Part shown: positions 1 to 64,000 of the stretch, in pieces
Layout: each line of letters starts with the position of its first letter
How positions within the stretch are numbered: the stretch's first letter is position 1
IMG/VR virus record: IMGVR_UViG_3300050128_000053
Span: 1 to 64,000 of that record
Reading direction: 5' to 3' (one strand)
Source: a virus
Length of the DNA: 64,000 nucleotides
Position numbers and translations under genes: made by a program
Notes under the pieces: model-generated
What the model was told of the DNA's origin: nothing
Seen by the model: the letters and a program-made list of their open reading frames with translations, nothing else
The model's database searches: none

Positions 1-293
1 GCTCCAGCCCCCGCTCCTGCTCCAGCTCCAGCTCCAGCTCCTGCTCCAGCTCCCGCTCCCGCTCCTGCTCCACGACGTCATGTACCCCGGGAGGGTCACC
101 ATTCCCAGCTCCCGCTCCCGCTCCTGCTCCTGCTCCTGCTCCTGCTCCAGCTCCAGCTCCTGCTCCTGCTCCAGCTCCTGCTCCTGCTCCCGCTCCAGCC
201 CCCGCTCCTGCTCCAGCTCCAGCTCCAGCTCCTGCTCCAGCTCCCGCTCCCGCTCCTGCTCCACGACGTCATGTACCCCGGGAGGGTCACCAT
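1..293. repeat. Direct duplication (1-102 identical to 192-293, offset 191 bp) built from 6-bp GCTCC(A/T/C) micro-repeats
   Basis: Exact sequence match read directly; the repeat runs off the window edge. Confidence 0.9.
96..293 (-). CDS. Ser-Trp/Ser-Arg/Ser-Gly dipeptide-repeat protein; a second copy starts at 102 and runs off the window
   Basis: MVTLPGYMTSWSRSGSGSWSRSWSW...; ATG of the second copy overlaps the end of the first (ATGGTGA). Confidence 0.55.
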   Translation of the reverse strand: MVTLPGYMTSWSRSGSGSWSRSWSWSWSRSGGWSGSRSRSWSRSRSWSWSRSRSRSRSGSGSWEW

Positions 294-337
294 GCGTCCC
301 ATCGGCACCAATGGTGCCGATGGGACGGCGGTGGTGC

Positions 338-610
338 TCACTTCTGCTTCGTTGGCAGCGCGTGGGTCCACGGGAACATGTCGGTGATCGCTCCGACGTT
401 CACGAAGGCTACGCCCACCGGCTCCACCTCATTGAGGGTGCCATCCTTTATGGCCTGGTGGAACCGACCCGAGTCGGCAACCCACGAGGCGTCTTCCAGC
501 TCGAAGAAGGCCCCGTCAAAGGACTTCACCCGGCCCACCAGGTGATAGGTGACCGTGCGGATGAACACCTCCGTGCCAACCAACTTGGTGCAAATTGCTC
601 TCTCCGTCAT
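338..610 (-). CDS. Small beta-rich (Sm-like/DUF6948-like) phage protein
   Basis: 90 aa, VFIRTVTYHLVGRV...LEDASWVADSGRF; AAGGAG RBS. Confidence 0.6.
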   Translation of the reverse strand: MTERAICTKLVGTEVFIRTVTYHLVGRVKSFDGAFFELEDASWVADSGRFHQAIKDGTLNEVEPVGVAFVNVGAITDMFPWTHALPTKQK

Positions 611-623
611 GCTGCTCCTTTCC

Positions 624-1052
624 TCAGCCCCCGGTACTTGTTGCCGGTGGCTCTCTTGGCCCCAGTGGGCCTAGACCTGATCCCGAACTGGTATTGGGTC
701 CGCTCGGTGAAGCCGACCCAAAATGAGAAGGCCTCCACCTCGTCGGAGCCGCCCGTGGCGAAGTCCCCTTGACCGCCCACTCGGGGTGGATCAGCGGGTT
801 GCCGTAGACCGTTTCTCCGCTCATGGTGTCCCAGTAACCAGTCTCACGAATCGTCACGTCATGGTCGGCCCTACCCGTCAGGTGCGACCACCTAAATCCA
901 CCGATAACGCCGTGAAAGAAGATGCGGTGCTTACAGGTCATGCACTTCGACGGCGGGCTGTAGTTCGACGGTGGGATGAAATACGGCGGGACCGCTACTT
1001 CCTCCAGTTCTTTCTCGTCAGTCCTAATCTGTTCGATTCTCTCATCAGCCAT
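624..1052 (-). CDS. Hypothetical protein
   Basis: GGAGG RBS before MADERIE; CxxC motif. Confidence 0.5.
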   Translation of the reverse strand: MADERIEQIRTDEKELEEVAVPPYFIPPSNYSPPSKCMTCKHRIFFHGVIGGFRWSHLTGRADHDVTIRETGYWDTMSGETVYGNPLIHPEWAVKGTSPRAAPTRWRPSHFGSASPSGPNTSSGSGLGPLGPREPPATSTGG

Positions 1053-1206
1053 TGTCGTCCTCCCAGGTGAAGCCGCAGCAGCACTTGTGCGGGCCATCGT
1101 GGCCGTCAGGGCACTCGGTACAGGACTCCGAAGTCGCCATATCTGAACGACCATCAGCGGGCTTGTGCTTCGGCCCGATGCTCTTACAGAAAGAGATCGT
1201 GGACAT

Positions 1207-1479
1207 TCATCCCACCAACTTGTCGTCAACATTGGGGAGTTGACCGCGCACCCATACGCCATCGCAACCGTCGCCCTCGCATGACCACCAGGTGATCCGG
1301 TCGTATTCGACGTGACCCAGGAGGTTCTGCGGCCACTCGATCCCGCACTTGGGACAGACCCGCTTGCCACCCACAGGGTGATCGACCTCCGGTATCTGGC
1401 TGATGAACAGTTGGGGTGCCATCTTCAATGCCAACTCCGACTCAATGGCGGCGTCCGACTTCTCGCTATTTGGACCCAT
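1207..1479 (-). CDS. Small zinc-ribbon hypothetical protein
   Basis: CPKC...CEGDGC. Confidence 0.55.
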   Translation of the reverse strand: MGPNSEKSDAAIESELALKMAPQLFISQIPEVDHPVGGKRVCPKCGIEWPQNLLGHVEYDRITWWSCEGDGCDGVWVRGQLPNVDDKLVG

Positions 1480-1758
1480 TTAATCGCTCCCCGCTATTGC
1501 ATGCCAGGCGTCAAGTGCGTCCTTGTCAACGCTCCATTCCGCCTGGCGCGTTCCATCATCGGATTCCCATTCGGGATAGACGCTCCTGCACACCGCTTCG
1601 GCGGCAGCAAGTCGGATGGACAACAACTCACATCGGAGTTTGCGGGCGGCGGCACGCCCGCGCCAGTAAGCCAACTGGTCAAGTAACAGTTCGGCGGCGT
1701 CTTGGGTCTGGCTCGGCGTCGCCGGAAGAACTTCCTCAATCAACCCATCGTCAGGCAT
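1480..1758 (-). CDS. Hypothetical protein
   Basis: ORF in tightly packed minus-strand operon, AAGGGAG RBS. Confidence 0.5.
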   Translation of the reverse strand: MPDDGLIEEVLPATPSQTQDAAELLLDQLAYWRGRAAARKLRCELLSIRLAAAEAVCRSVYPEWESDDGTRQAEWSVDKDALDAWHAIAGSD

Positions 1759-1875
1759 CAACGCTCCCTTTCACCTCGGCATCGAGATTCAGCAGGCGGC
1801 GGATCGTTGGGCCGTACAGCGATGGAGCCAGCAACATCATCTGCACGAACTCGTCCCCGTCCAATCGGACCCATT

Positions 1876-2361
1876 TCAGTTGTCGAACCAGAACACGACA
1901 CGGACCTCGGCCTCCAACATGCGCAGGATCTCCAAGTCCCGCATGAACGACGTACCCAAGAACTCCCGCAAGGGCCGCAAGCGTCCTTCCTCCGGTCCTC
2001 CGGTACAGCCTCCGTTCCAGGCGTTTCGGCCGACCTGGCGGGTCACACGGCGGTCATTGACCTCGGCGTCGTAGTCCACCACCAGAAGCTCCGTGAGGGT
2101 CACCCAAGACGGTGTGTGGGCAGCCACCCCCCAATCCTCGAAGTGGGCGCGAACGTCGTCTGAGGCATCGTCAGGAAAGCCCCGAGGTTCCATGAACGGC
2201 CCGACCTCTGAGTAGTTCCGGGGGCCAGCAAGCCACCCGAAAACGGCGTAGCTCCGGTTATCGAACGGGGCATCGTTGTACTCCCCGAACATGATTCCCT
2301 TGGCCTTCTCCCAACGGTCCCCGACACGGACCTCGACGTGAGGATGAATGTCACAGCCCAT
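1876..2361 (-). CDS. Conserved phage protein (MGCDIH...VFWFDN family)
   Basis: Recognisable N- and C-terminal motifs; GGGAGG RBS. Confidence 0.75.
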   Translation of the reverse strand: MGCDIHPHVEVRVGDRWEKAKGIMFGEYNDAPFDNRSYAVFGWLAGPRNYSEVGPFMEPRGFPDDASDDVRAHFEDWGVAAHTPSWVTLTELLVVDYDAEVNDRRVTRQVGRNAWNGGCTGGPEEGRLRPLREFLGTSFMRDLEILRMLEAEVRVVFWFDN

Positions 2362-2514
2362 CGCTGGCCTCCCTTGGGTTGATAGAAGTGAAATGTGATT
2401 GGTCCATACTGTCGGTCACGGTGTAGCTCGTCGGCTCGTTTTCGTGGTGGCGACGGTCGTGCCATTCCAGCGTTAGGAACCGGCAGTCGCTAATCGTGGA
2501 CGATCTTTCCGTCA

Positions 2515-2757
2515 TCATCGTCCCGACCATTCAGCCCACACCTTGCCTTGGCGCATTTCAAGGTGCCAGAACCCCGGCCTGACTTCATGCGGGGCTGGCT
2601 GTTGACACGCTCCGTAACCGGGATCAACGACACCACATCGACCTGTTCGCTTGTACCAGCGGGATCGGCGCTCTGTCCCGATTATCCGGCGCTCAAAGCG
2701 GGCATGCTCCGTCATTGGAACCGATGACGATGCGACGTAGACGTACTCGGGTTTCAT
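2515..2757 (-). CDS. Hypothetical protein
   Basis: AGGAGG RBS before MKPEYVYVASS. Confidence 0.45.
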   Translation of the reverse strand: MKPEYVYVASSSVPMTEHARFERRIIGTERRSRWYKRTGRCGVVDPGYGACQQPAPHEVRPGFWHLEMRQGKVWAEWSGR

Positions 2758-2876
2758 GTGTCCTCCTGGGTGATTGAAGTGACATGGTAAAGCCAAGCGC
2801 TGTCGGTCACCTGGCGCCTGCCTCTTGCACCGTCATCGGGCGGTCGAGGTCGTGCGGACCCCCGTAACGCTCACGA

Positions 2877-3404
2877 TCACGCCTCGGTCGGCTTGAACTG
2901 CCACTGCTCAGTCTGCTCGGTGAGCAGACTCTCGTATTCCTTCTCGGTCAGCACCTTCTTGAAATAGAGACCCGAAACGGCATCGACATCGACATCGACG
3001 GTAATGGTGACGTTGGGGAGGCGCACCTGAAGGTCGCGGATGGTCTTCTCCTGAGCAGCGTCGAGCCACAGACCCTTCTTGCGCAACAGGGCCTCGGTCT
3101 TCTCAGGATCAGGCAAAGGGACGGCCGGCACCAAATGGCGCTCAGCCTTCAGAGCGATGTACTGATGCACCTTGCCCTTGTGATCCTCAAACTCAACCGG
3201 AGCCGAAAGCGGCAAATAGACGTGACCGTCCTCACCCGAGCGACCGCCGGAAAAAGTCTCGTCGAGCAGACGTAGACGTAGCTCTTCCTGACGGATCTTG
3301 AGGGCGGCGGCGTCATCTTTGATACCGAGCCACTCGGTGAACCGCCGAACGAGACTCGATGCCGAGCGCTGGCGACGAGGCTTTGCTGCAGTAGCTGTGG
3401 CCAT
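2877..3404 (-). CDS. Hypothetical phage protein
   Basis: 175 aa, AAGGAGG RBS. Confidence 0.7.
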   Translation of the reverse strand: MATATAAKPRRQRSASSLVRRFTEWLGIKDDAAALKIRQEELRLRLLDETFSGGRSGEDGHVYLPLSAPVEFEDHKGKVHQYIALKAERHLVPAVPLPDPEKTEALLRKKGLWLDAAQEKTIRDLQVRLPNVTITVDVDVDAVSGLYFKKVLTEKEYESLLTEQTEQWQFKPTEA

Positions 3405-3439
3405 TTCTGGCCTCCTTTATGAGTAGTGAGGGAAGAACC

Positions 3440-3468
3440 ATTGTAGCAGGTTCACCCTCAGGGTCCAA
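3440..3468 (-). promoter_or_regulatory. Sigma70-type promoter TGGACC-17-TACAAT
   Basis: Near-consensus -35/-10 with 17-bp spacer upstream of the 3404 start. Confidence 0.55.
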
Positions 3469-3520
3469 TGATTACGAAAGGACAAGATAGCGGGTGGGTG
3501 TATCAAGCCTCTGAACTGGG

Positions 3521-5065
3521 CTAATAGCGCTCAGAGAGAAAGTCGACCAATGTGCCGAGACTGAGGTGGAAGTCCCCCTCCCGAGTCACCCCCTTTCCGT
3601 CGAGCCATGCCGCAGCGATCTTTGACTTCTCCTCGAGCATCTCGGCTTGGCGCTCCTCTATCGAGCCCCGAGTGATCATCGACAGCAGTGTCACCTCGGG
3701 CCACTCCGAGCTAATGCGGATGATGCGCCCATTTCGCTGGTCGAACTTTCCAGCGCTCCATGGAAGATCGAAGCTCAGTAAAAAGTTCGCCACAGGAATG
3801 TCAACACCGATGCCGCCAGCATCTGACGATAGAAGCACCCTGCAGTGATCCTGACTAGAGAACCGTTCCACTGCTGCGTCACGTTCCCTCGGTGTCAAAT
3901 CACCGGTAAACAACTCATGGTCGACACGCAACTTGCTGCTGATTATGGCGAGCATCGGTTTGAAGAAGCTGAAGAGCACGACCTTGTTGTGAGGATCTGC
4001 GTCGAGGATGTCGCCGATGAGACCAAGGGTTTCCTTGAGTTTGTTCGATATGGGCGGCAGGGTGTCGAGTGCCCCTGTGTTACGCAGTTCCGCTAAGTAC
4101 CTGGACCCCGCCTTGGTGTCGGGGTCGTCGAATGCGTCAGCTGAGTACGTGAGAAGAGCTGGGTGATCGCACAGCATGCGCAAAGCCATAAGGCGCGGCA
4201 TGACCTCCCCTTGGATCCCGCCCTCTTCAGTACCGGCGTAATGGTCGTAAACGTTGAAACTGGCAAAACTCGGACTCGAATGGATAATAGAGATCAGCTC
4301 ACCGGCAATGCGCCGGTAAAGACGTTTGGAGACCGGATCGAGATCGATGTAGTAAGGCTTCTCGACCACCGCCGGCATTTGTTCCCTGATATCGGGGTCA
4401 CTGCGGGTCTTTCGGTGCATGGCCGTTTTCATCGTGCGACGAAGCAGCTTGAGATTTCGGTAATGGCTCACCGTACCGTTCGACCGCCGAGCTATGAAAG
4501 TCCGCTCAAACTTGAGAGCATCACCGAGCACGTCTTTGTCAATGAACTCCATGAGGGAGAAAAGCTCTTCGGGCCGGTTCTCGATCGGCTGACCCGTGAG
4601 CCCAAATCGATAAGGGGTCCGAAGCCGCTTGATGTGACGAGATCTTGCCGCTCGGGGGTTTTTCACAGCGACCACCTCGTCACACACCACAGCGTCGAAA
4701 TCAAGCAACCGCACAATGTCCCAATCGGCCACAATCTGCTCGTAGTTCATAATGACGTACTCGAGATCACCTCGACGAACGGTCCTGTACTGCAGCTTCC
4801 GCTTCCCTTTGTCGCCTTCGATGACCTTGACCAATGCGCCGTCGGTAAACCGATCGATCTGGCGCTTCCATTGCCATTTGATTGATGCTGGGCAGATGAT
4901 GAGGACACTCTGGATTTTTCCCTCATCAATGAGTTGCTCCGTGGCGGCAATGGCTTGGACCGTCTTCCCAAGCCCCATGGAGTGAGCTAGAAGAAACGCT
5001 TTACGATCAACCATCCTGGCCACCGCTTCTTCTTGAAATGGGAGAAGCGTCCCCTTGAACGTCAT
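3521..5065 (-). CDS. SNF2-family (DEAD-like) helicase
   Basis: HSMGLGKT Walker A, VVCDE, LTGQPIENRPEELFSL, Q-x-x-GRIIR. Confidence 0.9.
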   Translation of the reverse strand: MTFKGTLLPFQEEAVARMVDRKAFLLAHSMGLGKTVQAIAATEQLIDEGKIQSVLIICPASIKWQWKRQIDRFTDGALVKVIEGDKGKRKLQYRTVRRGDLEYVIMNYEQIVADWDIVRLLDFDAVVCDEVVAVKNPRAARSRHIKRLRTPYRFGLTGQPIENRPEELFSLMEFIDKDVLGDALKFERTFIARRSNGTVSHYRNLKLLRRTMKTAMHRKTRSDPDIREQMPAVVEKPYYIDLDPVSKRLYRRIAGELISIIHSSPSFASFNVYDHYAGTEEGGIQGEVMPRLMALRMLCDHPALLTYSADAFDDPDTKAGSRYLAELRNTGALDTLPPISNKLKETLGLIGDILDADPHNKVVLFSFFKPMLAIISSKLRVDHELFTGDLTPRERDAAVERFSSQDHCRVLLSSDAGGIGVDIPVANFLLSFDLPWSAGKFDQRNGRIIRISSEWPEVTLLSMITRGSIEERQAEMLEEKSKIAAAWLDGKGVTREGDFHLSLGTLVDFLSERY

Positions 5066-5937
5066 CGGCCAAACGCCTCGACGATCTGATCGTCTGACAT
5101 CTCACCTGGGTCCTTTACTCCCTCAGGGTACTTGAGCACAGAAGTTGCGAGTGATTTGGCCAGACCCAAGTAAATCCTCTTCGACTGGCGGTTTCCTTCT
5201 TCATCGTTATCAAGAGCCAACACGACGCGCTTAGCACGCCTGTGGAGAAGGGTGAGCTGTCTCCGTGAAACAAACGCACCGAATGACGAAACTGCCGGCA
5301 CAGCGACCGAAGCCAAACGCACGACATCTAGGGGAGACTCCACCAATGCCACCGTAGTTCCCGTGAGCTGGTGGTACCCAAAAAGAGTCTGGGATTTCTT
5401 TACCTGCTTGGGAAAGTTCGATACGAAATCAAGGCGCTTGAACTGCCAGCCCCAAAGCTCTGGCTTTGTCTTGGACGGCGACCAGATGGGGATGATCCAT
5501 CCCTTGTCCCAACGAACCCCGAACCGGTGCATCTGCTCAGAAGTAATATGGCGCTCTTCGTGGGCCCATTGAGGGGGCTGCTTGAAGGTCTCGTACTGAG
5601 CGCTCAATACGAAAGGATCGATGAGTGGCTCTTCGGGTGGTTCAGGTTCTCGCTCCTGCTGCCTCGTCTTGCGCATTTTGCGCTGGCGCACCTCTCGCAA
5701 GTACTCAACGGTATTACCCTTCGTCGTATTGCACTTGACCAACAAATCCTCAAGAGTCCCAGCTTCTTGACACTGATAACAAATGAACAACCCCGTAGAG
5801 GCGTTTATGGAGAATGATGGATGTGCATCGGTATGAAATGGGCAATGAGCAGAGATCTCACGCCCAATCGAAACGATTTGGATACCGAGATCCTCGAGAA
5901 CCTCCTGTACCGTCGTCGGCAGAGACTCAACCTTCAT
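5062..5937 (-). CDS. DNA primase (CHC2 zinc finger + TOPRIM)
   Basis: CPFH..HPSFSIN..CYQC; LVESPLD; LALDNDEEG; KDPGE. Confidence 0.9.
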   Translation of the reverse strand: MKVESLPTTVQEVLEDLGIQIVSIGREISAHCPFHTDAHPSFSINASTGLFICYQCQEAGTLEDLLVKCNTTKGNTVEYLREVRQRKMRKTRQQEREPEPPEEPLIDPFVLSAQYETFKQPPQWAHEERHITSEQMHRFGVRWDKGWIIPIWSPSKTKPELWGWQFKRLDFVSNFPKQVKKSQTLFGYHQLTGTTVALVESPLDVVRLASVAVPAVSSFGAFVSRRQLTLLHRRAKRVVLALDNDEEGNRQSKRIYLGLAKSLATSVLKYPEGVKDPGEMSDDQIVEAFGR

Positions 5938-7180
5938 CGTCAACATCCTCGTCGAGACCAGCACTGTTGAAATCAGCCTCGTTGAAATCGCTCTCTTCCC
6001 AGTTACAGATGATCGATATCTCACAAGGCGACACATTGCGACCACCCACCACACGAAGGCGGATCTGGTTGATGTCGGGAAGACGCTCCACTCCCAAGAT
6101 CACATCGGCGTCCTGCGCCCACGCTGATGTCCAACCCAAGCTGTTCAGGGTCACAATACCGTCCTTACCCATTTTGCCAGAAAGGGCCTGGGTGGTCCCG
6201 ATAACCGGTTTATCGATCCGTTGAGCGAGGCGCTTGAGTCCACGGGAGACCGCAGTGTACGCAGCAGCTTCGCCAGCCTTGGCACCGATCTCATTCTCCA
6301 TGAGATAACACCCGTCAATGAAAAGGATATCGGGCTGGTACTCGTCAACCTTGCCCGAGAGTCCCGACACTGTGGTAGTGGCAGAAATGTCGGCCGAAAT
6401 AACGAAGTCAGGAAGATTACGACGAAGTGCAATGCCCTTCTTGAGTTTCTTCATCTCCTCATCGTCAAGATAGTTACGCACCACGTGATTGGCGTTTACT
6501 CCTGACACCATGGCGTCATAGCGAGCAAGCTGCTCCCGCTGCGACATCTCAAAAGTGACGAAGAGCACCGAGTACCCAGCGTCTTGAGCGGCAATAGCCG
6601 AACGCATGAGTAAAAACGACTTCCCGTGCTTCGGACCTCCACCAAAGAGAATGAACTGTTGATCCAAGTACCCACCACTGGAGAAGTCCAATGTGGGGAA
6701 ACCTGTTTGGATTCCACTCAGTTCGCCAACGTGCATTCTCGCTTCGTCATAAGCTTCGTAACGGGCCCGAGTTCGGCGCGTGACATTGACATCACTGAGT
6801 GAGCAGACTTCACGCCCGAGCTGAAGCAGGGCCTGAGAAATCCTGCGCTGAGCGCCCTTATGATCATCATCCTGCAGCAGCGTATCGGCATCGACAATGC
6901 CGTCGACAAGGATGGACCGCTCGCGCTGGGAACGAAAACGGTCAAGGTAGTACTCATAGGGTTCACGGCAACGTGCGAGTTGGTAAGCGGGAAACTCGGC
7001 TGAGATGGCTTCCCTCGTTGGTGCGCCGCCATACCTCGAGTTGTATTCCAGCATCCATTTGAAGACCCTCTTGTGCTCTAGATCCTCAAACCAATCAAGA
7101 CGCACCCCACCACGGGTCGCTGTTGAGAGATCCTCGTCCAGAACAATCTTCGACAGCATCGACCATGCAGCGTCAGCCAT
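5927..7180 (-). CDS. DnaB-like replicative helicase
   Basis: GIQTGFPTLD, GGPKHGKS, FVTFEM, ILFIDG, QDADVIL. Confidence 0.9.
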   Translation of the reverse strand: MADAAWSMLSKIVLDEDLSTATRGGVRLDWFEDLEHKRVFKWMLEYNSRYGGAPTREAISAEFPAYQLARCREPYEYYLDRFRSQRERSILVDGIVDADTLLQDDDHKGAQRRISQALLQLGREVCSLSDVNVTRRTRARYEAYDEARMHVGELSGIQTGFPTLDFSSGGYLDQQFILFGGGPKHGKSFLLMRSAIAAQDAGYSVLFVTFEMSQREQLARYDAMVSGVNANHVVRNYLDDEEMKKLKKGIALRRNLPDFVISADISATTTVSGLSGKVDEYQPDILFIDGCYLMENEIGAKAGEAAAYTAVSRGLKRLAQRIDKPVIGTTQALSGKMGKDGIVTLNSLGWTSAWAQDADVILGVERLPDINQIRLRVVGGRNVSPCEISIICNWEESDFNEADFNSAGLDEDVDDEG

Positions 7181-7602
7181 TAGAACCGCCCAATGTCAAA
7201 AGGCCGAGCCTTAAACCCGTAACCCCATAAATGAGCTGGATCGGGATCAAAGACACAGGTCACTTCGGCATCGGTGGCGAACCGCGGAGAAAAGTACACG
7301 TAATCCCCACTCTGGACCTCGCGGACACTGAGACCTCGTTCCCAGAGTCGGTCACTCAAAGCCCGAGCAAACCCTTGGGGCCGCCAAGTAATGACTTCCA
7401 CGGGGGTCTTGAACCGCCAGATCAATGCCTCGATGTAGTTACATACAGGGATCTGAAACGTCCAAGCATCGACAGCAAGATCCCAACGGTGTAAGCGGAG
7501 GGCGAACTTCTCGGCCTGAGGGTGATCCAGCTTGGCGATCAGATTGTCAAAGACGAATACTGTTGCCGGCCGATTTTCAATCCCTAGTTGACCACGCTCC
7601 AT
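7180..7602 (-). CDS. Hypothetical protein (possible degenerate HAD fold)
   Basis: VFVFDNLI; coupled to the helicase gene. Confidence 0.6.
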   Translation of the reverse strand: MERGQLGIENRPATVFVFDNLIAKLDHPQAEKFALRLHRWDLAVDAWTFQIPVCNYIEALIWRFKTPVEVITWRPQGFARALSDRLWERGLSVREVQSGDYVYFSPRFATDAEVTCVFDPDPAHLWGYGFKARPFDIGRF

Positions 7603-7603
7603 G

Positions 7604-8230
7604 TCATGCGAACGTGACTATGCGAGATGACCTCTCAATAAGGCTGCGCATGGAATCGGAGTAATGGTAGGCCCACTTGGTCACAGGGACATTGGTGGTG
7701 TAAATCGTGGTCATGCCGCTGTTGTGCCTGTTGCGCACCAAAAGATCGAAAGCGTCTTCGGCATACCTCGTCTGAGTGGTGTGCTCCTTGCCGACATCGT
7801 CGATCACCAGCACCTTCACACGAGATTTAAGATCTTGGAGTAACTGATCGATCTCTAGGTACTCGGTGGGTTCTCTCAACCCCTTCATTACGAGATCGTG
7901 CAGTCTGAAAAGTCGAAGATGCAGATCAATCAACTCTGCGAGGTGGATGAAATAGATAGGGAGACGCTCTTGTCGAAGAACCACCAGATCAGTCTTGCTG
8001 ACCCGGCCGATGAAGGGGTGGTGGTACTCATTGAGCAATGCAGCGGCGAGCATTGTCTTGGCTTTGTTCGGTGGTCCTTGTAAAAGCAGTGCGGGTTTGG
8101 AATCGGTTGGTTGCCATTGCTCAACCCTGTCGTAACATCGTGGGTCCCCGCGGCTGGTGTCGTAATCGTCAAGAAGTGTCGTCCTGAAAAGCGCTGGAAT
8201 GTTCGTGTCCATCAGCACTCGATCTACCAT
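7604..8230 (-). CDS. DnaC/IstB-like AAA+ ATPase (helicase loader-like)
   Basis: LLLQGPPNKAKT, VLVIDDVGKE, TIYTTN. Confidence 0.8.
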   Translation of the reverse strand: MVDRVLMDTNIPALFRTTLLDDYDTSRGDPRCYDRVEQWQPTDSKPALLLQGPPNKAKTMLAAALLNEYHHPFIGRVSKTDLVVLRQERLPIYFIHLAELIDLHLRLFRLHDLVMKGLREPTEYLEIDQLLQDLKSRVKVLVIDDVGKEHTTQTRYAEDAFDLLVRNRHNSGMTTIYTTNVPVTKWAYHYSDSMRSLIERSSRIVTFA

Positions 8231-8369
8231 TGCTACCCCCGCTTGTTTTAGGGCGCAAAGATCACAGACCTTGTCGATCGGTGAGTTTGCAGGGACTCTG
8301 TTTTCGGACTGCTTCTACCAAAAAGAAACTTTGGTGAAGTGACGGTACTCCCGTTGTGAGGGTGAAGCA

Positions 8370-8398
8370 AGCCGGTGGGGCCGAATGCCCCACCGGCT
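8370..8398 (-). terminator. GC-rich hairpin downstream of the acidic-protein gene
   Basis: AGCCGGTGGGGC-loop-GCCCCACCGGCT. Confidence 0.6.
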
Positions 8399-8417
8399 AT
8401 GTCAGAGATGCCTTGTG

Positions 8418-9731
8418 TCAGACGCTAGAGCCGCGGCGCAGCACAGTGGTCAAGTGCTTGACGACGGCCGCCGCAATGGCATCGATCTCACTCTTCGACA
8501 TCCCACGAGCCGCTGCAGTCGACGGAGTGCTGGCAGGGCGGCGAACGGTCGCTGTCTTCTTAGCGGTCGCTACAGCCTCCTTCTTGGCCGGGCGCTTCTT
8601 GGTCGGAGCCCGCTTGGTGGCGGGCGCTGCGGGCTTCTTGGTACGAATGGGTTCCCCTGATTGCACCTGGAGGATCCGATCGATCACCATGGCCACCTTG
8701 ATCCCGCGTCCTGGGAGCACTCCAAAGGTTTCAGCAACCTTGTAGAACTCTGTCTTGTCGCGAAGGGCCAGTCGATTGAGCTTGTCCTCGGTGTACTGTC
8801 CAGGCTTCGGTGCTGCGGTCTTCGGTGCTGCGGTCTTTCGTGTTGGCGGCATTTCTTCCTCTTCCTCGTCTTCAGACTCTTCGTCTTCGGACGCATCGTC
8901 GTCGGCGAGGTCTTCCTCTTCCTCCTCGTCGTTCTCCTCTTCCTCGTCGAGATCGTCATCGTCCTCTTCAGCGACATCGTCCTCGTCTTCGGACTCTTCA
9001 AGGTCGTCCTCGTCTTCGGACTCTTCAAGGTCGTCCTCGTCTTCGGACTCTTCAAGGTCGTCCTCGTCTTCGATCTCCTCGGAGTCTTCTTCTTCCTCCT
9101 CCTCCTCCTCCTCCTTTTCTACGAAGACATCCTCGTCATCATCAAGGTCTTCATCGTCGAACTCCTCTTCTTCGAACTCCTCTTCTTCGAGGTCTTCCTC
9201 TTCATCGCTGGGGCGGGGCATATCAGGTGGCTCCTCTGTATTGTTTTCGGTTTCGAGTACAACTTTGTCAAGGCCGTCAAGAAGGGACTGGACCAGAATG
9301 TTTTTCCTGCGGGCTGCGACCACGGAAGCATATACGTAATCGTCTTCATCGGGGTTACCCAGAATGATGAGCCGGCTGAAGGGGTAAAGTGCCAGACTCG
9401 CCGCCATTCCTTTGTGGATGGAACTGTTCTCAGTGAGGCGCATGAGGTTGCCGAGAGCGTCCGTCATGAAAGGCTTGACACTCTCCTGCTCAAAGAACTC
9501 ATCATGTCCAACGAGCCCCAAGGTGTGACCTGACGTCAAGCAGTAATCTGCCAACTCGACCAATGTGTCAGTGAAGGCAGGCTCAACTGCGATAAGGAAC
9601 CTTATAGGGGCATTGCGATAGTCGCGGTGGTACGCATCAATCAAATCTGACAAGAGGGCCCGAACGTTGTCCCTATGAAGAGCGTCGGTACCGACAAACC
9701 CCAGAGTAAGAGACTGGCTTGAAGTTGCCAT
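8418..9731 (-). CDS. Protein with globular N-terminus, very long D/E tract and basic Lys/Ala/Pro-rich C-terminus
   Basis: 437 aa, AGGAGG RBS. Confidence 0.8.
   Translation of the reverse strand: MATSSQSLTLGFVGTDALHRDNVRALLSDLIDAYHRDYRNAPIRFLIAVEPAFTDTLVELADYCLTSGHTLGLVGHDEFFEQESVKPFMTDALGNLMRLTENSSIHKGMAASLALYPFSRLIILGNPDEDDYVYASVVAARRKNILVQSLLDGLDKVVLETENNTEEPPDMPRPSDEEEDLEEEEFEEEEFDDEDLDDDEDVFVEKEEEEEEEEEDSEEIEDEDDLEESEDEDDLEESEDEDDLEESEDEDDVAEEDDDDLDEEEENDEEEEEDLADDDASEDEESEDEEEEEMPPTRKTAAPKTAAPKPGQYTEDKLNRLALRDKTEFYKVAETFGVLPGRGIKVAMVIDRILQVQSGEPIRTKKPAAPATKRAPTKKRPAKKEAVATAKKTATVRRPASTPSTAAARGMSKSEIDAIAAAVVKHLTTVLRRGSSV
8977..9072. repeat. 27-bp tandem repeat, about 3.5 copies (EDEDDLEES)
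   Basis: TCGTCCTCGTCTTCGGACTCTTCAAGG repeated. Confidence 0.85.
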
Positions 9732-9776
9732 TTACTGCGGTTTCCTCCTGATTGAAATGAACCATCCTTGAGTGCT

Positions 9777-9812
9777 GGGGGGAGAGGGATCCTCGCATTT
9801 CCCTCTCCCCCC
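9777..9812. terminator. 13-bp perfect hairpin between the structural operon and the acidic-protein gene
   Basis: GGGGGGAGAGGGA-10nt-TCCCTCTCCCCCC; no U-tract. Confidence 0.45.
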
Positions 9813-9916
9813 ACTCCACCTGCTACTGCGTGCGATGGCAACTGAGTCCCTGCAAAGGTCCAAGCCCATCCATCACCAGCTGCAAGCAGTTACCCTAATC
9901 AAACCTTTCCCACCCG

Positions 9917-10204
9917 TCAACCCGGTCCCCTCCGAGCATCCCGAAGAGTCTGACGAACTGTTCGATCTCCTAAGACAATGAGGAGCCTGACGACTCGGTG
10001 CACGGCAATCGAAAGTCCAGCAGCCGCCGCAGCATAGATAATCGCCTCATCTGGTCTTTTGGTCCCAAAACGCCAAAGCGAACAGGCCAGGGTGAGCGCC
10101 ACGACCAAAACCATCTTGATGGCCGGCGGCACTGTTTTCGGCCAAATCTGCTTGATGAACTGGACAACAAAAAAAGCTGCCAGAGCCGCTACTACCAGGA
10201 TCAT
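9917..10204 (-). CDS. Small membrane protein, holin-like
   Basis: Three hydrophobic segments, basic C-terminus. Confidence 0.55.
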   Translation of the reverse strand: MILVVAALAAFFVVQFIKQIWPKTVPPAIKMVLVVALTLACSLWRFGTKRPDEAIIYAAAAAGLSIAVHRVVRLLIVLGDRTVRQTLRDARRGPG

Positions 10205-10243
10205 GAGCGCCTTCTAGATGTATGTGAAATGAGTGAAACCAGA

Positions 10244-13200
10244 CTAACCGTTCAAGCCTGCATTGGCGAATGCGCTTGCCCCGATGAAGAGGCTGAATGT
10301 ACTACCGATGGGAATGTAGTCAGGAAGAGCCTCGACAAGGCGAGCTAGCCTCACCTCGAGTTTCGGGTAGTAATCAGACGGTGATTGGTTTGGTGTGCCC
10401 TCGAAAAGGTAATCAGTAGCCGGATTGAAGTTGGCATCGAAATAGGGCAGTACAGCTGCGGAAGCCTCAAAGAGGACGGCGCCGAGGTAATGGGACGCTG
10501 GCCCTGAGGCACTTCCAGCTAAGGTCACGATGGCGTACTGCGCAGTTGAAGGAGCGGGTTGATTGATCAGCTGAAACTGCGTAAAGACACCGGCTTCCTC
10601 GGCGAACTCCTCAAGCGGTAACGGTGTCGAAGAAAGCAGCACGTTGGATTTGTTGTAGAACGAAACACTGATCGTCACATTCTCAGCGAGCAACGTGACG
10701 GGTCGAAGGTAACAGGAGAAGGAATAGGCCTTCCCATCGTTCACGGGCAGTTCTCCAGTCGAAACCGAAAAAGCCCCTGCGCCATTGGAGGTGATGACAA
10801 AGCCGCCTGAGGTCGTAACTGGCCAAATAACAGGCGCAGAAGAGGAAGCGATGCCCCCCACCGACGCTGTCCACCCATAGGTACCACCGAGCCCAACCGG
10901 ATTAGGTATCGAGTTCTGGCGCACTGGGAAAAGGTTCACCTGGATATCGCGAGGTGGAGTCCAAGTGGATCCAAGTGGAACTGCCCCACTGCCGATGGCA
11001 TCGAATAGGTGGTTGTCCCCTGCCAACGTGCCGACTGAGGAAACTGTGCGCCCATACGTGATGGCTCCAGGGGGCGGCGCTGTCGCAGGCACCAAGAGAC
11101 GCTTCCACTCACCCGCTACCTCAGTCACCGATGCCCCGACTGTCGAAGAGATCAGCACACCGTTTTGGCCGTACCAATCGAGTTGAGCGAAGAACTCTTG
11201 CAGAACCACATTTGCCGGATCGGGCTGCACATGAACGTAATACGAGACCTCTTGTCCATCGGCCGGTATGGGTATCCCAAGCACTGGAGCATTAAAAGGC
11301 GTACAGGTCGAAAAGACAGCCTGGTAAGTCTCGTCGGATCCTACCCAGGTGTCAGAAACAAGAGTAGGACTGCTCAGCGAACTACCACCACTCCCACTCA
11401 AAGTCGTAAACCCCGTGATCCCACCGAAGAGCAACATGCCTGCGGCGCTTGAGTCGTAGACCATCATTGCTTGCGTTCTCGGAAGCGGTGATACCACGGC
11501 CGGCAGAAGAACCCATTCAGTCCCATTCCACGTCCACGAATCGGTGAAGAGGTCGTTGTCGTTGTCATTACCGCCGAAAAGAACTGTCACACCCAAAGTG
11601 GCGTCGTACGACATATTCGCCGACATCCGCTTTTTCGGAAAGGGACCAGTGGAAGGAGTGACATTGTTCCAAGTAGTCCCGCTCCATTCCCATACGTCAT
11701 TGAGCACATCACCGGTAGCGCCCATGCCACCGAAGACAACAAGAACGCCTCGACCTGAGTCATACGCGTATGCTGCGCCAGCTCGTGGCGTTGGACTCGT
11801 CACTGGGTTGAGTTGGGTCCAGGCTGTCTCATTCCATTGCCAGGTGTCATTCAGCACACCACCACTAGAACTCATGCCGCCGAAAAGGATTGAATCCACC
11901 CCGCTCGTAATGCGGAACACAGCCTGCGACCGCTCTGGTGGAGTCAAACCGGTAATGATCTCGGCCCAAGTGGTCCCGTTCCACGACCAGAAGTCATTAC
12001 GCGCTGACCCACTCGAATCTATTCCCCCGAACAGGTAAACCAAAGAAGCTGTTGGGTCGTGTGTCATATTGGTGTACATCCGAGCTGGCGGCGATGCCGC
12101 AGGCGCCTGTTCAACCCAAGTAGTCCCGTTCCAAACCCACGTATCGCCAGCAGGATTCCCAGAAGCAAGAAGACCGCCGAACAATACGACATTGCCCAAT
12201 ACGTTGGCCACCGCAATCCCTGCGCCAGCTCGAGCAGCAGGAGAGGTCGTTAGGCTCTGTCTGGTCCATGTGAATGCGCCGCCCGCCGTCACAATCATCA
12301 TGTTCTCGTTGTTCACAGGCAAATACCCTGCCGTCGCAATGGGCAACGCCAAAGGAACAGGGGAATACACAGTGGCATGTTGGGGAGTTACCCCTGCAGC
12401 CGCCGAAGAAATGAGTCCCAACGTCGTACCGTTGTTCAATGGTTGCCAATGACCAGTTGATTCGTCAAAGGCACAGTCGTCCAGTTGGATCTCCAGATTG
12501 CCCCCTATGGTGACCTGAGCCCCATAACCAGAAAAGGCCGAAGCTGCAGCCTCAACGCCGATAGCTGTTCCCTTGTTCTTGTAGAGGAAAACAGCATTCT
12601 TCACCAGGACGCGAGACCGTGTCATACCAAGTTCGGGCTCATACCCCATACCAAAGTTCGCACCGAGAACCGGAAGCAGAACGCCCGAGACAAGGTCACC
12701 GTTATTGAGGTTGACCAGAGTCTCGATCTCTGAACGAATCCAGTTCATCTCAAAGCCGAGTAGTCCCAAGAACTGCCTAAGAGGTGCAGACAAAGCTCCA
12801 GTCGGACCAGTTACCCGAATGTCCTCGGCGAGATAGAACTGAGGCAGCCACTGGGCAAACAAGTCTTCAAATCCGTAATCGGTCAGAACAAGTCCTTGAG
12901 CTGCGCCAACGATCACGTACTCGTCTATCTGCGGCGTGGCCTGCTCTGGGTAAAGGGCAAAGAGGGCGTAGTAATAGATGAGCCCAGACTGGAGATTGGT
13001 GTCGATGAACTGCGAGGAGAACCCCTGCGGAGTGGCCTGTTGATATTCGGCGAGAACGGGTTCCCCATCGAATATGCTCGTCGGCGTCCCATACGAAGAC
13101 CGCATGAGAACTTGACCCAGGATCCCATTGATCGGTGTCCACCTCACCCCTAAGGTGTCGTAGTAATAGGGCGTAACAGTGAGAGTGGTCCCTATGACGC

Positions 13201-13273
13201 TCGATGGTGGCGAACCCCAAACGGTTTCGCCGAAAATGGCGTTGCCCCAAGGGGCGTAGTTACTAGTCGGCAT
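10244..13273 (-). CDS. Baseplate wedge/tail protein (P2 gpI-like N-terminus) with Kelch beta-propeller and carbohydrate-binding-like domains
   Basis: LYKNKGTAIGV motif; six LFGG...DTWxWNGTTW repeats. Confidence 0.8.
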   Translation of the reverse strand: MPTSNYAPWGNAIFGETVWGSPPSSVIGTTLTVTPYYYDTLGVRWTPINGILGQVLMRSSYGTPTSIFDGEPVLAEYQQATPQGFSSQFIDTNLQSGLIYYYALFALYPEQATPQIDEYVIVGAAQGLVLTDYGFEDLFAQWLPQFYLAEDIRVTGPTGALSAPLRQFLGLLGFEMNWIRSEIETLVNLNNGDLVSGVLLPVLGANFGMGYEPELGMTRSRVLVKNAVFLYKNKGTAIGVEAAASAFSGYGAQVTIGGNLEIQLDDCAFDESTGHWQPLNNGTTLGLISSAAAGVTPQHATVYSPVPLALPIATAGYLPVNNENMMIVTAGGAFTWTRQSLTTSPAARAGAGIAVANVLGNVVLFGGLLASGNPAGDTWVWNGTTWVEQAPAASPPARMYTNMTHDPTASLVYLFGGIDSSGSARNDFWSWNGTTWAEIITGLTPPERSQAVFRITSGVDSILFGGMSSSGGVLNDTWQWNETAWTQLNPVTSPTPRAGAAYAYDSGRGVLVVFGGMGATGDVLNDVWEWSGTTWNNVTPSTGPFPKKRMSANMSYDATLGVTVLFGGNDNDNDLFTDSWTWNGTEWVLLPAVVSPLPRTQAMMVYDSSAAGMLLFGGITGFTTLSGSGGSSLSSPTLVSDTWVGSDETYQAVFSTCTPFNAPVLGIPIPADGQEVSYYVHVQPDPANVVLQEFFAQLDWYGQNGVLISSTVGASVTEVAGEWKRLLVPATAPPPGAITYGRTVSSVGTLAGDNHLFDAIGSGAVPLGSTWTPPRDIQVNLFPVRQNSIPNPVGLGGTYGWTASVGGIASSSAPVIWPVTTSGGFVITSNGAGAFSVSTGELPVNDGKAYSFSCYLRPVTLLAENVTISVSFYNKSNVLLSSTPLPLEEFAEEAGVFTQFQLINQPAPSTAQYAIVTLAGSASGPASHYLGAVLFEASAAVLPYFDANFNPATDYLFEGTPNQSPSDYYPKLEVRLARLVEALPDYIPIGSTFSLFIGASAFANAGLNG

Positions 13274-13276
13274 CGA

Positions 13277-14479
13277 CTAGATGTGGACGTACCAGAAGCC
13301 ACCAAAAATGGGCAACGGCAGAGTGTTCGGTACCTGTGGAACAGAACCAAGAGGACCTTCAACTGGCACAGCCATATCACTGTAGGTGTTACTACCAGTT
13401 TCGAAGAGACCAAAGATCCCAGGGTAAGGGGAGAAACTGTTATAACCATCAACAGGATTAGAAACTGGTCCGACCCCCACAGGAAAAGCCCCGCTTGTCG
13501 GTGCTGGAAGATTGAAGGTACTTGAAGCGTTCCCGTTCCCATGGGGGAAAATGGTGAACGTATACGAACCAGTCGCTACGGTTGTTGACAACTGTATTGA
13601 ACTGCCAGAGAGATTCTCAATGGTGGTCGCAAACGCAGTTCCACTGGGATCCGGCACACCCTCGATGTCAAACCCTGGAATCGTCCAGAGTGGATTTGGA
13701 GGAAGACTGCCTGTTCCCTTGAAAGGAGTATTCCCCCCAGCCGCAGGAGTGATGAGGTTGGTACCGTTACCGGTTCCTTGGAAAGATTGAGAAACGGCGG
13801 CCATTAGAGCGGCATACGTCGCCCTTGATTCAGCACTCCCATCAGCCAAAAGGAATCCATACGATGGCATCATGGCTGATGAAAACTTCAGATCCCCTGG
13901 CTGCCAGCCCTCATTCACCCAGCCGATGCCCGACGGAGAACTAAACGAGTTGGCTCCCACCTGGAGAATCTGGAAGGGCTCGCCCGCAGAAAGAAGAATG
14001 GCATTGCCCTCCACATTCGCGACGATGAGCTGTCCTTGCGCATTAAGAACCTCAGAGAGATCGTTCAATGTGAATGTAATAGGACCCGATCGACCGTCAA
14101 AGGTCTTCACACCCACGTGAACATGGCCAGCATCAGCCGCCAACTCTGTTTCTCCAGCGGCGGCATTTGCGCCCACGGGTTGAATCGCCACCGAACTGGT
14201 GTTGATCACGACGTTGTCGGCGATGATCGCCTCGTCATAGACCAGGCGGGCGGTAATGGTATCGAAGAACTGGCCAGCCTCTTCCGAATAGAGAGGGTTG
14301 GCGGCAATCGACCCACCAGTGGTTGAACCATTACCAAAGCCGATTCCCTGCTCGAGAGCGAGGATCGCCGAAGCCCAAAAGTTGCCAAAGGACGCGTCGA
14401 TGTACTGCGTGTCATCTTGGTAAGGGGTCCCGGGAATCGGGTAGTCGTACCCTTGCGGCCATTGTGATGATGTAGCCAT
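13277..14479 (-). CDS. Tail fibre/collar-domain protein
   Basis: PGDLKF...GFLLADGSAESRATYAAL...STFNLP collar motif. Confidence 0.75.
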   Translation of the reverse strand: MATSSQWPQGYDYPIPGTPYQDDTQYIDASFGNFWASAILALEQGIGFGNGSTTGGSIAANPLYSEEAGQFFDTITARLVYDEAIIADNVVINTSSVAIQPVGANAAAGETELAADAGHVHVGVKTFDGRSGPITFTLNDLSEVLNAQGQLIVANVEGNAILLSAGEPFQILQVGANSFSSPSGIGWVNEGWQPGDLKFSSAMMPSYGFLLADGSAESRATYAALMAAVSQSFQGTGNGTNLITPAAGGNTPFKGTGSLPPNPLWTIPGFDIEGVPDPSGTAFATTIENLSGSSIQLSTTVATGSYTFTIFPHGNGNASSTFNLPAPTSGAFPVGVGPVSNPVDGYNSFSPYPGIFGLFETGSNTYSDMAVPVEGPLGSVPQVPNTLPLPIFGGFWYVHI

Positions 14480-14490
14480 TTCAGTCTCCC

Positions 14491-16242
14491 TTATGACCCT
14501 GCGAGCCCGCCGCTCGTGGTAAAGACGAAAGCACCCGCCACAGGGATCTCGTTCTCAAGGAGTACGCAGTCCGACGTCCCTGAGGTGTCTTGGATGGCAG
14601 TCCCCACAGTGTAAGTGGCATTAGCCACAAAACTGTTCACCGGGATGGACGTTGCCCCTGCAGGAGCACCGCCCGAAGAGACGATGACAGATTGCGTCGG
14701 TGAGGTAGCCAGAGAGTTCAGGACAATCTGATCCCCACCGAAGACCGCCTCGGGAAGTTCAGAGACCGAAAGCGTGGTGTACGTGTCGCCATTAGTGAGA
14801 GCGGACGTAAGCATGGCCAACATCTGACGGTTGAGGGACGTCACAAAGGCGTAGTTCACGCCGGCTTGGGCAAGGATCGTCTGATAGATGATGCCCAATG
14901 CCACGCGGAACCCGAATCCTGTATTCACAAGAGCAAGTAATGTGGCGAGCGCATTTGTCACCAGGGTCTGTGTGGCTGTGTTGCCGTAAGTAGGGAGTAC
15001 GAACAGCTCAACTGCGATATTGATGGGTACGTAGGTCGGATCCATAATGGTCACAGTCGTGTTCGCCATGACCACTGCATCAATAGAGGACTGCACCGTT
15101 GCCACAAGGGCGGCTGTGGGATTACCACCACCAGCCGGCGCAATGAAGAGATTGACCAGTTGATACGTTGCCTGCTGCGCCGAGGCCCACTGCACACTCG
15201 AGGGGGAAGCCTGTAGGGCCAATGTCTCAATGTCATCAACAGTGACAGCCCGGTTGTTCGTACGCAATGACGCTGGGGCGCTCGCTCTGATGGACTGGAT
15301 TGACTGCGCTGGAGCACCTCCAGTAGCAGCGGACGGGTTCGTCACCGATGACAATCCGACAATGGCCGCCAAAGGCTCGACAATGGTCTGTGCCGCCACA
15401 TTCCCAATAGACCCGGAGTTGGTCTGGTACGTACAAGTGATCGGGCTACCAAGCGGCGGCACGTATCCGTTAATGCCGTCCCCAAAGATCAGATAGAACA
15501 CCTGATTCGCGTCAACGAAATACGTGTAAACCTGATCGTAGGGCCCAGAAAGAATCAAGCTCTGCACGTAGGTCCAAAGCTGTGGGCCATTACCCAGGTC
15601 AACGTAGACCTCGGTCGAGGGCACCCCACCCAGAGTGGCGGATTGGCTGACTGGATTGTAGAGGAGGGCGTACGTCTGATTGATCGCTCCATTTGAAGTA
15701 CCAACCGGCTGATCCGTATAGGTGTTCCCCTGTGCTGCTTGCACGAAGCCAACACCAGCACCAGAAGACGGTGTGGCCACATTAAGCGGCTGAATGACCA
15801 ACGCTTCAATAGTTGAGAAAACCACAGGAGGAACAGTGACCGAAGCCAGCGTCGAGAACTCCGTACCGGCAGGAATCGTTACCGGTGTGCTGAGTGTGGG
15901 AGAAATAACGATTTGAAGCAAGACCGAAGCAGCGGTTGAAAGCCCCGGCTGATAATCGAGCATGGCTGCAAGGTTGAGGACTGAAGATGCTTGAGTAGCT
16001 GTCTGTATGAATGCCTCTCCAGCCAAACGGTCACAGTAGTACCCGAGGAGGTCACCCACGTAGCTGTAGAGCTGTAAGAGGACCACCCCGAAATCTGCAT
16101 TCGATGTCGAAGTCCACTCGGGGAGAAATAGTGTCTTGCGCGCCATGAGATCAGCAAAGATCGAGGCGTAATCCCTCGATGAATAGTCAAAGACAGGGTA
16201 AGGGCCATTGTTCGGGCTCGCTGTGTCGGAGACGAAGGTCAT
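14491..16242 (-). CDS. Baseplate J-like wedge protein
   Basis: DYSSRDY, PEWT..ADFGVVL, RAVTVDDIE. Confidence 0.85.
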   Translation of the reverse strand: MTFVSDTASPNNGPYPVFDYSSRDYASIFADLMARKTLFLPEWTSTSNADFGVVLLQLYSYVGDLLGYYCDRLAGEAFIQTATQASSVLNLAAMLDYQPGLSTAASVLLQIVISPTLSTPVTIPAGTEFSTLASVTVPPVVFSTIEALVIQPLNVATPSSGAGVGFVQAAQGNTYTDQPVGTSNGAINQTYALLYNPVSQSATLGGVPSTEVYVDLGNGPQLWTYVQSLILSGPYDQVYTYFVDANQVFYLIFGDGINGYVPPLGSPITCTYQTNSGSIGNVAAQTIVEPLAAIVGLSSVTNPSAATGGAPAQSIQSIRASAPASLRTNNRAVTVDDIETLALQASPSSVQWASAQQATYQLVNLFIAPAGGGNPTAALVATVQSSIDAVVMANTTVTIMDPTYVPINIAVELFVLPTYGNTATQTLVTNALATLLALVNTGFGFRVALGIIYQTILAQAGVNYAFVTSLNRQMLAMLTSALTNGDTYTTLSVSELPEAVFGGDQIVLNSLATSPTQSVIVSSGGAPAGATSIPVNSFVANATYTVGTAIQDTSGTSDCVLLENEIPVAGAFVFTTSGGLAGS

Positions 16243-16964
16243 TATGGCGCAACCACCTGTTGAACGCTACCACCGGTCGAAATCGTAATCGTGTTCACTT
16301 TGTTGAAGGGCGCTACAGCAAAAGCCACTGTGATCAACAGGATGCCCGTATCCTGTTGCTGGCCGCTCGTCGAGTTCACAGTAACACTCAACACATTGAC
16401 CGCCGGCTCCCATTGTTGGATTTCGGCACTGAGATCGGCCGCCATCACTTGCATGATCGGCGAGCCGAGAGGAGCAAAGAGTGCCTTTTCAACCCTGCTC
16501 CCGAAGGTTGGGATCATGATGCGCTCGCCCACCGCAGTCAGGACGATGGTCTCGATGTGTTGCGCCAAGATATCCACATAGTTGGAAAGGTAGGCCAGTG
16601 CCCCGGTCGTGGCATCGAACTGAAAGGGAAGTGCTATCTCACTTCCAGTAGGCAGTTCAGCTACCAGCGGCGTCAATACCGCCTGAGGAACAGGCTCGAG
16701 AATGACGTTCAAACCATACGCCCAAGGTCCACTATTACCGTGAGTATCGGTAATGATCCCCGAAGCGCTGTATGCACCGAGAAGAAGGAACCCAGCAGAG
16801 GTGACAAGACCAGTAGGCGAAACAGTGAAAGCCGAAGAAGGCACAGTCGTATCGAAAAAGAAGGGTGGAGTCGAATCAAGAACTGTCAGTTGATCTTGAA
16901 ATACATTGCTCTCGGTCGGGATAACCGATCCGGTCAGCGGAGCGCCTTGAACGAGCACAGTCAT
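16242..16964 (-). CDS. gp25/GPW-like sheath initiator with N-terminal Ig-like extension
   Basis: TAVGERIMIPTFGS..LF..QWEPAV. Confidence 0.85.
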   Translation of the reverse strand: MTVLVQGAPLTGSVIPTESNVFQDQLTVLDSTPPFFFDTTVPSSAFTVSPTGLVTSAGFLLLGAYSASGIITDTHGNSGPWAYGLNVILEPVPQAVLTPLVAELPTGSEIALPFQFDATTGALAYLSNYVDILAQHIETIVLTAVGERIMIPTFGSRVEKALFAPLGSPIMQVMAADLSAEIQQWEPAVNVLSVTVNSTSGQQQDTGILLITVAFAVAPFNKVNTITISTGGSVQQVVAP

Positions 16965-17001
16965 GACATCATCCTATTTCACCGGCATTATGCGCCATCT
17001 T

Positions 17002-20000
17002 TCAAAGGTCCAAAGGAAACGAGAGTCCGTCAATATCGCCGCCAGCTGCCGTCTGCGGCTTCACGTTGCCCGAAGTGTCAACCTGCACGTTACCGCCGTC
17101 AAGGTCTTTGTTGGTGATGGGGTGATAGCCCGCAGGCAGCGTGAATGCTGTCCCCGGCGTGGTGCCACCGGACATGAAGCCTCCTAGTTGAACAGTCTTA
17201 CCATCGGGCGTGAGGCGAAAACTCGGTGAAGCGTACCCGTTGCCGAAGTTGGCCCAACTGTTCTTAAAGCCGACCCCACCCACGACGGCGATCCACGGAC
17301 TCGCCGGGAGGTACGAACTGACACAGTGCCAGTTCGTGCCGTCCGACATAATGATCGCTCCCCCACCGGGCGGCAGTGTTGCCGGTCCGGTGTAGCTCCC
17401 CGTGCCAGCAACAATGGTGATCGTGCCCGACCCTTCGTTTGTCACAATGAGGATCTGTTCTAGCGCGAACTGAGTCAACGTGACCGTGAACGAGTTGGCC
17501 GTACAGCGTGTCCACAGGTCGTTGATAATGGTGCTGTAGTTCGCTGTCTTCGATACTGAGTGAAGGACTAACAGCCCATTAAGCGTCGTCTCAAACGTGG
17601 AAATAAAGTTCGTCGTGTTACCTGTCTCAACCAAGGCACCAAAGAGATAGGCACTTCCTGGGACTGACAGGGCGTTGTACGAGACGAATGGATACCAGAG
17701 GGCAGCAAAGGTGCCGAGTTGATTAAGGGGAAGGAACTGAGAGCCGTTGGACTGCGACCCTGCAAAGTACACATACGGGCAGTTGGCATTCGTCCACCCC
17801 AACAAGTTGGCCGAGAAGGTGATGTTGCCGCCGTTCTGCTGACCACAGATACTGAAGGCGGGATTAGCCGGTGTTCCGTTGCTCCATGTCCAGTAGCAGG
17901 CTGGGTCGATTTCCCAACTCCCGCCATTGGTAATGGCAATATGGGCCACTGAGACGAACTCGATAGGTGATGCCTCCATCTTGATGCCAACCCAACCGTC
18001 TCCGTTCGTCGTCACGTCCTGCATCATCCCGACTTGGCTGAAACCCATGTGTGTTCGACTGAACAGAACGTTCTCTACCGCCGTGTTGGCAGCGAGTCGG
18101 GCAGATGACCGTGTGTTCCCAACCAGGTTGCAGTTGTAGAAGGCGAAATCGAAGGCGTTGTTGGTATCGAACAGAACACCGTCATAGTTGCCGCCCACGA
18201 TGGTGTCGTAAACCGTCACGTGTTCAGCGTCTTCACCAAACACGATGCCCTGGTTGAACCCCTGGACGAAGCACCGACGCATGATCGAGTCGTGCGCGTC
18301 GGGGGAAGAGGCGCCCCCGAACTGAACGCCGTGCCCTCCGAAGTAGATGGTGGCCGCCGTGAGCGGCGCCGTGTAGGTGCCGATGACACTGGCCGTTCCG
18401 GGGTTGAGAGCGCTAGTGACGGTGACGGAGTTCCACGTCTTCGACGCCACGGTCCAAGTTGAGTTGTATGCGCTCGGAGTGAAGCCGCTCAGGGTGATCG
18501 TGCCCCCGACCGAGAGGTTGTGGAACCCAGCAAAGCTGACGGTGAAGTTTGATGCTCCCGACGTGATCCCGGTGATGAGGACACCTAATGCGGCAGCGGA
18601 CAGGGTGATGGTGTTCGCCCCCGTGTTGACCGAGGCGACCGTCACGTCGGCGGGAATGCTAGGACCAGCGATGAGCGCCCCCACCATGTCGGTGGTAGCT
18701 GCCAATGTCGAGAGCTGCACCGTGGTGCCGTTGATCGTGACGGTCCCGTTCGTCTCCTCCGTCGCCACGGCGGTTCCCGAGAAACAAATGCCGATGACCT
18801 CGGACCCGCCCGTCTGGTACTCGAAGAACGCCTGCATCCCAAGCAGTGCTGCTGACGTAGTGGGGGCAAATATGCTGCCATAGAGAGCAGATGAGGACGT
18901 GTAACGGTTCCAGTTCCCCCAGATGGTAACGGCTCGGGTGTGCGGGGTGATCGAACTGAAGAAGTACACACCATCGGGAACCCAAATGACTGACCCTAGT
19001 GGGACACTGTTGTAAAAGGTGTTCCAGGCTGATGCGTTGTCTGCGTTGGACGGGAGGACGCCGTATGCCTGACAGTTGTAGACCTGGCCATCGGGTCCAA
19101 CAGGAGTGCCGCCAATCGAGTTGGCAGCAAAGGTCCCAGACGGGGGAACCACATCGGTAAAGGTCGAAGAAAGAGATGACCCCGCCGCCTCCACTCCAAC
19201 ACAGGTGGTCGACGACACCGCTCCTTGGATGAAGTTGGTGAATGAAGACCCCGCCCCACCAATGGTCAGCACACCACCCGAAACATTCGCCCCAGCTGTC
19301 GCGACCGTCGTCTCAAGAATGACTGGGAACCCGGTCTGCCCTGAGTCGTTCTGATAATACTTGCAGTTCACGAAGTTCGACATAGCGTGCCCCGATGCAC
19401 CAGAGCGATCAATCAGAGCATTAGCCGAAACCGTTGTATAGAGCGAATCGAAATAGCAACCGTTGAACTGATTGCCACCACCGTCCTGCACGTTCGATGT
19501 GTCAGCAAGGCCCCCACTGCCCTCAGTGAAGTGAATGCCGTTATAGATGCCGCCGCTATTAAGAGCCTTGGTGCCGTTGACGATGCGACCGGCAGACATC
19601 GTCCAATCGGACCCGTTCACCCGAAGGGCAAGTGCCGTAGTGGTTTGATAGGACGCCTGTCCTGAGATCCTAAAGATCGTCCAAAGGGCACGCTTCGCTG
19701 ACTCCGAGTCCACTGTACAAACGGTCCCACCAAACGCTCCTATGGACGTATTGATGCAGTCGTTTCCCTGCACCATTATCGCTGTCTCTGAGGTGGTCCC
19801 AGCATTGACATTCCCGTTCTTCAAACCAGAGCCGTTGTTGGCCAGCACGACCAAACTGCTCGGAGGTGAGTTCGGGTTGGGCAAGAGAACTGTCCCGCTG
19901 AGAGGAGTACTGACCCCCTGACTCATTCCAGCCATCTTCAGGAACACGCCTTGAGGCGGGATCACAGGTGTCATCACGTACACAGGTCCCGGCGGCACCA

Positions 20001-20403
20001 ACAAAGGCGTGTCACCGGCAACGATGGTCGCCATGTACTCGTTGATGATGAGCCCGTAATCTGTGCCCGAAGTGGAGTCACCAGCTTTTACACCAGGGAT
20101 GTAACCGACATCAGTGATCGGAGAAGGGGGCGAGATGGCGCTAGCAGCGGCCACGGTCAACCAAGTACCGAGCCAAACCGGGTAATCAGTATCACCCCCC
20201 TCGAACATGAGCCAAACCGGTTCGGTTGGATTGGGGAGAACAAGATCACTTACATCGGCCGGCGAGAAACAGGGCCATGCCCAATCGGTCTGCACACTCG
20301 GGTCACCAAAGACCTGAGGGACAATCGCCCTGACTCGAAAGAGTCCTTCTGGATCATCGTTGTTGGCGCACACGCCCTTGTAGATGCCGAAGCAACCATT
20401 CAT
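17002..20403 (-). CDS. Gp5/gpV-like baseplate spike fused to beta-helix (depolymerase-like) and fibre-tip domains
   Basis: GIYKG..NDDPEGLFRVRAIVPQV..WAWP..VWLMFEGGDTDYPVWLG; then VPPGPVYV and YNCQAYGV..DNASAW..VPDGVY pectate-lyase-3-like starts. Confidence 0.8.
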   Translation of the reverse strand: MNGCFGIYKGVCANNDDPEGLFRVRAIVPQVFGDPSVQTDWAWPCFSPADVSDLVLPNPTEPVWLMFEGGDTDYPVWLGTWLTVAAASAISPPSPITDVGYIPGVKAGDSTSGTDYGLIINEYMATIVAGDTPLLVPPGPVYVMTPVIPPQGVFLKMAGMSQGVSTPLSGTVLLPNPNSPPSSLVVLANNGSGLKNGNVNAGTTSETAIMVQGNDCINTSIGAFGGTVCTVDSESAKRALWTIFRISGQASYQTTTALALRVNGSDWTMSAGRIVNGTKALNSGGIYNGIHFTEGSGGLADTSNVQDGGGNQFNGCYFDSLYTTVSANALIDRSGASGHAMSNFVNCKYYQNDSGQTGFPVILETTVATAGANVSGGVLTIGGAGSSFTNFIQGAVSSTTCVGVEAAGSSLSSTFTDVVPPSGTFAANSIGGTPVGPDGQVYNCQAYGVLPSNADNASAWNTFYNSVPLGSVIWVPDGVYFFSSITPHTRAVTIWGNWNRYTSSSALYGSIFAPTTSAALLGMQAFFEYQTGGSEVIGICFSGTAVATEETNGTVTINGTTVQLSTLAATTDMVGALIAGPSIPADVTVASVNTGANTITLSAAALGVLITGITSGASNFTVSFAGFHNLSVGGTITLSGFTPSAYNSTWTVASKTWNSVTVTSALNPGTASVIGTYTAPLTAATIYFGGHGVQFGGASSPDAHDSIMRRCFVQGFNQGIVFGEDAEHVTVYDTIVGGNYDGVLFDTNNAFDFAFYNCNLVGNTRSSARLAANTAVENVLFSRTHMGFSQVGMMQDVTTNGDGWVGIKMEASPIEFVSVAHIAITNGGSWEIDPACYWTWSNGTPANPAFSICGQQNGGNITFSANLLGWTNANCPYVYFAGSQSNGSQFLPLNQLGTFAALWYPFVSYNALSVPGSAYLFGALVETGNTTNFISTFETTLNGLLVLHSVSKTANYSTIINDLWTRCTANSFTVTLTQFALEQILIVTNEGSGTITIVAGTGSYTGPATLPPGGGAIIMSDGTNWHCVSSYLPASPWIAVVGGVGFKNSWANFGNGYASPSFRLTPDGKTVQLGGFMSGGTTPGTAFTLPAGYHPITNKDLDGGNVQVDTSGNVKPQTAAGGDIDGLSFPLDL

Positions 20404-21533
20404 GCCGCCACCGCCACCCAGCAGTTGTTGATCAGCGTAGGGACGACGGGAGAGCTGTTCTGCGGCACCCCACCGATGGTATTGGTAGACCCCAAGCTGT
20501 CGCGACCGAGGGAAAGGTCCATGGCATACGTCGAGGTATTCATCAAGTGCTCAGCCTGCTTGACGTACCAGAGACCATTCTCTGAACCGTTCGCATTCTG
20601 AACAAAGATCAATGAGCCTTGAGCGACCAAGGGATTACCAGACGCCTTCGCTGTGGCAGCGAGGTACATCTGATTCTCGAGTCCAGCACCTTCGGTCTTG
20701 TTGACTGCTTCTTGCTGAGTGCTCACCACCTCGTGCTGAACTCGAGTGAACACGGGACTCTCGGCTGCACCTCCTAAGAGGCTGGGCGCTGGACTACCTG
20801 AGACTTGTGAGAAAACTACGTTCCCAGTCCTCGGGTCTATCCCCCCTTGCTGACGAATGGCCAACTCCCCCCCACTTGGCGATGTCTTACCCAGAACCGG
20901 AGTAAAGATTGGGAAGTTCGCTGGATCAGCTCGGTAATCGTATAGGGCCACCGGCCCAGTCAAACTGTTCGGATTGGTTTGCCGTGGTTTGAAAACGAGC
21001 TGCACACCGTTGCAGTAGAAGGTGTAACCAATCCGCTTCGCCAACATTACGCACAGCTGCCAGTACGTCATGCCGGCCATTTGCACCGTCGCCCAGACAG
21101 TCGTGTCGGGCACGATGTCAGCCGCCAACCCAAACCCAGTTGCCACCGACTGAACAATTTGAGACCCGGTCTGAGTGTGCCAAGACTGTGTCCCTGATTG
21201 TTTCATGTACCACGACGCCCCAACGCAGTACACAATGGCGGCATTGCGCTGAGTGAGCGACGTCGAGGTAAGAGCATTATTCGTGCGGGCGGGGTGGTTC
21301 ACATAACCGACAAAAGTTCGTCTTGTGGTTGGGCGGCCGAAAGTGAGGATCATGGGAGTCCCTGAAACAAATGCCCCTGCAGTGACGTCAGCCCCCCAGA
21401 ACTCCATTACTGCAACATCGTGCGCAAACTCTGCTTGCATGACGCGCACAGTATTCGGACTGAAGTTGGGCGCAGAATCTCCATAGAAAGCGACATCGGC
21501 TGAATAGGGGAGACCACCCTTGTAAGAAGCCAT
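20400..21533 (-). CDS. Baseplate hub (gp27/gpD-like)
   Basis: Position; QMAGMTYWQL..LAKRIGY; GLWYVKQAEH. Confidence 0.75.
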   Translation of the reverse strand: MASYKGGLPYSADVAFYGDSAPNFSPNTVRVMQAEFAHDVAVMEFWGADVTAGAFVSGTPMILTFGRPTTRRTFVGYVNHPARTNNALTSTSLTQRNAAIVYCVGASWYMKQSGTQSWHTQTGSQIVQSVATGFGLAADIVPDTTVWATVQMAGMTYWQLCVMLAKRIGYTFYCNGVQLVFKPRQTNPNSLTGPVALYDYRADPANFPIFTPVLGKTSPSGGELAIRQQGGIDPRTGNVVFSQVSGSPAPSLLGGAAESPVFTRVQHEVVSTQQEAVNKTEGAGLENQMYLAATAKASGNPLVAQGSLIFVQNANGSENGLWYVKQAEHLMNTSTYAMDLSLGRDSLGSTNTIGGVPQNSSPVVPTLINNCWVAVAA

Positions 21534-21841
21534 TACTGAATCAGCGTGCTCTGCCCAGTCACCGGCCCAACAGGAATGCGAACCAGTGAACCAGGCGGGA
21601 CATTGAGAGGGTCGATGATCTCGGGGTTCAAGTCAAAGATGGCCCACCAGTACTGGCCATTCCCCAGCTCGCGATATGCCACAGCATCAGGCCGGTCACC
21701 GGCCTTCCAAACATAGAGAGTGAACCCAGTTGCAACTGGTGGAACAGTCCGAAGCACCGAAAGGTTATACGTACCAGCCGAGTTCGGCATGCGCGTAACC
21801 GTTGCTCCACCCAAAGCGTAACGGGATTGGGGGGTGATCAT
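21533..21841 (-). CDS. LysM/Tail-X-like baseplate protein
   Basis: GDRPDAVAYRELG..WWAIFDLNP..PGSLVRIP. Confidence 0.8.
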   Translation of the reverse strand: MITPQSRYALGGATVTRMPNSAGTYNLSVLRTVPPVATGFTLYVWKAGDRPDAVAYRELGNGQYWWAIFDLNPEIIDPLNVPPGSLVRIPVGPVTGQSTLIQ

Positions 21842-22788
21842 GGAATGGGAGGTGGACCGAATCCTGGCTGGTTTTCGATCTGTTGAAGGGCTGCAACATT
21901 AGGATTAGCACTAAAGCTCGGAGCACGGACACTTGGAGCACCGCTCGAGGCAACCGCTGGAGGGACGTAGGAAGTCATCATCTGCAGATCGATCTCGCAA
22001 CGCGACGGCATCATGTCCCACCGAAAAATCCCATAAGTAATGGTCACCGATGTGATGAATCCAGTGAACCCCCACAACTGGCCCGCCTCGTTTGCTGCAA
22101 AAACAACCTGAATCGGAGTAGAAATCGGGACAGCGCCCGTGCTCTCAAACGTCCCCATCAAAGCGTACAGAGCAGCGACATCCTTAAGGACACCGCGATT
22201 GTCCAAGGCATTCGGAGAGTACATGATGTCGTAAGTACGATCAAAGATAAGGGACCAAGAAACAGTCTGCCCACTGGTGAGATTAGGCACATTCCCAGCC
22301 GGCGTCGTAGAACTCGGAGCACCTGTACTAGAAAATGGATTAACAGCGCCGCCAGAGGAAGAATACTGATTCAAACCAGAAAGAGAACTGGACGTTGGAG
22401 ACAACCCATAGAGATAGCCAGCAGGAATCTGATTGATGTTCGTAATGAAGCTCGCCACGATCTGATTTGGGTTGAAAATGAAGTACAGGTAGTTAACATC
22501 ACCATCGGGGAGTGACCCAGGAAAGTTACGCATAATGCCCACACGCTTAGGAGCTGTGACAGGGTTACCGCCGTAAGGTTGAATACCATTTGGAATCCCA
22601 CCGGGAACGATAGGCGGATTTGAATAACCACCAGAGCTTGTCCCTATACCAGCGGTCATCCCCTGTTCAAGCGTTAGTGCTGTATTCCCAACTCCAAATG
22701 CTGTTCCTGGGGCTAGAAAAATATCATTGGGATCGTCAGCAGAAAACGACCCTGGACCTGTATTAGGGACAACCACACTGGTCGACAT
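21838..22788 (-). CDS. Tail tube initiator-like protein
   Basis: FIFNPNQI, LIFDRT, GFITSVTITY..F...MMP. Confidence 0.65.
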   Translation of the reverse strand: MSTSVVVPNTGPGSFSADDPNDIFLAPGTAFGVGNTALTLEQGMTAGIGTSSGGYSNPPIVPGGIPNGIQPYGGNPVTAPKRVGIMRNFPGSLPDGDVNYLYFIFNPNQIVASFITNINQIPAGYLYGLSPTSSSLSGLNQYSSSGGAVNPFSSTGAPSSTTPAGNVPNLTSGQTVSWSLIFDRTYDIMYSPNALDNRGVLKDVAALYALMGTFESTGAVPISTPIQVVFAANEAGQLWGFTGFITSVTITYGIFRWDMMPSRCEIDLQMMTSYVPPAVASSGAPSVRAPSFSANPNVAALQQIENQPGFGPPPIP

Positions 22789-25700
22789 CAGCTCCCTGCC
22801 AATGCAGCCAACTCGTCATTGGCTTTGAGGGTCGCCACAATCGTCTGAACGACCATTTGGGCATCTTGCTGTGATAGACCGATTACTTGGAGCGGCAGAT
22901 TAATCGTAATGCCTCCAGTTCGCGCATTCGACCCGAACCCGCTGATGGTCGCTGTGCCACCCATCCCGATCGGAGGAGCCGACATCGAGGGAGTGAAGGT
23001 CGTCGATGGATCTCCCATAGGCGGGCCAACCTCTTTGACAGCAAGGTTGTAAGCCGCTGTCACACGACCCATGCCTTGCGTCTGGCTGTAGGGCGCTGCA
23101 GGCCGCTCAGCAGCGTAGGCCGCCTGCTCAGCCGCCATAGCTGGGTTGCTCCTCCACAGGGCAGAAGGAACCCCTGCAGTGGCCGCTGCGTAACCCTCAG
23201 TAATCGAACTCCCGACCATGGCCCGGGCTGCCCACACCGGGTTCTCGGCCTCGCCGCTCGTGACACCCGGATGAGCACTCAGTTGGATCTGCCAGGGCCC
23301 ATACCCCCCGCCGCCAACAGCAGTCAGGCTCTGATTTGACTCCAGCGCCGATCCAGTCAACATAGCGATCTGCACATTTCGACTCGAGGTGACAGCTTTT
23401 ACTGCAGAGACAATCTGCTGATTTGCTGATCCGCCCAGAGAAGTACTACCTCCTGTAGACGTAGACGAAGCCGACGTCGTCGACGCCCCCGACGACCCCC
23501 CCGTCGAACCAGCCCCCGCTGAACCACCTCCTGCCTGCGCTGCAATACCGCTGCCCCCAAGTCCACCACCCGAGAGCCAACTCCCGCCTACCGACGAAAG
23601 CCACGAGTTATTCAAGCTCGTCCCTATCCCAGTACCAATCAAAGACGACCCTCCGGTCGAACCGGCCCCTGCAGCTGAAGCAGCCTGCCCTGCAACAGCC
23701 TGAGCTTGTGCTCCTGAAGCCACTCTCCTAATGGCGCTGATATGAGGAGTGTCAACCGATTGGACTTGGACATTTTGTCCAGTCTCAGGAGCAACAACCT
23801 GTTTTCCACCGCCAATATAAATGGCAACATGATCATTGGGCGTCCCGTAGTTGTAGAAGATCAGATCACCGGGCTTCGCTTGCCCGATCCCATTTACCGG
23901 AGAGCCGCATTTCACTTGTTGATACGTCGAGCGCGGCAGTTGGATCCCGCACTGGGAGAAGGCCCACATCACAAAGCCCGAGCAGTCGAATCCAACTGTC
24001 TTTGCCCCCTGTGCGGTGCCAAGGGTCGGACCCGAATCGCTCCCTCCTCCCCACGAGTAAGGAGTACCGACCCCTCCCATCGCCGCACTCACAATCGACG
24101 CACCACTCACGGTGCCCGACGTCGGAGCATCGCCCATAGCCTGGAGGTGCCACGGCTCAGTTGCCGACGGTGTGTAGAGGCCATAGTTCGGAGCGTTCTG
24201 CATAACCCATTTGAACTGAGAAGGCGGTCCTATGTCGGCAGCCTGCCCGAGTTGGTGCGCCGAATGACCGGGAGCTGCCACGCCCTGACCACCCTTCAAA
24301 GCGTAAAGAGCACCTTGCTGTTGGGCGGAACGGAACCCCGAAGAGATCTGCAAGTTCGGATTGTCCTGCATCATGGTATTCAGCCGGCTGGCCAGTGTGG
24401 GAGACAACCCTGCTGTCGTCGTAGAACCAGTGGGTGGATCACCGAAGAAGTGCGTGAGACCCCCGTACAGCGCACCACCAATACCCCCAATGACTGTCCC
24501 TGGCCCAGGAAACAACGAACCAAGTCCAGCACCAAGAGCCGCATCGCTCACCATGCCGCCGACTAAAGCACGAGAGCCAGTCTTTTGACCACCAGAAATC
24601 AGGCTGCCCGCCATGGATCCAGCTCCAGCGATGAGACCGCCTTTCAATAGACCGGACATACTGGGCAGAAGTTCACTCATCCCACTCAAAGCAAGAGATT
24701 CTCCGAGCGCTCCCCCACCACCTCTCGCCAAAAGACCACCCAAAATCCCTCCCTCAGCCAAACCGCTCGCAGCACCTTCTGCCCCACCAGCAGCCCCACC
24801 AGCAGCCCCACCAGCAGCCCCACCGGCAGCACCTAAACCACCTAAACCGGCCCTAAGCACACTGATACCAGCTAATGCCTCAGCGGCCGACAAAGCCGAT
24901 TTAGCCAAAAATGCAGTACCAAATGCCGCCTGAGCCAGAATGGGAGCAAATCCCAACACACCTTTGCTCAAGGTCTGAAAATCGGTAGCCACTGTGTTGA
25001 TAGCACCTTGCATACCGGCCGTATCAACGAATCCCTGCAGCCCTGTCGCTGTAGTCGCTGTGGAGCGGGCCAGAGCCGAAGAAGCGACGGTGCTCTTCCC
25101 AACCGCCTCGGCCTTATTCAAGTTCAATCCAGACGCGGCGTACATTCTGAGCTGTTGAATATCAGCCGTCGAGAGTCCCATCTGTACTTGAGCGTTTTGC
25201 GAGATAGCGGCCCATGAGCCAGGATTCTGGGCCCACTGTTTCGCCTGAGACCCACTGAAGTTCTTTGGCATACCTAATGCCTCAAGAACCGTCTTGAAAA
25301 TGGTGTTCGGATTATTCACTCCTCGAGTGACTGCGTTGTAAAGCCCCCCGCCCGTCGCCATCTGACCGCGACGCATCATGTAGTTGAGAGCCTGGGGAGA
25401 GGTCAGATCACTAGCAAACTGCGTTGCCCCCTGAGCACCCATAAGCGGATTGATCGCTTGAGCGGCGTTGAGAAACGATTTGAGATTCTTGTTCCCCTTC
25501 CCACCTTGTAAAGCACTCAAAAACGGATTTGCCTGCGCAGTAGCAAGGGCACTCCCGAGATCAGCACCCCCGAGATTGGATATACCACTGAACGAAGCCA
25601 CCATGTTGTTTGTGCCGCCGCCGTAGAGGGCAGAAGCCTGAGCCGCCATGAGCTGGATTGGCATGCCGGTTCCTTGCCAACCAGCCATGGTGGTGTTTAT

Positions 25701-26159
25701 GGCACCCGAAGCCTTGGACGCGACCTCAAGAGCGGCAAGACCAGGTATGGCACCCATCCCAGCACCCGACGGACCGCCAGACGGACCACCAGACACGGGT
25801 GCTGGAGTATTCCGATTGGTCACCCCGCCGGCACCGCCCATTGAAACAGGAGCAACCGTGTTATTGGATGCAGCAGTAGTGGTGACTCCTCCCGTCCCAC
25901 CTCTGGTGCCGAAGATCTTTGAGAGTAGACCCCCTGTCGGCCTCAACTTCTGGTTCAAGGTATCAATGGCCGAAGAGAGATGCTTGATCTCGGTAGTAAT
26001 GCTGGCGATGCTCTCACTCAATGCCTTGAACGAAACGCTGTCGGCATTAGCCGAAAACGTGGGACTGGCACTCCCGCCGGCAATGGTCGAAGCCGACTGC
26101 GAAAAAGAAGCCCGCCCAACTGCCACAGTTCCTTGGAGCCCAAGCCCGGGCAGTGACAT
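22788..26159 (-). CDS. Tape measure protein with M15-like peptidase, NlpC/P60 and lysozyme-like domains
   Basis: Ala/Gly-rich; SGFRS..SAHQLGQAADI..EPWH; PYSWGG..FDCSG..HVAIY; LESN..GYGPWQ. Confidence 0.85.
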   Translation of the reverse strand: MSLPGLGLQGTVAVGRASFSQSASTIAGGSASPTFSANADSVSFKALSESIASITTEIKHLSSAIDTLNQKLRPTGGLLSKIFGTRGGTGGVTTTAASNNTVAPVSMGGAGGVTNRNTPAPVSGGPSGGPSGAGMGAIPGLAALEVASKASGAINTTMAGWQGTGMPIQLMAAQASALYGGGTNNMVASFSGISNLGGADLGSALATAQANPFLSALQGGKGNKNLKSFLNAAQAINPLMGAQGATQFASDLTSPQALNYMMRRGQMATGGGLYNAVTRGVNNPNTIFKTVLEALGMPKNFSGSQAKQWAQNPGSWAAISQNAQVQMGLSTADIQQLRMYAASGLNLNKAEAVGKSTVASSALARSTATTATGLQGFVDTAGMQGAINTVATDFQTLSKGVLGFAPILAQAAFGTAFLAKSALSAAEALAGISVLRAGLGGLGAAGGAAGGAAGGAAGGAEGAASGLAEGGILGGLLARGGGGALGESLALSGMSELLPSMSGLLKGGLIAGAGSMAGSLISGGQKTGSRALVGGMVSDAALGAGLGSLFPGPGTVIGGIGGALYGGLTHFFGDPPTGSTTTAGLSPTLASRLNTMMQDNPNLQISSGFRSAQQQGALYALKGGQGVAAPGHSAHQLGQAADIGPPSQFKWVMQNAPNYGLYTPSATEPWHLQAMGDAPTSGTVSGASIVSAAMGGVGTPYSWGGGSDSGPTLGTAQGAKTVGFDCSGFVMWAFSQCGIQLPRSTYQQVKCGSPVNGIGQAKPGDLIFYNYGTPNDHVAIYIGGGKQVVAPETGQNVQVQSVDTPHISAIRRVASGAQAQAVAGQAASAAGAGSTGGSSLIGTGIGTSLNNSWLSSVGGSWLSGGGLGGSGIAAQAGGGSAGAGSTGGSSGASTTSASSTSTGGSTSLGGSANQQIVSAVKAVTSSRNVQIAMLTGSALESNQSLTAVGGGGYGPWQIQLSAHPGVTSGEAENPVWAARAMVGSSITEGYAAATAGVPSALWRSNPAMAAEQAAYAAERPAAPYSQTQGMGRVTAAYNLAVKEVGPPMGDPSTTFTPSMSAPPIGMGGTATISGFGSNARTGGITINLPLQVIGLSQQDAQMVVQTIVATLKANDELAALAGS

Positions 26160-26308
26160 CAGTGCTTCTCAGCCAGGTAGGCCGCCAACCTCGACCAGTA
26201 ATCCCGCTCCCTAGAAGTCATTTCCTTCACGTCTCTAGGTCTCCAGTTCGGGTATTGGCGCAGAAGTCGTGCGTAATGCTTGTACCGATCTACTTCGCTA
26301 GAGGCGAA
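26159..26308 (-). CDS. Tail assembly chaperone C-terminal extension (putative frameshift product)
   Basis: YPNWRPRDVKEMTSRERDYW in the +1 frame, no clear start of its own. Confidence 0.6.
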   Translation of the reverse strand, partial: FASSEVDRYKHYARLLRQYPNWRPRDVKEMTSRERDYWSRLAAYLAEKH

Positions 26309-27164
26309 ATAAGCTCGGAAGGCCCAGCGAAATCGGGTACTCCTCTCCGCAGGTGGCGCAGTTGACAGGGATCTCTTGAAACTTCGGGCCAGGTTGGTGA
26401 GCGTTGAGGAAATCGACCAGGATGGCCCGGTCCCCCGACGGCATCGATTGGACGATTTCCTCTCGACCGTAGGCGAGCACACCATCGACCTTGATCACGC
26501 TCTTGGCCAACATGATGGTGTTGAGTTCAGCGCTCGTCCTGCGCATCATGTTCTCGGACCAGGCCTCTTGAGCCAGCCCAGTGAGAAGACCGACCTCGGC
26601 GATGCGCCCATGACGAAGCTCGACCTCGAAGACCCGCTTCAGTGGGTCTTCGAGTGTATCGACCTTGACATCGGAGTCCAAGAAAACAGTGATCTTCGAT
26701 TCCTTGTCACACATGGCGCAGCGAAGGGTGAACTCAACATCATTGCCGTAGGTGGCTTTACGGATGCCGAGCATCAGGGCATCGCGGTCCCCGATAAGGA
26801 GCCGGCGCATCAGATCCTGATTGACTGTCTCATCACCCAACCGCTCAACCCCGATGGTCAACAGCTCGGTGACGAAGACCCCCATGTTCTTCTGCGGGTC
26901 AAGACGGGACAGCTTCTCTTCGGCGTACCCATCAAGCTCTCGCACCAAGGCGTCTCGGACCAATACACCGCCAGCTGTGATATAGCCAACCGGCAGCTCC
27001 ACCGAACAATCAGGAACATCGCCGATCTCGGGCTCTTTCTCAGTAGCCGCTATCTTGGCCGCCACCTCTGCAGCGCTCGGCATCGAGTCGGGGGACGGTG
27101 GCGTGGGCAATGGCCGAGCGCCGGGGGTATCGGGCAACATGGGAGGGGAGTTCAAAGCTGTCAT
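26298..27164 (-). CDS. Tail assembly chaperone/T4 gp26-like hub assembly protein
   Basis: LPVGY, VRELDG, LLIGDRDALMLGIRKATYG, two CxxC; AAGGAG RBS. Confidence 0.75.
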   Translation of the reverse strand: MTALNSPPMLPDTPGARPLPTPPSPDSMPSAAEVAAKIAATEKEPEIGDVPDCSVELPVGYITAGGVLVRDALVRELDGYAEEKLSRLDPQKNMGVFVTELLTIGVERLGDETVNQDLMRRLLIGDRDALMLGIRKATYGNDVEFTLRCAMCDKESKITVFLDSDVKVDTLEDPLKRVFEVELRHGRIAEVGLLTGLAQEAWSENMMRRTSAELNTIMLAKSVIKVDGVLAYGREEIVQSMPSGDRAILVDFLNAHQPGPKFQEIPVNCATCGEEYPISLGLPSLFRL

Positions 27165-27208
27165 ATATGGCGCTCCTTTGAGTGAAGTGGGCTGCAGGCG
27201 TATTTCTA

Positions 27209-27868
27209 CTACCAGCCAACAGGGTTCGTCACGTACCCATTGACGTTGCCCGGCATCCCACCCCACTGCATGTCGAAGCCCTCGTAGTTGATCGTCATCT
27301 GTTCGACCGCCACGGCGTTACCGCCGGCATCCATGTCCGAATAGGCCAACGACCCGATCCAAGCCGAATACAGCTTGAAGCTGATCTGGACGATGCTGGC
27401 CTGATTGACGTACGAACTCTCGTACGGAGCGTTCGGACCTGGTGCTGCCGCAGTGTTGTTCGGGTGCTGGAGCACATTGATGTACATGGTCGTGCGAAAG
27501 TCCGGTGCCGGTGTAAGCGTATCGGGGTTAAGCAGATTCACGCCGGCCTGACCCCCGTACATGGCAGTGAACAGGTTCGTCATCCAGTACCAGTTGTCGT
27601 AATCGGTCGGGAAAAGCCCTCTTGAACACGTGATCGGGTTGATGTCCGCTTGTCCGGGCATCTTCCTCGTAGTCAAGTTGTCACCGCCCTCACGGTACGT
27701 CAGCGGCTCGATCGAAACCCCAAGACCGGACACGGACATGAATCCAAACCGCGCTATGCCGCCGGTTATGCCGTCGCTTTGCGTAGTGAGTGGTATGTAT
27801 AGGTTGAACTTGAAGGATCGCAGGGGATCAGATGTAATCGACCTGCTCACACCCACTGTAGCAGCCAT
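27209..27868 (-). CDS. Tail tube protein (T4 gp19-like)
   Basis: DPLRSFKF, GFMSVSGL, YREGG..RKMPG, ITCSRG, VEQMTI.YEG. Confidence 0.9.
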   Translation of the reverse strand: MAATVGVSRSITSDPLRSFKFNLYIPLTTQSDGITGGIARFGFMSVSGLGVSIEPLTYREGGDNLTTRKMPGQADINPITCSRGLFPTDYDNWYWMTNLFTAMYGGQAGVNLLNPDTLTPAPDFRTTMYINVLQHPNNTAAAPGPNAPYESSYVNQASIVQISFKLYSAWIGSLAYSDMDAGGNAVAVEQMTINYEGFDMQWGGMPGNVNGYVTNPVGW

Positions 27869-27885
27869 TTAGAAAGCTCCTTCTC

Positions 27886-29544
27886 TTAGGTCGACGTAGT
27901 CGAGACCGACGTTGCTCCGGTGCTCTGGAACTGGGCGATAGTGATCTGGATGAACTCGGAGGGAACCGCAAGAGCGACACCGGCCACCACATTGGTGACT
28001 CCGCTGGCGATTGTCTGCGGCGTGTTGATCGTGTCATCGCAGATCACGTAATAGGACTGCGCTGGCGTACCGCCCGGGAAAGCACCTGCGGCGTACATAC
28101 TTGAGAGCAACGAGTTGCAGGTCGCAATGATCCGTCCCCACAGAGAAGACGAGTTGGGATCAAAGACATACTGCTGCATCGAGGCCACCAGAGCGGACTC
28201 AATGTAGTTCAAGGTGCGGCGCACCGGTATGTACTTCGATGCGAAACCGATCTCGAGTGTGCGGGTGCCCCAAATGACCACAGAACCATCGGGCATTGTC
28301 CGCAGGGCGTTGACGTTCTGATTGTTGAGGAGGGCCATTTGACCCGGTGTGAGCTGATCCTCGGCGGCCACCACATTGGCCAAGACCGTGTTCGTCCCTG
28401 CAGGAGCTTCCCAAGGTCCCGAACTGTTGTCTGTAGCGGCGATCTGACCGAGGATGAAACCACCCGGCGGCAGATCAATCACGTTCTGGGGGTTCGATGA
28501 GGCCGGATTCGTGGCGTAAACCCATGGGTAATACAAGGCGACATAGGAAGGCGCTGGATTTGCCCCGAACGACAAACTGGCGAGGAAAGCCGACACTGAG
28601 TTCAAACCGCTCACCGGAGCACCTTGGGGAGGGTCGACGACCAAGAAGGTGTACGGGCGGCCGCCTGATGCGTACGTACCCGCAGCATCGATGACCGCCG
28701 TGTTCCCTTCAGCTGGGAGGTTGATGTTCAAGAGACCTTGGACCTTGTCGAAGGGCGATGTCCCCGCTGTCACTACAACCTCTTTGTCCGCAGGAGCAGG
28801 AGGAGAGAGAGGATCGGTCCCACCGCTAAAAGCGAGCCCAGTGGTTATTCCTGGGCAGCTCAATACGGGAGAGGGCGCTGAGGTAGCCGGTGTCGACACC
28901 ACAACCACCCAGGTGGAACCTTGAGAAGGTGAGTTGATGATCGAGGTGACGAACCGGTTACTGAGCGGATTCATGGATAGGTACGTCCACTGCTCCACCA
29001 AAGTGCCGGCAGCCGGCGCACCACCGGCATAGATGTTCATGTTGAAAGACGGGTAACCGGCACTGTCGCTTGCACCGGTCAGCGAAATGGAAGCCCACAG
29101 ACCACTTGTTGCCTGGCCGTTGGCCCATTGGCCGGGATTCCCAGCCTTCCCTAAGACACCCGCCTCAAGAACGATCGCTGTCTGTGGCGTGGCCGTATAG
29201 GCGTCAGGAATGTTCAACGTGGCAGTCGCCCCAGGCGATGTCGAGTTCGTAATCCGTGCCACAAAGGCTGATTGCCCGCCGTTGGCAAAGAACTGATACA
29301 CCGAATACGGCAGGTACGGGTTGTTCAGAACCGGGACGCTGTTCGGGTTGAAGCCCCCGAAGTACCTGACGAAATCGCTCCAGCTGTTGCACAAGATGGC
29401 ATACCCACTCGGGCCACGGAAATGCTCACCGGCAAACCCAGCCACCGACGGGGATGAGTTGGAAGGCGAGATGGTGGGCCCGAGCAGTTGTTCTACAGTG
29501 CTGACGCCTGGAGGGCCGGTGAGCGAGGGGGTCGTCATGGTCAT
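27886..29544 (-). CDS. Tail sheath protein
   Basis: FFANGG, YYPW, WEAPAG, WGTRTL, YIPVRR, VFDPN, PSEFI. Confidence 0.92.
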   Translation of the reverse strand: MTMTTPSLTGPPGVSTVEQLLGPTISPSNSSPSVAGFAGEHFRGPSGYAILCNSWSDFVRYFGGFNPNSVPVLNNPYLPYSVYQFFANGGQSAFVARITNSTSPGATATLNIPDAYTATPQTAIVLEAGVLGKAGNPGQWANGQATSGLWASISLTGASDSAGYPSFNMNIYAGGAPAAGTLVEQWTYLSMNPLSNRFVTSIINSPSQGSTWVVVVSTPATSAPSPVLSCPGITTGLAFSGGTDPLSPPAPADKEVVVTAGTSPFDKVQGLLNINLPAEGNTAVIDAAGTYASGGRPYTFLVVDPPQGAPVSGLNSVSAFLASLSFGANPAPSYVALYYPWVYATNPASSNPQNVIDLPPGGFILGQIAATDNSSGPWEAPAGTNTVLANVVAAEDQLTPGQMALLNNQNVNALRTMPDGSVVIWGTRTLEIGFASKYIPVRRTLNYIESALVASMQQYVFDPNSSSLWGRIIATCNSLLSSMYAAGAFPGGTPAQSYYVICDDTINTPQTIASGVTNVVAGVALAVPSEFIQITIAQFQSTGATSVSTTST

Positions 29545-29560
29545 CGCTGTTCTCTACCTT

Positions 29561-30175
29561 TCACGCCGACACCGGAAATGGCTGGTCGGCATAGGGGATT
29601 ACGGTCACATTCACTCCGGTCGACTGCTGTATCGCGTAGACCTGGCCCAAGAAGAACTCTGAGGAAACCGAAACGGTGAAGATGTTCCGGTACAAGCGGT
29701 GTTGTGAAGCATCAACCGTGTCTCGTCGAACCACCGACACCAGATCAGCTCGACGAACAGTGCCATCGAAGTTCGTCATATCCAGACTGCCGAACTCCTC
29801 GGGGAACTGCTGGAAAAGAAGAGAGGTGAGCCATCTGTCATCTCGCGGCAGTCGGGAGTACGCGGCGAGTTGGTATACGAGATTCCAGGGCAGTGGAAAA
29901 TCGTATGCGGCCAAGGAGAAACCATTCAATGGGGTCGCTGTCTCAGTGTCGTAATCGAGGATGAACTCGTTTGCCACCCTGTGCGCCCGGTCAGGAGCGA
30001 AAGTGATTTCAGCCAAATCGATGGCAATGTGGGGAAAAGTCCGCTGGCGTTCTTCGGAATCTGGAAACCTGAAGTACACCGCTATCGGCTTGGCCCGCCC
30101 GTCGGCATAGTTGGTGACAGAGAACCCACTGAGCTTCGCCTTAAGGGCGTCGTCTTCATCGAGGAGCCAGGGCAT
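29561..30175 (-). CDS. Tail terminator/completion protein
   Basis: Position upstream of sheath; FPHIAIDL, PWNLVYQ. Confidence 0.6.
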   Translation of the reverse strand: MPWLLDEDDALKAKLSGFSVTNYADGRAKPIAVYFRFPDSEERQRTFPHIAIDLAEITFAPDRAHRVANEFILDYDTETATPLNGFSLAAYDFPLPWNLVYQLAAYSRLPRDDRWLTSLLFQQFPEEFGSLDMTNFDGTVRRADLVSVVRRDTVDASQHRLYRNIFTVSVSSEFFLGQVYAIQQSTGVNVTVIPYADQPFPVSA

Positions 30176-30176
30176 G

Positions 30177-30536
30177 TCAGATCCCCAACTCTCGACGGAG
30201 GACCGAGTCGTAGATCACCTGAGCACCTGGACGAGTTGTTGTAGCAGCCGCCCGCAGAACAGGGCTCGGGGCGCTCTCGGGAGTCCCGTACTCAAAGTCA
30301 GCCAGCCGATCACCGTCGGGGGTGTGAGCGATCCCAACGAAGGGAGAACCCTTGTGCTCCGAGAGGACTACTGCGCCAGGCTCATGACCGGCCTTCTCAG
30401 CAGCCTGAGCCATCGCTCCGTGGAGATGTGTGAGAGCCGTCATCTGCGCTCTGCGATGGGCGACAGGGAGTCGATAGAGTGCACGTTCAAATGACGCCCG
30501 ACGGGGCGTAATCGCATTGTCAGTGATCCTGAACAT
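30177..30536 (-). CDS. Neck/tail completion protein (putative)
   Basis: FEYGT...SPVLR motif. Confidence 0.55.
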   Translation of the reverse strand: MFRITDNAITPRRASFERALYRLPVAHRRAQMTALTHLHGAMAQAAEKAGHEPGAVVLSEHKGSPFVGIAHTPDGDRLADFEYGTPESAPSPVLRAAATTTRPGAQVIYDSVLRRELGI

Positions 30537-30636
30537 TGCTCGACTTCCTATGGGCTCTTGTCCATCGCTGGGTACTGCACGGAGCACGGCGGGTCCGCAA
30601 CACTGATTCTGCCAGAGGACAGCGACCCCAAAATGG

Positions 30637-31143
30637 TCAACCGTCAGCGCCGGCCGCATAGGGAGCGAACATCGGGATGGCCGTGTCCTCGTCGAGATCG
30701 GACTGGGTCATTGCCAGACAGTCCACCGAGACAGTCAAGAAGTAATCCGCCACACGCCCGCGTGGCAAAAAAGTGTTGACGCTGAAGAGGCGGCCGTCAA
30801 AGCCCACTCGGTCATTCACGTGATCCTGGCCGAAAGGATCAGGATCAGGCATTGTCGTGGAAAAGAACTGATTAAAGCTGAAGATGAGGTGGAGCCGGTC
30901 AAGCTGATATAACCCGTCGTCATCGAAGTTCTGGCCCGCCCTCACATACTCGCCAATCAGAACCGGGAGAGTAATGGGGGGATACCACGTTCTTTGCGGA
31001 CCGGTGTCATAAGTAGGATCCATTGTCGTGGCGGCGGCATTAAAGCGGAACCAAGCCGCCCACTGGCCCACGTTCAGTTGGTAATCATTCTTCATGCCCT
31101 CATAGGCCTGTCGAATATCCCGCAATGTCCTACGATCTGACAT
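30637..31143 (-). CDS. Head closure/neck protein (putative)
   Basis: Position; DPTYD, DRVGFDGRLFSV. Confidence 0.6.
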   Translation of the reverse strand: MSDRRTLRDIRQAYEGMKNDYQLNVGQWAAWFRFNAAATTMDPTYDTGPQRTWYPPITLPVLIGEYVRAGQNFDDDGLYQLDRLHLIFSFNQFFSTTMPDPDPFGQDHVNDRVGFDGRLFSVNTFLPRGRVADYFLTVSVDCLAMTQSDLDEDTAIPMFAPYAAGADG

Positions 31144-32154
31144 TTATAAACCGGGGGGTATCGGTATTTCCACAAGAGAAGGGCCGTACATGATAAAGGG
31201 CGCAGGCTGACCAACCACGAACTGCGCCGTACTCAACACAACTCCATACGGTGTCGTCACTCCCACCTGACCGGTAATCGCACCAACGGGGACCACCGCA
31301 ACGATCTCCATGTCATTGAGCACCGAGAACTGCGTAGCCGACACACCACCAAAGGTGACCGCTGTCGCCCCAGTGAAATACATCCCGTTGATGGTGACCT
31401 GTGAACCCACAGCAGCAACTGTTGGAGTAAACCCTGAGTAAGGTGTGTTGTACTCCTGCTCTCTGAAAATCGGGACAAGACGATTGGTGGTATAGCTGAC
31501 TCGGCGCTGATTGAGGATCTGAATCCGGTAGATACCCAAACCCAATGCAAGCGACAACTGCTTGTACTCATTATCAAGGGCAGAGATCTGCTGAATGAGC
31601 TGACGCCAGCGCTGAGACCGCGGAATGTGAACACCCTCTGGGGTATTGATGTCGATCGTCTGAGAGGCATCTGTCGAGCGCATCCACAGCAGCTCTTTGG
31701 CCGCCAGAATGGAGACCAAATAGTTTTCAGTCGAACTTATGCCGGTTTGCCCAAGCCCAGGATCAATGACAGGAAGCGGGTCTTGATCTTGCACATGAAG
31801 GTTAAAACTATCGATTACTGACTGCCAGACCTCGTCATCGTCGAAGAAGTCGTATGTCGTTCCCGAAACCCCCAAAATGGCTCCAGCAGGCTGAGGAGCA
31901 GTGAAGAACTGAATGACTCCGTACTTGTAATCAAAGACATACGTTGGTGTGGCGGCCCCTGAAATAATGGCACCACTCAAGACCACCTCAGGCGGATCGG
32001 CGTACTGAGAGATCGACTCAACCGGGAGGTCAAATGTGTTCGAAAGGCCATCTACGGTGATATTGGCGGCAAAGGGCCGTCCAGTATCTTGCACGAGCCT
32101 GCGCGTGCGTACCACCAGGTCATACATTGGTGGGTTCAGGGTGGCCAAGGTCAC
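31144..32154 (-). CDS. Head-tail adaptor with C-terminal IPT/TIG domain
   Basis: DINTPEGVHIPRSQRWRQL; GSQVTINGMYFTGATAVTFGG. Confidence 0.7.
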   Translation of the reverse strand: MTLATLNPPMYDLVVRTRRLVQDTGRPFAANITVDGLSNTFDLPVESISQYADPPEVVLSGAIISGAATPTYVFDYKYGVIQFFTAPQPAGAILGVSGTTYDFFDDDEVWQSVIDSFNLHVQDQDPLPVIDPGLGQTGISSTENYLVSILAAKELLWMRSTDASQTIDINTPEGVHIPRSQRWRQLIQQISALDNEYKQLSLALGLGIYRIQILNQRRVSYTTNRLVPIFREQEYNTPYSGFTPTVAAVGSQVTINGMYFTGATAVTFGGVSATQFSVLNDMEIVAVVPVGAITGQVGVTTPYGVVLSTAQFVVGQPAPFIMYGPSLVEIPIPPGL

Positions 32155-32456
32155 GCACTAAGTGTACGAGATCTGCTTCCTATCCCAAGGCCGGCTGCAC
32201 AGTCAGACCCATCGACTGGCGCTGTTCTACCCCCGCTGGCTGAACGCTCAGAAGAACCGATTGATGACCGACCGTTACAACCATAAAAGCGACAGGCGCT
32301 CCATTCAACCCGAGGCTTGCTGTCATGGCACTCAAAAGGGGGAATAGCAGTGATTCCTCACCAATCGATCTCGGTACAGGTGCTCAAGTTCGGGAAGGCG
32401 AAACTGTGCCCGTTGAATACCTGGGAGATAGAGCTTGCTGGCCATATCGAATCCTC

Positions 32457-32750
32457 TCACCAACTAACGGTCACGACAGAGGTACCACCGGGAGACACCA
32501 ACTGCAAAGTCGGAGCAACCATGTGGTCCCCATAAAGGATCGGCTGGAAAACGAGTTCCTCTCCGAGATTGACCAACGATTTGATGTCACCACTCGACGG
32601 TGTGGTACTCGGAATCCCGGGCAGCGACCCATCAATGGTCCCATAGACCGGAGCAGCCCCCGAGATCTTCTTCACCTTGACACTGCCCGTCGGCGAAGGG
32701 ATGGGGATTACTGAGACGGCCGCACCAAGGGTGTACTCAACCGTCGCCAC
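32457..32750 (-). CDS. Small beta-rich virion-associated protein (putative)
   Basis: 97 aa ORF in the head-tail operon. Confidence 0.55.
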   Translation of the reverse strand: MATVEYTLGAAVSVIPIPSPTGSVKVKKISGAAPVYGTIDGSLPGIPSTTPSSGDIKSLVNLGEELVFQPILYGDHMVAPTLQLVSPGGTSVVTVSW

Positions 32751-32753
32751 GTA

Positions 32754-33323
32754 TTACCCCCTGACCCACTCTCGGATAAGCCCCCGCTCATCGAGATGCT
32801 CAGCCACCTCGTAGGGCAGTTCGTACATGAGCCCTTCACGGAGGTCGTAGTTGTTCGGCTCCTGGCTCACTGGGTTGATCCCGTACGTCATTTTCTCGAT
32901 GTCCTGGTCGACACGAATCCGCACAACGGCACTGTGGACCCTCGGAGCACGCGGCCGGCGGCGCTCCTTGCGAGCCTGCAGGATCGGAGCCAAGGCCGCC
33001 TCATCCTCCTTACCAGTGAGGACGGGCTCTCGCTCTTCATCACCGTCGGTCGAGAACCGGTCAGGGGGGTCGAACTCGTCGATGGCATCGTCCTCATCGT
33101 CGTCTTCAACAAAGGCCACTGAGCGCTGATCAATGCGCTCACCGCTCCGCGGGTCGAACACCCCGTGACGCTCCTCTTCGCTCTGTGCCGCAGTCGCCAT
33201 GGTGGTCTCGGCCACCCGGTCCTGCTGCTCGAGCTGTTGCTCCCGAGACGCCTTTGCACGCTGTCGCCCCGTCAAGTCGCCTGAGTTGGGCCGACTCCTC
33301 CGTTGTCCTGTGGTGGTTGCCAT
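32754..33323 (-). CDS. Conserved hypothetical protein downstream of the capsid gene
   Basis: DLTGRQR..; MTYG..YELP.EVAEHLDERG; AAGGAG RBS. Confidence 0.7.
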   Translation of the reverse strand: MATTTGQRRSRPNSGDLTGRQRAKASREQQLEQQDRVAETTMATAAQSEEERHGVFDPRSGERIDQRSVAFVEDDDEDDAIDEFDPPDRFSTDGDEEREPVLTGKEDEAALAPILQARKERRRPRAPRVHSAVVRIRVDQDIEKMTYGINPVSQEPNNYDLREGLMYELPYEVAEHLDERGLIREWVRG

Positions 33324-33393
33324 TGGTGGTTTCTCCTTTGGCGGCTAATGCCGCAGTTCACGCAGCAGCGACCCCTACTTCTACAAGGGACCG

Positions 33394-33545
33394 CTTACGC
33401 CGCCAGCTTACGCATTGGTTGGGTTCTCAAGATAGTCAGCCGCCGAGCGAAGGCGGTCGGCACTGTCTCAGAACTTCCCCAGCAACTTTTCCTACAGCTG
33501 GTACATAGTTTGGGGGTCTCGATTAGGAGTAAAAGCCTCTGACCT
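33394..33545 (-). pseudogene. Degenerate endonuclease VII-like homing endonuclease C-terminus
   Basis: Pieces in different frames: QVRG, LCTSC, LLGKF*DSADRLRSAADYLE. Confidence 0.55.
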
Positions 33546-33549
33546 GGAC

Positions 33550-34806
33550 CTAGTTGGTGTTTCCGATTACCACGCTCCAATCTGTGATAAGTCCGAGGCC
33601 CCATATTGCATACCAGGCCAGAGCGTGCTCACGACCGAAGTCGAGGACCCCGCCGTCGCGCAGTTCCACCGGCAAGGAGATGGCATGCCCGAAGGCGTTG
33701 TCACCCAAGAAGATCGCCTGGTAGACGTTCTGTGGCGTGGCGGCCGAGCTGAGGAACGAGTTGACCTGTGTGGTCTCGATGAACACGCAGTCGTACAGCC
33801 GGCCGATCTCTCCGAGGGCGAAGTTGCCCGGGGCAGCGTACTTGGTCACTTCGATGAACTCAGGAGTGTCACGCAAGCGACGGCTCTGAGCCGGGGCCAC
33901 GAACGAGACATAGGTCTCGCCCAGTCGAGGCACGTTCTTCGACGCCAAGGTCAGAACAGCATCCTTGACCAGCGGCGGCGTGAAGTAGTACTGACCGCTC
34001 AAGCCCGTGGTCGAAGTGCCGACGGTGCCCTGATCATACGGCGAGAGCGTCGTACGCGGTGTGTCGTTGACCGTGGTGTTGTACCCGAAGATCACCGAAC
34101 TGGCCAACAACAACGTGTTCCGCGCCGAGTAGTCGAGGTACTGGGCCATGTTGCGGCCGAGCAACCGAGACGCCGACGCCATGACATCGTCGAAGGACGC
34201 ATTCAGCAGCAGCTCGGTCACCGAGACGCCGAAGCCTTGCTCTGCCACCGTGATGGAGAACTGGCTGGCCGTCAGGGCCACGGTCTGCATGCGGACGCCT
34301 TCAACGAGCTGTGAGGCATTCGGCAGGTTGTTGTAGCGCATGAAGTTGATGGTGAGCCCAGGCTGAACACCTAGTTCCGTCTTCTTCACGGCGAACTGCT
34401 CGAAGCGCAGAATCGGCATCGCTTGGAACAAGATCTCTTTGGCAAACTGTTACCACCGTTTCCGGCGGGGTGATCATTTCTGTCACCCTCTGCAGATTTA
34501 CCATCCCTGCAGATCGGACTGTATCTTCATCTTCAGCACCAGCACACTTCTCACCTAAGTGCTGATCCTCTTGAAGATGTCTCCCGTGCAGTCTCTACGG
34601 AGTCCCAGGTGTTGGGTTCCCTCGGTATTCCCCTTTGTTGGCGGGGTTCACCGATACAGGGAGATCATGATCTCATCGGTCACCCGATGAGACGGCCCTT
34701 ATGTCGACCAAATTGTCTGGATTGCTTGTCCAAGCGTGCTATTGGCACCGGAATACCCGGTGGGGGAAGCGGCCAAATAAGGCGTCCCCGTCACGGCTGA
34801 GGGCAT
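33550..34806 (-). CDS. Major capsid protein, spliced: join(34707..34806, 33550..34442), 330 aa
   Basis: AGGAGG-ATG at 34806; removing 34443-34706 gives ...IQTIWSKEILFQAMPILRFEQFAVKKTELG...; N4-gp56-like/HK97-fold motifs. Confidence 0.9.
34443..34706 (-). ncRNA. Group I intron, 264 nt, no ORF
   Basis: 5' exon ends in U with UGGU/GCCG P1; terminal omega-G; P2 UCUCAUCGG/CCGAUGAGA; P3 UCUCCC/GGGAGA; P4-P5 AUCGGUGAACCCC..GGGGAAUACCGAG; P7 GUAGAGACUG / AAGAUACAGUCC; P9 hairpins. Confidence 0.9.
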
Positions 34807-34967
34807 GCAAATCACCTCCTGATGACTGATTGAAACTCTGAGTTGAGAGCTAGTTCATGCTCGCTCTCGTCAGCAGTCACCAGATTGTTTTCCAGATACG
34901 TATTCACAGGCCTATAATCAAAGCACTCATTTGCGCTCAAAACAAGTCAACTCAAAAAAGGTTCTTC

Positions 34968-35441
34968 TTAGGGGACTCGACCGCCGTATTTCCTTGAAAC
35001 GCTGCGTGCCCATCTATCACCCTCGGGGGTTCTGACAGCGGAGTGTTGCGGCTTTAGGCGGGCCATCGAGCGGCCCATGCCGTAAAGAGCTGATGCCACC
35101 CCCTGGCGCTCATGAGAGGGAGCCGTTTCGACCATGGAGATTTCGCCCTTTTTGTAGCCGCTATCAGGGCCTCCCTCGCTCCATTGCAGCATGGCACCGG
35201 GAAAGTGCTCATGAACCAAGGACCCACCTGCGGTCTCGGCCCACCGGTCAGTCGTAACGTGGTGGGAAGGCTCTGCCGAAAGCTGGTGGTAAGTATTGGC
35301 ACCAAGCGGAATGGTGTCGGTTCGAAAGTGCCAACCCTGAGACAGCAGTTTGGCGCCGGGGTGAGCGTGCTCTTCTAGCCCGGGTAGAGCCATCTGATTC
35401 GGGTCGGCTCGCCAGAACTGCTGGCGAGAGAGGGAAGCCAC
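34968..35441 (-). CDS. GNAT-like protein with LSxxQF N-terminus
   Basis: PSHERQGVASALY acetyl-CoA-loop-like motif; RTPEGDRWA. Confidence 0.6.
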   Translation of the reverse strand: MASLSRQQFWRADPNQMALPGLEEHAHPGAKLLSQGWHFRTDTIPLGANTYHQLSAEPSHHVTTDRWAETAGGSLVHEHFPGAMLQWSEGGPDSGYKKGEISMVETAPSHERQGVASALYGMGRSMARLKPQHSAVRTPEGDRWARSVSRKYGGRVP

Positions 35442-35464
35442 CTTGTGTCAACCCCCAATCAGTT

Positions 35465-36358
35465 TCACGGGGCGTAGATCCCCGCTTCCTTGGCTCGGGC
35501 GCTTACGGCACCGAGCAACTGGGGACGAAGACGGGAGTACTCCTCAGGCGACATGGCAGCCAGTTCCTCGTTGCTGAAGGTGACCTGCTGCTGATCGACC
35601 AAACCAGCCATATCGTAAGGCGGCATCCCAGACATCGGGAGACCAACCCGAGGCTGTTGCTGCTGCTGGCCAGTGCCACCGGCAGCAGCTTGAAACCCCT
35701 CAACGATCTCAGCCGTCTTCTGCGCCATCAAAGCCAAGGATGCTTCGATCTCCTCAGTGGTGTTGCCACGAACGAGATCATCGAACTGCGGCGCTATCTC
35801 GTCACGCATTTCAGCAATGCGCTGAACTCGGTACTGACCGAGCCGGGCCAACTCCTGCTCCTTTTGGAAGATGATCTGTTCACGCTTGCGCTCATCCTCG
35901 AGCTGAGCGAACCGGTGTTCCCAGGTCTGGTTGGAATCTTGAAGGCGCTGCTCGAGATCAAGATTCTTTAAGCGCTCGGCCTCAGCCTCGGCCTCAAGGC
36001 GCTGCTGCTCTTCTTGTTCGGCAGCAAGCCGAGCCTCACGGTCTTGGGCAAGAGTAGTTACCGTGCCGCGCAACTGCTCGAGTTCGGGATAGAGCTTGTC
36101 CTTCTCCTCGGCCCGAACATGACCCATCATCTCTTCGACCTGGGCTCTCGTAAAAACCTCTTCCTGCTGTTGCTGACTGCCGTTCGCAGCCGGCGGGACT
36201 CCTTGACCTTCGCCCCGCTCACCGACATTGATGGTGATCCCGGCCGGCGCACCGGGGATCCCTGAGGGGGAACCTTCGCCCGTCATTGACATTTGTGCAT
36301 CTCCTTCTTCAGTTTGTCCAAGTAAGGCCACGTTACGTCGCTTGACAACAATCGTCAT
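35465..36358 (-). CDS. Capsid scaffolding protein
   Basis: Coiled coil between portal and capsid; RAEEKDKLYP, GNTTEEIEAS, AMSPEEYSRLRPQLLG. Confidence 0.8.
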   Translation of the reverse strand: MTIVVKRRNVALLGQTEEGDAQMSMTGEGSPSGIPGAPAGITINVGERGEGQGVPPAANGSQQQQEEVFTRAQVEEMMGHVRAEEKDKLYPELEQLRGTVTTLAQDREARLAAEQEEQQRLEAEAEAERLKNLDLEQRLQDSNQTWEHRFAQLEDERKREQIIFQKEQELARLGQYRVQRIAEMRDEIAPQFDDLVRGNTTEEIEASLALMAQKTAEIVEGFQAAAGGTGQQQQQPRVGLPMSGMPPYDMAGLVDQQQVTFSNEELAAMSPEEYSRLRPQLLGAVSARAKEAGIYAP

Positions 36359-36415
36359 TACCCAATACCTCTCACTCCCAGCAACAGACTGCTGGGCACC
36401 ATCACCTGATGCTAC

Positions 36416-39400
36416 TCAATCGTCGTCGCCCGATGAAAGCGGATTACGACGCTGCGGGATCTTGGTGCCGGCGGCAAGGGTGGTGAGCTGATTCATGATC
36501 GACTGGACCTCGGGAGTATCGGCAAACTGGGGCGGTGGCGCTTGTACACCGGCCGCTGTATTCACGCCCGGGCCACCAGCCGAAGACACTCCCCCAGCGT
36601 CACCTCCAGGGGCAGGACCAGTCGACGATGGCGATGGCGGATCGGCACCATCAGGCGGTACCCCGGTAAGCATTGAAATGAGCACCCGGATCTGGGCATT
36701 CTGCAAATCGAGAGCACCTTGTTCAAGGGCATCTTGATGCAGTTCGTCCATAAGTTCCTGCAGCTTCTCGGCTGGATATTGCTCGCCCATGAGGCGCAGG
36801 GCCCCGGTCTTGGATTCAAGACCCATGCCCATTTTGAGCTGCAACTCATTGAGAAGGACCAGCATGTCAAGCGGTAGCGGGGACTGGAACTCAACCGTAT
36901 TGCGGTAAGTAATAGGGTCATTCGGGTCGAGAACCGTGACCTGACCCTCTTCAAGCGGTGGATCGCGCAACGGATCGATCTCGAGCATCTGGGGCAAATA
37001 TGTCGCCGCCGTGAGGATCAACAACTCATTGAGCATGGCCAGGCCCGAAGACATCTGGGTCGTCTTTTGACGGAACTTTTGCATCAGCGGAAGGTATTGC
37101 AAAGAGAGCGCCACGCCCGATGTATTGCTGATCTGCTGTTCTTGGCCGAGCAAAGAAATGGGCACACCGACCAACTCGTGCATCTTCTCTTTGAGCAGTT
37201 CTAAAAACTTGATCGCCTCACCCAACTCAGCCCCGAGAGCGAGATTCTCAATCTTGGCCTTCTCATTGGGGATGGACCATACCTTCTTGGGTCCCCGCTC
37301 GAGGCTGTTGGATTTCGCTCCCATGATGACTGTGGTGGGGGAGTTCCCGGTCCAATAGGTGTTCCCATTACGGCTCGCCATCCAAATGCTGTTTTTAACA
37401 GTTGGGCACCAGACGGTCACATCTTCAACATCGACCGTCTTTGCAGACTTCAATGTCGACTCAACCTCAATCGATTGGCGGCTGTACTTGTCAATAAAGT
37501 TGCCTCGGGTATTGACCCGATCCCCCAACATCGCATTCAACATGCGATAACCCTCTTTACGAGCACCGTCCTCCTGATACCACGAGCTTCGCTTTTCTGT
37601 AATCCAGTGGCCATCTGCATCAACAAGAATCTTCTGAAGCATTCGAGCTTGGGTGTACGTCAGCGAGTAAATAAAGGACGGGGAGAGTACCTTCTTAGGA
37701 GCGACCTCCTCCAAAGTCTCTTTCACCCCTTTACCCAGATACCAGTTATAACAGCCGTTATCCATCGGCTTTGCCGATTCAGTAAAGGTGCCTCCACTGC
37801 GTTGCCAATACCGCATCAAACGTCGAATAGACCGCACATGGTCAGGGTTCTTTGTCCAACTCTGACTTATGGTGATGGAGTGCCAATCATTCGGCCCGCT
37901 GTAGGCGTCACAACCTTCCGTGATATACCAGCCAACAGTCTCGACCAACTCGTCGTCCCACTTCGGCTGAGCTGCAAAAGCAAACGATGTCCCACCCCCC
38001 ACCACCAAACGAGCATGAGACTTGAAATCAGCTAAAGCTGGTTCCTCAGCATCCCCAATCAAAGTTCGACCAATACGTCGAGCATCAAGTGGGTAGATCT
38101 GCTTTCTCGTCTTACGTTGCTCTACCAACCAGCGATGATTAGGGGTTACGAGGGCGTCAATGTGGTTAGACAGGTGAACGAGAGATCCCGTGTACGACTT
38201 GGAGAAAAGAGACTCGACCGGCTGCCATTCAATCTCATCAGTAGACGAGTTAAGAGTGAGGATCTCATCTCCAACAGTCAACTCGTCATGCTTCTTCCAA
38301 CCCTCCGGAGTCAGAGCCAGGGTGGTCTCATCGACACAGGCGTAGTAATTAGTAATGTCCATCAGCAGGGTGGCCGTCTCGTTGTACGCCCGATTCAAGT
38401 CTGTGATGTCTTGGATGTCTGAAAGACCCCAAGGCGATGACGGCACCTTCTTGTTCGCTATGTGGACGAAAGGAATGCGCCCCAAGGGGTTCTCTTGATC
38501 CTCCACCAACTCGTCATTGATAAAACTCTGCATCGAACTTTCAGTCCACAACTCGGTAAACGAGTTCCCTGTCCAATACGTACAGCCATTACGACGCGCA
38601 AACCAAGTACCAGACGGGGTCGTAGGACACCAAACTTTTCCTTGATAACCCTCCTCAGAAACATGAAGTCGCCTTGCCGTAATGTAAGGAGAATGGTAGA
38701 CCGTTACGTTTGCGCAGTTATTCAAATCTCCACGCTTTTCTTTATGCTGCCTCCACCACTCTGATGCATCACTCTTCCACCAATGGGTAAAGCTCCTCCT
38801 TCCGAGCATGGCAGTGAGCATTTGGAATCCGTCAATGAGGCCTTGATCTTGATTTATGAAGTTCTCCGTCTCAACAGTCCGCGTAAACCCATCGTGATTC
38901 CGAAGAACAGCGTAATGCCCATCCCCCTCAAGAAGGGTGTGGTAGAGAAGCTCTGCTTGATCCATTGTAAGAGCACCAAGAAACTCTGGAGTCAGTGTCT
39001 TGTTCGGAGCAACTTGGCGAATAAGGTTGCCAATCCCGCTACCAAAATAGAACTGCCGACACCCTTCATACTTGGTTCCGTCATTGTAATCAGTATTGAG
39101 TTCTGTTGCAGTTGCCCCTTGCGCAGAAAATGCCTTCTGAAGATATCTGATGCGAGCGACCAAGTTGGGATTACTAGCCTCAGACTGACCAATCGTCACA
39201 GCAGTCTTTGCCGGAAACTTCGGGTAATGCCCTTCAGTAACAGCCCAACCAATAAGTTCAACAAAGTCGTCTGAAAAAGTTGGCCATTCTGCAAAGGAGG
39301 ACAAATGCCCTCCAGCCGCAGCCCCAATAATCTGCTTGTTTGAGTGACCGGTGCTTAACTCTTCCGTTGTCATGAACCGAATGGGCCGATTTAAGTTCGG

Positions 39401-41258
39401 ATAGGAATAACCATCCCGATCTCGGTATTCTACGAGCCACCGGTGATTTGGAGTCGAGAGGGCGTCCATTCGATCGGTCTGCCATCTGGTAAGTGAACCG
39501 TCCCAATCGAACACATTGACGGCTGTGTGCTCTTCCCAACGAACCTCGCGCGTCACAGGATCCATCACAAGGAACTTGTCGTCGTCCTCGATGTTGTCCC
39601 AACGCTTCCAACCAGAAGACGTCAAAGCTTCAGTAGTTTCGTCCTGGCAAAATACTTGGCGGGTTCCCTCTAATGCCGTCCCCCAAAATCTGTACTTCAT
39701 CTTGAACCGGATCACCCGAGTCATGTCGTGCGGGTGGTACATAACTCGGGGAAACAGTTCCCCGTAATGTAAACCGTATTACGGAAAATATTTCCCCTAT
39801 CTGCACCAGCACCGCTTGCAGGAGTCACCTCCTTCCTGCGTGTGACCCATGTTCCTACAGAGGTGGTTGGGCACCATACTCGCCCTCTGTAGTGACGAAC
39901 CGAACGATTCATCCATTTCATGTTCGCTGTCCGACTGTGATGCACCCCAACGGTGCCGTCTCGACCTCCAAACTTTCCTCTAGGCGTATCAGAGACCTTT
40001 GAAATGCTTCGCTTGCCGAGCATCATGGCAAGCATTTGAAAAGAATCAATCAACCCGAGGTTGTTCTGGTAAAGACGCTCTCGACCGCCAATGCGTGCTG
40101 TCTCCCCATCCCCGTCGAGAAGTGTATTGAAAAGCAGTTCCGCTTGTGGGCGGGTGAGGTTTGTGAGGAAGCCTGAATCGATTTCCTTTTCCTCATGCAA
40201 AACGGCTTGGACCTGACGACCGATTGTTACCGGAAAATACCACTGAAGGAATCCGTCTGACCGCTCGTAAACAGACCCCTGAAAGTGGTGACAGAGCTTG
40301 TCAATACGTTCACAAAAGTCGGGATGAACACGAGGACTTTGCCCAACACAAACAGCCGAAGAATCAAACCAGCCTTCCGCAGCCACCCAACCCACCAGTT
40401 CTACAAACTCATCAGAGTGCTCTGGCATAGTCGGGAAATGCTTTAGTTCGCCGCCCGCCAAGACCAGAGACCCACCAGTCACCTCATGCAGCTCTGCTGT
40501 GGATCGCATCCCCCGGGTTCCACGCTCACCTGAGGTGTCATAGATCCATCGGTGGTCGGCCGTCGTGGCAGCACTGAAGTTCTTGCTACGCCATTCGTAT
40601 AGGGGGCCGTCCCAGTCAAAAACGTTGATCCGCCCCACCCGAGACCAAACCAGCTCGTCGGTCTCGTAGTCAAGCACCAGAGCTTCGTCCCCAACTCTTA
40701 CCTGATCAGCATTGAGCCAACCACGCTTAGTCAGGATTTCGTTCTCGTCGGCCGGCATGCAGAAAGCGCTGTTGAGCGGCAGGATGCGGATACGCGCCGG
40801 ATGCTCATAACCCGCCGGATCGACAAATGATTCTTCGAAAGCCACCTTTACGAACGAGTCGCCTGATACAGAAGATTGCTGCATAATTTCCCACATGACA
40901 GCGTCTTTGCCTTGGGGCTGATGCTCTTCCCAGATGGTACGCAGAAGCTCGGGGACAATGGCCTCAGTTGCTTTGGGCGATTTGAAGTAAGTGCCGTTGG
41001 TGAGGCAGAAGTTGGTCAAGAAGTCGCTAAAGGCAGCCGACCAGTTGAACGTGAGCTGAGGCTCACCGATTTCGCGACGGTAGCTCCAATGATGGCCTAA
41101 GTAAAAAGCCCAGTTGCTGGCGTAGCGATTCAAGCGAGGTCCATGAACCTCGATCTAAACTCCTCATCCGCTAACTCAACCAGGCCCAAGGGGCTGATGG
41201 CAATCGTTAGGTCTGAGGAGGCTGCACGGTAACTGGGTGTCACAAAACTAATGGCCAT
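36416..41258 (-). CDS. Portal protein precursor interrupted by two 5-nt insertions and three inteins (about 581 aa after removal)
   Basis: Start MAISFVTPSYRAASSDLTIAISPLGLVELADEEF; portal motifs GDSFVKVAFE, NPLGRIPFVH, PWGLSDI, ISNTSGVAL; split over three ORFs. Confidence 0.85.
37343..38338 (-). mobile_element. Portal intein 3 (332 aa)
   Basis: A|CVDETT, VTPNHRW, VGWYITEG/LVDADG LAGLIDADG-like, VWCPT...TGN|S. Confidence 0.9.
38564..39649 (-). mobile_element. Portal intein 2 (362 aa)
   Basis: F|CQDETT, STPNHRW, IGWAVTEG/LLEGDG, VWCPT...TGN|S. Confidence 0.9.
39757..40761 (-). mobile_element. Portal intein 1 (335 aa)
   Basis: F|CMPADE, TTADHRW, VGWVAAEG/LLDGDG, VWCPT...TGN|C. Confidence 0.9.
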
Positions 41259-41265
41259 TGTGCTT

Positions 41266-41940
41266 TCACCCCCTTCCCGGCTGAGACACGCTTTGCTTCC
41301 TAAGCTCACGCACTTTGTTGGCTATTTCCTTGCGCCGTTCCTCCGTGAACGGCCAACAGTTGCTCTTTCGGATATTGCACAGATCACACGAAGGCATAAG
41401 GTTATCAATCGTATGAGTTCCACCTGCTGTCAAGGGCTGATAGTGGTCCCAGTGGAGGTTGTTCGTCAGGAGCATCTCACAGATGTGACACCGCCCTCCA
41501 AACTCTGCAAGACGAAGGTCGAACTGTTCCGCTGAAATGACCTCAACCAAAGTGCCAGCCTTTATGGCACGCCGTCTGCTCTCACATCGCTGCGTTGCCT
41601 TTCGGCGCTTCTCAGCGATCTCGGGTATTTTGCCTCGCTCAACATGGCGCTTGTAACGCTCTTCTCGATTGGCCACATGATGGACTCGAAGCCGCTCTTT
41701 CGACCACTCAGGGTGATCAATGTGGTATTGGCGTGCCTTAGTGATTTTGGTCGCCGGATCAGCAGCATAAATCTCTCGTGCTCGCTGATTACGCTTCTCT
41801 CGGCGGTTATCGTCAGTAACCTTCACACACAACTTACAACGGGGACGTCGTCCGTCTCTCGATGCAGAATCCTTGTGGAAATCAGTGAGTGGCTTGGAGA
41901 TTCCGCACCCCTTGCAAACTTTCACATCAACTGCTGTCAT
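41266..41940 (-). CDS. Free-standing HNH endonuclease
   Basis: KVCKGC..KPLTDF..CKLC; CHIC..HWDHYQPL..GGTH..NLMPSCDLCNIRK. Confidence 0.88.
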   Translation of the reverse strand: MTAVDVKVCKGCGISKPLTDFHKDSASRDGRRPRCKLCVKVTDDNRREKRNQRAREIYAADPATKITKARQYHIDHPEWSKERLRVHHVANREERYKRHVERGKIPEIAEKRRKATQRCESRRRAIKAGTLVEVISAEQFDLRLAEFGGRCHICEMLLTNNLHWDHYQPLTAGGTHTIDNLMPSCDLCNIRKSNCWPFTEERRKEIANKVRELRKQSVSQPGRG

Positions 41941-41959
41941 GGCGGCGGTCGTCCGCTTT

Positions 41960-42721
41960 TTACGGCGTGTCCACTCCGACCTTGGTGAATAGGGCGAACT
42001 GAGCAGCACTGATCGCTATGTCTGGGATGCCAGCCGAGGCAAACGCCGATAGATCGGCCGGGTCGGTGACGTGGGTGGCCACACCGCCCGAGACGAGGAA
42101 CACCTCGTTGCCCTGCGTGGTGAGGAACATGGTCGGAACCTTTCTGTTTGGGACATGGGTGGGCGGTGGTGTCGGTGAAGTGAGCCCGAAGAGGGCATCG
42201 AAATCGGCCTGAGACCCCACCCAGTGCGAGGCGTCGACCTCCACTGGGATCCCCGGCACACTGAGTGAATCGGTGTACTGCCAGCAGTCCCCGAAGCCGT
42301 AGTCCTTGCCGTAGCTCGCCGGCCAGAGCATGGCCCTGATCCCTGACCGAGGCAGTGTCGAGGCGCTGCCGTAATCCATCTCTTCATCGGCGCTCAAGTT
42401 GAGAGCGACAAGGAAGGCGTTCTGCCACCCACTGTTGGTGCTGGTCTCCGAGTCAAGGATGCGAGCTTTCGATCCGGCGACTGATTTGAAGTAGGCCGCT
42501 TCATCTGAAGCACTGGTGAAATCGGCGAAGTGATAGGCCACGTGGGCGATGTTGTGCGATTCAGCAAGGGCGGCGGAATCGGAGTAATACGGGTTGGTGT
42601 AACCCGTCCCCTGTGTGGCCTTGATGATGAGAGCAAGGACGTTCTCAGAGATCAGAACCCAGTCCCAATCAGCAGGGTCGCCATTGTCAGAACTGATGTC
42701 GATGATGTTTGTTGCCGTCAC
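41960..42721 (-). CDS. Endolysin, GH25 muramidase-like
   Basis: IIDISSDN, IIKATQG..YTNP, AYHFA, LDSE, WQYTD..VPGI..VD. Confidence 0.85.
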   Translation of the reverse strand: MTATNIIDISSDNGDPADWDWVLISENVLALIIKATQGTGYTNPYYSDSAALAESHNIAHVAYHFADFTSASDEAAYFKSVAGSKARILDSETSTNSGWQNAFLVALNLSADEEMDYGSASTLPRSGIRAMLWPASYGKDYGFGDCWQYTDSLSVPGIPVEVDASHWVGSQADFDALFGLTSPTPPPTHVPNRKVPTMFLTTQGNEVFLVSGGVATHVTDPADLSAFASAGIPDIAISAAQFALFTKVGVDTP

Positions 42722-42730
42722 ACTCTCACC

Positions 42731-43018
42731 TCAACGGAGTTCTGATCCCCAAGGGGTTCTCGAAAGATGACCCCGAAACTCGCTGACCACTTTCGAAGAA
42801 CGAGCTACGACAGGAGATGAACCAGCCGACATCCAGTCCCAGACCATACCTCGTGACTCGATAAGCGGTTCGTTACCGGGCGCACGATGAAGAAACGTGG
42901 GCTGAGCCCGGTCGACACCATGGAACTGCTTGATGTGCTCGTCCATCCCATCAGGGCCATGCTTGGACCGTGTCTTCCAGCGGCACACCTCACACCGCTG
43001 CAAGCGAACTGCCCGCAC
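42731..43018 (-). CDS. Small zinc-finger hypothetical protein
   Basis: CEVC...H...H. Confidence 0.5.
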   Translation of the reverse strand: MRAVRLQRCEVCRWKTRSKHGPDGMDEHIKQFHGVDRAQPTFLHRAPGNEPLIESRGMVWDWMSAGSSPVVARSSKVVSEFRGHLSRTPWGSELR

Positions 43019-43638
43019 TATCGCTTCTGAGCGTAGAGCAGGATCTCAAGATTGGCTGCTGCGCCAACCGATGCCCCAGTCCCAGCGGCAGCAATCACGA
43101 AACTCAAAACGTCCCCAGCATGGACCGACAATGCAGGGACCGCCGTGAAGCCGTTGTAATCGGTATAGGTGTTGTCGGGGGCCACCAAAGCGTTCAACGA
43201 GAACTTGTACATCTGCGGAGGCGCTGTCACCGGAGCTGTGGTGATCTGAGAAGTGGCCTGAGCCGTCTCATACCCGACCGTACCCGTGGGGCCAGGCAAC
43301 GGGTAGTTGAGGGCGTAGGGCACGTTCTCAATGACCTCGAGAGCGTTAGTGGTGGTAAAGCTCTCCGTTCCCGCCCCCAGAATGGTAGGCACATTGGTCG
43401 CCGTCCACAGGTTGTACGCCGACACCGAAGAAAGGGCACCACCCTGCTGCGAGGTCGGGAGGTTACTGATGTTGACAGTGATGCCGTCGTTGGTGCCCGG
43501 GGCGGTGCCCAACCACAACATCATGCCGATGACGTCAAGGTCACATGGAGCGGGATAACGCTGAGCAAGAGTTCCTACGGACGGAGCCGAAGCAAAACGC
43601 TCAACAAGAATCTGGTCTGGGTAAAGGCCGGAAGACAT
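43018..43638 (-). CDS. Thr/Pro-rich beta-sandwich protein, probably structural
   Basis: 206 aa, AAGGAG RBS. Confidence 0.6.
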   Translation of the reverse strand: MSSGLYPDQILVERFASAPSVGTLAQRYPAPCDLDVIGMMLWLGTAPGTNDGITVNISNLPTSQQGGALSSVSAYNLWTATNVPTILGAGTESFTTTNALEVIENVPYALNYPLPGPTGTVGYETAQATSQITTAPVTAPPQMYKFSLNALVAPDNTYTDYNGFTAVPALSVHAGDVLSFVIAAAGTGASVGAAANLEILLYAQKR

Positions 43639-43724
43639 CTTTCAAACTCCTTTGGGTTCGATCGGTTTACCCAGCCTCAAGTCCTGGGGGCACATGAAAC
43701 GGTTTGTCCAAAGATAAGCGTACC

Positions 43725-44120
43725 TCAGTCGCGTACCCGCTCAGGGCTCTCTCTCTCATACCTCCCACCAGAGCGCTGCACATCGCCAAAGGTAACCGGC
43801 GGCTCGGTGACGCCACCGACGAACTCTTGAAGAACGCTCGGGGCATCGACCCAGGAGGCAGAGCCCGCATGGGCCCGCTCTTGCATCACCTGATCAGCGT
43901 GCTTGTACTGCGAATCCGGATTGTTGTGATTCGGCGATCCCGGCCCCGTCTGATAGCCGTCGCCCATGCCCTGTTGGAAATCATCGGGCACGTCGGTGTC
44001 GGTCGCAAGACCTTCTTCAAATCGCAGTGGCCCTTTGTTTCCGGCCATGTTCGGACCCATGGTGCGCTGATACGACTGCGGCGAGCGTTCTGGCGGCACA
44101 TTGGTTGGGGCAATCGTCAT
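43725..44120 (-). CDS. Conserved phage protein (GPLRFEEG..TDTDVP family)
   Basis: GAGGAG RBS; ERAHAGSASWVDAP motif. Confidence 0.7.
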   Translation of the reverse strand: MTIAPTNVPPERSPQSYQRTMGPNMAGNKGPLRFEEGLATDTDVPDDFQQGMGDGYQTGPGSPNHNNPDSQYKHADQVMQERAHAGSASWVDAPSVLQEFVGGVTEPPVTFGDVQRSGGRYERESPERVRD

Positions 44121-44175
44121 TGAGCACTCCTCGATTAGACCTTTAGGCAGTAGCATAGCCCTAAGGCCGAGTCGT

Positions 44176-44883
44176 CTAGTGCTCAGCCACCAGAGCCGCC
44201 ATGAGGGGCTTGTTCCCTACTGCGCAACGGTATCGGTTACACAACCGACGGTTGTCCTCAAAATGCGGCTGTTCAAAGCGAACAGACTCGTCAGCTGGGT
44301 GCCAGAGATGGTAAAGCGGTCCTTGGATGCGGGTCCAATGCGGAGCCAGCGTCTCGAGCGCCATGTAAAAGGCCCGGTCCTCCTCGCCCCAGCCGATGAA
44401 GCGCTCGTCATAACCATGCACGACCTCAAAGGCCACTCGAGATACCACGATCCCACCCCCGACCGCCGGCTCGGGCGTCTCAACAGAAGGAAAACAATGC
44501 TCATACTCAGCAGGAGTGTCCCCGAGCATGTGCGCCTTCGTGCCCCCCTCGGTCAATGAGTAATAGCGGTCATAGGGCAACACCCACTGAGCCCCCACCT
44601 TGCCGAGAAGATCGAAAGCAATTTTCATCTGGCGCAGCGGCACACAGGAGTCGGCATCAACAAAGACCAGTACATCTCCTTGCGCTTTCTTCGCTGCGGC
44701 GTTACGCGCTGCGGAACGATTGAAGTTCTCGGTCGGAGAATCCTCGATAAGAACCTCGATCTCGCCTGGCTCCCACCCTTGGAGGAGCTGTCCCCGCACA
44801 TAATCCAAAGAAGTCGAGCGATAGGCATTCTCTGCCCGGTACGGGATGAGGAACGAAATCACTTGAGTCCTCTCACAAACCAA
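44176..44883 (-). CDS. Glycosyltransferase (GT2/GT7C-like)
   Basis: LIPYR, FNRSAARN, FVDAD, GYDERFIGWGEED, HLWH. Confidence 0.9.
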   Translation of the reverse strand: MVCERTQVISFLIPYRAENAYRSTSLDYVRGQLLQGWEPGEIEVLIEDSPTENFNRSAARNAAAKKAQGDVLVFVDADSCVPLRQMKIAFDLLGKVGAQWVLPYDRYYSLTEGGTKAHMLGDTPAEYEHCFPSVETPEPAVGGGIVVSRVAFEVVHGYDERFIGWGEEDRAFYMALETLAPHWTRIQGPLYHLWHPADESVRFEQPHFEDNRRLCNRYRCAVGNKPLMAALVAEH

Positions 44884-45467
44884 GCCGCTGAGTGTTCGTC
44901 TTGAATCTGCTGAAAAACCCTGGCGTGCAAGCCAACGTCTTGATTACGACTGTTCGGACGCACGTGCACTCGATAGACGGCCTTCGGGCACTGGCCGACC
45001 GTGGCCCCGGCCAAACGAAGACGAATCCACAGGTCCCAGTCTTCAAGGACTGGCAAGTCCCTAAACCCTCCAGCGGCAATAAAGAGATCTCGCCGAACCA
45101 TACAACCGATGATGAGATGGTTCTTGGCCATGAAGTTCGGTCCCGGCGGAATAAGGACTGGGTAATCGTCTTCAACACCATTGATCACACCAAGTGTTGA
45201 AGGCTGTCTGATGTCCCCTTCCCCAGCAAGCATCTCCTCGACGTAGCGGGGATCAAGCTCATCATCGGCATCAAGGAAAATAAGCCAGTCAGCCCCAACA
45301 TGAAGCGCTCCAATGTTACGTGCTTGAGAAACTGTAGGTCCCATTCTCGGAGTAACAAGTACGGCGTGCGCCGTCTGACTCTTTACAGAGTTCACAGCTC
45401 TCGCTTCTAGTGGATCCCAAACAGCCCTATCGCCGAAAGATGGAATGATTACTGCGGCAGATTCCAT
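44859..45467 (-). CDS. Glycosyltransferase family 2
   Basis: VIIPS, SQARNIG, FLDADD, GGF..LEDWDLW. Confidence 0.9.
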   Translation of the reverse strand: MESAAVIIPSFGDRAVWDPLEARAVNSVKSQTAHAVLVTPRMGPTVSQARNIGALHVGADWLIFLDADDELDPRYVEEMLAGEGDIRQPSTLGVINGVEDDYPVLIPPGPNFMAKNHLIIGCMVRRDLFIAAGGFRDLPVLEDWDLWIRLRLAGATVGQCPKAVYRVHVRPNSRNQDVGLHARVFQQIQDEHSAAWFVRGLK

Positions 45468-46198
45468 GTCCGCATCTCATCAACGTAGGGGTAAGGCCAG
45501 CGCTCGAGGATTTTGTCGGCCGCAAGGATCGACTGCACGTGCTCATTTGAATGACCGAGCCGCCCAGTGTACCGATTGAACTTTGCTTGTTGGTCCTTCT
45601 CGGCCGCATAGCCGTAATGCATGAGGGCCAACAGAGTGGTCGACCCCCAGGACCGCCCCATGACGTAACTTGGCACCGCCGGCACACCGAAGCCGTGTGA
45701 AGGGTACCGGGCACCACTCTCGTACCGAAAGAGGCGAGGAGCGTGAATGGTGCCCCAAAGCCGGTCCACCCGAACTAAGGGCTGACCTATTTCACTGAAC
45801 CCAAAAACTTCAGGGATATTAAGATCAATGGCCGATTCAGTAGCCACCTCAATAGCAGATTTCAGAGCAAGCCGCTGGGATTTGTAATCGATCCCTACAA
45901 GCACTTCATCACAATCAATGACGAGCACCCAGTCATTTTGCGGACGAGGGAAAAAGGTCGACTCAAACATTTTCCACGCCCCTCCTCGAAATAAGCCCTC
46001 ATTCTCAAGGAAGCTAGGAGTCTGATCATCTCGCTGGAAGACGTTGCACCCGGCATCGTGTGCCACCACGGCAGTGTCGTCTTCAGAGCAATCGTCGTAA
46101 AAGAACACAGCATCGACCGTCGACACCAAGGCCTCAAGCATCGGCCTCAAGTACCGCTGGGTCTCATTACGCCCGACTACGAGCCCGAAAACACTCAC
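45449..46198 (-). CDS. Glycosyltransferase family 2-like
   Basis: RNE, YDDCSEDDT, WVLVIDCDE, RLFR, HYGY. Confidence 0.85.
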   Translation of the reverse strand: MSVFGLVVGRNETQRYLRPMLEALVSTVDAVFFYDDCSEDDTAVVAHDAGCNVFQRDDQTPSFLENEGLFRGGAWKMFESTFFPRPQNDWVLVIDCDEVLVGIDYKSQRLALKSAIEVATESAIDLNIPEVFGFSEIGQPLVRVDRLWGTIHAPRLFRYESGARYPSHGFGVPAVPSYVMGRSWGSTTLLALMHYGYAAEKDQQAKFNRYTGRLGHSNEHVQSILAADKILERWPYPYVDEMRTWNLPQ

Positions 46199-46968
46199 TC
46201 GGACTCAATCCCATGATGAGCACACATACGACGGTGCATTTCTTGAGACCGAGCAAAGTGCTGATCCGCAAACCCACCGTGAGGCGAAGCCTTGTGCCAG
46301 AGATGAGTCATTACGACTGGTCCGTAATAGACACACTTGTAGCCGTGCGCCCGAGCATGGAGTGAGCACCACATCTCTTCGAAGTAGTGCTGCGTCTCAA
46401 GAAACGCTCCGACTGAGTCGGGCTGCATATCCTGAAACAACTCGCACGTCGTCAACTCGCCCCAGACCTTGCGCTTGATGAAGTAGAGCGCTCCCGAGAC
46501 GGAAATGACGTCGTCACGGACAGTTTTCAACTCAGGGCTGTTGCCTGAGTGCTGCCAACCCCGCTGACTTGGGCTGCGGTCTGGGCCCATGATGCCACCG
46601 GCTGTAATGAGCCCATCAGCGTCCACCTGGCGCGGACCGAGAACGCCCCAATGATCGATACCGGCGAGGGCGTCATAGCAATCTCGGAACCCGGCCGAAA
46701 GACGGGTATCGGCATTTGCGAGGAGAATGACGTCGTTCACTCCTCCTGCGGCACCTTCATTACAGGCTCGCCCGTAACCGACATTGTCGGCAAAAGAAAT
46801 GAACTCGGCATCGTAGCGCTCAGCTGTCTGTCCCGGGTAGGGCGAATCGAGTGTGACATCGACCACGGTCAACGTGCAGCCTTCGAACTTGTGGGATTCG
46901 TATGAAGCGCAGAAGTCATCAAGCAAATCCGGTGTCTTGTAATTGACCACAACGACGTCACAAGCCAT
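46195..46968 (-). CDS. Glycosyltransferase family 2 (rhamnosyltransferase-like)
   Basis: VVVVNYKT, NVGYGRACNEG, LANAD, SGAL, YFEE. Confidence 0.9.
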   Translation of the reverse strand: MACDVVVVNYKTPDLLDDFCASYESHKFEGCTLTVVDVTLDSPYPGQTAERYDAEFISFADNVGYGRACNEGAAGGVNDVILLANADTRLSAGFRDCYDALAGIDHWGVLGPRQVDADGLITAGGIMGPDRSPSQRGWQHSGNSPELKTVRDDVISVSGALYFIKRKVWGELTTCELFQDMQPDSVGAFLETQHYFEEMWCSLHARAHGYKCVYYGPVVMTHLWHKASPHGGFADQHFARSQEMHRRMCAHHGIESE

Positions 46969-47250
46969 CTAATAACGTCCTTTCACTTGACGAGACGGCT
47001 TAACAGGGTCTGGTGGGGTTCCCACTCTTCGATCGTAAAGCACCTTGGCCATTGTGTACACCGCTTCAGCAGTGAGCATCATCTCATTCAATAAGTCGAG
47101 ATTGCGCATGCGCCGGTACTCGCCGGTGAACTTGTTCAAAGCGCTGACATAGAGATCCTGTGCTTCGATCAGCTCTTCCTCGCTCAGCCGGCGGGCCCTA
47201 ACCTCGAGCTGGTCAAGATTCCTAAACCTCTTGGGTCTGCGGACTGCCAT
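46969..47250 (-). CDS. Conserved helical phage protein
   Basis: 93 aa ORF in operon. Confidence 0.6.
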   Translation of the reverse strand: MAVRRPKRFRNLDQLEVRARRLSEEELIEAQDLYVSALNKFTGEYRRMRNLDLLNEMMLTAEAVYTMAKVLYDRRVGTPPDPVKPSRQVKGRY

Positions 47251-47668
47251 CTTCGCCTACCTCTAGAATCAAGTGTTCGAGAAAACTAGCACCAGGAACC
47301 GAGGCCCCGCCAAGACCTTGTGGACTCTCAAAGACAGCGATGTCGTCCTCATCGTCACTACTGGGGTCAAGACTCTCCCAATCCTGCATTTGAGAAGGAG
47401 TAAAAGCAAGAAGGTGTGGGCCAATCCAAGCCTCACTGCGTGCTTCAGGTGATAGTTTGTGGAGCTGGCGGCGACGTCGTGGACCCACCCACCACAGACC
47501 GACGAGACACGCCCGAAGAGGCTTGTGCAAACGAATCAAAAGTGCCCTACCGCAACGCCAAGGTTCGTACTCCTCGATGACCTTGGCCGTACTGAGTAGT
47601 GGAGCGTCCTTTGTTACCTCAACAACCGCTCCGTAGAACCAGAGCCAGGAGTGTTCGTTAACGGGCAT
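47222..47668 (-). CDS. Hypothetical phage protein
   Basis: EEYEPWRCGRALLIRL motif. Confidence 0.6.
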   Translation of the reverse strand: MPVNEHSWLWFYGAVVEVTKDAPLLSTAKVIEEYEPWRCGRALLIRLHKPLRACLVGLWWVGPRRRRQLHKLSPEARSEAWIGPHLLAFTPSQMQDWESLDPSSDDEDDIAVFESPQGLGGASVPGASFLEHLILEVGEDGSPQTQEV

Positions 47669-47768
47669 TTCGCTCTGCCTTCTTCGTCAAGGGCGTCGTC
47701 AATGAGGTGGTCCAGGTCTTCGATCTCATGAAGAAGGTGCTCCCGTTCCTCCTTCGGCGAGAGCTTCT

Positions 47769-48158
47769 TCAAGTCCAAACGCCTCGATGATTCTGATACT
47801 GATTCAGGCGGCGGTTCACGAACTTCCCTTTCGATTTCACCCGCTGAAAATCACGCCACACATTTGATGGAACGCCCTCATAAACCCACGGCGTGCCGCC
47901 GGCATCAACTGGCTTGACGAAGCGCATGTAAAGGCGTCGAGATCCAGCGTCATACCCAGCTTCAACGACGCGTGAGGATTGTGGAGTAAAGACAAAGTTG
48001 CCCGGTACGGTCTCATCCTCGTCGGGGAGGTCGACATCGACGGCAGCAGGACTCTGCGCCTCAGAGATCGGGCGGGCAGACACTCGGGCAGCATCGTGTG
48101 CAACCGCCTCTTGTACTGCTCTTTGGCCTAACGGTCCTAATCCACCTCGACGTGGCAT
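47769..48158 (-). CDS. KTSC-domain protein
   Basis: SSRVVEAGYD..LYMRF..WVYEGVP..W..F..SKGKFVN. Confidence 0.8.
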   Translation of the reverse strand: MPRRGGLGPLGQRAVQEAVAHDAARVSARPISEAQSPAAVDVDLPDEDETVPGNFVFTPQSSRVVEAGYDAGSRRLYMRFVKPVDAGGTPWVYEGVPSNVWRDFQRVKSKGKFVNRRLNQYQNHRGVWT

Positions 48159-48180
48159 TCAACCAAGTGTACCGAATACA

Positions 48181-48675
48181 TCATCCCCTTTCCAAGTAGT
48201 CGATGGGCTTGCCGAGAGCCGTGGCGTAGTCGATTTCGCTGTGCGTGCTCTCCCCGATGTACCGGCCCACGTTGAGTACCAGCACCCGGTCAGCCAAGTC
48301 GATCTTGCGCTTGTGAAGCTCGTCCAGGGCCTCTTTCTGTTCGACGGTGATCCCCAGCCCTTCGTCGGACTTGGTATCGCACCCGATGGTCAGGACGATC
48401 TCACCGGCCAACGTCAGGTCGTACCGTGCCTTCGCCCACGCCTCGGGGAATCGGGTTGAGCCACACAGGACCACGATGGTCGGACGAGGCGTGGCGAAGT
48501 TGCCGTTCAGGCAGGCGGCGTACCCGTTGCTGTGCCGCCATGCCACCGGGTCGTCGCCGGGGTCGTAGTCAGGCTCCCAACCGCCCATCTGTGCATAGGT
48601 GGCACTCACGATCACCTTTGAGCACCAGCGGCAGTAGACCGGGCAATCTTCCTCAATCATCGGGTCGTCAGCCAT
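48181..48675 (-). CDS. DUF4406/nucleoside deoxyribosyltransferase-like protein (the ORF reads through from an upstream gene fragment)
   Basis: VLCGSTRF, LHKRKIDLADRVLVLN, YIGEST.SEI.YA..GKPI; GGAGG RBS before 48675. Confidence 0.65.
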   Translation of the reverse strand: MADDPMIEEDCPVYCRWCSKVIVSATYAQMGGWEPDYDPGDDPVAWRHSNGYAACLNGNFATPRPTIVVLCGSTRFPEAWAKARYDLTLAGEIVLTIGCDTKSDEGLGITVEQKEALDELHKRKIDLADRVLVLNVGRYIGESTHSEIDYATALGKPIDYLERG

Positions 48676-49178
48676 GTGAGTCCTCCGTCGTTGCCGTCCA
48701 TGCAGCCACAGTCCCACCACGACCGGGCCGGCCGAGACCTTCGGAAGCAGATCGTGGTACTGCGTGCGCCAACGCTTTGCAGCGTCCTGCCATTCGGGGG
48801 TTGCCTTCTCCCAATCGCCCTCGTTGGCGTTGGCGATGATCCCCCAGGCGAACTCAGCCAAGTCCAGCAGGGCGCGATGACCCTCGGATATCTCTTTGTC
48901 AGAACCCATAGCGGTCCCTCCCGTGGTCTTGGGGCGAGCAGTTGTAACCGGCAAAGCCGCCCTCCCCATCTGAGCGTTGACCTCCGAAACACACGTAGTT
49001 GGAGCGTGGCGAGCCGCAGCACGGGCAGTGCGTTATCCGATTGCGGTGGTCCTGCGGCTTTACAGCGGCGAGGTAGGCCGTAATGGCGACACGGGCCATC
49101 GGGTCACGAAAGTCGTGGGTCCAAGCCGCTAGTGCCTTGATCGCCGCTCCCACTCCTACTCCGTCCAGTTCTTTCTCG

Positions 49179-49361
49179 TCAGGCATTGCGGTCCTCTCGT
49201 TTGCTCAGAATCTTCGCCACGGCAACATGGCTCATGCTGGCTGCTTTGGCTATCTCTCGCAGGGCTGCGCCCTCTGCTCGCATCTCAGCCATTGCCCGGT
49301 CCCTGGCCTCTATCGCCTTCGGGATAGCTGCACAACGCTTGCGGACCTTCTCGGCGGTCAT
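49179..49361 (-). CDS. Small HTH DNA-binding protein
   Basis: GAALREIAKAASMSHVAVAKIL. Confidence 0.6.
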   Translation of the reverse strand: MTAEKVRKRCAAIPKAIEARDRAMAEMRAEGAALREIAKAASMSHVAVAKILSKREDRNA

Positions 49362-49532
49362 CGAGTTGATCTCCAGTTGGCACGCGGCCTTGGAAGACGA
49401 AATCGACTTGGCTGGTAGTCGGTACTCCGTCCTTCACCACGATTCGTATCACGCCAACTTTCCACCTTGAAGAACCGCCCATCGTCTCTCCGCTCGTCAA
49501 AACCGAGGAGTATTTCAAAGCGCTTTGGCCCG

Positions 49533-50315
49533 CTACGGACGACCAGGCTCCGGCTTAACCCACAGTACTTCCACTCGATAGGCGCCCTTTTCTGTCTTCG
49601 GGGCCTTCATCACAACTCGGTTCCAAGAACCCAGCACGTCGTCGTAAAGCTCGTTTGCATATCCACTAATGACCACGGGTCCAGGATGCGCTCTCAGCAC
49701 CTTGAGCATAAGGATGTGATCCTCATCTGACATCTCGTCGCTGTACATGTGTTGTGTTCTCACTGAGTGAGGGTACGGCGGGTCCGCATAGATCAGGCAA
49801 TCCGTCCCGCCGTGGCGCTCGATGACCTCCAAGGCACCACGGTTCTCAATCTCTGCATCTTTTAGACGCAGCGCAAGTACACGCAATTGTTCGGGAACCT
49901 TGTTCCAACGATGCGACATGCCCTGCGCCCGCTGGCTTGGCCCTCTGTTCTTCCATCCTGTCTTCTTTGCGAGATCACTGGCGTGCGCCTGCCAACACCT
50001 CACGACAAAGCGGCGGGCTGATTCAAGCGGGTCTTCTGCGAGTTCATCGCAGCGGTTGTACTCGTCCCGTGACCACGGAGTCGTCTCAATCGCCCAGCAA
50101 AGATCGTCGCTCCGATCCCGCAACATCGTGAATAAGTTCGACACAAGACTGTTTCGGTCGTTGATGATCTCGTGAGGAACGGGGGGCTTTGAGAAAAACA
50201 CTGCACCGGAGCCAAAGAACGGCTCTACATAGTGGAAGTGTGGCTGGAACTGCTCCACGATCCTTTCTGCGAGCGTCCATTTCGCCCCCGGGTACCTAAT
50301 TACCGCCGGATTCAT
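49533..50315 (-). CDS. D12-class (Dam-like) DNA adenine methyltransferase
   Basis: YPGAKW, YVEPFFGSG, EIIND, YADPPY. Confidence 0.92.
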   Translation of the reverse strand: MNPAVIRYPGAKWTLAERIVEQFQPHFHYVEPFFGSGAVFFSKPPVPHEIINDRNSLVSNLFTMLRDRSDDLCWAIETTPWSRDEYNRCDELAEDPLESARRFVVRCWQAHASDLAKKTGWKNRGPSQRAQGMSHRWNKVPEQLRVLALRLKDAEIENRGALEVIERHGGTDCLIYADPPYPHSVRTQHMYSDEMSDEDHILMLKVLRAHPGPVVISGYANELYDDVLGSWNRVVMKAPKTEKGAYRVEVLWVKPEPGRP

Positions 50316-50466
50316 TCGACCCCTTCCCGTCCTCTCGTTTCCGAGGGGTATCCCAGTAGGCCGACTTGCACCTAGGGCAGACTTTGGGCTGTTGACCCTT
50401 CTCCCGTGGCACCCATTCGTGAGAACACCGCTCGCACCGAAATCCTGAAATCTGAACTATCGGCAC
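50296..50466 (-). CDS. 56-aa zinc-ribbon protein (absent from the ORF track)
   Basis: GTG start; CERCSHEWVPR...PKVCPRCKSAYWDTPR; overlaps the methylase start. Confidence 0.75.
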   Translation of the reverse strand: MPIVQISGFRCERCSHEWVPREKGQQPKVCPRCKSAYWDTPRKREDGKGSNESGGN

Positions 50467-50504
50467 CCTTCCAGTGTGTCACTTCTGGTGGGCACCTAAA
50501 AGGG

Positions 50505-50533
50505 ACACTACAGCTGAAGGGGGACGGTGTCAA
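50505..50533 (-). promoter_or_regulatory. Promoter TTGACA-17-TAGTGT flanked by TAATAGGT/TTTAGGTG boxes
   Basis: Consensus -35, 17-bp spacer. Confidence 0.7.
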
Positions 50534-50819
50534 CCTATTAGTGGCCACCTATTAGGTGCCGACTATAAGGGCGGCATCCACGTGTTAGAGGCTGTCGATC
50601 TCAAGAATGCCAGCGCACTCAGTTCGGCCGAGTGGGCATAACCCGCTGCTGGCTGAATGCCCAATGGCTCGCACGGTTCGCCGCAGACGCCGCAATGACG
50701 GACGCGGTCGAACACAGGACCGTTGATCGCCTCGTGATCGAAGTCGGGCATTTCAGGAGTGTCACCTGGCATCGCTCGATTCCTTCTTTCTCTCGGTGTC
50801 GTGGTCGGATTCCATTGAA

Positions 50820-51158
50820 TCAAAGATTTCCGTGATGCCCCATCAGGTACAGAGCCCCGAGAGCGATCCCTGAGTTCACCAAAGCCTGATTATGGCGGCT
50901 GGTCAGCATTTGATGGACGGCCGCTACTTCTTCGATGGTAGCGGGCCGGCCCCATTCGGCCTGCAGCTGGGCTGAGATCTGCGCTGGGCTCGGGATAGGG
51001 GCAGAGGCTACTCGCATCTCCCTGCCCGCCGCTGCGAAATACCGCCCCACCGAGCGCACCAAGAGGAAGAGGACGTAAGCAACCGGGGCCAGGATGCAAC
51101 ACAAGGCGAACCAGTTCACTGGGACGTTTCCGTTGGCGGCGGTAATCAACTCGATCAT
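50820..51158 (-). CDS. Small membrane protein
   Basis: AAGGAG RBS, hydrophobic N-terminal segment. Confidence 0.55.
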   Translation of the reverse strand: MIELITAANGNVPVNWFALCCILAPVAYVLFLLVRSVGRYFAAAGREMRVASAPIPSPAQISAQLQAEWGRPATIEEVAAVHQMLTSRHNQALVNSGIALGALYLMGHHGNL

Positions 51159-52005
51159 TTCGTCAGCTCCTTTTTCCGCCTCAAGAATAGCATGCAAATG
51201 CCCTGCCTGTCCATTACCCTGATTTGAAATGATTTGAAATCGATTAGAGCGGGGCGCCCGTTATATCGCACCCTTCGGGGTGAGGCGGCCAGGAAAAACG
51301 ATGGGTGACCTGGTGTTTTGCTAGCGGTTTGACACGGAGGCTGAAGCTGATTAGGGTGGCGCGCAAGCGCCGGGTCATGGCGCTACCACTGGGTCTTTGG
51401 ATAGGGGTAGAGGATCCCTTGAGAGAAGAGATTTTGAGAAGAGATTCTAGAGACTTGAGATTAGATTCTTTGATTAGATTCTTTCTTCTAATCTTTTCTA
51501 TCTTCTAATCAACTCTTGTAGCACAATTATATTGTAGCCGGGGTGCACAACTGTGCACCCAAGTAATGCGCAGATTTGTATCTCAAAAGCATTTGATTTG
51601 AGCTGATTACTTCTGCTGCTCACCAAATGACAGGGATTAAGCGTGTGCCTTGCCTTCGCAACTGTGCCGAAATACAGCCATTTGTGGGTCATAGGAGTAC
51701 CAGCGCACCAACTCGTTGGCCGGCATGGCATGACTCTGCTCGAGAGTGATCCCGCTGGTCTTGCCGCAGTGCCGGCACCGCCCGCCGTCTATCACCTCCT
51801 CAACCAGCCTGTAGAGGGCCTCTAGGGGGGGTTGGGGCCACTGCTGCGAACCAATATGCCTCTCAGGGGCGTTAGGGGGTTCTAGAGGGCCAGGGCGAGC
51901 CGTACCGCGGGCTCTTCGTCCTCTGAGTAGCGGAGCTGGAGCGAAGTAGCACCGGAACGCCCTATGACATCGCTAATGGCTTTGATTCATCGCCGGCTAG
52001 GGGGT

Positions 52006-52332
52006 TCAGTCATTTTCAAATCTCACTAGGTGATGAGGCGGGCGTAGGGGTTCGCCCAGGCGCTCTGACTCACAGATCCCATGGCCACAGGCCCAGTCCC
52101 TCTCCTCGTCGCCTGAGACGGGAGTCCAGCAGGACCAGCACGACACGTTGCCCTTGAGTGCGATGAATCCGCACCGCCAGACGATGTCGCCAGGGAGCCC
52201 AGTACTGCAATCGTAGGTAATGGTCATGTATCCAGTGACGGGGTCAAGGTCTTGAAATACTCGAGCACCGGGATACCCGGCCTCGGATAGTGCCGTCGCG
52301 ATTCTGTGTTCGATCTCGGTGCGGGTGGTCAT
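52006..52332 (-). CDS. Hypothetical protein, leaderless
   Basis: TACACT 7 nt before ATG. Confidence 0.55.
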   Translation of the reverse strand: MTTRTEIEHRIATALSEAGYPGARVFQDLDPVTGYMTITYDCSTGLPGDIVWRCGFIALKGNVSCWSCWTPVSGDEERDWACGHGICESERLGEPLRPPHHLVRFEND

Positions 52333-52419
52333 GGGTGAGAGTGTAGTGGAACGGCCGTAATCCCGCACAAATACGTAATCGGCTCCCTGATTACATTCAC
52401 CTCTTGCAAATAGTGCGAT

Positions 52420-52479
52420 TTGTGGGTTATCTGACTTGTGGGTTATCTAATCCGTTTGAGATGTGTTTGTGGGTTATCT
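52420..52479. repeat. Three direct repeats TTGTGGGTTATCT
   Basis: At 52420, 52436, 52467. Confidence 0.85.
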
Positions 52480-52759
52480 AATCGTCATCGTGTGTGGATC
52501 TATGGGTAGGCTGCCCACCCCCCTTTCGCTGTCAAATCGCTTGATGATGGGGGGTCTAATAGTCAAATGGTGCTGCGCCATTACAGCAAATGAAGACAGT
52601 AATGCACGTTCATTTGGCTAATGGTGTTGTGCTATTTGGGTAATGCGCAGGTCCATTTACCTAAATGGGGAGGGATTACACGGTCTATTTGGTGTTATGG
52701 AGTGTGGATGCGGTGGGGATGGGGGGCTGGGGCGGCAGCCATCCCCTCATAATCCAGAC

Positions 52760-52975
52760 AGTAATAGCGTGCTACAAGCCAGCATACCCTCATTACTTGG
52801 ATAGTAATAGAGTGCTACACGCACATGCCGTAACCTCAGAGAGCAGATCACAACAATCAAATGAGTGGTGTAGCTACTGACAGCACTATTGTCCCTTAAG
52901 TAGGTATTACGATGCCCCCTAATCAACAGCACATGCCATATACACACATAACCTGGGCAGTAATAGAGTGCTACA
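52760..52975. repeat. Three direct repeats AGTAATAG(A/C)GTGCTACA
   Basis: At 52760, 52803, 52959. Confidence 0.85.
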
Positions 52976-53091
52976 ACCTCTTCCCACATGGGATGTATTT
53001 GTTAAGGCGGCGGATTTAGGGAGAGCCTCATTATTAGGGACTGACCTGGGCTGATGTACATTGAACCAGCAATCAGATAACGTACCGACCC

Positions 53092-53394
53092 ATGGTCTCG
53101 TTCACTAGTAGTAATCACACTCACATTGATTGGTGCGCCTCTCCTTGGACTCACGATTACCGCAGAGGTCCTACTCAGTTCGATGGTACTGACTTTCCAA
53201 CAGCATTGATCTGCGATTTGATATGTCTTCGATGCGGCGGATGTCTCATGGTCGCTACCGCAGATGGTCGCTACGTCCCGCCCTACGACCCCTCAAGCGA
53301 CTGGAGCGAGGGTCTGGAGGCCAAGCTGCACCGCCTCGATGCAAGAGATCCTGTGTATCCCTACGACCGGTGGAACTCCGAGGTCGACATTTGA
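53092..53394 (+). CDS. Hypothetical protein
   Basis: First ORF after the strand switch; CLRC. Confidence 0.5.
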   Translation: MVSFTSSNHTHIDWCASPWTHDYRRGPTQFDGTDFPTALICDLICLRCGGCLMVATADGRYVPPYDPSSDWSEGLEAKLHRLDARDPVYPYDRWNSEVDI

Positions 53395-53451
53395 TTTGGC
53401 GGCTGGTACGCTGCAGCCATTAGAGTGGCGGCTCACAAAGGAAGAGATCGA

Positions 53452-53718
53452 ATGGCGATTAACATCAACACGGCATTACGTGACTTGCCAAAGGGAGATC
53501 TGAAGCTGCTGGTCTCGCCGGCCATTTTTAGGTTACGTCGTGACTTCGGTCAAAAGCCCACCGTCATTCATTTGTGGCACAACGCACACCCTGATTACTG
53601 GATTGGCTGCGGCAACGTGATGGACGATTACATTGAGGTGCACCCGAGTTGGTTCTTAGAGCCGGTGTGCTGTCGTAACTGCCTCAAGGGCGTCACCACG
53701 AGAAGGATTAAGCAATGA
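53452..53718 (+). CDS. Hypothetical protein
   Basis: AAGGA RBS; CxxC near C-terminus. Confidence 0.5.
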   Translation: MAININTALRDLPKGDLKLLVSPAIFRLRRDFGQKPTVIHLWHNAHPDYWIGCGNVMDDYIEVHPSWFLEPVCCRNCLKGVTTRRIKQ

Positions 53719-53954
53719 CACTCAACGAGACGCTTAAGGCGTGTAAGGCATTGCTCGAGGTCTCACCTGAGGCTGGTGATTTGCCGGTCACGATTATGTT
53801 CCGCGATGACATTGTCGATGGCGGCGGTAATCGATGGGCCGAACTCACCGATGTACTTGCGCCACCCGTTGTGCTCGAGCAGGGGACCTTGACCACTGTG
53901 CTCTTTGGTGCGTCGAGCCCAGTGATTTGCCGGTCAATACGAATCGAGGAATGA
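53715..53954 (+). CDS. Hypothetical protein
   Basis: ATGA-coupled to the upstream ORF. Confidence 0.5.
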   Translation: MTLNETLKACKALLEVSPEAGDLPVTIMFRDDIVDGGGNRWAELTDVLAPPVVLEQGTLTTVLFGASSPVICRSIRIEE

Positions 53955-53956
53955 TT

Positions 53957-54340
53957 ATGACGAACTACGCCGATTACTCCATTGTCAATCGCGAGACGAT
54001 GGCATGGCGATGCGATCGTTGTGGTGAAGTCGTCCCATCGCCAGTCGAACACGACGTGGTGTGTGGCAAAAAGCTTGACACGGGTCACATTTACGGCACG
54101 CTTCTGCTTGGTAATGGGGAAATCACCAACAGCGTTCAAGAGGTGCCGCCATTACCGATACTATTGCCTCCACTCAACTTCGATAACTTTGTAGCTATGG
54201 GGTGGGATTGGAATGGCATCTTCAGATTCTTTCGGGATTACGAGCCGGCTGAGGGCTACCACATTGTGACCGCCGCAGACGGTAATCAATGGATCGAGAA
54301 AGACGTCAACACAGTCGACGAGCAGGTCGATGCATCGTGA
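53957..54340 (+). CDS. Hypothetical protein
   Basis: GAGG RBS; CDRC. Confidence 0.5.
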   Translation: MTNYADYSIVNRETMAWRCDRCGEVVPSPVEHDVVCGKKLDTGHIYGTLLLGNGEITNSVQEVPPLPILLPPLNFDNFVAMGWDWNGIFRFFRDYEPAEGYHIVTAADGNQWIEKDVNTVDEQVDAS

Positions 54341-54729
54341 GGCGACCGCCTGGGCATGCCTCAAACTGTTTTTGTGAACATTGCATGGCGCTGTGTAGAG
54401 CTGATCGTTTGTCGAGAGAAGATTTGCGGGCGGCGGCGGCGGCGGCGGCGGATTCTCCCCCTCGGTATTTGAGCCGGCCCTTTGCGCAGCGTCAGCCCAG
54501 CCCTCGTCGGGAGTGTTCGGTGTGCCACCGGTTGATCTCTGAGGACCCCAGCGGGAGGCTGCGCTCCCATGGGGCCAACCTGGCTTGCCCGGGGCGTTCT
54601 GAAGCCGCTGAAGAGGTCATGGAGGGCATTGGTGAGAGCGTTGGACCACTTGGCGAAGACTTCGTGCTCTCTGAGAATGCCCAGCGCTTCAGGGAATGGC
54701 TGAGGTCCATGAGAGAGTCACAACGGTGA
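54337..54729 (+). CDS. Hypothetical Cys-containing protein
   Basis: GTGA-coupled; CSVC..H..C. Confidence 0.45.
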   Translation: MRRPPGHASNCFCEHCMALCRADRLSREDLRAAAAAAADSPPRYLSRPFAQRQPSPRRECSVCHRLISEDPSGRLRSHGANLACPGRSEAAEEVMEGIGESVGPLGEDFVLSENAQRFREWLRSMRESQR

Positions 54730-54971
54730 ACCTCAACAGGCGCAGTGGCTGCACTGCTGAAGAACTTCAATAAAATCCATAAAGCAAGGGAAGGGGCAAT
54801 AATGGAGATAATCGTTAGACCTCGAGTAAGCGGGAAATCGCAGGTCATTGCTGAAGCTCTCGCTCGAGATCCTGAAGCCGTTTGTGTCGTACCGTTTGCG
54901 ATAATGCGCAGCTCCCTCGTCGAGGGTCGGGTACTTCGAGAAACCCGATTCGCCGTGTCTGCGAGGTCGTG

Positions 54972-56597
54972 ATGACTCGGAGAGCAGAGAGGCGAGGCGC
55001 CCCTGACGCTCTCGACTCCCTCGGTGCGGTCATCAGCGCTGCCATTCAACTCGGCGCTGAATCTGTCGATGGCTGGTCGAAGGAAGAGCGGGCACTCGTG
55101 CGAACACTTCTCAGACGAACTGATCCCGTCAAGGTTCCCGTGACGGAGCTGCGGGAGCAGATTGCAAGCGGAGCTGACCCGCTGGGGGATGCGTACTGCC
55201 GCATCCGAAACAGTGAGGCACGCCGTGATCTTGGTCAGACGTATACGCCGTCCACCATCATCTCCTCGATGCTGGAGTGGTCAGCAAACGAGGTTGCACC
55301 GTCACGAGTGGTCGATCCCGGTTCAGGATCGGGACGATTCACGGTCGCTGCCGGGCGAAAGTTTCCCAAGGCGCAATTGCTCGCATCAGACGTTGACCCC
55401 ATCGCAACGCTCATGACCCGTGGGAGCATCGCTGCGGCTGGCTTTGCCAAACGATCCACGGTCGTGCTTCGTGACTACCGAGGGATGGACCACGGCCCTG
55501 CAGATGGCCCAACGCTCTTTATTGGCAACCCGCCATACGTTCGGCACCACCAGATCGACCAAGAGTGGAAACGCTGGTTACTGCAAACGGCAGCAAGGCG
55601 TGGACATGTAGCAAGCGGCCTTGCCGGTTTGCATGTCCATTTCTTCCTCGCAACGGTCGAACACGGTACGCCTGGAGATGTTGGAACGTTCATCACGTCT
55701 GCCGAATGGCTTGACGTGAACTACGGAAGCCTCGTGCGACAGTTGCTGCTTGATGGGCTTGGTGGGCTTGGCGTTCACGTTCTCGATCCCGATGCTGCGC
55801 CGTTTACCGATGTGGCAACGACTGGCGTTATCACGACGTTCCGACTCGGGAGCCACCCCAAGTCCATCAAACTCCGGCGTGTCAAAACCGTAAGCGCTCT
55901 TGGAGCATTAGAGGGTGGGCGTCCCGTTTCTCGTGAGCAACTTGCAGAAGCGAAACGGTGGACGCCGCTTATTCGTGTTACTCCCAAGTTGCCTGAGGGA
56001 TGGATCGAACTTGGAGAGCTGTGCAGAGTGCACCGAGGGGCAGTCACCGGAGCCAACTACATGTGGGTGACCAAAGCAGATGAAACCGACCTCCCACCAG
56101 AAGTGTTGTTCCCGTCAGTCACTCGTGCCCGTGAGCTTTTTGCAGCGGGCGCTTCGTTGGGGGATGCGGACCACTTGCGTCGTGTCATTGATCTTCCGGC
56201 AGACCTTGATATGTTCGACGCTGGGACACGCAAGACAGTGGACAAGTTCCTGCGACGTGCCAAGAAGGAGGGCGTTGCAGATGGCTATATCGCTCGCTCT
56301 CGGCGTGCATGGTGGAAGGTAGGACTGCGACAACCTGCGCCCATCTTGGCGACGTACATGGCACGACGACCACCCGCATTTGTGCGCAACCTGGCAGACG
56401 CTCGTCACATCAACATTGCCCACGGTCTCTACCCCCGGCAACCCCTCAGTGACGAAGTGCTCGACAAGCTGGCCCTAGCGCTAAGGTCATCCGTCGTTGT
56501 CGGCCAGGGACGAACGTACGCTGGTGGCTTGACCAAGTTCGAGCCAAAGGAAATGGAGCGAGTGCCAGTCCCCAGCCTGGAATTGCTGGGTGCATGA
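54972..56597 (+). CDS. Type II N6-adenine DNA methyltransferase (gamma class, XamI-like module)
   Basis: GQTYTP, VVDPGSGSG, IGNPPYVRH, WLDVNYG, GRTYAGGLTKFEPKE. Confidence 0.92.
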   Translation: MTRRAERRGAPDALDSLGAVISAAIQLGAESVDGWSKEERALVRTLLRRTDPVKVPVTELREQIASGADPLGDAYCRIRNSEARRDLGQTYTPSTIISSMLEWSANEVAPSRVVDPGSGSGRFTVAAGRKFPKAQLLASDVDPIATLMTRGSIAAAGFAKRSTVVLRDYRGMDHGPADGPTLFIGNPPYVRHHQIDQEWKRWLLQTAARRGHVASGLAGLHVHFFLATVEHGTPGDVGTFITSAEWLDVNYGSLVRQLLLDGLGGLGVHVLDPDAAPFTDVATTGVITTFRLGSHPKSIKLRRVKTVSALGALEGGRPVSREQLAEAKRWTPLIRVTPKLPEGWIELGELCRVHRGAVTGANYMWVTKADETDLPPEVLFPSVTRARELFAAGASLGDADHLRRVIDLPADLDMFDAGTRKTVDKFLRRAKKEGVADGYIARSRRAWWKVGLRQPAPILATYMARRPPAFVRNLADARHINIAHGLYPRQPLSDEVLDKLALALRSSVVVGQGRTYAGGLTKFEPKEMERVPVPSLELLGA

Positions 56598-56860
56598 CAC
56601 CTGTTCCGCCCCCACAGTGGACGGATGAGGAATTCGAGAACGATCGTCGACAGTCAATTCACATTTTCCGTGAACGGCGCATGCAGGAACCGTTGGAGCA
56701 ATACCTCGAAGCATTCGAGGTTAGCCGGGATGCAATCGACACGCTTCTTGAAAGCAGTCGATTACGCAACATTTACCGGGCACAAGGTATCGAAGACCTC
56801 AAAAAAGCGGCGTGGTACGTCAACCGAGAGATTGAGCGCCAGGAGAAAGACCACTCATGA
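56594..56860 (+). pseudogene. Truncated XamI-family restriction endonuclease N-terminus fused to a DUF3310-like C-terminus
   Basis: PPQWT.EE.E.DR..I.IFR..RMQEPLEQYLEAF followed by GIEDLKKAAWYVNREI; ATGA-coupled to the methylase. Confidence 0.65.
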
Positions 56861-57462
56861 TTGGCCCAACGGCTTCAGAAGTCGTCTGGTTAAAAACCAG
56901 CTGGTCTCGTACTGCTCACAGATTAAACGACCGCACCAACTTTGGTAAAGCCCCGTGCGGGTTGCTGATTTACACCATGGGTTTGGGTCCTATAGGAGGG
57001 GAGAGAATCCGCTGGGACAGTCTTGATCAACAACGAGTTGAGCTATGCAAGATTTGTTGGAAGGGCTATACACCTGTTGACTCTCGCACCATCAATGAGT
57101 TGAAATGGTGGGCTGCTCAACACGAGCGAATCTCTCAGATCTTTGCTGAGGCGTGGACAGTGATCTCTGTACCCACGCACTTAGAAGAGTTCATCGTTGA
57201 AGGTCCAGGCGGCAACGTGGTGCACAGCAGGACCCTGCTCAACTACCAGACCCTCAAGGCCATGCTCAAGATCATGCTCGAAGAGGAGACGTATCGAAAG
57301 GTGTCTCGGGAACGCATGGGCCGTCTCATGGGCGCATTACGCACATGGGAATCGGCACACCCTTACGGTGAGCCGCTGATTGACGATCCCGAGATTGTTG
57401 AAGAGGGCGAGATCGTTGACGAACTGGTGCCCGAAAAGAAAGAGCTACTCTCAGGCTACTAG
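56857..57462 (+). CDS. Hypothetical protein
   Basis: 201 aa, ATGA-coupled. Confidence 0.55.
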   Translation: MIGPTASEVVWLKTSWSRTAHRLNDRTNFGKAPCGLLIYTMGLGPIGGERIRWDSLDQQRVELCKICWKGYTPVDSRTINELKWWAAQHERISQIFAEAWTVISVPTHLEEFIVEGPGGNVVHSRTLLNYQTLKAMLKIMLEEETYRKVSRERMGRLMGALRTWESAHPYGEPLIDDPEIVEEGEIVDELVPEKKELLSGY

Positions 57463-57666
57463 CCGAGCGTAATACGGGTCGACCGAGCGCAGGATCTCGT
57501 CGAGGTCGTCGCCCGTGATGCCGGCGCAGTGCTCACGCAGCCGCATCTCGTAGAGACGAGGATCGTACACCCAGCCGCACCCGGTACAGAGCCCTGAGTC
57601 CTGTCCCTTCACCATCCGTGGAGAAGGGATGTCGCACGAGCATTTGTATGAGGTGTGAAGTGCCAT
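57451..57666 (-). CDS. Small Cys-rich protein, paralog A
   Basis: SYKCSC..GLCTGC..VYD..LYE.RLR.HC.GI.GDDLDEILR.VDP. Confidence 0.7.
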   Translation of the reverse strand: MALHTSYKCSCDIPSPRMVKGQDSGLCTGCGWVYDPRLYEMRLREHCAGITGDDLDEILRSVDPYYARLVA

Positions 57667-58011
57667 GGGAGCAAGCCTACTCGCCCTACGGAACTCGGGC
57701 GCCCTCAAGAGGAGATCCTACTTCTGATTCGGCTCTGCGCATGGCCGACGTGCCCTCAGCGAGAAGGTTGAAGACGCCAGGCTCGGCATTTCCAAAGGCC
57801 CCTTTATTGAGCCGGCGGTGGCGGCTCGCTGGACTCGAGAGACGTGTTGAAGACGAATGGATCTACGAGTCTCCTCAACCTCGAGCCACCGACGACCCGG
57901 TACCCACAGAGACCGGTTCGATGGGCACAAGTGCCCTTCCACCCGCCCAAGACACGTCACCTTGATCAGGCATTTGGGGCACTCGTACGTCTTCAAACCC
58001 ATTCAAGTAGC

Positions 58012-58041
58012 TTGACACGATTTGGGCCGGAATGAGAAACT
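58012..58041 (+). promoter_or_regulatory. Promoter TTGACA-18-GAAACT with extended TG
   Basis: Consensus -35; start predicted at the base of the structured leader. Confidence 0.5.
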
Positions 58042-58047
58042 CATCAC

Positions 58048-58185
58048 CGGACGAAAGAGTTGCAGAAGACTCCACCTCGGTGCGGATTCCGCCCCTCCCG
58101 AGGATTGTGAGACCCCCACTGCTCTCTTTCGTCCGCTATTCTCTTTTGAAGGGGGCCGCTTGCTCGTAAGGTCAGTCGCCCCCTC
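58048..58185 (+). ncRNA. Putative structured leader/small RNA
   Basis: 12-bp stem 58048-58059/58124-58135 enclosing CCTCGG/CCGAGG; second stem GGGGGC/GCCCCC. Confidence 0.45.
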
Positions 58186-58226
58186 ATTACTCTTCAACTC
58201 ACACACCACACAGGAGGAAAACGAAA

Positions 58227-58730
58227 ATGGCCACTCCAGTCCGTAAAAAAGTGACCCTCAAGGCTCCCACGCGGTTCAAGACTCCAGCGCAGTTGATGGA
58301 TGAACTGACATCGATTCAGAACGCTTGTGACGAACTCGAACACATCAACAGCGAGCTGCGCAAGCAAATCGACGATCGTAATGCTCTAGTCGATACACAA
58401 AGGACCGAACTCCAGATGTATCTGAGTCGGGTCAACACTTTCAACGAGATCTTGCGCAAGGTCGAACGGGCGGCTAATGGGGCAGCAATAATCACTCTCC
58501 CCGTCAACCCAACAAGCGGCAGTTGGGTCACCAACTTAACAAGCGCTACCGCGTACGCCGGATTAGCTTCACCGCCCCAATCTCGTTCTGAGCGCCAGGA
58601 GAACGAGATCCGCCGTCTTCACGAGTTCAACACTCAACTTGAACGTCAATTGGAGGCGGTTCGTGTTGTTGCGCAAATGGCCCAAGAGCACAAAGCATCA
58701 TGCCTGACGAGAAAGAACTGGACGGAGTAG
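58227..58730 (+). CDS. Coiled-coil hypothetical protein
   Basis: AGGAGG RBS, 167 aa. Confidence 0.65.
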   Translation: MATPVRKKVTLKAPTRFKTPAQLMDELTSIQNACDELEHINSELRKQIDDRNALVDTQRTELQMYLSRVNTFNEILRKVERAANGAAIITLPVNPTSGSWVTNLTSATAYAGLASPPQSRSERQENEIRRLHEFNTQLERQLEAVRVVAQMAQEHKASCLTRKNWTE

Positions 58731-58931
58731 GAGTGGAGGTCACAAATGCCGGATGATTTGGACGGTTTGCGATGAGTTGGGACGCCGCGCTGTACGACGA
58801 CCGAGGCCACGTCGAGGGTGCCTGGAACTACACCCACAACACAAGCTGCATGTTCTACGACGTGCTCAACGTGGATTTCGTCTTGAAAGGAAGTGTGCGA
58901 GTAAATGGGTCCAAGTAAGAGCGAACTGTAA

Positions 58932-59180
58932 ATGGATCCAAATACCCACACCCACACCCGAGAGGGCGAGCCGGATTACACCCACGATCACGCTGACCCT
59001 GGCTGCACGCACACCTGGAAAACGTGCCCGGTCCATGGCAAGCTCGATGGGGAGATGCCGAAGTTCCGTGTCGCCATGACGTGCATCTACGGCGGGGCTG
59101 AGTTGAAGGGTGGTGGCACCTGGGACCAGGACACGTCCAACGAGGTTGTCGAGAAGATCACCACAAGTTGGGGTAGGTAA
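58932..59180 (+). CDS. Hypothetical protein
   Basis: His/Cys-rich, CPVHG. Confidence 0.5.
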   Translation: MDPNTHTHTREGEPDYTHDHADPGCTHTWKTCPVHGKLDGEMPKFRVAMTCIYGGAELKGGGTWDQDTSNEVVEKITTSWGR

Positions 59181-59417
59181 ATGTCCACATGGAGTGCCCA
59201 CATGGAGTGCCCGTTCCGTCCCGAGTGCGACTGGGGCAGCGTGTCTTGGACCGACAATGCGGGCCGGGAGTTGGCAGCAGAGCAATGGCGTGTTCACAAG
59301 GCCATGCACACACGGTTCGGTCCCGTGTTCGTGAGGGAGCGGTGCGTAGTTGGAGCCCTTCAGGGCTACAGCGTACACGCCGGATTAGCTGAGGTACCGC
59401 ATCAAGCAACGAGCTGA
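59181..59417 (+). CDS. Hypothetical protein
   Basis: Abuts the previous ORF; C..C..H..H. Confidence 0.45.
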   Translation: MSTWSAHMECPFRPECDWGSVSWTDNAGRELAAEQWRVHKAMHTRFGPVFVRERCVVGALQGYSVHAGLAEVPHQATS

Positions 59418-59617
59418 GCGTAGTTCGGATCAACTGCTCGCAAGATCTCGTCGAGGTCATCACCCACGATCCCATCGCAGTGCTGACGCAGCCGCCGCTC
59501 GTAAAGACTGGCGTCATAGACCCCGTTACAACCGTGACAAAGTCCGGTGTCCTCTCCCAAGTGCATCAAAGGAGTGGGGATAGAGCACCTGCATTCGTAG
59601 CTGGGGTGAAGTTTCAT
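59402..59617 (-). CDS. Small Cys-rich protein, paralog B
   Basis: Colinear and highly similar to 57451-57666. Confidence 0.7.
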   Translation of the reverse strand: MKLHPSYECRCSIPTPLMHLGEDTGLCHGCNGVYDASLYERRLRQHCDGIVGDDLDEILRAVDPNYAQLVA

Positions 59618-59658
59618 GAAGAGGGACTATAGCTGCTGCTCACCCTCTTCTCGATTCA

Positions 59659-59871
59659 TTACGAAACAGGATTGCCGGCGGCGTCACGGCCCCACGCACC
59701 ATTGGCGTAACCCCAACCACCGAAGATCATGTCGGCGAGGAAAGCCAAGAACGCTGCGGAAATCCACAAGTTCCACGGCGAGCCCAGGCACAGAGCATTG
59801 TCGGCGGCACTGGCGATGACGGCAAATACGGTCAGAACAACCGCTGCCACGAGAAAGATGCGCAATCTCAT
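59659..59871 (-). CDS. Small two-TM membrane protein
   Basis: AAGGAG RBS; two hydrophobic segments. Confidence 0.6.
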   Translation of the reverse strand: MRLRIFLVAAVVLTVFAVIASAADNALCLGSPWNLWISAAFLAFLADMIFGGWGYANGAWGRDAAGNPVS

Positions 59872-60055
59872 TTGAAGCTCCTTTGTCTCAAGAGCCTTTA
59901 CCCTACTTCAAAGGTGCGCTTGATTTGGGGTGAGCGGCCAGTGCGCTGAACGGGCTTGCGCTCGACCACCTTTTCAGGTGCTTTCTTCTTGGTCGGAAAG
60001 CCCATTGTCAGAGTTTCCTTGCGGGGAGCCTTCTTTGGTTTCTTTGCAGCCACCC

Positions 60056-60364
60056 TCAACTCCTCACGTATTCGCCAAGATGGATCATCTCAGCAAGGAA
60101 AATGCCTTCAATCTCGTTTCCCCACGCATCCCATCCGTCACGCTTGCGCCTTGCGAACATCTCCAACCTGTGCGCGTCAGGATACATGGAGTCTATGCGA
60201 TCTTGAACCTCGTCGGGCTTGCGACTGTGGTCCTGTTTCGGAGCGTAGACTTCTTCACCAATCACGTCTTCACCCACAAACACCGTTTGACGGATTGACT
60301 CGTCAGCCAGTGGCAACGGACGCCCGGTTTCTTCCGTGGACCCCACCAGCACGAATTCGGTTCG
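60056..60364 (-). pseudogene. MT-A70-family methyltransferase, C-terminal fragment only
   Basis: TEFVLVG, HSRKPDEV, RLEMFARRKRDGWDAWGNE; in-frame stop just upstream, no DPPW. Confidence 0.75.
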
Positions 60365-60441
60365 TCATGCGCCGTTCCGGGCCAAGAGCAGCGCATGGGC
60401 AGCATAAACCGGGAAAAGTATGGCCGATTGCAGGGATATTT

Positions 60442-61827
60442 TCAAGCATGATCGATTACTTCGGCCTCTCCCCAACCTTCTTCGTCGTCGTAGAACTCCT
60501 CTTCGTCTTCTTCGTCGTCACGTTCACCTCTCGTCATGCCTACGCCCACAGTAGCGCCAGGAGTAAGACCCATTGCGTCTAATGCCTGGCTGATAGCGCC
60601 TTGTGGTGGGCCCTCGGGATCGATGCGCTCGAGTTCCTTGACGTCCTTGAGCATTTTGAACCAGCGGTCATACTCTTGACCCACACGTGGCTGAATGTCA
60701 CCGCCGTCGATTTGCTCAGCGAACGTGCTAAATGCGGCTCGGCCGAACTGCCACTCAAGAAGGGTCTGCCCCGCCGCCTCCCAATCAGCGCGTCCTTTGA
60801 TCTCGACTGGGATCGAGTAAGCGCAGAGCTGGCCGGGAGTGTGTTTCGGGCATGATCCTGAAAGATTGCAACTGTCGCATTGGCGCACTGACGTGGGTTT
60901 TGAGCCCACGCGCTCTTTATCAAGCTGGGCTTTCATCCCGATGATGGGCAAGATCTCATGACGTTCGTCATCATCCCTTGTCGGTACGAGTTCGGCCATT
61001 GGATCAGGTGTTTCTGTTGAAATAACCACCGAATCGGATTGTGGCATTTCAGTAGAGACAACTGCTATACGGTCACGAAGGCGCTCGGTCATCCTTTCAG
61101 CGGCCACGTACATCGATTTGATGGCCAGTTCAGTGAGCGCATCGCGGTCATTTGCAGCGCAACGGTCAGGGTCGACCCCGAGCGCCTCGATGTTGGCCCG
61201 ATTGACTTGAACCGCCCGAATAAGACGATCAGCTGAATAGTGCTTCAGTTTGCCGGCGGCATAGACCCACAGCTCTCCGTAACGCCTCGGAGAGAGCCAT
61301 GCCATGGTCGTGGTGGCCACGAACTTGCCCGTGCGCAGGGTCTGCAGATCGAGCACATTGGATCCGTAGAGCGTAGCTGGGATGCGTCTCATGGCATTGG
61401 CCGGCAACGACTTGGCCAGATTGGCGTTCACTCCCAGGCGCTCATATTCAGCAGCCAGTTGTTGCAGTTCTTCATCTTCAGTGGGGAAGACCACCACATT
61501 AGGTAGGATGGTCAGGTGATTTCTCACCTCTCGGCGGATTTTGCTCGGGCATGCCGGCGCATCGAGATCGAAGATCAGGCATTGATCGGCATTGCGCTCA
61601 GCGAAATCGAGATAGCTCTTGGAGAAATCAGCAAAATCGAAGGAGTCCTTCTTCGAGACTCCGGGCATGATGATGACCGACACCCCACGCGGCACGATCT
61701 TGAAGATGTCGTCGATACTGTGGCGGCGGGCCCATTCGTAAAATGAGATAGCGACGTGCGTGATGCCTTGGGCAAGGAGTGCCTCAAGGTAGATCGGTTG
61801 TTCAGCCGAAGAGAAATACAGGTCCAT
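60442..61827 (-). CDS. Conserved phage protein, possible TIM-barrel (TGT-like) N-domain plus Cys4 zinc motif and acidic tail
   Basis: MDLYFSSAE..ISFY; RQCDSC....CP......CAY; fold assignment uncertain. Confidence 0.6.
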   Translation of the reverse strand: MDLYFSSAEQPIYLEALLAQGITHVAISFYEWARRHSIDDIFKIVPRGVSVIIMPGVSKKDSFDFADFSKSYLDFAERNADQCLIFDLDAPACPSKIRREVRNHLTILPNVVVFPTEDEELQQLAAEYERLGVNANLAKSLPANAMRRIPATLYGSNVLDLQTLRTGKFVATTTMAWLSPRRYGELWVYAAGKLKHYSADRLIRAVQVNRANIEALGVDPDRCAANDRDALTELAIKSMYVAAERMTERLRDRIAVVSTEMPQSDSVVISTETPDPMAELVPTRDDDERHEILPIIGMKAQLDKERVGSKPTSVRQCDSCNLSGSCPKHTPGQLCAYSIPVEIKGRADWEAAGQTLLEWQFGRAAFSTFAEQIDGGDIQPRVGQEYDRWFKMLKDVKELERIDPEGPPQGAISQALDAMGLTPGATVGVGMTRGERDDEEDEEEFYDDEEGWGEAEVIDHA

Positions 61828-61830
61828 GCT

Positions 61831-62124
61831 TTACCCGGGAGGATAGACCTTCGACGTCCTCACGCGCCCTGATTTGTGCACCGCTACTCGGACAGAGCGG
61901 CCGAACTTCATTGCCCCCGATGGGTGCTTCTCGCCTGTCACCTCGAAAGCCCAGACCTGATTAGGACGACCCGCTACCCCCCGCGTGGTCACCCCTTCAT
62001 GCCCAAATGCCTTTGCCCCCGCTAATGCGCCGGCACGATGAGTAGCTTCAGATGCTGTAGGCGCATACCAACTGTCTGGGTAAGGGCCGCTGAACTGTTC
62101 ACTGAGATGTTCATCGGCGGCCAT
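61831..62124 (-). CDS. Hypothetical protein with HLSxQF N-terminus
   Basis: GAGGAG RBS; MAADEHLSEQF. Confidence 0.6.
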   Translation of the reverse strand: MAADEHLSEQFSGPYPDSWYAPTASEATHRAGALAGAKAFGHEGVTTRGVAGRPNQVWAFEVTGEKHPSGAMKFGRSVRVAVHKSGRVRTSKVYPPG

Positions 62125-62132
62125 GGTTCTCC

Positions 62133-62372
62133 TCAGCCATAAGGCGTGCTGTGATCTCGGTCCATTTCAGCGTCGGGTTCCGCCCGTGGGATCTGATTCT
62201 GCGCCCTGCTAATCGACCATTGCTGGTTCTGAAGGCGGTTGGCAATGGCACCGGGTCCTTCGATCGAGCTATCGGCCAACTGCCGGTGGATATCAGCCTC
62301 GGTACTCGACGGGCTCAGTTTGAAGATCGGCTGGGTAGGGGACTGTGAGTCATCCCTCTTGAAACGATTCAT
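62133..62372 (-). CDS. Hypothetical protein
   Basis: GAGG RBS, packed in operon. Confidence 0.45.
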   Translation of the reverse strand: MNRFKRDDSQSPTQPIFKLSPSSTEADIHRQLADSSIEGPGAIANRLQNQQWSISRAQNQIPRAEPDAEMDRDHSTPYG

Positions 62373-62832
62373 TGATACCGGCCTCTCGTGCGCTCTTCAC
62401 CGCATCCTGCAGCTCATCCCACGACTTGGTGGAATCGAGTGTCCCCACTGTACCTCTTCGACCAAAGAGGATGACCGCCTGACGGGTGGCCAGACACTGC
62501 TCGTAAATCGATTTGTAACCTGTAATGACCAAGTTGATTGGGCCTCTGGCCCGCTCACGAGAAAGAGCATTCCATTGGGAATCGTCGTACGTCTCGCATC
62601 GATCTTCGGGCGGCTCAATGACGACCTGGGCCTTGGGTAACCCATTCATTTTGCAGAAGTACGTGAGGTCTCGCTCTGAGTCAGTGGCAGCGAACACTAC
62701 AAGCCGAGTGACATCGTGCATTAATGCGGTGACCAGCTCGAGGCCCTCTGTGATCGGGATGGCGTCAGCAATGATCTTCCGATTAGGGCGAAGGATGATG
62801 CCCTCGGCCCCGACGAAGAGGGGACCTGGCAC
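62350..62832 (-). CDS. Degenerate HAD-fold-like protein
   Basis: LFVGAEGII..PITEGLELVTAL. Confidence 0.55.
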   Translation of the reverse strand: MPGPLFVGAEGIILRPNRKIIADAIPITEGLELVTALMHDVTRLVVFAATDSERDLTYFCKMNGLPKAQVVIEPPEDRCETYDDSQWNALSRERARGPINLVITGYKSIYEQCLATRQAVILFGRRGTVGTLDSTKSWDELQDAVKSAREAGINESFQEG

Positions 62833-63371
62833 TACCGGCCCGGGTGTCGACGCTGCTGACGATTCGGAAGTGTGGAGAGGTCGACAGCACCAGCGGGAGT
62901 GATCCCCCGACGAGCCATCTCCTGGGCCACATTTTGACTCTGCATAGCTTGAGCCATTGCAGCGGCGGCGGCCTGTTGAGCGGCCACGGTGCGATTCGCA
63001 ATCTCAAAAGCAGTGACGTCTTTTTGGATGGTGGCCGCAGCTATGAAGAAATCGTTGTGATTGGCTTCTCGGCCCACAATCAATGGCCGGTTGATCAGCG
63101 TGGAATCGGCAGTCCAATGTCCTGTGTGATCGGGGTACACGACAAACGCTGTCTCAAGCGTCAGGGGCGGCATGTCCTCAGGTGCAGAGACCGCAGGTTG
63201 TCCTTTCTCTTCTTCCTCCACCTCATCACTGGGAACAACTTCTGCCTCGTCGAACTCCTGGGCTGAAAATCCTCCATGGAACTCGGTATCGTCGATAGCA
63301 CCTTCGTCAACTACATCGGTCTGGGCGCTAGGCAAGCCAGACAGGTCGGCAGCGCCGCTTTCATTGGACAT
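62832..63371 (-). CDS. Hypothetical protein
   Basis: GGAGG RBS before MSNES; ETAFVV..G.W motif. Confidence 0.6.
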   Translation of the reverse strand: MSNESGAADLSGLPSAQTDVVDEGAIDDTEFHGGFSAQEFDEAEVVPSDEVEEEEKGQPAVSAPEDMPPLTLETAFVVYPDHTGHWTADSTLINRPLIVGREANHNDFFIAAATIQKDVTAFEIANRTVAAQQAAAAAMAQAMQSQNVAQEMARRGITPAGAVDLSTLPNRQQRRHPGR

Positions 63372-63470
63372 CGGGATCCTCCAAAGGGTGATGAGTATGA
63401 AAGCCCATACCCTAGCCATTTGGGAGTACGGTGTCGACCCATGGGTGTAAGAGAGGTAAGCGGAACAGCA

Positions 63471-64000
63471 ATGACATCAGGGGACAGAGTTGAAGCTCTT
63501 TTCTGCTCATTTTGTAAGACCCTTGAGGAGATCCCCGATTCTGATTACGACGGGCCCCGTGGTGAGAATCCCATAGTGGCCGAGCTATTGATGCGTCACA
63601 ACCAACGAGACCCTCAAGGGCACGGGTGGGGCGACGGAGTCGCACCGTTCGCACTCTTCGATTTCGATCCGGACGAGTGGGCGAATCAGCGCGAGCGCTG
63701 CATCAAGATCGTCAACGAGCGACTGAAGAAGTCAGGGAACAACGCCTGGGTGGCCGAGGCCATGAACACGTTCGGCGACGATGCTCTCAAGTGCTACCGC
63801 CAACACGGTCGCCCAACGGGTGGGTGCACTGATTACTGGTCAGACTCAAAGCGCATCGGCCGGCCCACCAGTGAAGGCAAGACAGTTCTCAAGCAGGCGC
63901 CCAAGCTTGGTGCAAAGGACCCCCACCTCTGCCAGTGGTGTCCAGTTCACACCTACGTCACAACGGAGCGCAGAGCGAAAGCGGGAATGTACAAAGAGCG
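63471..64000 (+). CDS. Conserved Cys/His-rich phage protein, 3' end outside the window (absent from the ORF track)
   Basis: Open frame: CSFCKTLEEIP..DALKCY..H.RP..C.DY..LCQWCPVH. Confidence 0.7.
   Translation, partial: MTSGDRVEALFCSFCKTLEEIPDSDYDGPRGENPIVAELLMRHNQRDPQGHGWGDGVAPFALFDFDPDEWANQRERCIKIVNERLKKSGNNAWVAEAMNTFGDDALKCYRQHGRPTGGCTDYWSDSKRIGRPTSEGKTVLKQAPKLGAKDPHLCQWCPVHTYVTTERRAKAGMYKE

What the first reader, a model, noticed from the sequence alone, without database searches (positions are those of the whole stretch)
39718..41165. Two matched 5-nt coding gaps in the portal gene: candidate recoding/micro-excision system
Seen: the portal frame breaks twice, and removing 5 nt restores it each time. 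Site 1 (about 41152-41157): GAT GAG GAG TTT [AGATC] GAG GTT CAT GGA CCT CGC. Site 2 (about 39738-39744): TTC CCC GAG [TTATG] TAC CAC CCG CAC GAC. Both can also be written GAGTT[5 nt]C, i.e. the same target context. A hairpin follows each gap directly (CGAGGT-TCATGG-ACCTCG; CACCCG-12nt-CGGGTG). The first in-frame codon of each gap (AGA, TTA) is rare in high-GC hosts. Site 1 has a GAGGAG SD-like element directly upstream and a near-matched take-off/landing pair (TTT to ATC). Sequence on both sides reads as intact portal, and removal gives ELADEEFEVHGPRLNRY and CFPE(Y/F)HPHD, matching my recollection of homologues (needs alignment). No other structural gene here is broken. Established: translational bypassing occurs in T4 gene 60. 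Inference: the essential portal is made by programmed bypassing or RNA-level removal of 5-nt micro-inserts, possibly limiting its amount or timing. Alternatives are a three-piece portal (site 2 creates an ATG), -1 slippage at T_TTC_CCC for site 2, or an assembly artefact.
Basis: partly seen in the sequence, partly recalled or inferred. Interest (0 to 1): 0.9.

Follow-up and report, generated by a model that had tools for sequence, protein, structure and literature searches.

The report
Ribosome-hop gaps in phage portal gene
An uncultured peat-soil phage has two genuine 5-base interruptions in its essential portal gene, each next to a selfish nuclease element, and related phages carry similar tiny inserts whose sequence pattern suggests that ribosomes hop over them.

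Summary
Both 5-nt breaks are real. They lie at 41152-41156 and 39740-39744 on the minus strand. Removing them restores exact collinearity with 572-aa reference portals. Contigs from an independent DNA run and from an RNA library bridge both sites unchanged. A co-occurring allele without intein 1 also lacks the site-2 bases.

The genome has a third gap (TGACCC) in another gene beside a second HNH gene; 40 of 40 relatives lack it.

I catalogued 16 gaps of 5-43 nt in 9 contigs. Ten begin with a stop codon and 14 with a stop, AGA or UUA. Fifteen end in a codon matching the preceding codon at 2 or more of 3 positions (P about 1e-8). N-terminal gaps track an upstream endonuclease gene (7/1 versus 2/63, P = 1.7e-7). 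Site-2 inserts occur in 6 of 6 alleles with one intein subfamily and 0 of 3 with another.

Best reading (0.6): inserts linked to homing endonucleases that protect the target site and are decoded by short ribosomal hops. This is a miniature of the T4 gene 60/MobA arrangement and akin to the phiHau3 UUA gaps. No protein evidence exists. This scan has unchecked notes of similar HNH-linked gaps on other DNA.

The parts
41266..42009 (-). Free-standing HNH/endonuclease VII-type homing endonuclease gene (247 aa). It ends 8 nt before the portal start codon.
   Evidence: Pfam HNH E 7e-6, above cutoff. PHROG 1035 E 2.8e-28. A 64%-identical homologue sits in the same position in L007, which has a gap at the same portal codon.
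41157..41258 (-). Portal segment A: 34 codons, MAISF...ELADEEF, ending in the take-off codon TTT (41159..41157).
   Evidence: 91% amino-acid but 70% nucleotide identity to the G001 portal, with dS saturated. Collinear with GiJojo and BRock residues 3-35.
41152..41156 (-). Coding gap 1 (AGATC). The first in-frame codon is the rare AGA. The last three bases, AUC, match the take-off UUU at positions 2 and 3 (wobble). A TAG in the target frame rules out a -1 slip at TTT.
   Evidence: Bridged unchanged by X2 record 19 and X11 record 7.
40762..41151 (-). Portal segment B: 130 codons, EVHGPRLNRY...RILPLNSAF.
   Evidence: 83% amino-acid versus 71% nucleotide identity to G001. 72 relatives found with this piece.
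39757..40761 (-). Intein 1 (335 aa; Cys1 ... Thr-Gly-Asn, followed by Cys+1) with a LAGLIDADG endonuclease domain; subfamily A.
   Evidence: Intein-less relatives and a natural empty allele join SAF directly to CFP. AlphaFold model pLDDT 89.7. Foldseek hits to TliVMA, PhoVMA, PI-SceI and PI-PfuI inteins, E 4.5e-11 to 1.8e-7, and to I-DmoI.
39745..39756 (-). Portal segment C: four codons, CFPE, ending in the take-off codon GAG.
39740..39744 (-). Coding gap 2 (TTATG). The first in-frame codon, UUA, is the rarest codon of this phage. The landing codon AUG matches the take-off GAG at only 1 of 3 positions.
   Evidence: Defined exactly by a co-occurring allele in run X2 that lacks both intein 1 and these 5 nt. 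Bridged unchanged by X2 record 17 and X11 record 5.
39715..39750 (-). 12-bp stem with a 12-nt loop. Its 5' arm holds the take-off codon and the whole of gap 2. The 5 inserted bases extend a 7-bp stem that already exists in the coding sequence.
   Evidence: ViennaRNA dG -28.7 versus -20.6 kcal/mol with the gap deleted; z -3.5 against 200 mononucleotide shuffles.
39650..39739 (-). Portal segment D: 30 codons, YHPHDMTRV...TRQVF.
   Evidence: 93% amino-acid versus 78% nucleotide identity to G001.
38564..39649 (-). Intein 2 (362 aa; Cys1 ... Thr-Gly-Asn, followed by Ser+1). No gap beside it.
   Evidence: Boundaries. 38% identical to intein 1 in alignment A2. Exteins collinear with the references. 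One X2 contig skips about 1153 nt here (table 5).
38339..38563 (-). Portal segment E: 75 codons.
   Evidence: dN/dS 0.095 against G001. The Pfam SPP1_portal match lies here.
37343..38338 (-). Intein 3 (332 aa; Cys1 ... Thr-Gly-Asn, followed by Ser+1). No gap beside it.
   Evidence: Boundaries. Weak Pfam Hint_2 match, E 0.005. 29% identical to intein 1 in A2.
36416..37342 (-). Portal segment F: C-terminal 308 codons plus the stop codon.
   Evidence: dN/dS 0.16 against G001. Collinear with GiJojo residues 273-571.

Best explanation
The two 5-nt inserts are genuine DNA-level 'coding gaps' in a functional portal gene. They belong to a recurrent class of 5-43-nt inserts that travel with homing endonucleases. 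Gap 1 goes with the free-standing HNH gene abutting the portal start. Gap 2 goes with one subfamily of LAGLIDADG intein inserted four codons upstream of it.

INFERRED ORIGIN. The insert breaks up the endonuclease's recognition site in a stretch whose amino acids cannot vary. That would make the carrier allele immune to its own nuclease, as reported for the 50-nt gap of T4 gene 60 and MobA.

INFERRED DECODING. The ribosome pauses with a stop or rare codon in the A site (AGA at gap 1, UUA at gap 2). The peptidyl-tRNA leaves its codon and re-pairs 5 nt downstream, so ...DEEF-EVHGPR... and ...CFPE-YHPHD... are made as one chain. The three inteins then splice out.

SHOWN: the reality of the gaps, their recurrence, their association with endonucleases, their sequence pattern, and purifying selection on all segments.

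INFERRED ONLY: the hop itself, its efficiency, and the immunity function.
For: 1. REALITY. Contigs of independent DNA run X2 and of RNA library X11 bridge both gaps with 0 differences. No insertion or deletion was listed. A co-occurring allele reads PLNSAF|CFPE|YHPHD without intein 1 and without the 5 nt.

2. LIVE GENE. All six portal segments show amino-acid identity well above nucleotide identity against G001. dS is saturated, or dN/dS is 0.10-0.16. Among 72 relatives the only indels in portal residues 25-60 are in L007 and L044, both gap-bearing.

3. RECURRENCE. There are 16 gaps in 9 contigs. Lengths are 5 (x5), 6 (x4), 8 (x2), 9 (x3), 11 and 43 nt; none is 1-4 nt. N-terminal gaps fall at eight different codons between portal residues 29 and 55. 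A reciprocal census of G000 against G001 flags only the known gaps.

4. TRANSLATIONAL SIGNATURE. Ten of 16 gaps start with a stop codon and 14 of 16 with a stop, AGA or UUA. Among frame-breaking gaps, which were not found through their stops, the figure is 7 of 9 (P = 5.6e-7). In 15 of 16 the last three bases match the preceding codon at 2 or more of 3 positions, allowing wobble (P = 1.1e-8); 2 of 16 match exactly. L128 has a 43-nt gap with CAC before it and CAC at its end, and an 18-bp UUCG hairpin that starts at the take-off codon.

5. ENDONUCLEASE LINK. The table of N-terminal gap against an HNH/EndoVII gene within 1.2 kb upstream is 7/1 versus 2/63, Fisher P = 1.7e-7. The endonucleases belong to three PHROG families. 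Site-2 inserts occur in 6 of 6 alleles with intein subfamily A and 0 of 3 with subfamily B. A third gap in this genome lies in the most conserved motif of another gene whose start a second HNH gene overlaps; 40 of 40 relatives lack it.

6. PRECEDENT IN PRINT. MobA and the gene 60 gap form one mobile element, and the insert protects against MobA (bioRxiv 10.1101/2022.08.31.505936, abstract and section 12 read). The 7-10-nt UUA gaps in the phiHau3 and prophage terminase genes have a junction peptide by mass spectrometry (PMC10732093, sections 19, 21 and 23 read).
Against: - No protein, ribosome-profiling or reporter data exist for any of these gaps.
- Gap 2 of the window is the one case of 16 whose landing codon matches poorly (GAG to AUG, 1 of 3). 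A -1 slip on T_TTC_CCC is an available alternative there.
- At six gaps the mismatch is in the middle codon position, which pairs badly.
- Exact take-off/landing matches are rare (2 of 16).
- Hairpins are not general. Of the 14 gap contexts folded, only three were exceptional (W2, L128a and L128b; the last two share one hairpin). The two L139 gaps were not folded.
- The association has exceptions. L044 has an N-terminal gap but no endonuclease was detected upstream. L130 and L134 have an endonuclease but no gap. Inteins 2 and 3 and subfamily-B inteins have no gap.
- L127's 6-nt insert has no stop and could simply be translated.
- In-frame gaps were found through their stops, so their stop content is partly ascertainment.
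- The negative loci include near-duplicates. Endonucleases were sought only as homologues of five query proteins.
- The immunity function is untested. For an intein it is not obviously needed, because the intein itself splits the target.
- The contig is estimated 63% complete, so a phage tRNA or a second portal copy elsewhere cannot be excluded.
Confidence: 0.6

Rival explanations
1. Conventional recoding that adds residues. At gap 2 a -1 frameshift on T_TTC_CCC would give CFP-RVM-YHPHD. At gap 1 there would be a +2/-1 event after AGA. At the in-frame gaps of relatives the stop would be read through. The portal would then tolerate 1-3 extra residues.
For: T_TTC_CCC fits the X_XXY_YYZ slippery pattern (recalled), and a strong hairpin follows it. 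L127 carries a stop-free 6-nt insert at the same place, which would give CFP-LP-RWHPHD if translated. That suggests two extra residues may be tolerated there.
Against: At gap 1 the -1 frame has a TAG inside the gap, and no slippery site follows. None of the 70 gap-less relatives has any amino-acid indel at either region. The third gap sits inside a motif that reads through unbroken, with only conservative substitutions, in 40 of 40 relatives. No tRNA, and so no suppressor, was found on the 88.9-kb contig. One mechanism would not cover gaps of 5, 6, 8, 9, 11 and 43 nt. It also would not explain the landing-codon similarity.
Confidence: 0.12
2. The gapped alleles are defective portals that hitch-hike with selfish endonuclease or intein elements. 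They would persist through co-infection with phages that supply portal protein in trans.
For: A gap-less, intein-less allele co-occurs in run X2. Homing elements can spread despite a cost to the host genome (discussion in 10.1101/2022.08.31.505936, section 12).
Against: All portal segments, including those downstream of each gap, remain under strong purifying selection. There are no 1-4-nt indels or other lesions in about 570 extein codons. The same gapped sequence is held in runs of many studies between 2017 and 2025: 24 rows from 23 studies, 7 of them holding at least half of the sampled words (only 4 runs were laid). Random knock-outs would not start with stop or rare codons and end with near-cognate codons.
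Confidence: 0.1
3. A split portal. Translation stops in or after each gap and restarts, so the portal assembles from two or three polypeptides. Candidate restarts are the TTGA stop-start overlap at 41133 and the ATG created by gap 2.
For: Gap 2 creates an in-frame ATG directly before YHPHD. The frame-A stop TGA overlaps a TTG in frame B. In L008 and L139 the stop overlaps a CTG in the downstream frame. Endonuclease-split genes that work as two proteins are known for T4 genes 39/60 and Aeh1 nrdA (10.1101/2022.08.31.505936, section 12).
Against: Most gaps offer no start codon in the downstream frame, for example L044 site A, the third gap of this genome, L129 and L133. No Shine-Dalgarno-like sequence precedes the ATG at a usable distance at gap 2. 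Restarting at the TTG would drop the conserved EVHGPR, which is nevertheless conserved in frame B. A 34-44-residue N-terminal peptide would have to assemble separately.
Confidence: 0.07
4. The 5 nt are removed from the mRNA by a micro-intron, editing, or cleavage and religation.
For: This genome does carry a self-splicing element: a group I intron match at 34490-34713.
Against: RNA-library contigs X11 records 5 and 7 bridge both gaps with the 5 nt present, although DNA in the library cannot be excluded and contigs drop rare variants. No Rfam family matched at the gaps. There is no shared structure or boundary motif among the gaps. Removal at RNA level gives no reason for a stop codon at the 5' edge.
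Confidence: 0.05
5. Assembly or sequencing artefact.
For: The source is a metagenome-assembled contig.
Against: Identical sequence appears in contigs assembled independently from another sample. Analogous gaps occur in eight further contigs from other metagenomes, some at the same codons.
Confidence: 0.01

Closest known systems
Phage T4 gene 60 50-nt translational bypass within the MobA (HNH) homing-endonuclease element. Source: bioRxiv 10.1101/2022.08.31.505936, abstract and section 12 read; PMC5009743, passages read. Bonocora et al. 2011 is known to me only through these.
   Same: An untranslated insert sits in a conserved gene next to an HNH homing endonuclease. A stop or 'hungry' codon stands at the gap start. 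The landing codon is related to the take-off codon. The insert lies in the nuclease's presumed target region. L128's 43-nt gap also shares matched codons and a UUCG hairpin at the take-off site.
   Different: The window's gaps are 5 nt, not 50. There is no sequence homology to the gene 60 cassette. The host gene is a portal, not a topoisomerase, and the gene is not split by the endonuclease. The landing match is imperfect. One gap is tied to an intein rather than a free-standing nuclease. At least three unrelated HNH families are involved, and gaps fall at many positions rather than one. Manning and Atkins call the gene 60 cassette 'unique'.
UUA-led 7-10-nt coding gaps in the large terminase genes of Streptomyces phage phiHau3 and two prophages. 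Source: PMC10732093, sections 19, 21 and 23 read. Smith et al. 2013 is cited there and was not read.
   Same: Short non-coding blocks break the frame of an essential late gene of an actinophage. They begin with a rare codon (UUA, as at the window's gap 2). Homologues are invariant at the junction. Bypassing is favoured over frameshifting.
   Different: Those gaps all start with UUA and are read as a sensor of host bldA-tRNA status. Here most gaps start with stop codons, and lengths run from 5 to 43 nt. That paper has 0 occurrences of 'homing', 'HNH' or 'intein', so no nuclease link is proposed. The host of the present phage is unknown.
Synthetic 'stop-hops' in E. coli: codon, stop, matched codon, so that 9 nt specify one amino acid. 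Source: as described in PMC5009743, passages read.
   Same: The in-frame gaps of relatives and the third gap of this genome have this layout (UUC UGA AUC; CUU UGA CCC; CCG UAG CUG). L128 has CCG UAG GUA CCG.
   Different: Those were engineered constructs. The review states that no natural occurrences are known. Here the flanking codons are mostly near-cognate rather than identical. The window's own two gaps are +5 events over rare sense codons.
Mitochondrial 'byp' elements of Magnusiomyces. Source: mentioned in PMC5009743 passages; details recalled.
   Same: Many short untranslated inserts in conserved genes that are skipped by ribosomes.
   Different: Those are 27-55 nt (recalled), mitochondrial, and thought to be mobile on their own. 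No endonuclease link is known to me.

Membership tests
Programmed translational bypassing (gene 60 type) | A non-coding block lies between two ORF parts that are collinear with uninterrupted homologues | tested here: met
   Removing 5 nt at each site gives exact collinearity. A natural gap-less allele exists at site 2.
Programmed translational bypassing (gene 60 type) | A slow-to-decode codon (stop or rare) sits in the A site at take-off | tested here: met
   AGA at gap 1 and UUA at gap 2, the fourth-rarest and rarest codons in this contig. The same holds for 14 of 16 gaps overall.
Programmed translational bypassing (gene 60 type) | Matched take-off and landing codons | tested here: inconclusive
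   Gap 1: UUU to AUC, 2 of 3 positions. Gap 2: GAG to AUG, 1 of 3. Across all 16 gaps, 15 match at 2 or more of 3 positions but only 2 match exactly.
Programmed translational bypassing (gene 60 type) | A stem-loop involving the take-off codon | tested here: inconclusive
   Met at gap 2 (z -3.5) and in L128. Not met at gap 1 (z -0.6) or at 10 other gaps.
Programmed translational bypassing (gene 60 type) | A nascent-peptide signal, and a single full-length product carrying a junction peptide | not testable with these tools
   Needs mass spectrometry or reporter assays.
Homing-endonuclease cassette with a protective insert (MobA-like) | An endonuclease gene lies next to the interrupted gene | tested here: met
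   HNH gene at 41266-42009. A second HNH gene lies beside the third gap. Intein 1 has a LAGLIDADG fold.
Homing-endonuclease cassette with a protective insert (MobA-like) | The insert and the endonuclease co-occur across relatives | tested here: met
   7/1 versus 2/63, P = 1.7e-7. Intein subfamily A 6 of 6, subfamily B 0 of 3. The exceptions are listed in the report.
Homing-endonuclease cassette with a protective insert (MobA-like) | The insert blocks cleavage of the carrier allele by its own nuclease | not testable with these tools
   Needs cleavage assays on gapped and gap-less targets.
Homing-endonuclease cassette with a protective insert (MobA-like) | Sequence homology to the gene 60 / MobA cassette | not tested
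   The gaps are too short for a homology test and I did not compare the nucleases with MobA. I file this as working like the cassette, not as a member of it.
Intein with LAGLIDADG homing endonuclease | An in-frame insertion at a conserved site, with Cys/Ser at position 1, a terminal Asn and Cys/Ser/Thr at +1 | tested here: met
   boundaries; 70 of 72 relatives uninterrupted. All three elements run C...TGN followed by C or S.
Intein with LAGLIDADG homing endonuclease | A Hint fold with an inserted LAGLIDADG domain | tested here: met
   Tested for intein 1 only. pLDDT 89.7. Foldseek E 4.5e-11 to TliVMA, then PI-SceI, PI-PfuI and I-DmoI. Sequence models are weak or silent.
Intein with LAGLIDADG homing endonuclease | Penultimate His (the usual His-Asn end, as I recall it) | tested here: not met
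   All three end in Gly-Asn. T333, G334 and N335 are invariant in the 11 aligned elements. I recall that inteins without the penultimate His can be active. Splicing was not tested.
phiHau3-type UUA gap | The gap begins with UUA in a late gene of a Streptomyces phage | tested here: inconclusive
   Gap 2 begins with UUA and gap 1 with AGA. The nearest cultured relatives are Streptomyces phages at about 50% identity, but the host of this contig is unknown.

The most novel reading that the evidence does not exclude
Short ribosomal hops may be a common, convergently evolved companion of homing endonucleases in phages. Whenever a free-standing HNH nuclease, or a particular intein lineage, targets a stretch whose amino acids cannot change, the carrier allele would be protected by a 5-43-nt untranslated insert. 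That insert starts with a stop or rare codon and ends with a near-cognate landing codon. These would be the first natural 'stop-hops'.

The portal N-terminus is then an arms-race hot-spot where three nuclease families have each selected different gaps at eight codon positions.

A bolder sub-reading concerns the intein-linked gap. The hop might need the intein's conserved C-terminal nascent peptide (...Y-[LIV]-T-G-N-C-F-P). Loss of the intein would then kill the portal, making the pair an addiction module.
Probability: 0.4. Interest if true: 0.9.

Novelty: new variant of a known kind. Interest (0 to 1): 0.8.

Why it matters
In the papers I read, natural translational bypassing is treated as a rarity. 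The T4 gene 60 cassette is called 'unique'. The phiHau3 gaps are described as 'languishing unknown'. Natural in-frame stop-hops are described as having 'no occurrences known'.

Here a single gene family supplies 16 short gaps. They show a clear statistical signature of P-site tRNA re-pairing and a tight link to homing endonucleases, including an intein, which I did not find reported in searches.

If confirmed, three things follow.
- Why bypass elements exist would become directly testable: as immunity to a selfish nuclease in sequence that cannot mutate.
- The gaps would give a graded natural series, from 5 to 43 nt, for studying how ribosomes hop.
- Gene callers would be shown to mis-annotate essential phage genes as broken or split on a systematic basis.

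It also bears on how much portal protein is made, since only 12 copies are needed per capsid (recalled).

Tried and rejected
- Megablast of the portal region against cultured phages found nothing.
- A pattern scan for homologues of the window's HNH protein in viral contigs confirmed none. Its homologue in L007 was found by tblastn instead.
- Pfam and NCBIfam gave nothing usable for the inteins. A PDB sequence search gave one weak intein hit, E 0.0038. The fold search settled the matter for intein 1 only.
- The ORF upstream of the portal in G003/L044 matched no family, so that contig stays an exception.
- I could not show that the window's HNH gene is a clean insertion relative to G001. The gene upstream of it has no counterpart there.
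- The first genome-wide census was swamped by off-frame matches and was replaced by a filtered one. Site 2 is invisible to that census because the intein splits the match.
- In one search my coordinates for inteins 2 and 3 were off by two bases, so those two queries were meaningless. Only the HNH and intein-1 rows of that call are used.
- In one search, X4's listed contigs do not bridge either gap. X16 record 10 ends 4 nt past gap 2. Neither is used as evidence.
- Loci L135-L138 (25-28% identity to the intein) gave no portal match and were left out of all counts. L134's intein sits at another site. L134's in-frame 'RLRMVRYA' insertion was not counted as a gap.
- I looked for a Shine-Dalgarno-like element as a shared signal. 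By eye only gap 1 and L007 have one (GAGGAG, which is the conserved DEE coding sequence). I did not quantify this.
- The idea that CTT TGA C works like the RF2 frameshift site was rejected. A +1 shift there does not reach the downstream frame of a 6- or 9-nt gap. The RF2 motif is from recall.
- I made no use of complex prediction, the search of protein representatives, the search for homologous proteins or the protein atlas.
- The supplementary files of PMC10732093, which hold the gap sequences and structures, were closed. They may bear on whether the phiHau3 gaps follow the same landing rule.


Full report
WHAT THE WINDOW IS

The window is bases 1-64000 of an 88,865-bp IMG/VR viral contig with an estimated completeness of 63%. 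Its portal N-terminal piece finds 72 related viral contigs. At about 50% identity it also finds the annotated portal proteins of Streptomyces phages BRock, GiJojo, pSt2308, LuckySocke and Alone3. Contigs of runs labelled peat or permafrost metagenomes hold the stretch: 24 rows from 23 studies, of which 7 hold at least half of the sampled words.

THE OBSERVATION

The portal lies on the minus strand and does change frame twice. Gap 1 is AGATC at 41156..41152, between TTT (Phe34) and GAG. Gap 2 is TTATG at 39744..39740, between GAG and TAC.

The 572-aa reference portals and the closest long relative G001 read ...ADEEFEVHGPRLNRY... and ...SAFCFPEYHPHD... without interruption.

Their coordinates are 40761..39757, 39649..38564 and 38338..37343. 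Each starts with Cys and ends Thr-Gly-Asn before Cys or Ser.

Intein 1 folds with confidence (pLDDT 89.7). It matches endonuclease-bearing inteins (TliVMA, PhoVMA, PI-SceI, PI-PfuI; Foldseek E 4.5e-11 to 1.8e-7) and the LAGLIDADG enzyme I-DmoI. Sequence models are nearly silent on all three inteins.

ARE THE GAPS REAL?

Yes. In one search, contigs of an independent DNA run (X2, records 17 and 19) cover 39432-40018 and 40778-41540 with no difference and no gap. Contigs of an RNA library (X11, records 5 and 7) cover 39518-39875 and 41103-41319, likewise unchanged. No inserted or omitted letters were listed for any of the four runs laid.

X2 also holds a contig that follows the window up to 39740 and then departs. 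Translated, it reads PLNSAF-CFPE-YHPHDMTRV in one frame. This is a natural allele with neither intein 1 nor the 5 nt. It fixes the boundaries of gap 2 and ties that gap to the intein.

The RNA-library result argues against removal at the RNA level, but only weakly. Contigs cannot exclude DNA carry-over or a minor spliced form.

IS THE GENE ALIVE?

All six extein segments, each read in its own frame, are far more conserved in protein than in DNA when compared with G001. For example, the 34 codons before gap 1 are 91% identical in amino acids and 70% in nucleotides. The 30 codons after gap 2 are 93% and 78%. dS is saturated or dN/dS is 0.10-0.16.

Among the 72 relatives, the only indels in portal residues 25-60 are in the two gap-bearing contigs L007 and L044. 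So this stretch does not normally accept inserted amino acids.

RECURRENCE

Of the 72 relatives, 70 read the portal as one uninterrupted frame. The exceptions and further searches give a catalogue of 16 gaps in 9 contigs.

1. Window: gap 1 and gap 2.
2. Same genome, beyond the window (G000 about 87316-87321): CTT[TGACCC]GGG. It lies inside the motif YPDGYLGTI of a roughly 180-codon gene whose start is overlapped by a second HNH gene. All 40 of 40 relatives lack the 6 nt.
3. L007: TTC[TGAATC]GAG, at the same codon as gap 1.
4. L008 and L139: TAC or TAT[TGAAC]GCC, after Tyr44.
5. L044: CTT[TGACCGCCC]GCC after Leu29, and CCG[TAGCTG]GAG at site 2.
6. L128: a 9-nt gap at site 2, CCG[TAGGTACCG]GAG. 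At site 1 there are two gaps of 11 and 43 nt, which leave the original EFEVH coding sequence intact between them. The 43-nt gap has CAC before it and CAC at its end, and it contains an 18-bp hairpin with a UUCG loop that starts at the take-off codon.
7. L127: CCA[TTACCT]CGC at site 2, in frame and without a stop.
8. L129 (the same record as L140): GCT[AGATCGTC]TTT after Ala49, and GAA[TAGCCCGTA]TGG at site 2.
9. L133: CAT[TGAAT]TGG after His55.
10. L139, site 2: GAG[TAACTAAG]TAC, at the same codon as the window's gap 2.

The lengths are 5 (five gaps), 6 (four), 8 (two), 9 (three), 11 and 43 nt. None is 1-4 nt, which is what decay or sequencing error would mostly produce.

A filtered reciprocal comparison of the whole of G000 with the 101-kb relative G001 flags only the known gaps. 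It flags none in G001.

THE SEQUENCE PATTERN

Ten gaps begin with a stop codon. Fourteen begin with a stop, AGA or UUA. In this contig's own long ORFs, UUA is the rarest sense codon and AGA the fourth rarest.

I found the in-frame gaps through their stops, so the fair test uses the nine frame-breaking gaps. Seven of those nine begin this way (P = 5.6e-7).

In 15 of 16 gaps the last three bases match the codon before the gap at two or three positions, allowing third-position wobble. The chance expectation is 0.25 per gap (P = 1.1e-8).

The 5-nt gaps are typically a stop codon followed by the last two bases of the preceding codon (TAC[TGA AC], CAT[TGA AT]). A +5 move then re-pairs the P-site tRNA at positions 2 and 3.

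This is what re-pairing of peptidyl-tRNA would select for. A knock-out, a split gene or an RNA-level excision would not require it.

The weak points are as follows.
- Only 2 of 16 landing codons match the take-off codon exactly.
- Six gaps mismatch in the middle codon position.
- The window's gap 2 is the single poor case (GAG to AUG).

Exceptional RNA structure is limited to gap 2 and to L128's long gap. Gap 2 has a 12-bp stem containing the take-off codon and the whole gap (z -3.5). L128's two site-1 gaps score z -2.5 and -3.7. The other 11 contexts folded lie between z -0.6 and +1.3. The two L139 gaps were not folded.

THE LINK TO HOMING ENDONUCLEASES

I scored 71 portal loci that had at least 700 nt of upstream sequence. 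I asked whether there was a gap in the first 75 codons, and whether there was a homologue of any of five endonucleases within 1.2 kb upstream. The result was 5/1 versus 2/63. Nine loci were left out: eight with too little upstream sequence and one without the N-terminus.

Adding L139 and L008 gives 7/1 versus 2/63, Fisher P = 1.7e-7. L008 was added because its 143-nt upstream stub encodes the C-terminus of the same EndoVII-type gene as L139.

The nucleases belong to three PHROG families: 1035, 2633 and 3377. The gaps that go with them sit at eight different codons between portal residues 29 and 55. That is what independent escape from nucleases aimed at one conserved stretch would look like.

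The exceptions are L044 (a gap, but no nuclease found) and L130 and L134 (a nuclease, but no gap).

There are two caveats. The negative loci include near-duplicates. Nucleases of other families would have been missed.

At site 2, an insert follows CFP or CFPE in 6 of 6 alleles carrying intein subfamily A, whose C-terminus is Y-[LIV]-T-G-N. These are the window, L044, L127, L128, L129 and L139. No insert follows in the 3 alleles carrying subfamily B (F-H-T-G-N; L130, L132, L133), nor in any intein-less allele. Inteins 2 and 3 of the window have no gap beside them.

HOW IT MOST LIKELY WORKS

Shown:
- The inserts are in the DNA.
- They recur.
- They accompany endonucleases.
- They carry a translational signature.
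- They sit in a gene that is still under selection.

Inferred:
This is what is reported for MobA and the gene 60 gap (bioRxiv 10.1101/2022.08.31.505936, section 12).
2. Ribosomes stall on AGA or UUA (stop codons in relatives). The peptidyl-tRNA then re-pairs downstream, which yields one chain from which the inteins splice out.

For the intein-linked gap the need for immunity is less obvious, because the intein already splits the target. Two possibilities are that this subfamily's enzyme reads mainly the downstream flank, or that the gap serves the intein in some other way. I put the whole reading at 0.6.

The rivals are:
- Frameshifting or readthrough that adds residues (0.12). This is most plausible at gap 2, through T_TTC_CCC.
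- Defective alleles that hitch-hike with the selfish elements (0.10).
- A split portal with restarts (0.07).
- Removal at the RNA level (0.05).
- Artefact (0.01).

No tRNA gene was found in the window or in the whole contig.

COMPARISON WITH WHAT IS KNOWN

The arrangement works like the T4 gene 60/MobA cassette, but it is not a member of it. There is no homology, the gaps are a tenth of the length, the host gene differs, and several nuclease families and an intein are involved.

It also resembles the 7-10-nt UUA gaps of the phiHau3 and prophage terminase genes. For those, a junction peptide supports bypassing (PMC10732093, sections 19, 21 and 23). That paper proposes a regulatory role tied to the host's UUA tRNA, and it never mentions homing endonucleases or inteins.

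The in-frame gaps have the layout of the synthetic 'stop-hops'. A 2016 review says that no natural occurrences of these are known (PMC5009743, passages).

A survey of actinophage inteins lists portal proteins among intein hosts. In the passages I searched it does not mention frameshifts or bypassing next to inteins.

My three literature searches found no report linking short coding gaps to inteins or to portal genes. The library lacks most subscription journals, and the supplements were closed.

Unchecked notes of this scan report similar HNH-linked short gaps in other phage genomes, including a 9-nt gap in another portal gene and UUA-led gaps in tail genes. One related claim was marked there as having partly failed a later check. 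I treat these notes as context only.

VERDICT

The better-supported frame is that of coding gaps linked to homing endonucleases. I class it as a new variant of a known kind and score its interest at 0.8.

Noticed in passing
With three inteins and at least two free-standing HNH genes, this phage is unusually rich in self-splicing and homing elements.
   Followed up: partly
G000:C1 about 87316-87321, minus strand (beyond the window; L076 about 3317-3322): A third coding gap, CTT[TGACCC]GGG, inside the invariant YPDGYLGTI motif of a roughly 180-codon gene of unknown function (no Pfam or PHROG family). A second HNH gene overlaps that gene's start (PHROG 2255, E 4.7e-32). 40 of 40 relatives lack the 6 nt.
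   Followed up: yes
several loci (window gap 1 and L129; L007, L133, L008 and L139; G000 third gap and L044 site A): Nearly the same gap sequences recur at different codons and even in different genes: AGATC(G), TGAAT/TGAAC and TGACC(C/G). This could reflect convergent selection for sequences that hop well, or a shared mutational source. It is unexplained.
   Followed up: partly
window 38521-39675, run X2 (table 5): One X2 contig skips about 1153 nt around intein 2, with only 36 letters on its shorter side. That suggests an allele without intein 2 in the same sample. Together with the allele lacking intein 1, this looks like a population polymorphic for inteins.
   Followed up: no
window 39757-39830 (C-terminal part of intein 1): Compared with three homologues, the window's intein 1 has about 7 extra residues (...ASGAGADRGNIFRN...) just before its last strand (alignment A1). 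The model's pLDDT drops there (blocks 311-330).
   Followed up: no
window 37343-40761; loci L044, L127-L133, L139: All 11 aligned inteins end in Thr-Gly-Asn, not the usual His-Asn. This lineage apparently lacks the penultimate histidine.
   Followed up: partly
L129 about 2634-3628: L129's portal holds a second insertion of about 1 kb after ...KYRFWG, at a site different from the window's intein 2. Its nature was not examined.
   Followed up: no
L134 about 1003-1020: A portal with an upstream PHROG 3377 HNH gene reads ...HGPRLRMVRYA... where relatives read ...HGPRLNRYA.... This is an in-frame 6-nt difference directly after a TTA codon. It may be a stop-free gap like L127's. I did not count it.
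   Followed up: no
window 41960-42721 (minus strand): The 253-aa ORF upstream of the HNH gene has no counterpart in the closest long relative G001, so gene order upstream of the portal differs between the two. The ORF was not identified.
   Followed up: no
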